Assembly (NCBI GenBank): GCA_003285105.1
Contig: CP030158.1
Location: 2,864,664 to 2,896,663 of the forward strand
DNA length: 32,000 nt
DNA from: Roseithermus sacchariphilus
GTDB taxonomy: Bacteria; Bacteroidota; Rhodothermia; Rhodothermales; MEBIC09517
Direction: 5' to 3'
Both the position numbers and the translations under genes were made by a program. Of the stretch, positions 1 to 32,000 are shown piece by piece. The notes under the pieces were generated by a model, which searched no databases, was not told the origin of the DNA, and worked only from the letters and a program-made list of their open reading frames with translations. Numbering within the stretch: position 1 is the stretch's first letter; each line of letters opens with the position of its first letter.

Positions 1-476
1 ACCGCGACCTCGCCAACGATCTGTTTCAGGAGACCTTCTACCGGGTGCTGGCCGCCATGCAGCGCCAGCGCGGCTCGTACGACCGGCAGGGCCGCTGGCT
101 GGCCTGGGTCATGCGCATCGCCCGCAATACCGCGCTCGATCACCTGCGCAGCCGCAAGAAGTGGCAGGACGTCGAGGCCGGATCGGATGAGGAGGGGACG
201 TCCTTCTGGGAGCGGTTGCCCGACGAGGCCCTCCCCGCCGATGACCGGCTCCACCGGCTCGAACAGCAGGCCTGGCTGGACGAGGCCATCCGCCGCCTGC
301 CGCCCGAGCAGCGGGAGGTGCTGCTGCTGCGCCACGAAACGGACCTGACCTTCCGGGAGATCGCCGAGCTGACGGGCGTCTCCATCAACACCGCGCTGGG
401 GCGGATGCGCTACGCCCTGCTCAACCTCCGCCGCCAGATGTCTACCCCCTCGAACCCACAGAAAGCTGAAGCCTGA
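1..476 (+). CDS. ECF-type RNA polymerase sigma-70 family factor, 5' end cut by window edge
   Basis: The frame is open from nt 3; track ORF 45..476 is only the part after an internal GTG. Region-2-like DLANDLFQETFYRVL and WLAWVMRIARNTALDHLR. Region-4 HTH LPPEQREVLLLRHETDLTFREIAELTGVSINTALGRMRYALLNLRR. Stop TGA at 474-476. Confidence 0.85.
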   Translation, partial: RDLANDLFQETFYRVLAAMQRQRGSYDRQGRWLAWVMRIARNTALDHLRSRKKWQDVEAGSDEEGTSFWERLPDEALPADDRLHRLEQQAWLDEAIRRLPPEQREVLLLRHETDLTFREIAELTGVSINTALGRMRYALLNLRRQMSTPSNPQKAEA

Positions 477-509
477 CGAACCCTCCGCTACGACGATTTT
501 TGCGACGTT

Positions 510-1223
510 ATGGACAAGAAACTGGACATCCTGCGCCATCTCTACGGAGAGGTCGATGACCGCGCCGCCCGCCGCGCGTTGCTGCAGGACGAGGAGGTCG
601 CGCGCGAGTACCAGGCGATGGGGGAGGTGAAGTTCCTCCTGGACCATCGCCCCCGCCGCCGGCCCGACCCGCAGGTCCTGCAGGCGATCCTGGCCGCGGC
701 CGAGACGGGGGCCCCGCCCGTGGCGATGCGCTCGGCCGACCGGGCACCGGTGGCGCGGCGCGCCTCCGCTCGGTGGGGGCTCTTCGGGATGGTGGGGGCG
801 ACGGCCGCCGCAGCCGTGGTCGCGTTGATGATCTGGTGGCCTCCCGGCCCGGCCGGTCCGGAGCCGATGCGGGGGGGCGCGGAGGAACGGGCGTCTGCGG
901 ACGCCGCCGTCGCGACGGCTCCGTCGACGACGCCGCCGTCGGTGGCGGCCGAGGCGGAGGCCGTTTTCGACAGCGCCTTCACCGTTGCGCGGGCCTCGGC
1001 GGCTCCGGCGCAGGAGGCCGCCGTGCAGGCGCAGGACGCCGTCGTGCAATGGGAAGCCGCCGATGAGCTGCTGAAGCTGCATCGTCAGATCGAGACGCTG
1101 GAGCAGTACCGCCTCGGGCTGGCCTGGGACGAACCGTTGCAGCCGCTCGGGCCGTCGGGGCGCGGCGGATCTCTGCCGGGCGTGCCGCAGGGGCTGCGCG
1201 AGGCGAGCCAGCGCCGTCAGTAG
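510..1223 (+). CDS. putative single-pass membrane anti-sigma factor
   Basis: ATG lies 34 nt after the sigma gene stop. One hydrophobic segment (WGLFGMVGATAAAAVVALMIWW) separates a short N-terminal cytoplasmic part from an Ala/Pro-rich C-terminal part. The call rests on position and architecture only; there is no HxxxCxxC zinc motif. Confidence 0.45.
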   Translation: MDKKLDILRHLYGEVDDRAARRALLQDEEVAREYQAMGEVKFLLDHRPRRRPDPQVLQAILAAAETGAPPVAMRSADRAPVARRASARWGLFGMVGATAAAAVVALMIWWPPGPAGPEPMRGGAEERASADAAVATAPSTTPPSVAAEAEAVFDSAFTVARASAAPAQEAAVQAQDAVVQWEAADELLKLHRQIETLEQYRLGLAWDEPLQPLGPSGRGGSLPGVPQGLREASQRRQ

Positions 1224-1277
1224 CGCCGCCTGCCCCGGCCTCGTTTGCATCGACACCATCGTTTTCCTTTCGATACC

Positions 1278-2228
1278 ATGTGGAGCCTGAAGTCATCTCA
1301 CCGCTCGGCGACGACCCTGGCGCTGTGGCTGGCCCTCGTGCTGGCTCTCCCCGCCGCGGCGCAGCCCACGCAAACGCTGCTCATCCGCGACGGCGACGTC
1401 TACATCAACGGCCGCCGGGTAGCGCCCGATGAACTGCCCGAAGGCCTCGATACCTGGGGCGTCGAAGCGCGCTTCAGCTTCACCGGCGACGCCACGCCGG
1501 TCTTCAGCATCGGCCGGGGCCTCTACAAGCTGGTCGACGGCCGGCTGCTTCCCGCCGACGACGCTGCTGCCGACGGCGCCGACCTGGCCCTCGGCGACGA
1601 TCCGGCGGGGGACGCCCCGGGCGTGTCGGTCTTTTTCCGGAACCCGGCCGGAGCCCCGGCGGCCCGGCGGGACCCCCTGGCGGACATGGCCGGGACGCGG
1701 GCGGCAGCGACACCGGACGACGTCTATGCGGTGCGTCTGCAGCAGCGCCTCGGGGAGTTGCAGCAGCAGGCACAGGCCCTGCAACGCCAGAGCGCCCAGG
1801 CCCCCGATCCGCTCCTCGTGCAGGAATTCGACCGGCTGATCCGGCAATTCGAGCAGATGGTGGAGAGCAGCCCGGCCGCCCCGGAACTGCAACAGCGCCG
1901 CTACCTGGATGAAATGCAGCAGCACGATCAGGAACTCTACGGGCGGCTGATGCAGGAGTGGCAGATGGAACGGGAAACCCACCGCCTGGCGGACAGCATC
2001 CGCCGGCTTCCGGACGGCCCGCAACGGGAGGCGCAGATCAGCCAGCTCCGGGATCTGCTCGATCAGATCTTCGAACTCAAACAGGAAAACCGCCGCGCCG
2101 AGATTGCCGCCCTGAAAGCCCGCCTCGCCGAGGCGCAGGAGCGGCTGGAGCAGCGGGAAGCCCTGCGCAGCACGATCATCGACCGCCGGCTGCGCCAACT
2201 CATCGGGGCACCGGAGCAGAAGGAATAG
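1278..2228 (+). CDS. hypothetical secreted protein with Gln/Glu/Arg-rich coiled-coil C-terminal half
   Basis: Start placed at ATG 1278, giving signal-peptide-like MWSLKSSHRSATTLALWLALVLALPAAAQ; the track ORF begins at an upstream TTG at 1245. High third-position G+C. No recognised catalytic motif. Confidence 0.55.
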   Translation: MWSLKSSHRSATTLALWLALVLALPAAAQPTQTLLIRDGDVYINGRRVAPDELPEGLDTWGVEARFSFTGDATPVFSIGRGLYKLVDGRLLPADDAAADGADLALGDDPAGDAPGVSVFFRNPAGAPAARRDPLADMAGTRAAATPDDVYAVRLQQRLGELQQQAQALQRQSAQAPDPLLVQEFDRLIRQFEQMVESSPAAPELQQRRYLDEMQQHDQELYGRLMQEWQMERETHRLADSIRRLPDGPQREAQISQLRDLLDQIFELKQENRRAEIAALKARLAEAQERLEQREALRSTIIDRRLRQLIGAPEQKE

Positions 2229-2478
2229 CCCGCGTGACGGGGATGACTGGTCCTTCCTAAAGCTTTTCTTTAAATTGACCCCGCCTCGCGCCAGGCGGGG
2301 TCCATGCGTTCGGCCCCCCCGAGCCGGTGACATGGGGCGTGGAAAGGGCGCGACCCCGGCATGGCCCCGAGAGCGGCATGAAATTCGTTGGTCGTTAGCC
2401 GCATCGGTTCTGCTCCCCGGAGACGCCGGCATGGCGTCGATCGGTACGTCTTCCCCTCCTGACCTTCGTTTCCCTGTC

Positions 2479-3735
2479 ATGCATCAGGCTTCATCCAGGT
2501 GGATTCGGCGGGCCGTGGCCCTGCTCGTGGTGGTGGCGGGCCTGCCGGGGACGGTTTCGAGCCGGCCCGCCGCACCGCACCTCGACCGGGTGTCCTTCGC
2601 GCCGCGTCAGGATGGCCTCGGCCATGTGGTTCGGCTGCACGTGTCGGGACCCATCAATGCCTACAGCGCGCCCGACGCGAACGGAGAGGTCGTCGAGATG
2701 GTGTTGTTCAACACCCGGCTGGGATCCGGGTGTCGGTTCGATCCGGCGCAGGGGCCGATTGCGTCGTACGAGGCCATGGAGCGCGGTAGCCACGTCTATC
2801 TCCGCTTCCGGCTCGATCCGGCCATCCCGGTGCGAGTGGAGGCCTACCGGGATCGCGGGACGGCGGATCTGCTCGTCACGTTCACCCGGCACGACGCCCC
2901 GGCGCCGCCCGTCGCCCGGCACGACCCGCCGCGGCACGATCCGCCGGTGGTGCCGGTGCGTACCGCCGCCGCGCCGTCCCGCGCCGCCACGCCCGGCGAT
3001 GCCATGCGCTCGGCGCAGACGCGATGGACGCTGGACACGGTCGTGATCGATGCCGGACACGGCGGGCATGATCCCGGCACGATCGGGGTGGGCGGCGTCC
3101 GGGAAAAGGACGTGGTGCTCGCCGTGGCCCGCAAGCTGGGGCATTACCTGGAAGAACTGCTGGGCCTGCGCGTGGTCTACACCCGCTCGGACGACCGGTT
3201 CATCGACCTGAAGGATCGCGGGCGGATGGCCAACGAGGCCGGCGGGAAGCTGTTCATCTCGATCCATGCCAACGCGGCGCGCAGCCGCTCGGCCCGGGGG
3301 GCCGAGGTGTTCTTCCTCGGGATGCACAAGACGGACGCGGCACGCAAGGTCATGGAACGCGAAAACAGCGTCATCCAGTACGAAAGCAACCCCGATCATT
3401 ACGCCAGCCTGGACCGGCAGAGCCTGGTGCTGCAAACGCTGGCGCAGAGCGCCTACATGCGCAAGAGCGAGGAACTGGCGGACCTCATCATGACCCAGTT
3501 CGCCGAGCGCGTGCATCGGGAGACGCGCGGCGTCAAGCAGGCCGGTTTTTACGTGCTCTTCGGGGCCTCGATGCCGGCGGTGCTGGTCGAACTCGGCTTC
3601 CTCAGCAACCCGGAGGAGGCGGCGTTTCTCCGCAGCGAGGAAGGGCAAACGTACATGGCCAGTGCTATCTTCCGGGCGGTGCGCGACTTCAAAGAGAAGT
3701 ACGACCGCGACCTGCACCTCGCCAACCAGGACTGA
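2479..3735 (+). CDS. N-acetylmuramoyl-L-alanine amidase (Amidase_3 family) with N-terminal AMIN-like domain
   Basis: Amidase_3 signatures VVIDAGHGGHDPGTIG, LFISIHANA, GVKQAGFYVL and PAVLVELGFLSNPEE. Start chosen at ATG 2479 (MHQASSRWIRRAVALLVVVAG, signal-like). ATG 2431 or the track start at 2275 remain possible. Confidence 0.85.
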   Translation: MHQASSRWIRRAVALLVVVAGLPGTVSSRPAAPHLDRVSFAPRQDGLGHVVRLHVSGPINAYSAPDANGEVVEMVLFNTRLGSGCRFDPAQGPIASYEAMERGSHVYLRFRLDPAIPVRVEAYRDRGTADLLVTFTRHDAPAPPVARHDPPRHDPPVVPVRTAAAPSRAATPGDAMRSAQTRWTLDTVVIDAGHGGHDPGTIGVGGVREKDVVLAVARKLGHYLEELLGLRVVYTRSDDRFIDLKDRGRMANEAGGKLFISIHANAARSRSARGAEVFFLGMHKTDAARKVMERENSVIQYESNPDHYASLDRQSLVLQTLAQSAYMRKSEELADLIMTQFAERVHRETRGVKQAGFYVLFGASMPAVLVELGFLSNPEEAAFLRSEEGQTYMASAIFRAVRDFKEKYDRDLHLANQD

Positions 3736-3759
3736 CCCGCCGCTTCCGGCCCCGGCTTC

Positions 3760-4287
3760 ATGAGCACCACCCACGAACTGGCCCAGGCCATTCGGACCGT
3801 GCCGGACTTCCCGCGTCCGGGCATCCAGTTCAAGGACATCACGCCGTTGCTGAGCGATCGGGACCTGATGGCAAAGGCCGTCAGGGCGCTGGCCGAGCCG
3901 TACCGGGATCACGGGGTGACGAAGGTGCTGGGCATCGAGGCGCGGGGGTTTCTGCTGGGGCCGATGCTGGCTCATCACCTGGGCGCCGGGTTCGTCCCCG
4001 TGCGCAAGCGCGGCAAGTTGCCCTATCATACCTACGCCGAGGAGTACACGCTGGAGTACGGCGTCGATGCCGTCGAAATACACCGGGATGCCCTGCGTGA
4101 AGGGGACCGGGTCCTGATCCACGACGATGTCATCGCCACCGGCGGCACGGCGTCGGCCGCGGGCCGGCTGGCCCGCAAGAGCGGCGGGGTCGTGCTCGGC
4201 TTTTCGTTTCTGATCGAACTGGGCTTCCTCGAAGGGCGGGGCCGGCTCGAACCGGACGTGCCCGTCCACGCCGTCCTGCGTTATTGA
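3760..4287 (+). CDS. apt: adenine phosphoribosyltransferase
   Basis: IRTVPDFPRPGIQFKDITPLL N-terminal signature and PRPP-binding loop VLIHDDVIATGGTA. The 175-aa length is typical for Apt. Confidence 0.93.
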   Translation: MSTTHELAQAIRTVPDFPRPGIQFKDITPLLSDRDLMAKAVRALAEPYRDHGVTKVLGIEARGFLLGPMLAHHLGAGFVPVRKRGKLPYHTYAEEYTLEYGVDAVEIHRDALREGDRVLIHDDVIATGGTASAAGRLARKSGGVVLGFSFLIELGFLEGRGRLEPDVPVHAVLRY

Positions 4288-4313
4288 CCTTCCTTCATCA
4301 CCCGCTTTGATTC

Positions 4314-4892
4314 ATGGCTATGACGATGCGCTGGTTTCGCCGGGGAGCCGTTGCCACCGCCCTTGCGCTGGGGCTGGTCCTGGCCGGTTGTGACACCGTG
4401 GACCCCGGCAGCGAGACGGTGGTGCTTTTCGTGAACGTGGAAGATCAACTCGGCGAGGACCTGCGCTTCTCCTTCGAGGCGGACAACGCGCAGGTGGGGC
4501 AGCCTCTCACCGTGGCCGCCGCGCAGCGGATCGACCTGGGGCCGTTTCTGGACCAGCAGGGCTTCAGCAAGGCCGAGGTGATCGCGGCCACGGTCGAGTC
4601 CGCCACGGTGGGCGTTCGCTTCCCGATCCAGGCCCGGGCCAACTTCATGCAGCAGGCGGCGCTCCAGGTGACGGCGACCGGGCTGTCCGCCACGACCGTG
4701 GCGGCGCAGTCGTCGTTCCCCGATAGCCGGGAGGCGGCCCTGACGGTGCAGTCCTCCCGGAGCATCACCGGCTTCGTCACCCGATCCGACTTTGGCGTGC
4801 AGCTGGTGCTGACGCCGGCGACGTTGTTGCCCGGTGAAGACTACGAGCTGACGGCGACGCTGCGCATCCGCATCGAGGTGGAGGGGGTGTAG
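4314..4892 (+). CDS. hypothetical lipoprotein
   Basis: N-terminus MAMTMRWFRRGAVATALALGLVLAGCD carries a lipobox (LAGC). High GC3. No recognised domain. Confidence 0.6.
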   Translation: MAMTMRWFRRGAVATALALGLVLAGCDTVDPGSETVVLFVNVEDQLGEDLRFSFEADNAQVGQPLTVAAAQRIDLGPFLDQQGFSKAEVIAATVESATVGVRFPIQARANFMQQAALQVTATGLSATTVAAQSSFPDSREAALTVQSSRSITGFVTRSDFGVQLVLTPATLLPGEDYELTATLRIRIEVEGV

Positions 4893-4920
4893 CGTGGTCG
4901 GACACACCCCGGTGCGGCGA

Positions 4921-5325
4921 TCAGCGCACGGCGATGCAGGAGATCTCTACCCGCACCCCGCGCGGCAGGGCGCTGACCTCGACGGCCTCGCGGGAGGGCG
5001 GACGCTCGTTGAAGTAGCGAGCATAGACCTCGTTCACCTGCCCGTAGTCGTTGATGTCGGCCAGGTAGACGGTGCAGCGCACGACGTGCGAGTAGTCCAT
5101 GCCCGCCGCTCGCAGCACGGCGCCCAGGTTCTCCAGCACACGCTCGGTCTGTGCTTCGATGTTGCCGGAGACGATGCTCCCGCTTTCGGGGTCGATGGGG
5201 ATCTGCCCGGAACAGTAGAGCGTGTCCCTGACCAGGATGGCCTGGCTGTAGGGCCCGATGGCGGCCGGGGCCAGCGGGGTTTTGATGACGGTTCTGTCCG
5301 AGGGGGGATCGTTGCGGCGGCTCAT
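4921..5325 (-). CDS. ridA: RidA/YjgF/UK114 family reactive-intermediate deaminase
   Basis: APAAIGPYSQAI, CSGQIPIDPESG, NIEAQTERVLENLGAVLRAAG and a C-terminal PRGVRVEISCIA pattern. Start set at ATG 5325 (MSRRNDPP...); the track extension to 5391 adds an implausible leader. Confidence 0.88.
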   Translation of the reverse strand: MSRRNDPPSDRTVIKTPLAPAAIGPYSQAILVRDTLYCSGQIPIDPESGSIVSGNIEAQTERVLENLGAVLRAAGMDYSHVVRCTVYLADINDYGQVNEVYARYFNERPPSREAVEVSALPRGVRVEISCIAVR

Positions 5326-5445
5326 GGAAGACGGCGGACCGATGGTGGGTGATCGGGCATTAACTTGACGCGGCCTTTCGCACAAGCACAAGCGAAGATT
5401 GCCGTAAGATTCCCCTTACATCCCTCACACATTCATTCTACGCTC

Positions 5446-6258
5446 ATGGATCTGGGATTGACGGATCGGGTGGCCTTCGTGGCCGGGGCCAGCAGCGGCC
5501 TCGGGTATGCCGCGGCGGCGGCGCTGGCGCGGGAGGGGTGCCGGGTGGCGCTCTGCTCGCGCGATGCGGATCGCATCGAAGCGGCCGCCGACCGCCTGGC
5601 CGCGGCACTCGACCTCGAGGACGGGCGCGTGCTGCCGCTGGTGTGCGACGTCCGGGACGAGGCCGCCATCGAGCGGGCCATCGGGGAAGCCGCGCGCCGG
5701 TTCGGGGCTCTGCACATCCTCGTCACGAACGCAGGGGGGCCGCCGTCGGGCTTCATCGGCGATTTCGACGCGCAGCAATGGCGCGAGGCGCTCGAACTGA
5801 ACCTCATGAGCACCATCAACCTGTGCCGGCACGCCCTGCCGCATCTGCGGGCGGCGGCCCGGTCCGCCGGCCACGCGCGGGTGCTGATGGTGACGAGCGT
5901 ATCGGCCAAGCAGCCGATCCCGAGCCTCTACCTGTCCAACACGGCCCGGGCCGGGGTGCAGGGGTTTGCAAAGAGCCTGGCCGAGGAGCTGGGGCTGGAG
6001 GGCATCACCGTCAATACCATCCTGCCCGGCTACACCCGCACGGAGCGGCTGAAGGACCTGGCGCGGGCCATGCAGGAGCGAACGGGGCAGTCCGTCGAGG
6101 CCATCGAAGCCGGCTGGGCGGCCGGCAATGCGCTCAAGCGCATCGGGGACCCGCAGGAGTTTGCCGATGCCGTGGCGTTCCTGGCCAGCGCGCGGGCCTC
6201 CTACATCACCGGCGTGGCCCTGCCCGTGGACGGCGGGGCCGTGAAGCACCTGCTGTAA
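5446..6258 (+). CDS. short-chain dehydrogenase/reductase (SDR) family oxidoreductase
   Basis: Rossmann motif VAFVAGASSGLGYAAA, NAGG motif (LVTNAGGPP) and C-terminal YITGVALPVDGG. Start at ATG 5446 (MDLGLTDR...). Confidence 0.8.
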   Translation: MDLGLTDRVAFVAGASSGLGYAAAAALAREGCRVALCSRDADRIEAAADRLAAALDLEDGRVLPLVCDVRDEAAIERAIGEAARRFGALHILVTNAGGPPSGFIGDFDAQQWREALELNLMSTINLCRHALPHLRAAARSAGHARVLMVTSVSAKQPIPSLYLSNTARAGVQGFAKSLAEELGLEGITVNTILPGYTRTERLKDLARAMQERTGQSVEAIEAGWAAGNALKRIGDPQEFADAVAFLASARASYITGVALPVDGGAVKHLL

Positions 6259-6286
6259 CGCCCGGGAGCGTGCGGGTGCGGAGGCA

Positions 6287-6814
6287 TCAGCGATCAGGCA
6301 GGCGTGCCCGTCGGCTTTCGTCGAGGAGCCGCCCCCACAGCCGGTTGTAGGGATGCACCTCGCGCACGGGCGCACCGTCGCGGTAGACCGGCCGGCCCTC
6401 GTTGGCCCACCGGAACAGGGAGCCTTCGAGGTTGACGGCGCGGGTGTAGCCGGCCTCGCGGAGCCGCTGGACGACCGCCGCCGAGCGGTAGCCGACGGAG
6501 CAGTAGGCCACGATGGGCGTGTCCCGCGGCAGGCTGTCGAGCTGCGCCACGGAGAACGAATCCGGCGCGACGCGGAGGGCCCCGCGCAGGTGGCTCACGG
6601 CGTACTCGTCCGGCTCGCGGACGTCCAGGAGGACCGGCGGGGTGGCGGTGGAGTCTGCCAGCCAGGCCGCCAGCGAATCCGTCGAGAGCTGCGGCACGGT
6701 GGGGTAGTCCCGCCGGATGCTCTCGAGCACGGTGGACCAGGCCAGGTCTTGCGAGCAGCCGGTGCCGGTGGTCACGAGGGGAAGCAGGAGGAGGCTGACG
6801 AGGTGCGTGCGCAT
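6287..6814 (-). CDS. rhodanese-like sulfurtransferase domain protein, probably a lipoprotein
   Basis: Signal/lipobox LLLLPLVTTGTGCSQ. Rhodanese-like core LLDVREPDEY..HLRGA and an active-site loop with Cys (AYCSVGYRS). Confidence 0.75.
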   Translation of the reverse strand: MRTHLVSLLLLPLVTTGTGCSQDLAWSTVLESIRRDYPTVPQLSTDSLAAWLADSTATPPVLLDVREPDEYAVSHLRGALRVAPDSFSVAQLDSLPRDTPIVAYCSVGYRSAAVVQRLREAGYTRAVNLEGSLFRWANEGRPVYRDGAPVREVHPYNRLWGRLLDESRRARLPDR

Positions 6815-6816
6815 GA

Positions 6817-6858
6817 GACCGAAGGGGTGAGCCGGAAGACCGAAGGGGTGAGCCGGAG
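6817..6858. repeat. 21-bp tandem duplication (2 copies, 20/21 identical)
   Basis: GACCGAAGGGGTGAGCCGGAA (6817-6837) is followed directly by GACCGAAGGGGTGAGCCGGAG (6838-6858). It lies in the divergent rhodanese/mnmA intergenic region, 3 nt from the rhodanese start codon. Confidence 0.9.
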
Positions 6859-6932
6859 CGGATGCCTTCGGAACGCCCGCTAGCGGCTTCCGTTCAACGC
6901 AGCGCTTCGAACTTCAGCCGGATGGTACGAAT

Positions 6933-8108
6933 ATGAGCAGGCAGGGGCGCGTCCTGGTAGCGATGAGCGGGGGGGTGGACTCCTCCGTGACGGCCGTGTT
7001 GCTGCGCGAGCAGGGCTACGAGGTCGTCGGCATCACGATGAAGACGTGGGATTACACGTCGAGCGGCGGGCGGAGCAGCGGCAAGGAGGTCGGATGCTGC
7101 TCCCTGGAGTCCATGAACGACGCCCGTGCCGTCGCCATGCGGTACGACTTCACCCACTTCATCGTGGACATCCGCGAGGAGTTCGGGGACTGGGTGATCG
7201 ACCGCTTCACGGAGGAGTACCTGGCCGGTCGCACGCCGAACCCCTGTGTGCTCTGCAACACGCACATCAAGTGGGCCGCGCTGCTGCGCCGGGCCGACGA
7301 CCTGGGGTGCGACTACATCGCCACCGGCCACTACGCGCGCGTGCGGCACGATGAGGCCCTGGGCCGGTACGTGCTCAGCAAGGGGCTCGACCGGAACAAG
7401 GACCAGAGCTACGCGCTCTGGGGCCTGCCGCAGCACCACCTCGCCCGCTCGATCTTTCCCCTCGGCGAGTTCACCAAGCCCGCCATCCGCCAGATGGCCG
7501 CCGACTTCGGCCTGCTGCGGGTGGCCAACAAGCCGGATTCCTACGAGATCTGCTTCGTCCCGGACAACGACTACCGGCGCTTTCTGCGCGACCGCGTACC
7601 GGGGTTGCAGGCGCGTGTGGAGGGTGGGCCGTTCGTGCTCCGGGACGGCACGGTCGTGGGCCGGCATCGGGGCTACCCGTTCTACACCATCGGCCAGCGT
7701 CACGGGCTCGGGCTGGCGCTCGGCTACCCGGTCTACGTCACCCACATCGACGCCCGGACGAACACCATCACCGTGGGTCCGCGGGAGGAACTGCTGCGGC
7801 AGACCCTGACGGCGCGGCAGATCAACCTCGTCAAGTACCCCGACCTGCGCGAGGAGCGGCCGGTGGTGGCGAAGATCCGCTACAAGGACGAGGGCGGGGC
7901 GGCGCTGGCCTGGCAGAGCGGGGACGATGAGCTGCAGGTGGCCTTTGCCACCCCGCGCCGTGCAATCACGCCCGGGCAGAGCGTTGTGCTGTACGAAGGG
8001 GACGACGTGCTCGGCGGAGCCTGGATCCACGCCGTCGAGGCGCCGCATCCGGCGACGGCCCCCGCACGCCCGGCGGCAGACGGCCGGGAGGCCGGCGTGT
8101 CGGGCTAG
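6933..8108 (+). CDS. mnmA: tRNA 2-thiouridine(34) synthase MnmA
   Basis: PP-loop VLVAMSGGVDSSV, catalytic-Cys context NPCVLCN, ATGHYAR, DQSYAL and the C-terminal ITPGQSVVLYEGD pattern. Confidence 0.93.
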   Translation: MSRQGRVLVAMSGGVDSSVTAVLLREQGYEVVGITMKTWDYTSSGGRSSGKEVGCCSLESMNDARAVAMRYDFTHFIVDIREEFGDWVIDRFTEEYLAGRTPNPCVLCNTHIKWAALLRRADDLGCDYIATGHYARVRHDEALGRYVLSKGLDRNKDQSYALWGLPQHHLARSIFPLGEFTKPAIRQMAADFGLLRVANKPDSYEICFVPDNDYRRFLRDRVPGLQARVEGGPFVLRDGTVVGRHRGYPFYTIGQRHGLGLALGYPVYVTHIDARTNTITVGPREELLRQTLTARQINLVKYPDLREERPVVAKIRYKDEGGAALAWQSGDDELQVAFATPRRAITPGQSVVLYEGDDVLGGAWIHAVEAPHPATAPARPAADGREAGVSG

Positions 8109-9130
8109 GAAGCCGGGGTTTCGTCGGCCGCCGGGACGCGTTCGATCTCGCAGAGCGCCGTCAGGCGGGAGGTGGTGCGCGCGAACTTCTCGGCGATGCC
8201 GCGTTCCAGGAGGCCGTGCGTCTCACCGGCACGCAGCCACGCCTCGGGCGGGGTGGCGGCCGAGAAGAAGAGCCGCGGCGGATGGGGGTGCAGGTAGAGG
8301 TCGTCGATGATGCGCAGCAGCCTCAGGGCCGTGTCCGTTCCGTCGATGGCGATGTCGGCCAGGTAGAGGCTGTCGCAATCGGCGAGGCGGTGCAGGAGGC
8401 GCGTGTGCTCGGTGTGGGTCGCGGCCTCCATCAGTTCGTCGAACGAAAGCCAGCATGCCCGGCCGGGGTCGTTCTCGAAGGCCTCCCGCAGGCGGGCGCG
8501 GGCCTCCTCCGGGGGACCGATCCACGCCCGGCCGGGTTTGCCGAGGCGCTGCCGGTAGTCCTCGCCACGGACGACGATGACCTCGTAGCGGGCGCGGAAC
8601 TCCTCGGTCAGGAAGCGGCGAAAGCGGTCGTTGCCGAGCGAGACGGAAAGGAATTTCTCGGGCTCGACGTTGCTGGTGGCCAGGAGCGTGACGCCGAGGC
8701 GTTCGAGGGTTTTCAGGATCAGCACCAGCCGGGCCTCATTGGCCGGGTCGTCGAGTTCGACCTCGTCGAGGCAGAGGACGCGGTAGCGGTCGGCCAGGCG
8801 GGCGGCCAGCGTTTCGGGGTGGTCGGGGAGCCGGAAGAGCCGGCTGGAGTGCAGGAAGGCGCAGGGGAGGGTCGGGTGCAGCGCGTGGTACATGGCTGCC
8901 AGCAGGTGGGTCTTGCCGGTGCCGACGGGGCCGACCAGGTACAGGCCGTGCCGCGGAGGTGATTCGGGAGCACGCCCGAGCCAGGCGGCCAGCCGATCCC
9001 GGAAGCCGGGGGGATGCAGGAGCCGCCGGGTGAAGGCCTCGGCAGCCCGCAGCGCCTGTTGCTGGCTGGGGGTTTCCGGGTGAAACGAGGCGAACGTCGC
9101 GCTCGCAAAGCGGGCGGGCGGCGTGTACAT
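8105..9130 (-). CDS. AFG1/ZapE-like P-loop ATPase
   Basis: Walker A LVGPVGTGKTHLL. Walker B plus family-typical tail VLCLDEVELDDPANEARLVLILKTLERLGVTLLATSNVEPEKF. Start taken at ATG 9130; the track start at 9175 is a TTG. Confidence 0.7.
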   Translation of the reverse strand: MYTPPARFASATFASFHPETPSQQQALRAAEAFTRRLLHPPGFRDRLAAWLGRAPESPPRHGLYLVGPVGTGKTHLLAAMYHALHPTLPCAFLHSSRLFRLPDHPETLAARLADRYRVLCLDEVELDDPANEARLVLILKTLERLGVTLLATSNVEPEKFLSVSLGNDRFRRFLTEEFRARYEVIVVRGEDYRQRLGKPGRAWIGPPEEARARLREAFENDPGRACWLSFDELMEAATHTEHTRLLHRLADCDSLYLADIAIDGTDTALRLLRIIDDLYLHPHPPRLFFSAATPPEAWLRAGETHGLLERGIAEKFARTTSRLTALCEIERVPAADETPAS

Positions 9131-9192
9131 CGAGGACAGAAGGAGCGGGACCGGATGAACGGAGCGGAGCGTCAATGCGCGGGCCTCGTTCA

Positions 9193-9237
9193 GGTTTCGT
9201 CGCGTCCGGTTTCGCCCCGACCGGTTTCGCCGCGGGA
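9193..9237. repeat. three tandem 15-bp units each starting GGTTTCG
   Basis: GGTTTCGTCGCGTCC / GGTTTCGCCCCGACC / GGTTTCGCCGCGGGA at 9193, 9208 and 9223. The inner 11-mer CCGGTTTCGCC is exact at 9206-9216 and 9221-9231. It lies between the response-regulator stop (9249) and the ATPase start (9130). Confidence 0.8.
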
Positions 9238-9248
9238 GACGGCCGGGT

Positions 9249-9953
9249 TCAGTCCGCAGCGATCTCCCCGTCGTCCAGGCAGTAGCCGACGCCCCGGATG
9301 GTGCGGATCTGCACCGAAGCGGCCCCGTCCCCGCCGACCGCGTCGCTCAGCTTGCGCCGCAGGCTGGACACCGTCGTGTTGATGACGTCGTCCGTCACGC
9401 CGAGCGCCGTCCCCCACACCCGTTCGGCGATGACCGTGCGGGTCAGCACGGTGCCCTTGTTGCGCACGAAGAGCTCCATCAGCCCGTATTCTTTCGACCG
9501 AAGCTCCAGGGATTCCCCGTCGATGAACACCAGGCGGCGGCGCGTGTCGACCGTCACGACACCGGCTTTCAGGTGGGTTTCTTCCATGAGGGCCTGGCGG
9601 CGACGCAGCAGGGCGCGGAGCCGGGCAAAGAGTTCCTCGAACGAGAATGGCTTCGTCAGGTAGTCGTCCGCGCCGGAATCGAGCCCGTGCACCCGGTCCT
9701 CGACGTCGGTCAGCGAGGTCAGCATGAGGACCGGGGCGTTGATGCCCGCCGTGCGCAGCCGCTTCGTGAGCGCCGGCCCGCTCTGCCCGGGCAGCATCCA
9801 GTCGACGATGATGGCGTCGTAATCGTTGGTTCGTGCCAGGGTTTCCCCTTCGATGCCGTCGGCCGCGGCATCTACCTGGTAGCCGTTTTCCTCCAGTCCA
9901 CTCACGAGCAACTCCTGAGTGAACGGATCATCTTCGATGACGAGGATCCACAT
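9249..9953 (-). CDS. OmpR/PhoB-family response regulator (receiver + winged-helix)
   Basis: Receiver residues are intact: VIEDD, IIVDWMLPG, LMLTS, YLTKPF. The C-terminal winged helix has LEL..KEY.LMELF and IRTIRGVGY. Confidence 0.88.
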   Translation of the reverse strand: MWILVIEDDPFTQELLVSGLEENGYQVDAAADGIEGETLARTNDYDAIIVDWMLPGQSGPALTKRLRTAGINAPVLMLTSLTDVEDRVHGLDSGADDYLTKPFSFEELFARLRALLRRRQALMEETHLKAGVVTVDTRRRLVFIDGESLELRSKEYGLMELFVRNKGTVLTRTVIAERVWGTALGVTDDVINTTVSSLRRKLSDAVGGDGAASVQIRTIRGVGYCLDDGEIAAD

Positions 9954-9954
9954 A

Positions 9955-9990
9955 GAACGCGAGGGTTAGGTCTGAAAGAGGCTCGCGTTC
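9955..9990 (-). promoter_or_regulatory. 9-bp-stem hairpin abutting the response-regulator start codon
   Basis: GAACGCGAG (9955-9963) and CTCGCGTTC (9982-9990) are perfect reverse complements. The 18-nt loop reads CCTCTTTCAGACCTAACC on the minus strand. On that strand the 3' arm ends 1 nt before ATG 9953. Confidence 0.45.
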
Positions 9991-10060
9991 GGTATCGACC
10001 CATCGTCTGAAATCTGAAATTCATTTTTGACATCCGTGGCCGGCGTGCCGCGGGCCGGTG

Positions 10061-10780
10061 TCAGGCGCCGTTCCCCCGGAAGCGATAGCCGATGCCGTAG
10101 ACCGTCTCGATGTATCGGGGGTTGGCGGGGTCCGGTTCGATCTTCTTGCGGATGGAGGCCATGTGCCGGTCGATGGTGCGGGTGATGATGTCCTGGCTGA
10201 TGCCCCAGACGTCTCGCAGCAGTTGCTTGCGGGTGACGGTATGGCCTTCATTCTGGATCAGGTACTCCAGGATGTCGAACTCCAGCGAGGTGAACGACAC
10301 CGGTTCCTGCCCGCGGAAAGCTTCGTGTGTGGAAAAGTTGATCTCCACCTCTCCGATGGTGTAGATCTCCATCGGCGCCCGGTCCGCCGGCTGGGTGCGG
10401 TAGAGGATGGCTTTGACCCGGGCGGCCAGCTCCTCGGCGCTGAACGGTTTGGTCACGTAATCCTCGGCGCCGAGGCCGAAGCCACGGAGTACGGATTCCT
10501 GCTCGCCCCGTGCCGTCAGCATGAGCACCGGGGCGGAGAAGCCCTGCTCCTGTGACTCTCGTAGCACGTCGAAGCCGTTCTTGCGAGGCAGCATCACGTC
10601 CAGCAGGACGATGTCGAAGTCCTGATCCGGGTCCAGCATCCGGGCCAGGGCCTCGTCTCCGTCCTGTGCCGTGGCGACCTCATAGTCATTGATTTCGAAA
10701 TACTCCTGCAACATCATGCAGACGTCCGGATCGTCCTCGACGATCAGCATCCGGTAGGTGGTATCCTTCGTTTTATGCAT
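10061..10780 (-). CDS. OmpR/PhoB-family response regulator (receiver + winged-helix)
   Basis: MLIVEDDPD, VLLDVMLP, LMLTA and YVTKPF in the receiver. The winged helix has LEFDILEYLIQNEG and IETVYGIGYRF. Confidence 0.88.
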   Translation of the reverse strand: MHKTKDTTYRMLIVEDDPDVCMMLQEYFEINDYEVATAQDGDEALARMLDPDQDFDIVLLDVMLPRKNGFDVLRESQEQGFSAPVLMLTARGEQESVLRGFGLGAEDYVTKPFSAEELAARVKAILYRTQPADRAPMEIYTIGEVEINFSTHEAFRGQEPVSFTSLEFDILEYLIQNEGHTVTRKQLLRDVWGISQDIITRTIDRHMASIRKKIEPDPANPRYIETVYGIGYRFRGNGA

Positions 10781-10821
10781 CGGGCGGCAGTAGGGCGTCT
10801 GAGGGTGGGCATGGAAGGCCG

Positions 10822-13071
10822 TCAGGGATCAGCCGGCGAGGCGGCGCGGCCGTCCACCAGGGGCAGGCTGATGAGGTTGGCGAAGAGCCGGTAGGCGCCG
10901 GGATGGAACACCTTGAGTTGTCGGTACCAGACCAGCGCCGTGTAGAGGTACGTGCCGCGGCCGACGGAGGCCAGCAGCGTGGACCCGCGCAGGGGGGGCT
11001 CGCCGGGGTCGTGCATGCTGAAGAGTTCCTGGTAACGCGCGTCGTAGGTGCGGGGGAAGTAGAGGCCCCGCTCCTGGACCCAGCCGTCCCAGTCGGCGGG
11101 GGTGATGGCGTTGGGGGCGTGGAACAGCACGTGGTCGGGCACGAGCAGGGTGACGGGGGCCGACTCGTAGGTCACACGGTCCCGGCCCAGCACGATCGGG
11201 TAGGGCGCCAGCGTGGGCGGGTTGGCCTGGCCGGGGCGGAAGGGGTCCGGGGCGTCCGGGTTCCACTCGAAGGTTTTCTGGTAGTTGACCACGAGATGGC
11301 CGCCGCGGGCCACCCAGTCCAGGAGCCGGTCGTTGTACCGGCGCAGATCCGGGCGGACGAGGTAGGCGCGGATGTCGATGACGATGGTATGGAGGTCGTC
11401 GAAGGTGCTCTTCGCGAGGGCCAGCGAGTCGAGCAGGACGTGGTCGATGCCCATGTCCGTCAGGGCCCGGGCGAGCGCGTCGTCGTAGCTCTGGACGACC
11501 CCCACGCGCAGTCCGGGGGGGACGGCCACGTCGAAGACGCGCGCCGGCACCTGCAGGCGGGCCGGAGGGGCCGGGGCCGTCGTTTGATCGGGCAGCGCGG
11601 TCACCGTCACCGTGTAGGTGCCCTCCGGTAGCGAAGCCGGCAGGGTGAGCCGGAGGGTGTCGGTACGGGGATGCCCGGGATGGGCCGCGAGGGCGAGTTG
11701 CTCGTGCCACATCACGGTGCGATCGTCGTCGCGGGAGACGGCTACGTTGAGGTGGATAGCACGCGCCTGCGGGTCGTAGAGGGTGCTCTCGATCACCAGC
11801 GGATTCATCCCGGGGCGGAGGCGCACGACGTCATCGGGGGAGGACAACGAGAGCGCCGGCGCGATCTCCAGCGGCAGGTATCCGGCGGCGACCCGTTCGT
11901 TGGTGCCGGCCCGGTACAGCGCATACCAGACGGGAGGGTGGCTGAGCCAGCGGTCGTACTGGCGCTCGGCACGGGGCAGGGTGGGCGCGGCGGTCGTCGG
12001 CACGTGCAGGGTGGCGACGCCCGGGGTCGTGTCCGACAGGTAGAGGGTGGTGTCGATGGCGCCGAAGAACTCCCAGCGCAGCCGTCGTTGCGGCAGCTGC
12101 GCGACGTCCCAGGACAGCCGGACGCGCTGCCCGGGCACGGCGATGGGGGTGTCCAGGCGCAGCGCGTCCTCCGGCAAGGCCGGCAGGCGGCCGGCGTCGA
12201 TCCAGTAGGTCAGGTCCGGGGTGGCCGCGGTGTTCGGGGGGAGGTGGGCGGCCAGGTCGTCCGGGGCGAGCGGTGCCGCGGTGGCCGATCGCAGCAGCGA
12301 GAAGTAGGTTGCCTCGGCCTGGAGGCGTCGTTGGGCGAACATGCCCATGCCCTGCGAGGCGTGCTCCCGGAGCGCTTCCATCGCGATCTCGCTGTAGGAG
12401 CGGCCCTGCTCGGGGTCGGTGGCGCCGACCGGCACGGCGACGTCGTAGGTCTCGGGCCGGGACCAGTGGCGCAGGAACAGCCGGTGAGGTTGCCACAGGC
12501 TCACGCCCGGCTCCTGCAGCTGCTCGGGGTGGTAGGTGGGGTCGGCGGCCAGCGTCATCGCGTCGTAGGCCGCCAGGCCCACGGCCTGGTGCTGCCCGTG
12601 CTGTCGGCGCGGCCCGACGGTCACCGTGTCGTGGTTGGTGAAGAGGACGTCAGGCTTGAGCTTGCGGATCAGGTAGACCAGGCGGGCCGTCACGGCGTCG
12701 CGGCCGCCCCAGGCCTCGAAGGCTTCGGAGGCGTGCTTGGAGAAGCCGAAGTCCTTGAAGTTGAGGAAGTAGACCTGCGTGCCGAGTATGCGAGCGGCCC
12801 GCAACGTCTCCTCCGTGCGAAGGGCGCCCAGGTCTTCGTACAACTCCGGCCCGATCTCATTCTGGCCGCCTTCGCCGCGGGTGAAGATGACGCTGTAAGC
12901 AATGGCGTTCTTCGCGTATCGGTAGTAGGCCAGCGTACGCCCGTCCTCGTCGTCCGGGTGAGCCGCGAGGTTCATGACGACGAGCGGGGCGGCGTCCTGC
13001 GCTCGGAGGGCAGGGGCCGGCAGGAAGACCGGGAGCAGCAGAAAGAGGAGGCGGAGTCCCGCGTACCGCAT
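10822..13071 (-). CDS. secreted PIG-L/LmbE-family deacetylase domain protein with long C-terminal extension
   Basis: PIG-L signature VMNLAAHPDDEDG near the N-terminus after a signal-like MRYAGLRLLFLLLPVFLPAPALRAQ. About 500 further residues end in a flavodoxin/GATase1-like looking segment (LRVGVVQSYDD...HTIVIDIRAY...GGHLVVNYQ). Start at ATG 13071; ATG 13089 is an alternative, and the track start at 13239 is unlikely. Confidence 0.75.
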   Translation of the reverse strand: MRYAGLRLLFLLLPVFLPAPALRAQDAAPLVVMNLAAHPDDEDGRTLAYYRYAKNAIAYSVIFTRGEGGQNEIGPELYEDLGALRTEETLRAARILGTQVYFLNFKDFGFSKHASEAFEAWGGRDAVTARLVYLIRKLKPDVLFTNHDTVTVGPRRQHGQHQAVGLAAYDAMTLAADPTYHPEQLQEPGVSLWQPHRLFLRHWSRPETYDVAVPVGATDPEQGRSYSEIAMEALREHASQGMGMFAQRRLQAEATYFSLLRSATAAPLAPDDLAAHLPPNTAATPDLTYWIDAGRLPALPEDALRLDTPIAVPGQRVRLSWDVAQLPQRRLRWEFFGAIDTTLYLSDTTPGVATLHVPTTAAPTLPRAERQYDRWLSHPPVWYALYRAGTNERVAAGYLPLEIAPALSLSSPDDVVRLRPGMNPLVIESTLYDPQARAIHLNVAVSRDDDRTVMWHEQLALAAHPGHPRTDTLRLTLPASLPEGTYTVTVTALPDQTTAPAPPARLQVPARVFDVAVPPGLRVGVVQSYDDALARALTDMGIDHVLLDSLALAKSTFDDLHTIVIDIRAYLVRPDLRRYNDRLLDWVARGGHLVVNYQKTFEWNPDAPDPFRPGQANPPTLAPYPIVLGRDRVTYESAPVTLLVPDHVLFHAPNAITPADWDGWVQERGLYFPRTYDARYQELFSMHDPGEPPLRGSTLLASVGRGTYLYTALVWYRQLKVFHPGAYRLFANLISLPLVDGRAASPADP

Positions 13072-13089
13072 GGCGCATAGGGTGTGCAT

Positions 13090-13101
13090 TGCCACGTGGC
13101 A
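13090..13101. promoter_or_regulatory. perfect 12-bp palindrome TGCCACGTGGCA
   Basis: Read directly from the sequence. It sits 19 nt upstream of the ATG at 13071 (minus strand), in the 216-bp divergent region shared with the M42 peptidase gene. Confidence 0.3.
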
Positions 13102-13254
13102 CGCCGGGTCAGGAGGGATGTTTCCCATCGCTTCGGGCGGTATACTGCGCCATCGCACGGCCTGTCGCCTGGAGGTTCGTCCATCTGCCGCATCGACGGA
13201 AGGGTTGCCTTCCCGGGGCCCGGGTCGTGCCTGCTGCATACCATCAGGCCCTTC

Positions 13255-13283
13255 ATCCTTTCAGACGCTATATCCTTTCAGAC
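13255..13283 (+). repeat. 12-nt direct repeat ATCCTTTCAGAC x2, 5-nt spacer
   Basis: Exact copies at 13255-13266 and 13272-13283. The second copy ends 4 nt before ATG 13288. Confidence 0.9.
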
Positions 13284-13287
13284 CCTC

Positions 13288-14364
13288 ATGACCGAATCGG
13301 ATCGTGCCTTTCTGTATCAGTTGTTGAACACCCCGAGCCCGTCGGGCTTCGAAGCCGAGGGGCAACGCATCTGGGCGCGCCACGTGCGCTCGTTCGCCGA
13401 CGCCGTGGAGGCCGATAGCTACGGCAACACCTGGGCTACGCTGCGGGGCACCGCGGCCGATGCTTCGCAGCGGTTGATGCTGGAAGCCCATGCGGATGAG
13501 ATCGGCTTCATGGTCAACTACATCACCGACGACGGCTTCCTGCACGTCAACCGGATCGGCGGGGCCGACCCGGCGGTGATGCGCGGACGCCGCGTGCACA
13601 TTCTGGGGAGCAAGGGCGTGGTGAACGGAGTGATCGGCCACACGGCCATCCACCTCCGAGATCGAAAGGACGAAAAGGTCCCGGAAGAGCACGAGATGTT
13701 CATCGACATCGGGGCGGCGGATGCCGAGGCGGTTGCGGCCCGGGGCATCCGGGTGGGCCATCCGGTGGTGTTCGCCGAGTCGGTGGAGGAGTGGCTGCCG
13801 GGCCGGCTGACGGGGCGGGCCCTGGACAACCGGATCGGCGGGTTCATCCTGGCCCGGGTGCTGGCCCGTCTGGCAGGTGAACCCCGGCCCGAGGTCGACG
13901 TGTGGGCTGTCAACAGCGTGCAGGAGGAGATCGGGGGCCACGGGGCGAAGATGGTAGCCTATCGGCTTCGGCCCACCGTGGCCGTGGTGCTGGACGTGAC
14001 GCACGCCACGGATTCGCCCGGGATCAGCAAGGCCCGGCACGGCCATGTTCGCCTGGGCGGCGGGCCCACGGTCACCCACGGAACGGCCAATCATCCCCTC
14101 GTGGTCGAACGCATCCTGCAGGTGGCCGAGCAGGAAGGGATCCCGCTGCAGCACGAAGCCTCTTCGCGCTACACCGGCACCGACACCGACGACATCTACG
14201 TCTCTCGTGGCGGAGTGCCGAGCGCGCTCGTATCCCTGCCCATGCGCTATATGCACAGCCCCGTCGAGACGGTCGCGCTCGAGGACGTGGAGCACGTGAT
14301 TCGGTTGCTCACGGCGCTGGCACGGTCCATCCGCCCGGACGATTCGTTCCGGGTGGCCGTGTAG
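13288..14364 (+). CDS. M42 family metallopeptidase (glutamyl aminopeptidase / FrvX-CelM-like)
   Basis: LLNTPSPSGFE N-terminus, metal-binding AHADEIGFMV, GRALDNRIG, VQEEIGGHGA and the C-terminal PMRYMHSPVE pattern. Confidence 0.85.
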   Translation: MTESDRAFLYQLLNTPSPSGFEAEGQRIWARHVRSFADAVEADSYGNTWATLRGTAADASQRLMLEAHADEIGFMVNYITDDGFLHVNRIGGADPAVMRGRRVHILGSKGVVNGVIGHTAIHLRDRKDEKVPEEHEMFIDIGAADAEAVAARGIRVGHPVVFAESVEEWLPGRLTGRALDNRIGGFILARVLARLAGEPRPEVDVWAVNSVQEEIGGHGAKMVAYRLRPTVAVVLDVTHATDSPGISKARHGHVRLGGGPTVTHGTANHPLVVERILQVAEQEGIPLQHEASSRYTGTDTDDIYVSRGGVPSALVSLPMRYMHSPVETVALEDVEHVIRLLTALARSIRPDDSFRVAV

Positions 14365-14406
14365 GCGGCACGACACCGGATGCGCCCCCGGCCGGGGAAA
14401 AACGAC

Positions 14407-14460
14407 GGCCTGCGACAGGGGCGGTCAGGCGCGTACGCTCCCCGGTCCCCGTCGCAGGCC
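14407..14460. terminator. long GC-rich hairpin between convergent genes (putative bidirectional terminator)
   Basis: GGCCTGCGAC(A)GGGG (14407-14421) pairs with CCCCGTCGCAGGCC (14447-14460). It lies between the M42 stop (14364) and the DUF1080 stop (14508). There is no U-tract, so function is uncertain. Confidence 0.35.
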
Positions 14461-14507
14461 GTATTCGATGGCGGGCCGGCACGCCCGCCGGAAGGGTTTC
14501 GCCCCGC

Positions 14508-15308
14508 TCAGTTCGCCTCCAGATCCCGAATCCACACGGTGCGGTAGCGCACCGGTTCGTTATGGTCCTGGAGCGACAGCGGGAGGCGGTCGGCATGGGC
14601 CGAATAGGGCGGACGGGCATGATGCCCGGTCGGGCCGGAGAGGGCGACGTTGTTCTGCACGAGGACGCCGTTATGCAGCACCGTCACACGGGCCGGCTCC
14701 GTCACGTTGCCCTGGGCATCGAACCGGGGGCGGCGAAAGATGATGTTGTAGCTCTGCCAGTAGCCCGGCGGCCGGGATGCGTTGACCAGCGGGGGATACT
14801 GGCCGTACACCGAGGCGGCCTGCCCGTCCGGGTACGTGTCGTTCAGGTACGAGTCCAGCACCTGGACCTCATACTGGCCCATGAGGAAGATGCCGCTGTT
14901 GCCGCGGTCCTGGCCGGTGTTGAAGGGCGGCGAGGGCGAGGCCCACTCCACGTAGAGTTGCACGTCTCCGAAGCCGTCCTTCGTCTGGATGGCCCCGGTG
15001 CCGGGCTTGACCTGCATGTAGCCGTCCTGCACGACCCACTCCACGGGACGGCCGTCGCTGTGCGTCCAGGCCGAGGTGTCGTCTCCGTCGAACAGCACGA
15101 TGGCGTCCGAGGGGATCGGGGCGCGCTGGAACTGGATCAGGCTCGGACCCGGGTCGACCATCGGAGGACGCGGGCGATTGAGGTCGTGGATCTCCCAGTC
15201 CGTGGAGGGTTGGGCCTGGGCGTGAGGCATGATCAGACCGCACAGCAAAAGGGCGCCGACGACGGCCATGGCCGCCGGCAGCCCGTGGAGGGGGCTCGGG
15301 GAATGCAT
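14508..15308 (-). CDS. DUF1080 (3-keto-disaccharide hydrolase-like) domain protein, secreted
   Basis: Signal-like MHSPSPLHGLPAAMAVVGALLLCGLIMPHAQAQ. Family-typical blocks are WVVQDGYMQV, FGDVQLYVEW, NSGIFLMGQYEVQVLDSY, VLHNGVLVQNN and the C-terminal YRTVWIRDLE. Confidence 0.8.
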   Translation of the reverse strand: MHSPSPLHGLPAAMAVVGALLLCGLIMPHAQAQPSTDWEIHDLNRPRPPMVDPGPSLIQFQRAPIPSDAIVLFDGDDTSAWTHSDGRPVEWVVQDGYMQVKPGTGAIQTKDGFGDVQLYVEWASPSPPFNTGQDRGNSGIFLMGQYEVQVLDSYLNDTYPDGQAASVYGQYPPLVNASRPPGYWQSYNIIFRRPRFDAQGNVTEPARVTVLHNGVLVQNNVALSGPTGHHARPPYSAHADRLPLSLQDHNEPVRYRTVWIRDLEAN

Positions 15309-15346
15309 GGTGGAGGCGACGGGTTGGTAAAACGGAAGGAAACGAC

Positions 15347-15586
15347 TCAGTCTACGTCCGGGCGCGTCAGGTACAGCCGCACATACCGGCGGTAGGGGTC
15401 GTGGCCTCCAATATACGCATTGGTCAGTTGCCAGCCTTCACGGCACAGGGCGGCAAAGGCAGGCAGGTCGCTCAGTCGCTGGCCGGGAGTGATGGGTAGT
15501 TCCGTCCATTTTTCATTGACCTCGGGTTCTTCGTCGGAGGTCACCTGCACCCGTAGAGAAGGAGGGGGGGCTAGAGTTGCGTACAT
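15347..15586 (-). CDS. hypothetical small protein (79 aa), weakly supported
   Basis: ATG 15586 to TGA 15347. Codon usage is less GC3-biased than in neighbours (GCA ACT CTA, GAA AAA, TAT ATT GGA). No recognised motif. The track's longer version to 15877 crosses an AT-rich stretch with very low GC3, so I reject it. Confidence 0.3.
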   Translation of the reverse strand: MYATLAPPPSLRVQVTSDEEPEVNEKWTELPITPGQRLSDLPAFAALCREGWQLTNAYIGGHDPYRRYVRLYLTRPDVD

Positions 15587-15691
15587 GATGGGAACGGACT
15601 CGACGTGTGGGTTGGGGACTCGTCTGCGGTATGCCGGCAGGTACCGGGATACACAACGGCAGCCTGCTTTTTCTAACCTTCCGTAATCAAT

Positions 15692-15708
15692 CGTTACAAT
15701 TTGTAACG
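15692..15708. promoter_or_regulatory. perfect 17-bp palindrome CGTTACAA-T-TTGTAACG (operator-like)
   Basis: Read directly. It lies in the AT-rich non-coding stretch about 105 nt upstream of the small ORF start at 15586 (minus strand). Confidence 0.35.
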
Positions 15709-15794
15709 TACCGGTGACGTCAGGGGGATCTGCCGGTGTCGCCGGAAGGGATGGGCCGGGGAACTGCTTCGCCGCTGATGTGCCATGCAAGTAC

Positions 15795-15822
15795 GCCCGG
15801 CTCCCCCACCAAGGAGCCGGGC
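15795..15822. other. strong 10-bp-stem hairpin in a non-coding region
   Basis: GCCCGGCTCC (15795-15804), loop CCCACCAA, GGAGCCGGGC (15813-15822). No adjacent U-tract on either strand. Confidence 0.3.
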
Positions 15823-16032
15823 GTCTTGACCCACCATCAGACGTGCACGATGGATGTAAGAGAAGTGACGAAGGCACGATGACCTTCTACCTGTATATTC
15901 GTCTTTTCCTGCGGAATGGGGTCACGCCTCGCAAAAAAAATTGAGATAGGACCGGCTCCTGGTCGGAAACCGACGGTCTGGAGAGGCGGCTACGGGGGAG
16001 AAGCGATCCGCCGCGGGTCGATGCGCAGGCGC

Positions 16033-16065
16033 AAAAAAAATCCTGCTCCGGGGAGGGAGCAGGAT
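16033..16065 (-). terminator. rho-independent terminator of tRNA-Arg
   Basis: On the minus strand: ATCCTGCTCC-CTCCCC-GGAGCAGGAT, a 10-bp stem with a 6-nt loop, followed by T7. It begins 7 nt after the tRNA 3' end. Confidence 0.8.
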
Positions 16066-16071
16066 AGGGGG

Positions 16072-16145
16072 TACGCCCTAGAGGATTCGAACCTCTGACC
16101 TTCAGAACCGGAATCTGACGCTCTATCCAGCTGAGCTAAGGGCGC
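16072..16145 (-). tRNA. tRNA-Arg (anticodon CCG)
   Basis: The minus strand reads GCGCCCT-TA-GCTC-AGCTGGATA-GAGC-G-TCAGA-TTCCGGT-TCTGA-AGGTC-AGAGG-TTCGAAT-CCTCT-AGGGCGT-A. This gives a full cloverleaf with a TTCGAAT T-loop and anticodon loop TT-CCG-GT. The top acceptor pair is a G1-U72 wobble, and CCA is not fully encoded (followed by CCC). Confidence 0.9.
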
Positions 16146-16422
16146 ATGGAGTACAGGCACGGTACCGCGTCGCGGCGGGTCGGGAATATAGGATGGGTGA
16201 TCCGCACGGAGCAAGTCAAGAGTCTGTGAGGACACCGGTAGATCCCGACGGCGGACGGGGATGCCGCGCATGCGGTGCATCCGTACCCTGTGCAGGGGGC
16301 GGATGTTCCGCGCACCTCCCAGGATCTTCTCCCCCGCCCGGGGCGTCTGCGGGAGGGAAAACCGGCGGCGCCACGGGCCACCGGGTGCCTGAAGCTGCGG
16401 CAGGATAGTTCAACCCACGGGC

Positions 16423-17208
16423 ATGAACGAAGGGGAACTGATTCAGTGCATGCGTACGGACCCCGAGCGGGGCTACCGGGTGTTGCTGGACCAGTACACG
16501 GGGGTGCTGCTACGCATGATCCGGAAGTTCATGCGGGACCCCGACGAGGTGATGGAGGTGTATACCGGCATCTGCGAGCGGTTTCGGGCGCAGGACTACC
16601 AGGCGCTGCGCCGGTTTCAGCCCGACGGCAAGCTGGTTCCCTGGTTGAGCGTCGTCGTGGCCAACGCATGCCGCGATCAGTTTCGGAAGAACAGGGCGGT
16701 GTCGATGCCGCGTTCCGTCCTGGATCAACTGGAAGAACGGGAGCGGCTGGTGTTCCGGTACTACTATCAGGAGCGCTACACCTTTCAGGAGATCGTCTAT
16801 CTCATTCGCACCCGGCATGCCCTGGCCTGCACGGCGAGTGATGTGTTGGAGGCCGTCGGGCGTATCACGAGCCTGCTCTCGGCGAAGAAGAAGTGGCATC
16901 TCCTGGCGGCGCTCAACGCCAACACGCCGGCCCTCTCACTCGAAGAATTGAAGGCCGTCGGTCGGGAGCCGGGTGAGCCGTCTCCGTTTCAGGATGCGGC
17001 CGTGGATGATCGGGCGAGCCAGCTACAGGCGGCCGTGCAGGGGCTGCCGGCCGAGGATCGAGCGCTCGTCCTGCTCCGGTTCGAGCAGGGCATGACGGCC
17101 GATCAGATTGCGCGGGTGATGGCCTTCGACAACCGCAAGCAGGTGTATACCCGCCTGCGGACCGTGTTGAATCGCCTCCGCCGGCAACTGGGTGAGGAGG
17201 GGCGCTGA
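16423..17208 (+). CDS. sigma-70 family (ECF-like) sigma factor with an extra region-4-like domain
   Basis: Region 2 is LVPWLSVVVANACRDQFRKN. The first region-4-like block is LEERERLVFRYYYQERYTFQEIVYLI...DVLEAVGRITSLL. The second, canonical region 4 is LPAEDRALVLLRFEQGMTADQIARVMAFDNRKQVYTRLRTVLNRLRRQL. At 261 aa it is longer than typical ECF sigmas. Confidence 0.8.
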   Translation: MNEGELIQCMRTDPERGYRVLLDQYTGVLLRMIRKFMRDPDEVMEVYTGICERFRAQDYQALRRFQPDGKLVPWLSVVVANACRDQFRKNRAVSMPRSVLDQLEERERLVFRYYYQERYTFQEIVYLIRTRHALACTASDVLEAVGRITSLLSAKKKWHLLAALNANTPALSLEELKAVGREPGEPSPFQDAAVDDRASQLQAAVQGLPAEDRALVLLRFEQGMTADQIARVMAFDNRKQVYTRLRTVLNRLRRQLGEEGR

Positions 17209-17313
17209 GCGCGGGGCCGCGAACCTTTCCGCCCTTCACGCTTTCCCAGGCCTCCGCCCGGTTCCGGGTGCGCCGCATCGCGTCGTCCCGCTCCCAGCTT
17301 CGTTTTCGCCCGT

Positions 17314-18339
17314 ATGGAATCCGATCCGACCCCCATCTCCCCCCTGGCCGAGCGTGACGTGCCGGCGCTCTGGGACGGCTGGCCGCCGCACCCGATGATC
17401 CCGCTGGACGGGGTGCTGGAGCGGCAGCAGTTCGCGCCCTGGTTTACGGCCTTCATGGGGTTGATGCTGGCCTTCGTGCTCTTTCAGGTGGTCATCAGCC
17501 CGCTGGCCGTCTTCGGCTTGCTGGCGCTCAAAGGCGTCTCGCTGGCGACCCTCGCGCAGGATCTGAGCACGCTCTACGCCGAGGAGAGCCGCACGCTGTT
17601 GATCGCCAACACCATCGGGCAGGTGCTCGGGCTGGCGATCCCGGCCTGGTTCTTCGCCCGGCTGCACACCTCGGCGGCGGCCCCGTTTCTGCGGCTCCGC
17701 CCGCCGGATGCCGGGTTGCTGGGGCTCTCCGTCCTCGGGCTCGTGGCGCTGATGCCGGTGGTGCAATGGCTCGGCACGGTGAACGAGCAGATCCCCCTGC
17801 CGGAGTTCTGGCGATCCCTCGAACAGTCCCAGCAAGATCTGATCGAACAGGTGCTCTCGGGCGATCTGGGGCTGGTCTTCAGCCTGGCGGTGCTGGCGCT
17901 GACGCCGGCGATCTGCGAGGAGCTGCTGTTCCGGGGTTACGTCCAGCGCCAGGCCGAGCGGAGCATGGGCGTCTGGGGCGGGATCGTCTTTACCGGGGTC
18001 ATCTTCGGGCTCTACCACCTGCGCCTGTCGCAACTGGTGCCGCTCTCGGTGCTGGGCGTCTATCTGGCCTACGTGACCTGGCGCACCGGCAGCCTCTGGC
18101 CGGCCGTGGTGCTGCACCTGCTCAACAACGGGTTTGCCGTGGTCCTGGCCTCGTACGTCTCGGCGCGGCCGGACCTGAGCATGCAGGATGTTGAAGAGTT
18201 CGAGGTTCCGCTGTATGCTGTAGTGGCCGGGGTGGCGCTCTTCGGCGTGATCGTGCGGGCCCTGCACGCGCGCGGTCGGGCGCTGCACGCGCCCCCACCT
18301 GCTTCCGACGTACGATCATCGACGCTTCGCGCGTACTGA
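17314..18339 (+). CDS. CPBP family intramembrane glutamic endopeptidase (CAAX protease/Abi fold)
   Basis: Motif 1 EELLFRGY, motif 2 FGLYH and motif 3 HLLNN are all present, with multiple hydrophobic helices. Confidence 0.85.
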   Translation: MESDPTPISPLAERDVPALWDGWPPHPMIPLDGVLERQQFAPWFTAFMGLMLAFVLFQVVISPLAVFGLLALKGVSLATLAQDLSTLYAEESRTLLIANTIGQVLGLAIPAWFFARLHTSAAAPFLRLRPPDAGLLGLSVLGLVALMPVVQWLGTVNEQIPLPEFWRSLEQSQQDLIEQVLSGDLGLVFSLAVLALTPAICEELLFRGYVQRQAERSMGVWGGIVFTGVIFGLYHLRLSQLVPLSVLGVYLAYVTWRTGSLWPAVVLHLLNNGFAVVLASYVSARPDLSMQDVEEFEVPLYAVVAGVALFGVIVRALHARGRALHAPPPASDVRSSTLRAY

Positions 18340-18340
18340 C

Positions 18341-18703
18341 ATGGCTGGACTGCAATACGAGGAATGGATCGTGGTCTATCAGAGCACGACCGATTACGAG
18401 TCCGACATCGTCCGGGATCGGCTCGATGATGCGGGCATCCCGGCCATCGTGCTGACGCAGCGCGACCATGCCTTCAACCTCACGCTGGGCGAGATGGCGT
18501 CGGTGAACGTGCTGGTGCCGCCCGAGTACGTCGAGCGGGCGCGGGAGGTGCTCACCAGCGAGCCGCTGACGGACGAAGAGCTGGAGGAGGCGGCGCTCCA
18601 GGCCGACCCCAACGCGCCGCCGGCCCACGACCCGGACGAGGAGGCGATGCTGGACTCCGGCAATGAGCGCATTCGCTTCCGCAAAAAGCCGGCGGATGAC
18701 TGA
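18341..18703 (+). CDS. DUF2007-like small protein (putative signal-transducing domain)
   Basis: The ATG lies 1 nt after the CPBP stop. The pattern VVYQSTTDYESDIVRDRLDDAGIPAIVL...VNVLVPPEYVERAREVL resembles the DUF2007 fold family, and the tail is acidic. Confidence 0.6.
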   Translation: MAGLQYEEWIVVYQSTTDYESDIVRDRLDDAGIPAIVLTQRDHAFNLTLGEMASVNVLVPPEYVERAREVLTSEPLTDEELEEAALQADPNAPPAHDPDEEAMLDSGNERIRFRKKPADD

Positions 18704-18757
18704 CGCCGTCGCGGCGGTCGTGCCCGCTTCGTATCCCTCGCTACCCGGTGTCGTCCG

Positions 18758-19570
18758 GTGACCAACGCGCTCCAGCGAATCCTGACGGCGCTCGTGGCGA
18801 TCCCGGTCGTACTGGGGCTGGCCTACGTGGGGGGGTGGCCCTTCGCGCTGCTGGTGCTGGGGATCGCGCTGGTGGCCCAGTGGGAGGTCTACGGCCTGAT
18901 GGCGAAAGCCGGCCTGGACCCGTTCCCCGTGGCCGGGCTGCTCCTGGGCGGGCTGGTCGGGCTGCGGCCGATGTGGCCGGAGGCGACCCTGCTGCTGGGG
19001 GCGGCGGTGCCGGGGCTGCTGGCCCTCTGGCTCTTCGCGCGGGATGCGCGGAAGCCGCTGCCCGCGCTGGCCTCCACCCTCGCCGGCGTCGTGTACCCGG
19101 TGGCGCTGCTGGTGGTGCTAGCCGACGTGCGGGCCGGCACCGGCCTGGGGGTGACGGACGAGCAGGCGTTCGCGCTCACCCTCACGCTGTTCGTGCTGAT
19201 CTGGGTGACGGATACGGCGGCATATGTGGTGGGGAAGAACCTGGGGCGGCGCCCGCTGGCCCCTGCCATCTCGCCGAAGAAAACCTGGGAGGGCACCCTG
19301 GGCGGCGTGCTCGGAGCCCTGCTCGGAGCCGCCGTCCTGAAGATGACGCTGCTGGACTTTCTGGCCTGGCCGCACGTGCTGGCCGTGGCGGCGATCTGCG
19401 GCGGCTTCAGCCAGCTGGGAGATCTGTTCGAGAGCGGGCTCAAGCGCTCGGTGCAGGTCAAGGATTCCGGCGCGTTCCTGCCCGGGCACGGGGGGCTGCT
19501 CGATCGGTTCGATGCGATGATCTTCGCCGCGCCCCTCGTCTATGTCTACCTTCGCCTGGTAGCGTGTTGA
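18758..19570 (+). CDS. cdsA: phosphatidate cytidylyltransferase (CDP-diglyceride synthase)
   Basis: SPKKTWEG and the signature GDLFESGLKRSVQVKDSGAFLPGHGGLLDRFD. Polytopic membrane protein. GTG start. Confidence 0.9.
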   Translation: MTNALQRILTALVAIPVVLGLAYVGGWPFALLVLGIALVAQWEVYGLMAKAGLDPFPVAGLLLGGLVGLRPMWPEATLLLGAAVPGLLALWLFARDARKPLPALASTLAGVVYPVALLVVLADVRAGTGLGVTDEQAFALTLTLFVLIWVTDTAAYVVGKNLGRRPLAPAISPKKTWEGTLGGVLGALLGAAVLKMTLLDFLAWPHVLAVAAICGGFSQLGDLFESGLKRSVQVKDSGAFLPGHGGLLDRFDAMIFAAPLVYVYLRLVAC

Positions 19571-19893
19571 AGGGGGGGACCCCGCCCGCTTCGGGGTGCG
19601 CCCGGCCCTGCGGCCGTCCGGTGTCCTCCCTGCCCCCGTGACGCGACGCCGAGCGCGAAAAATCGGCTCCGGCGGCCCCGGTCGTCTCCCCGCGCGTGCC
19701 GGCGAATCGGCCCGTTACACCGGCGCTGAGTGCCGGGAGGCGGTGCCGGGCGGACGGGACCAAATCGGGCCGCGTCGTGTACCACCGGGTACCCTGTGAC
19801 AGCACGGTGACGCAGGGTGCGCGTACCCTGGCGTCGCCGGCCGAAGGTCGACGGGGGTTGCGCTTCGTTTCTCAGCCAGGATCGTTCAGAGGC

Positions 19894-20100
19894 ATGGGCA
19901 TCTTCATCCCCAGGCGCCGGGTCAAGCACCGGCGTTTCGACTACGAGCCCCGCTACTACAACCCCGAAAAGGACGAAAGCATCAAGCGGCGGATGCGCAT
20001 CAAGAGCCGCGCCCGCCACAAGCGGCGCAGCAAGCTGGACATGCTGTATCTGCTGATCCTGCTGCTCTTCGCCATGTTCATCTACAACCAGCTCGCCTGA
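19894..20100 (+). CDS. small basic protein (68 aa) with C-terminal transmembrane helix
   Basis: Nearly every codon ends in G or C, which is a strong coding signal in this genome. The product is MGIFIPRRRVKHRRFDYEPRYYNPEKDESIKRRMRIKSRARHKRRSKLD followed by MLYLLILLLFAMFIYNQLA. No family recognised. Confidence 0.55.
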   Translation: MGIFIPRRRVKHRRFDYEPRYYNPEKDESIKRRMRIKSRARHKRRSKLDMLYLLILLLFAMFIYNQLA

Positions 20101-20138
20101 CCCACGCGAGGCATCGTTCGATCCGATCGACAGACACT

Positions 20139-22199
20139 GTGGCAGACGTATCTTCCGACCCAGAACCGATCATCCGGGTGATGCCGGAGACGCTGGCCAA
20201 CAAGATCGCGGCCGGCGAAGTCGTGCAGCGTCCGGCGTCGGCGCTGAAAGAGCTGATCGAGAATGCCCTCGACGCCGGCGCCGACGCCATCGACGTGGTC
20301 TTGAAAAAGGCCGGGAGTGAACTCATTCAGGTGATCGACAACGGCTGCGGCATGGGCCCGGCCGACGCGGTGGCCTGCTTCCAGCGCCACGCCACGAGCA
20401 AGATCACCTCCATCGAAGACCTCGAGCGCATCCGCACGCTGGGATTCCGGGGGGAGGCGCTGGCCTCCATCGCCGCCGTGGCGCAGGTGGAGCTGCGCAC
20501 CCGGCGCGTCGAGGACGAAGCGGGGACGTGCGTACGCATCCACGGCGGCACGCTGGTGGATACGCAGCCCTGCGCGGCACCCGGCGGCACCTCTCTGGCC
20601 GTGCGCAACCTGTTCTTCAACGTCCCCGCCCGCCGCAACTTCCTCAAGACGCCCGCCACGGAGTTCCGGCACCTCGTCGAGACGTTCCAGTTCCTGGCGC
20701 TGTCCAACCCGGACGTCGGCTTCACGCTGACGCATGACGACAATGAGGTCTACCGCCTCACGCCGTCCCGCGCGGCGGCCGGCCACGAAGCGCTCCGGCA
20801 CCGCATCCTCGAGCTCTTCGGCGAGAGCTACCGGGATGCGCTGGTGCCCGTCGAGGAGACGACGAGCTACCTGTCCGTCTACGGCTTCGTCGGCACGCCG
20901 GAGTTTCATCGCAAGAGCCGCGGGGAGCAGTTCCTGTTCGTCAACCGGCGCTACGTCAAGAACCGCTACCTGGAGCACGCGGTGGCCTCCGGGTTCGGGG
21001 ATATGCTGCCGGAGGGGGCCTTCCCGTTCTTCACGCTGTTCCTGGACCTGGACCCGCGGCACGTGGATGTGAACGTGCACCCGACGAAGGCCGAGGTCAA
21101 GTTCGACGACGAGCGGGGCATCTACGGGTTCATCAAGGCGGTGGTGAAAAAAGCGCTCGGCACGGCGGACCTGACGCCGCGGTTCGAGGCCGGGCCGGAG
21201 GGGCGGTCCTTCGCGGCCACGCTGCACGCCGGTGGCGCGCCGGCTTCGTCGGTCCCGCCTGCACCGGAGCCGCGGCGACCGGCCGGGGCGTCCTCGCCCG
21301 TGCCTTCGTTTCCCGACAGCCCGTTCCGCGTCGGTCCCGGCCGGGGCGGGAGCCGCGGCGACGGCCGGGGCTGGCAGATGAGCCTGGGCACGTCGGCCGG
21401 CACGTCGGCCGGCACGTCGGCCGGCTCGTCGGAACGCCTCACGGGCATCCCGGCCGGGACGCTCTCCGGGCGGCTCTACGGCGGCGCCCCGACCCCGCTC
21501 GCCGCGCCGCCCGAGCCCACGGAGGGGCCGACAGGTGAGCCGCCGGAGGCCGCCGAGGGGCCGGACGTGCAGGGGGTGCCGTCGGTCATGAACCAGGTGG
21601 GCCGGCAGGAATGGGAGGGGCCGGGGGAGGCGCTGCTCTGGCAGTTGCACGGCACCTACGTGCTCACGCAGATCCACTCCGGGCTGATGATCCTGGATCA
21701 GAACGCCGCCCACGAGCGGATCCTCTACGAGCGCGCCCTGCAGGCCATGCAGAGCGGCTTCGGCCTGTCGCAACAGCTGCTCTTCCCGCATACCATCGAC
21801 TTCAGCCCGGCCGACTTCGAGCTGCTCAAGGAGCTGATGCCGGATCTGCGCTCGCTGGGCTTCGACCTGGAGTTCTTCAGCGGCCGCTCCGTGGTGGTCC
21901 GCGGCGTGCCGGCCGACGTCCGCCCCGGAGACGAACGGGCCATCCTGGAGGAGATCCTCCAGCAGTTCAAGACCCACGTGGACACGCTCCAGATCCGGGG
22001 GCGGGAGAACCTGGCACGGAGCATCGCCCGGCGCAGCGCCATCGCTGTCGGGGAACGCCTCTCGCCCAAGGAGATGCGCTCGCTGATCGACCAGCTCTTC
22101 CAGTGTGAGATGCCCTACGCCGGCCCGGACGGCCGCCCGACGCTCATCCGCATCCCCATCGAGGAGCTGAACAAACGCTTCGGGCGGACCGACCGGTAG
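20139..22199 (+). CDS. mutL: DNA mismatch repair protein MutL
   Basis: GHKL ATPase N-terminus LANKIAAGEVVQRPASALKELIENALDAGA, DNGCGM, GFRGEAL and VNVHPTKAEVKF. A C-terminal dimerisation/endonuclease region follows a long low-complexity linker. GTG start at 20139. Confidence 0.93.
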   Translation: MADVSSDPEPIIRVMPETLANKIAAGEVVQRPASALKELIENALDAGADAIDVVLKKAGSELIQVIDNGCGMGPADAVACFQRHATSKITSIEDLERIRTLGFRGEALASIAAVAQVELRTRRVEDEAGTCVRIHGGTLVDTQPCAAPGGTSLAVRNLFFNVPARRNFLKTPATEFRHLVETFQFLALSNPDVGFTLTHDDNEVYRLTPSRAAAGHEALRHRILELFGESYRDALVPVEETTSYLSVYGFVGTPEFHRKSRGEQFLFVNRRYVKNRYLEHAVASGFGDMLPEGAFPFFTLFLDLDPRHVDVNVHPTKAEVKFDDERGIYGFIKAVVKKALGTADLTPRFEAGPEGRSFAATLHAGGAPASSVPPAPEPRRPAGASSPVPSFPDSPFRVGPGRGGSRGDGRGWQMSLGTSAGTSAGTSAGSSERLTGIPAGTLSGRLYGGAPTPLAAPPEPTEGPTGEPPEAAEGPDVQGVPSVMNQVGRQEWEGPGEALLWQLHGTYVLTQIHSGLMILDQNAAHERILYERALQAMQSGFGLSQQLLFPHTIDFSPADFELLKELMPDLRSLGFDLEFFSGRSVVVRGVPADVRPGDERAILEEILQQFKTHVDTLQIRGRENLARSIARRSAIAVGERLSPKEMRSLIDQLFQCEMPYAGPDGRPTLIRIPIEELNKRFGRTDR
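21387..21432 (+). repeat. in-frame 12-bp tandem repeat (GGCACGTCGGCC x3 plus a partial copy)
   Basis: Exact units at 21387-21398, 21399-21410 and 21411-21422, then GGCTCGTCGG. Together they encode GTSAGTSAGTSAGSS in the MutL linker. Confidence 0.9.
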
Positions 22200-22201
22200 C
22201 G

Positions 22202-23647
22202 ATGAGCACGCCGCATGAGGCAGAGGGCCTGCCGGAGCAGGTGCGTCGGTTCATGGCCGAGCAGGGCCTGCCGGAGCCGGGCGAGGCGGTGCTCGTGGGC
22301 CTCAGCGGCGGCGTCGATTCGGTGGTGCTCACGGTGGTGTTGCAGCGGCTCGGCTACCGCGTTGCGGCGGCACATGTGAACTACCGGCTCCGGGGGGCGG
22401 CCTCGGAGGAGGACGAAGCCTGGGTGCGTGCCTTCTGCCGGGAGCAGAGGGTGCCCTGCCACGTCCGGCGGTTGGCCGAGGGAGCGGTGGTGCGGGTGGC
22501 CCGCGGGACTGGCGGCTCCGTGCAGGCGGCGGCGCGGACCCTGCGGTACGCGTATTTCGAGGAACGCGCCCGCCGGCTGGGCCTGCGCTGGGTGGCCGTG
22601 GCGCATCATCTGGACGACCAGGCCGAGACCGTGCTGCTGCATCTGCTGCGCGGGACGGGGGTGGAGGGGCTGGCGGGGATGCCGGTGGCGCGGCCCATCC
22701 GGCCCGGCAGTCCGGTGCGGGTCATGCGGCCGCTGCTGGGGGTGCGCCGGCACGCCATCGAAGCGTTCGCCCGGCACCAGGGCCTCGGCTGTCGGGAGGA
22801 TGCCTCCAACACCCACCCCCGGTACCGGCGCGGGGTGCTGCGGGCCGAGGTGCTGCCGCTGCTGGAAGCCCGCTTCGGCGCGGCGGTGGTGCCCAACCTG
22901 GCCCGCACGGCCGCCCTCGTGCGCGGGTACGTGGACGGTCCGTTCGCCGAAACCCTGGAGCGCTGCTTCGACGCGGCCGTCGAGGCCGCCGGCGGGGGCC
23001 GCGCGCTGTCTACCGACGTGCTGGCGGCGCTGCCGCAGGTATGGCGGCAGCGGGTGCTGATCGAAGCGCTGCGCCGCTGGCTCCCGGACGCTTCCGTGAC
23101 GGAAGCCCGTGCCCGCGCGCTGGCCCGCCTCGTGCCGGCGCAGGTCGGGCGGCGGCTGGATCTGCCGGGCGGGAGCGTCTGGCGCGAGCGGGGCCGCCTG
23201 GTCTTCCGCCCCGGCGAAGCGCGCCCGGCCGCCGACCCGACGGTGCCCGTCGCCCTCCCCGGCACCACCCGCTTTCCGGGGGGCACGCTCGTCATCGAAC
23301 CCCTCCCGTCCGTCCCCGCCTCGCTCGTCCCGCCTTCGCCCGACGTGGTCTACGTGGATCTCGACCGCCTCCGGGGCCCGCTCGTCCTCCGGCCCTGGCA
23401 GGCCGGCGACCGGCTGCAGCCCTTCGGGATGGCCGGCCACAAGCGGGTCAGCGATCTGCTCACCGATGCCCGGGTGCCCTCGCACCAGCGGGAGCACGTC
23501 TGGGTCCTGACCGACGGCGGTGCGGTGCTCTGGGTCCTCGGCCACCGGATGGACGAGCGCGGACGGGTGACGCCGCAGACCCGGCGGGTTGCGAAATTCA
23601 CGTATAAACGGCCGCCGCCCCGGCCGCCGGCGGACGCCGCGGTGTGA
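22202..23647 (+). CDS. tilS: tRNA(Ile)-lysidine synthetase
   Basis: PP-loop VLVGLSGGVDSVVL, AHHLDDQAETVLL, and a C-terminal TilS substrate-binding pattern (RPWQAGDRLQPFGMAGHKRVSDLL). The ATG lies 2 nt after the mutL stop. Confidence 0.9.
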   Translation: MSTPHEAEGLPEQVRRFMAEQGLPEPGEAVLVGLSGGVDSVVLTVVLQRLGYRVAAAHVNYRLRGAASEEDEAWVRAFCREQRVPCHVRRLAEGAVVRVARGTGGSVQAAARTLRYAYFEERARRLGLRWVAVAHHLDDQAETVLLHLLRGTGVEGLAGMPVARPIRPGSPVRVMRPLLGVRRHAIEAFARHQGLGCREDASNTHPRYRRGVLRAEVLPLLEARFGAAVVPNLARTAALVRGYVDGPFAETLERCFDAAVEAAGGGRALSTDVLAALPQVWRQRVLIEALRRWLPDASVTEARARALARLVPAQVGRRLDLPGGSVWRERGRLVFRPGEARPAADPTVPVALPGTTRFPGGTLVIEPLPSVPASLVPPSPDVVYVDLDRLRGPLVLRPWQAGDRLQPFGMAGHKRVSDLLTDARVPSHQREHVWVLTDGGAVLWVLGHRMDERGRVTPQTRRVAKFTYKRPPPRPPADAAV

Positions 23648-23706
23648 ATCCATCCGGGGAAGCCGTACTTTTCCGGCTTCGTCACCTCCCCAGCCTCCCA
23701 GACGTC

Positions 23707-24294
23707 ATGGCCTCCCCTGCGTCCACCACCCCCACCGTGATGTGCCGGGGCGAACGATTCCGCCTCTTTCTGGACGAAGCCACCATCCAGGCCCGCGTGC
23801 GTGAGCTGGGCCGGCAGATCAGCGCCGACTATGCCGGCCGACGCCCGATCCTCATCGGCGTGCTGAACGGGGCATTCATGTTCCTGGCGGATCTCATGCG
23901 AGCCATCGACATCGACTGCGAGGTCGACTTCCTGAAGCTCTCCTCCTACGGGGCACAGAAGGTGTCGAGCGGCCAGGTGCAGGAACTCAAACGCATCGAC
24001 GCCGACGTCCGGGGGCGGGACGTCCTCATCGTCGAAGACATCGTCGACACCGGCCTCTCGATGCACTACATGCAGCGCCTGCTGGAGGCGCACGAGCCGG
24101 CTTCGGTGCGGACGGTCACGCTGCTGCACAAACCCGACGCCACGCGCAACGACGTGCAACTCGACTACGTGGCCTTCGAGATCCCGAACCTCTTCGTGAT
24201 CGGCTACGGCCTCGACTACGGCCAGCTCGCCCGCAACCTGCGCGAGATCTACATCCTCGACGAGGAGGCGACGGACGTACCTGCCGGGGACTGA
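23707..24294 (+). CDS. hpt: hypoxanthine phosphoribosyltransferase
   Basis: ILIGVLNGAFMFLADL, PRPP loop VLIVEDIVDTGLS, and FVIGYGLDY. Start at ATG 23707. The tilS-hpt adjacency is a common arrangement. Confidence 0.9.
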   Translation: MASPASTTPTVMCRGERFRLFLDEATIQARVRELGRQISADYAGRRPILIGVLNGAFMFLADLMRAIDIDCEVDFLKLSSYGAQKVSSGQVQELKRIDADVRGRDVLIVEDIVDTGLSMHYMQRLLEAHEPASVRTVTLLHKPDATRNDVQLDYVAFEIPNLFVIGYGLDYGQLARNLREIYILDEEATDVPAGD

Positions 24295-24612
24295 GCCGCT
24301 CCGGCACCCCGGCACCAGCCTGCCCGCACCGGCAAGTGCACGAGAGCCAGGGGCCGGCGCGGAGGCCCCATCGCGCCACACGGTCGCCGGCAGCCGGGAG
24401 ATCCCCGACCCTACGGGCGGATCGGCATCGCCCCCACAGCCTCTCTGCGCGAGCGCCTACAACCTCCTGCTCGGCCGGTCGCCATGTTGTCTCCGTGGGG
24501 CGGACGGCCTGCGCATCGTCTCGGCGACCCGCCCCCGCCCAGCCTGAGGGCGTCGCCCCGGCCGGTCGGTGCGCGGTGGCGTCTCCCGTGCGATGTTCCG
24601 CCGAAACGATCG

Positions 24613-24642
24613 TTGACATGACTTGATATAACAAGTATCTTG
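24613..24642 (+). promoter_or_regulatory. candidate sigma-70-type promoter with overlapping CTTG/CAAG inverted repeats
   Basis: TTGACA (24613-24618), a 17-nt spacer, then TATCTT (24636-24641), about 48 nt upstream of ATG 24689. The spacer holds the near-palindrome ACTTGATA|TAACAAGT (14/16), followed by CAAG-TAT-CTTG. This is the only AT-rich patch in a 395-bp GC-rich leader. An SD-like GGGAGG sits at 24681-24686. Confidence 0.35.
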
Positions 24643-24688
24643 TCCCGGCGCCGGAAGCGCTTTTGCTCAGCGGCTCAGAAGGGAGGCC

Positions 24689-26368
<1,680 letters not shown>

Positions 26369-26410
26369 CCCCATCGAGGGCAGGCGGTGCGCCCGCCCCT
26401 CCGACGCATC

Positions 26411-29434
<3,024 letters not shown>

Positions 29435-29490
29435 CGCCCCTGGGCCGCGTGGGCGCACGGATCCACCGAAACGTTCACGGAGGTTTTCCC

Positions 29491-30489
29491 ATGAGTGACA
29501 CATCCCCATCCCCGGCCCGCCCGAACGGCAGCGAGCCGCGCTCGCTGGAGGAACACCTCCACGAGCCGTCCACCGAAGCCGCCCTGCATCGCATCCTGGA
29601 CCGCATGGACCGCATCGAGCAGGCCCTGGCCCGGCTCACCGAAGCCGTCGACCAGGCCCCGGCCGTTGCCGCCACGATGGTGGATGTGGTCGATGACGTG
29701 GCCCGGGCGGCCGATGCCCGGGGCGTGGACCTGGACGAGCGCCTGCACGGCGTGCTGACGCTCGCCGAACGACTGACCGCCCCGAAGACCGTCGAGGTGC
29801 TGACAGGGCTGCTGGATCGGCTCGACCAGGTCGAGCAGTTGACGGCGTTGCTGGATCAGGCGCCGGGCTTCGCGGCCATGACGGTGGACATCGCCGACGA
29901 GGCGGCCCGCCGCGCCGCCGAGCGAGGCATCGACCTGGACGAGCGGCTGCACGGGGTGCTCGGCCTCGTCGAAAAGCTCTCCGCTCCCGAGACGGTGCGG
30001 GTGCTGTCTGCCCTGCTGGCGCGCGTCGGCGATCTCGAGCAGCTCCTGGCCCTGGCCGACCAGGCCCCCGGCTTCGTCGCCATGATGGTGGACGTGGCCG
30101 ACGAGTGGGCGGCGCGGGCGGCCGAGCGGGGCACGGACGTCGAGACGATGCTGCATGCGACGGCGGCGGCGGCGCGCCGGCTCACCGAGCTGGTCGGGTC
30201 CGCCGAGTTCCAGGCGCTGCTGGATTCCGGCGTGCTGGATCCGCGTGCGCTGGGTGTCGTGGGGACGGCCGGGCAGGCCCTGGTCCGCTGCCAGGAGGAA
30301 TGCCTCGAACGCCCCGAGCCGCCGAAGACCGGCCTGTTCGGCCTGCTGCGGGCCGCGCGCGAGCCCGAGATGCAACGCACCCTGGCGTTCCTGGTCCACT
30401 TCGGACGGTTCTTCGGCGAGGCCATGGCCGCGCATCACCGCCGCCACACCCTGCCACCCGCCGGCCCCACGAACGGCGCCGCCTCGTGA
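29491..30489 (+). CDS. DUF1641 domain protein with three N-terminal tandem helical repeats
   Basis: ACGGAGG lies 7 nt upstream of ATG 29491. The C-terminal block GLFGLLRAAREPEMQRTLAFLVHFGRFFG matches my memory of the DUF1641 signature. The N-terminal 3x repeat is listed separately. Confidence 0.75.
   Translation: MSDTSPSPARPNGSEPRSLEEHLHEPSTEAALHRILDRMDRIEQALARLTEAVDQAPAVAATMVDVVDDVARAADARGVDLDERLHGVLTLAERLTAPKTVEVLTGLLDRLDQVEQLTALLDQAPGFAAMTVDIADEAARRAAERGIDLDERLHGVLGLVEKLSAPETVRVLSALLARVGDLEQLLALADQAPGFVAMMVDVADEWAARAAERGTDVETMLHATAAAARRLTELVGSAEFQALLDSGVLDPRALGVVGTAGQALVRCQEECLERPEPPKTGLFGLLRAAREPEMQRTLAFLVHFGRFFGEAMAAHHRRHTLPPAGPTNGAAS
29596..30219 (+). repeat. three in-frame tandem repeats of about 204 nt (68-72 aa) inside the DUF1641 gene
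   Basis: Unit 1 is 29596-29811, unit 2 is 29812-30015 and unit 3 is 30016-30219. The DQAP anchors at 29650, 29854 and 30058 are exactly 204 nt apart. The shared pattern is L(D/A)R.D..EQL.AL.DQAPGF.AM.VD.ADE.ARRAAERG.DLDERLHGVL.L.EKL.AP.TV.VL..L. Confidence 0.85.
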
Positions 30490-30529
30490 TCTCATCAGCG
30501 CACCTGAACCCTCGAACGGAGGAGCTACC

Positions 30530-31750
30530 ATGCAAGTCCCAGCTTTCAAAGACCACTACCAGGTCCTCGTCGTCGGCGGGGGAGCCGCCGGCCTGACCGT
30601 CGCCGCCCAGCTGCTCAACCGCGAAGACCCGCCGGAGGTCGCCATCATCGAGCCCTCGGACAAACACTACTACCAGCCCATCTGGACGCTCGTCGGCGGT
30701 GGGGTGGTGCCGCGCGAGGAGTCCGAGCGCGACGAAGCCGACTACATCCCGCCGGGCGCCGTCTGGATCCAGGACGCCGTCACCGCCTTCGACCCGGAGG
30801 CCGGCACGGTGTCCACGCGCGACGGCCGGACGGTCGGCTACGACGTCCTCGTCGTCGCCCCCGGCATCCAGATCGACTGGAACAAGCTGCCCGGGCTGGC
30901 CGAGAACCTCGGCAAGAACGGGGTGTGCAGCAATTACTCGTACGAGCACGTCGAGTACACCTGGAAGACGATGCAGCGGCTCAAGCCGGGCGGGCGGGCG
31001 CTCTTCACGCAGCCGGCCACGCCGATCAAGTGCGGAGGGGCCCCACAGAAGATCATGTACCTCACCGCCGATCACCTGCGCCGTCGCGGCATCCTGAACG
31101 AGGTGGACGTGCAGTTCTTCACGCCCGGCGGCGTCGTCTTCGGCGTGCCCGAGTTCGCCCGGACGCTGGAGAAGGTGATCGAACGCTACGGCATCACCTT
31201 CAACCTGAAGCACGAGCTGATCGAGATCCGCGGTGACGCCCGCGAGGCCGTCTTCCGCGTCACCGACGCCGAGGGCGGAACCGAGGAGAAGGTGCTCTCC
31301 TTCGACATGCTCCACGTGACGCCGCCGCAGAGCGCGCCGGATTTCATCAAGCAGAGCAAGCTGGCCAACGAGGCGGGCTGGGTGGACGTGGACAAGTACA
31401 CGCTCCAGCACACCCGGTATCCCAACGTGTTTGCCCTGGGCGATGCGGCGGGCACCCCGAACGCGAAGACCGGCGCGGCCGTCCGGAAGCAGGCGCCGGT
31501 GGTCGTTCACAACCTCCTGGCCTACCTGCGGGAGCAGGCCATTCCCGATCCGAAGACCTACAACGGCTACGCCTCGTGCCCGCTGGTGACGGGCTACGGC
31601 AAGCTGGTCCTGGCCGAGTTCGACTACGACAACCGCCCCGATCCGTCCTTCCCGTTCGACACGACGCAGGAGCGCTACAGCATGTATGCGCTGAAGCGGT
31701 ACGCCCTGCCGCAGATGTACTGGCACGGCATGCTCCGCGGCCGCGCCTGA
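30530..31750 (+). CDS. sqr: sulfide:quinone oxidoreductase, type II (mitochondrial SQOR-like)
   Basis: FAD motif VLVVGGGAAGLTVA. Redox cysteines lie in PIKCGGAPQKIMYL (codon 31031-31033) and YASCPLVTGYGKLVLAEFDY (codon 31577-31579). The C-terminal FPFDTTQERYSMYALKRYALPQMYWHGMLRG closely parallels the human SQOR tail as I remember it. GGAGGAG lies upstream of ATG 30530. No signal peptide. Confidence 0.88.
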   Translation: MQVPAFKDHYQVLVVGGGAAGLTVAAQLLNREDPPEVAIIEPSDKHYYQPIWTLVGGGVVPREESERDEADYIPPGAVWIQDAVTAFDPEAGTVSTRDGRTVGYDVLVVAPGIQIDWNKLPGLAENLGKNGVCSNYSYEHVEYTWKTMQRLKPGGRALFTQPATPIKCGGAPQKIMYLTADHLRRRGILNEVDVQFFTPGGVVFGVPEFARTLEKVIERYGITFNLKHELIEIRGDAREAVFRVTDAEGGTEEKVLSFDMLHVTPPQSAPDFIKQSKLANEAGWVDVDKYTLQHTRYPNVFALGDAAGTPNAKTGAAVRKQAPVVVHNLLAYLREQAIPDPKTYNGYASCPLVTGYGKLVLAEFDYDNRPDPSFPFDTTQERYSMYALKRYALPQMYWHGMLRGRA

Positions 31751-31785
31751 GGCGCCGCCCCGGGGCGTTGGCCCTGCGTTCCGCC

Positions 31786-32000
31786 ATGCCTGCTCTGGAG
31801 GAAGCCATCGCCCGCAGCCGGGCCTACGACCAGCTGGCCGCGGCGTACCGGCACGGCCTGACCGACGCGCTGCGTCCGGTGCTGGCCGCCGTGCCCGACC
31901 TGGCCGGGGTGCTGCCCGAGCCGTTCGATGCGGACGAGGCGGCCGCCGCGCACTACCGGCTCTTCGGCCGCGACGTCCTCCCCTACGCCAGCGTCTTCCT
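31786..32000 (+). CDS. TorD/NarJ/DmsD-family redox-enzyme maturation chaperone, 3' end cut by window edge
   Basis: Not in the ORF track because there is no stop within the window. ATG 31786 lies 35 nt after the sqr stop. My translation is MPALEEAIARSRAYDQLAAAYRHGLTDALRPVLAAVPDLAGVLPEPFDADEAAAAHYRLFGRDVLPYASVF. High GC3, and HYRLFG...PYASVF resembles the family's E(Y)xxLF...PYxSvy signature. Confidence 0.6.
   Translation, partial: MPALEEAIARSRAYDQLAAAYRHGLTDALRPVLAAVPDLAGVLPEPFDADEAAAAHYRLFGRDVLPYASVF

Follow-up and report, generated by a model that had tools for sequence, protein, structure and literature searches.

A three-unit HMP/DUF1641 family protein encoded next to a type II sulfide:quinone oxidoreductase in Roseithermus sacchariphilus

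Background

A DUF1641 protein of 332 residues is encoded in Roseithermus sacchariphilus between the genes for a molybdoenzyme catalytic subunit and a sulfide:quinone oxidoreductase (SQR), which raises the question of what the extra length of such a protein is for and which of its neighbors it serves. The locus was analyzed within a 32,000-nucleotide stretch of contig CP030158.1 (positions 2,864,664 to 2,896,663), referred to here as the window. A first-pass annotation of this DNA had noted that DUF1641 proteins are usually small, which holds for the characterized members at 140–188 aa, and had read the present one as a conserved C-terminal block preceded by three tandem helical modules, with a possible role in tethering or assembling the molybdoenzyme and the SQR. 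DUF1641 proteins, or HMPs (helical membrane plugins), form tubes that were recognized between 2023 and 2026 as a route by which soluble or monotopic oxidoreductases reach membrane quinone. Pairing with SQR is the commonest arrangement and is, according to the literature, experimentally unstudied. Most HMP genes adjoin SQR genes, and SQR is the probable ancestral HMP partner (PMC13433803). The gene pairing is thus already published; the published pairing resembles the present locus and is genomic only, with no complex, structure, or activity, and the HMP phylogeny of the same work was built on the conserved C-terminal domain only.

Results

The HMP gene occupies positions 29491–30489 of the window (all features given here lie on the + strand) and encodes a leader, three units, and a head. 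Its ATG at 29491 agrees with the starts of aligned orthologues and follows, at a distance of 7 nt, a GGAGG Shine-Dalgarno-like site (29479–29483); an ACGGAGG motif that forms a direct-repeat family with this site is also present 5′ of the SQR start. A sigma-70-like promoter match (TAGACA-18-TATATT, 29202–29231), a consensus match only at 10/12 positions, falls within the 3′-terminal part of the molybdoenzyme gene and precedes the HMP start by 260 nt. The N-terminal leader (aa 1–35, 29491–29595) carries a partial unit motif, L..P.T..AL..LLDR, in alignment A1. As delimited by the unit HMM, unit 1 (aa 36–107, 29596–29811) has a four-residue insertion compared to units 2 and 3 (alignment A3), unit 2 (aa 108–175, 29812–30015) corresponds to a gap in A1 and is absent from two-unit homologues, and unit 3 (aa 176–243, 30016–30219) has a divergent C-terminal half that runs into the head. 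The head (aa 244–332, 30220–30486) contains the Pfam DUF1641 match (aa 274–308, 30310–30414) and a GLFGLLR motif (30331–30351).

The three-unit repeat described by the first-pass annotation was borne out by motif spacing, by shuffle tests, and by an HMM from which the query lineage had been left out. The DQAP motifs at aa 54, 122, and 190 (nt 29650, 29854, and 30058) are separated by steps of exactly 204 nt, giving three 68-residue units followed by a single C-terminal DUF1641 domain, and a repeat search returned an 87-nt direct-repeat family at the locus with a spacing of 204/204 and an identity of 69–70%. The self-score of the protein at lag 68 was 306, compared to a best-lag score of −18 ± 11 over 1000 protein shuffles, while DNA identity at lag 204 was 55.8% compared to 42.1 ± 1.1% in codon shuffles. 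The unit HMM, for which 564 units from other proteins were used, matched aa 28–105, 106–175, and 172–242 (E 3e-29, 9e-32, and 1e-25), with shuffled queries reaching 4.8 bits at most; Pfam has no family over the units. The repeat is far beyond chance. At the DNA level, the long nucleotide stretches that had been attributed to units 2 and 3 turned out to be an overstatement, as the longest exact run common to both is 9 nt. Whole-unit DNA identity is 52–60%, third-codon-position identity is 43–51%, and Tandem Repeats Finder found no 204-nt array. Conservation of the protein accounts for most of the DNA signal, indicating that the triplication in the R. sacchariphilus genome is old. The repeat units are free of cysteine, the only two cysteines of the protein being located in the head region.

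A comparison of repeat number among orthologues, which the first-pass annotation had set as a check, gave lengths that differ by whole units, with a repeat signal in every case. Across 209 homologues, the number of units ranged from 1 to 7, with two as the commonest count (105/209) and three the next (64/209). Three units are no exceptional expansion in the SQR-linked subfamily, where two and three are the common states. Lengths step by ~68 aa, or by ~58 aa in some lineages, and the two-unit proteins in A1 show a clean one-unit gap of 68 query residues (alignment columns 117–185). Identity between adjacent units of one protein reaches 91–100% in homologues P0065, P0003, P0070, and P0064, which points to recent amplification in several lineages; in G021, a sister lineage, the pair of units shares 88% identity across 99 nt. 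Close relatives differ in number, with three units here and two in G021, their SQRs being 81% identical, and a rough tree of 185 representatives implies ~62 changes of unit number. An apparent one-unit HMP in G110 was rejected because a run of masked bases in the gene had been read as X. Taken together, the sequences indicate that the module is still being gained or lost in relatives, at 1–7 copies. Every unit keeps a near-invariant Pro, Asp, Asp, and Gly (573 units; P18 83–95%, D26 97–98%, D29 97–100%, G39 94–97%), to which non-terminal units add an Arg (R45, found like P59 in 92% of them).

Together with HucM, ForE, and YjlC/Ncp, the protein falls in the HMP/DUF1641 family, known for tetrameric hydrophobic tubes by which oxidoreductases are scaffolded and menaquinone is transported. 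The head scores 41.8 bits with Pfam PF07849 (cut-off 21, E 1e-10), and searching the PDB with profile A1 retrieved HucM (7uus_Q, 1e-12), YjlC (9snk_B, 3e-5; 9pxk_E, 6e-5), and ForE1 (8rqz, 1e-4), HucM also being found with the single query sequence (1e-4). In the alignment to YjlC (9snk_B), G281-L-F283-G-L-L-R287 of the query pairs with G106-L-F108-G-L-L-R112 and R290-E-P292 with K115-D-P117, so that F283 and R290 correspond to Phe108 and Lys115, the residues that in Ncp insert into the membrane or the filament interface (PMC13524794). Conservation in A1 is at least 90% at G281, G284, R290, and P292. The net charge is −6 per unit and +1 for the head, and Ncp likewise has an acidic body and a basic head (PMC13524794). 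AlphaFold2 (AF2) predicted an all-helical secondary structure, and the helices are amphipathic, with hydrophobic moments of 0.31–0.46, compared to ~0.2 ± 0.1 for shuffles. The full-length AF2 monomer built from a 37-sequence alignment had a mean pLDDT of 59 and a pTM of 0.33, and a Foldseek search of the PDB with this model returned nothing at E < 3, an uninformative outcome that is expected for an obligate intertwined oligomer.

Resemblance to solved relatives may extend beyond the head. With profile A1, the leader and the start of unit 1 align to HucM 23–74, and the leader and first unit also align to a 60-residue HucM fragment in 7utd_Q and to YjlC 17–62; residues 20–79 of HucM form the cage in which the lobes of the hydrogenase are held (PMC10017518). 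These unit-to-HucM and unit-to-YjlC alignments are weak, with per-stretch E values of 0.03 and 0.8. A unit-only profile (A3) matched no solved HMP in the PDB and hit only designed helical repeats with marginal E values, so that the link between the unit and the canonical HMP body comes from the weaker full-length profile alignments. The earlier suggestion that the modules may be degenerate copies of the segment that usually precedes the DUF1641 core draws weak support from the stretches aligned to HucM 23–74 and YjlC 17–62.

The SQR gene (30530–31750) begins 40 nt downstream of the HMP gene and encodes a type II (human-SQOR-like) enzyme of 406 aa, which matches human SQOR (6mp5) with an E of 8e-122 over aa 8–404 and aligns at both catalytic cysteine contexts, CGGAPQK and SCPLVTGY. 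A type II SQR gene lies directly 3′ of the HMP homologue in 18/18 contexts examined, drawn from Rhodothermales and a further family in that phylum, from a Polyangiales MAG, and from unplaced metagenome contigs, and each locus has a single SQR gene whatever the number of units. Genes for a persulfide dioxygenase-rhodanese, SulP, and TauE frequently lie close by; SQR is the sole invariant neighbor, as the other sulfur genes shift position or are missing.

Upstream, the window contains an FeS (four-cluster)-NrfD fusion (24689–26368; Pfam Fer4_11 and NrfD), the membrane and quinone subunit of the molybdoenzyme, which is kept in L016, G021, and G030. It is followed by the Mo-bisPGD catalytic subunit (26504–29434; Pfam Molybdop_Fe4S4, Molybdopterin, and Molydop_binding), which is 976 aa long by the start of its orthologue, shows no twin-arginine motif by eye, and has PhsA as its best NCBIfam match, far under the cut-off of that model. 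Downstream of the SQR gene, an open reading frame for a TorD/NarJ-type chaperone starts at 31786 and continues past the window end at 32000; its orthologue in L016 is 325 aa long and matches PF02613 (Nitrate_red_del). The molybdoenzyme is encoded upstream of the HMP in 6/18 contexts, and in the other 12/18 the HMP-SQR pair occurs without it. Given the adjacency of SQR in all 18 contexts, and a molybdoenzyme present in only six and equipped with an NrfD anchor of its own, SQR is the likely partner of the HMP.

The SQRs were also compared between genomes with and without an HMP. Among the 406 SQR columns, the strongest difference in interfacial hydrophobicity is at position 395 in the C-terminal helix, where all 14 HMP-linked SQRs have a polar residue and 17 of the 20 HMP-less SQRs a hydrophobic or aromatic one, and the nearby positions 387 and 390 differ too. 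This candidate signature reflects only three changes of HMP state on the tree, with one independent pair on well-supported branches. The idea that HMP-linked SQRs had lost their C-terminal membrane helix was rejected on length, as the 30 Rhodothermia SQRs, with or without an HMP, all stop at a common MLRG(R/K)A-type terminus and differ between the two groups only at the level of residues. Close SQR homologues (59–73% identical) occur in genomes without an HMP, indicating that the HMP is not generally required for this enzyme; five HMP-less genomes had no PF07849 match anywhere.

Discussion

The gene probably encodes an HMP that serves the SQR encoded 40 nt downstream, acting as a conduit scaffold whose length is set by its repeats. 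If HucM, ForE, and YjlC/Ncp are a guide, the protein would form a tube of four intertwined copies around a hydrophobic lumen, the basic C-terminal head (GLFGLLR..R.P) would plug into the cytoplasmic face of the membrane, and the acidic helical body would hold the flavoenzyme and supply it with quinone. What sets this protein apart is a body made of a tandemly duplicated 68-residue, three-helix module in three copies, and from the variation in module copy number we infer that tube length, lumen volume, and possibly enzyme load may be set genetically by the number of units. More tentatively, each unit might constitute a full tier of docking site and quinone pocket, homologous to the HucM cage and to the Ndh-binding body of Ncp, in which case a tetramer of n-unit chains could carry up to 4n SQRs per membrane plug; this further step is conceivable but doubtful.

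The closest solved relative, HucM of the Mycobacterium smegmatis hydrogenase Huc (7uus, 7utd; PMC10017518), has an architecture that can be matched to the query, with N-terminal helices that bind the enzyme (20–79), an amphipathic tube of four chains, and a basic terminus that binds the membrane. Unlike the query, HucM has 188 aa, one copy of the N-terminal module, and a stalk without recognizable tandem repeats, and its partner is a [NiFe] hydrogenase rather than an SQR. The YjlC/Ncp-Ndh system of Bacillus subtilis (9snk, 9pxk; PMC13433803, PMC13524794) shares with the query the GLFGLLR..K/R.P head, the acidic helical body and basic head, a flavoprotein of the NDH-2/SQR superfamily encoded by the adjacent gene, and, as a further presumed likeness, quinone access extended away from the membrane. 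Ncp differs in its length of 140 aa, in having at most one unit-like segment, and in elongating by non-covalent head-to-tail stacking of 4:4 complexes, whereas in the query the body module is repeated within one polypeptide that has a single head. The Ndh-Ncp association is reported to be specific to Bacillales/Bacillota and is defined by an NDH-2 partner of clade C1 and strict ndh-ncp synteny, while the query comes from a Rhodothermales bacterium and its likely partner is an SQOR-like SQR. In the ForCE formate dehydrogenases (8rqz; PMC8808070), ForE is a DUF1641/HMP scaffold beside a Mo-bisPGD enzyme, and at the present locus, too, a molybdoenzyme gene lies upstream. ForE is 17–21 kDa, with no repeats recognized by the unit profile. 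ForC is without a membrane subunit of its own and relies on ForE, and the ForCE type is defined by a conserved molybdoenzyme neighbor of this kind; here the molybdoenzyme has an FeS-NrfD fusion and is missing from most HMP-SQR loci.

This comparison bears on the proposal that the protein bridges the molybdoenzyme and the SQR, with different units docking different enzymes. The HMP gene does lie between the two in a tight, co-oriented cluster, the same order recurs in G021, G110, G030, L016, and the unrelated metagenome contig L070, and ForE sets a precedent for an HMP able to scaffold a Mo-bisPGD enzyme. We nonetheless regard such a bridge as quite unlikely, because the HMP-SQR pair does without the molybdoenzyme in two-thirds of the contexts, because unit number does not follow its presence (2, 3, or 6 units with the enzyme and 2, 3, 4, or 6 without, G110 having the enzyme and a unit count masked by Ns), and because this molybdoenzyme, unlike ForC, is equipped with a membrane and quinone subunit of the NrfD type, and also has its own TorD-like chaperone. 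An assembly role drew no support either. The broader idea of a scaffold or tether fits in kind, since the solved HMP relatives scaffold enzymes and link them to membrane quinone.

The units of an SQR scaffold could instead be functionally meaningless in number, forming a tolerant helical spacer altered by unequal recombination in which only the first or last unit and the head do work. Unit number is indeed very labile, as the difference between this locus and G021 illustrates, near-identical adjacent units speak for frequent recent duplication, and one SQR gene per locus is found regardless of unit number. A free spacer would not be expected, however, to keep D26 and D29 (at least 97%) and R45 (92%, non-terminal) in its internal units, every change involves a whole unit of 68 or 58 aa, and the old units of the present protein remain in frame despite saturated third codon positions, which makes this explanation improbable. 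A role apart from quinone delivery, with nothing but the DUF1641 head in common with known HMPs, as a regulator, a sulfur-carrier platform for the persulfide dioxygenase and rhodanese, or a membrane-associated structural protein, would suit the frequent proximity of the persulfide dioxygenase-rhodanese, SulP, and TauE genes and the absence from the literature of biochemistry on SQR-linked HMPs. It is highly improbable given that SQR alone is invariant as a neighbor, that a sulfur carrier would have to work with cysteine-free units and two cysteines in the head region, and that all three experimentally solved HMP types are quinone conduits. The evidence as a whole favors an SQR-serving conduit scaffold.

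Conclusions

No HMP-SQR complex is reported in the literature searched, and this locus could offer a first look at one. Neither tandem body units nor variation in unit number is described in the accessible literature, a scope outside which Broc et al. 2025 (Nat Struct Mol Biol) falls; that study is reported to define nine HMP groups. For annotation, long "DUF1641 proteins" can be read as multi-unit HMPs whose unit is without a Pfam model. The SQR-linked subfamily has a modular tube body with a natural copy number of 1–7, a ready-made variant series that could relate tube length to enzyme loading, quinone or lipid capacity, and distance from the membrane. If each unit is indeed a docking tier, the protein would correspond to the open-ended Ndh-Ncp filaments in a covalent form of defined length, and sulfide-oxidizing capacity per membrane site would be tuned by the gain and loss of units.

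Three repeated units in the HMP protein

The open reading frame at 29491-30489 (+) encodes a 332-codon protein of the DUF1641 or helical membrane plugin (HMP) family, hereafter the query; its ATG at 29491 follows a GGAGG at 29479-29483 (+) and matches the N-termini of the closest homologues. The first-pass annotation had described three consecutive copies of one helical module in this protein, and these were recovered in a 68-residue register, with DQAP at residues 54, 122 and 190 (nt 29650, 29854 and 30058), as it gave them. The BLOSUM62 self-score at lag 68 was 306, compared to a mean best lag of -18 ± 11 in 1000 shuffles, and a unit model trained on 564 units from other proteins, none of the query lineage, found three units (E = 3e-29, 9e-32 and 1e-25), with shuffled queries scoring no more than 4.8 bits. 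The Pfam match covered only the C-terminal DUF1641 part, or head (aa 274-308), and the Pfam search found no family covering the units.

At the DNA level, a repeat search of the window returned an 87-nt direct-repeat family in this gene with spacings of 204 and 204 nt, and identity at lag 204 was 55.8%, compared to 42.1 ± 1.1% for codon shuffles. The long nucleotide stretches said to be common to units 2 and 3 proved overstated, the longest exact run being 9 nt. Whole-unit DNA identity is 52-60%, third codon positions are near saturation at 43-51%, and Tandem Repeats Finder reported no 204-nt array in the window, indicating that the triplication is old. The DNA trace of the repeat is mostly a by-product of protein conservation.

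An AF2 model of the query monomer was poor (pLDDT 59) and gave no fold matches; it predicts three helices per unit, a long one after an L-T-x-P-x-T turn, a second starting at (D)QAP, and a short third after a G-x-D turn. Across 573 units, the most conserved positions were D29 (97-100%), D26 (97-98%), G39 (94-97%) and P18 (83-95%), together with R45 and P59 (92% each, the last unit excepted).

Relationship to characterized HMP proteins

DUF1641 (PF07849) is a family whose function is now known, and it is named HMP in the newer Pfam release. In the mycobacterial Huc hydrogenase, the scaffold HucM forms a cage around the enzyme lobes with residues 20-79 and, with residues 80-189, a tetrameric amphipathic tube to the membrane that admits menaquinone (PMC10017518); ForE serves the ForC formate dehydrogenase in like manner (PMC8808070). 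YjlC/Ncp and the NDH-2 enzyme Ndh form 4:4 complexes that stack head to tail into filaments full of lipid and quinone (PMC13524794, PMC13433803). A profile of the query's family alignment matched HucM (E = 1e-12), YjlC (3e-5 and 6e-5) and ForE1 (1e-4). In a pairwise alignment, query F283 and R290 fall on YjlC Phe108 and Lys115, the residues that insert into the membrane or the next tetramer (PMC13524794), and conservation in the query's family is 90% or more at G281, G284, R290 and P292. The profile matches and the conserved head residues make membership of the HMP family well supported. The query is the only DUF1641 gene in its genome, that of a close relative of Rhodothermaceae bacterium RA, and its HMP family is rare in the phylum sample (10 of 401 genomes).

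The same profile aligned a stretch from the leader (the N-terminal segment) into the beginning of unit 1 with HucM 23-74 and with 7utd_Q, the 60-residue piece of HucM in the Huc body deposition, and the unit 1/2 boundary with YjlC 17-62; these alignments were weak (per-stretch E 0.03 to 0.8) and were not recovered by a unit-only profile. A single-sequence search, also weak, placed HucM 17-186 on query 152-310, a span of one unit and the head. These alignments suggest that a canonical HMP may be one unit plus a head, and that the repeated part may be the counterpart of the HMP enzyme-binding region. Each query unit carries a net charge of -6 and the head +1, an acidic body and basic head as in Ncp, in which Ndh docks its basic C-terminal helix on the acidic body (PMC13524794).

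Variation in unit number

The unit model was applied to 209 proteins (the query, matches from two database searches and a few cluster members). Two units were the commonest state (105 proteins), followed by three (64), four (25), five and six (5 each), one and seven (2 each) and none (1), so that the query, with three, is no outlier. Median homologue length rises by about one unit per step in unit count, and in the family alignment (A1) two- and three-unit proteins differ by a clean one-unit gap of 68 query residues (columns 117-185). The apparent one-unit HMP in genome G110 (L052, G110:C97) was not trusted, as masked or unknown bases lie exactly at a unit's place; in draft assemblies such repeats may be collapsed or broken.

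Neighbouring units are 91-100% identical in four homologues (P0065, P0003, P0070 and P0064). Genome G021, the nearest lineage with the window's molybdoenzyme operon, has an SQR (sulfide:quinone oxidoreductase) 81% identical to that of the window and an HMP with two units that share 88% identity over their first 99 nt and 85% at third positions (L048, G021:C1:1117000-1135000, minus strand). These two units reflect recent duplication or gene conversion, in contrast to the window, where the triplication is old. The G021 head lacks the LLDSGVLDP segment. In some HMP lineages the unit has 58 residues, its first helix being 10 residues shorter; one such sub-lineage (P0003, P0070, P0078 and others; L070 3348-4718) reaches six to seven units, and the L070 gene order is Mo enzyme, HMP, SQR, persulfide dioxygenase, rhodanese, TorD.

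On a rough FastTree of the non-repeated parts of 185 representatives, unit number changed about 62 times, compared to 80 ± 3 when labels were shuffled; with so crude a tree, the figure of 62 is an upper-side estimate. Divergent HMPs of low similarity (head E about 1e-4) lie upstream of type II SQR in G042 (L055 7134-8247) and in L040 (G088). The G042 protein has about four 60-residue units (lag-60 score 218, compared to -61 ± 15 for shuffles) and is an independent case of the repeated-unit architecture. The variable counts, the near-identical adjacent units, the tree changes and the G042 case argue that tandem duplication has lengthened the HMP body repeatedly and still does so.

SQR as the probable partner

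A type II SQR gene (30530-31750, +) begins 40 nt downstream of the HMP gene, and its product matches human SQOR across its whole length (E = 8e-122), including the sequence around each of the two catalytic cysteines. We compared 18 contexts of HMP homologues, from the window, a 98%-identical relative (L016), eleven other genomes of the phylum (nine Rhodothermales and two of another family, f49), a Polyangiales MAG and several unplaced metagenome contigs. Type II SQR lies directly downstream of the HMP gene in 18 of 18, molybdoenzyme genes lie upstream in six (the window, L016, G021, G110, G030 and L070), and persulfide dioxygenase-rhodanese, SulP and TauE genes are frequent yet variable neighbours, a distribution that points to HMP and SQR as a conserved functional pair. 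The placement of HMP between molybdoenzyme and SQR, seen by the first-pass annotation, is real in the window but lineage-specific and does not hold as a general rule. The pairing is in line with published comparative genomics, according to which most HMP genes adjoin an SQR gene and the ancestral partner is probably SQR (PMC13433803). No PF07849 match was found in five genomes that carry close SQRs and lack an HMP, indicating that HMP is an optional addition to type II SQR.

In the window, five co-oriented genes (24689-32000, +; L016 13955-19975) encode an FeS-NrfD fusion, a Mo-bisPGD subunit without an evident twin-arginine signal, the HMP, the type II SQR and a TorD-like chaperone; in L016, genes for two SulP transporters and a persulfide dioxygenase-rhodanese fusion come next. 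This gene content suggests a cytoplasmic route from sulfide to sulfate, in which the molybdoenzyme might serve as a SoeABC-like sulfite dehydrogenase; NCBIfam gave only sub-threshold PhsA and TtrB matches. A sigma-70-like promoter candidate (29202-29231, +; TAGACA-18-TATATT, 10 of 12, by consensus match only) sits within the 3′ end of the molybdoenzyme coding sequence, 260 nt ahead of the HMP start codon. From it the HMP and SQR genes could be transcribed on their own, as would suit a pair that occurs independently elsewhere. In Sulfobacillus thermotolerans, the 335-aa DUF1641 protein BXT84_01950 was 2.2-fold more abundant on sulfide concentrate (PMC7409299); its length suggests that it may be a multi-unit HMP expressed under sulfide exposure.

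Interfacial hydrophobicity was compared over all 406 columns of 34 SQRs, 14 with a query-type HMP and 20 with none or only a divergent one. All 34 end at the same position, ruling out loss of the C-terminal helix in HMP-linked enzymes. The strongest difference was at position 395 in the last helix, which is Q, N, D, R or E in 14 of 14 HMP-linked enzymes and W, F, Y, M, I, V or A in 17 of the 20 others (Rhodothermia SQRs). Nearby, position 387 is Ala rather than Leu, Ile or Met, and 390 is mostly non-basic rather than Lys or Arg. These differences resemble those of HMP-associated NDH-2, which differ mainly in their C-terminal helices (PMC13433803). On the SQR tree there are only three changes in HMP presence, and well-supported branches give one independent pair; the putative signature is a lead, not a result.

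A proposed unit-lengthened scaffold for SQR

The query is probably the HMP scaffold of SQR: four chains would form a tube plugged into the membrane by the head, the acidic body would hold SQR, the tube would supply it with quinone, and duplication of units would have made the body longer. Bolder, and distinctly less likely, is the proposal that each unit adds a further docking tier, so that one plug could carry up to 4n SQR molecules; conservation within every unit and homology to the HucM cage are consistent with it, although a three-helix layer may be too short for an SQR tier.

It is unlikely that unit number is functionally neutral. The proposal of the first-pass annotation, that the HMP tethers the molybdoenzyme to SQR, is more doubtful still, as the molybdoenzyme occurs in only 6 of the 18 contexts and comes with its own FeS-NrfD membrane subunit, besides a TorD-like chaperone. 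A role unrelated to quinone is very improbable.

Earlier publications describe the HMP family, how it acts and that its genes pair with SQR genes (PMC13524794, PMC13433803). We found no mention of tandem body units or variable unit number in the DUF1641 literature searched, these two papers included. SQR is the commonest HMP partner, in a pairing that according to the literature has had no experimental study; the main value of the present finding is a natural one-to-seven-unit series for testing how HMP tubes work with SQR.
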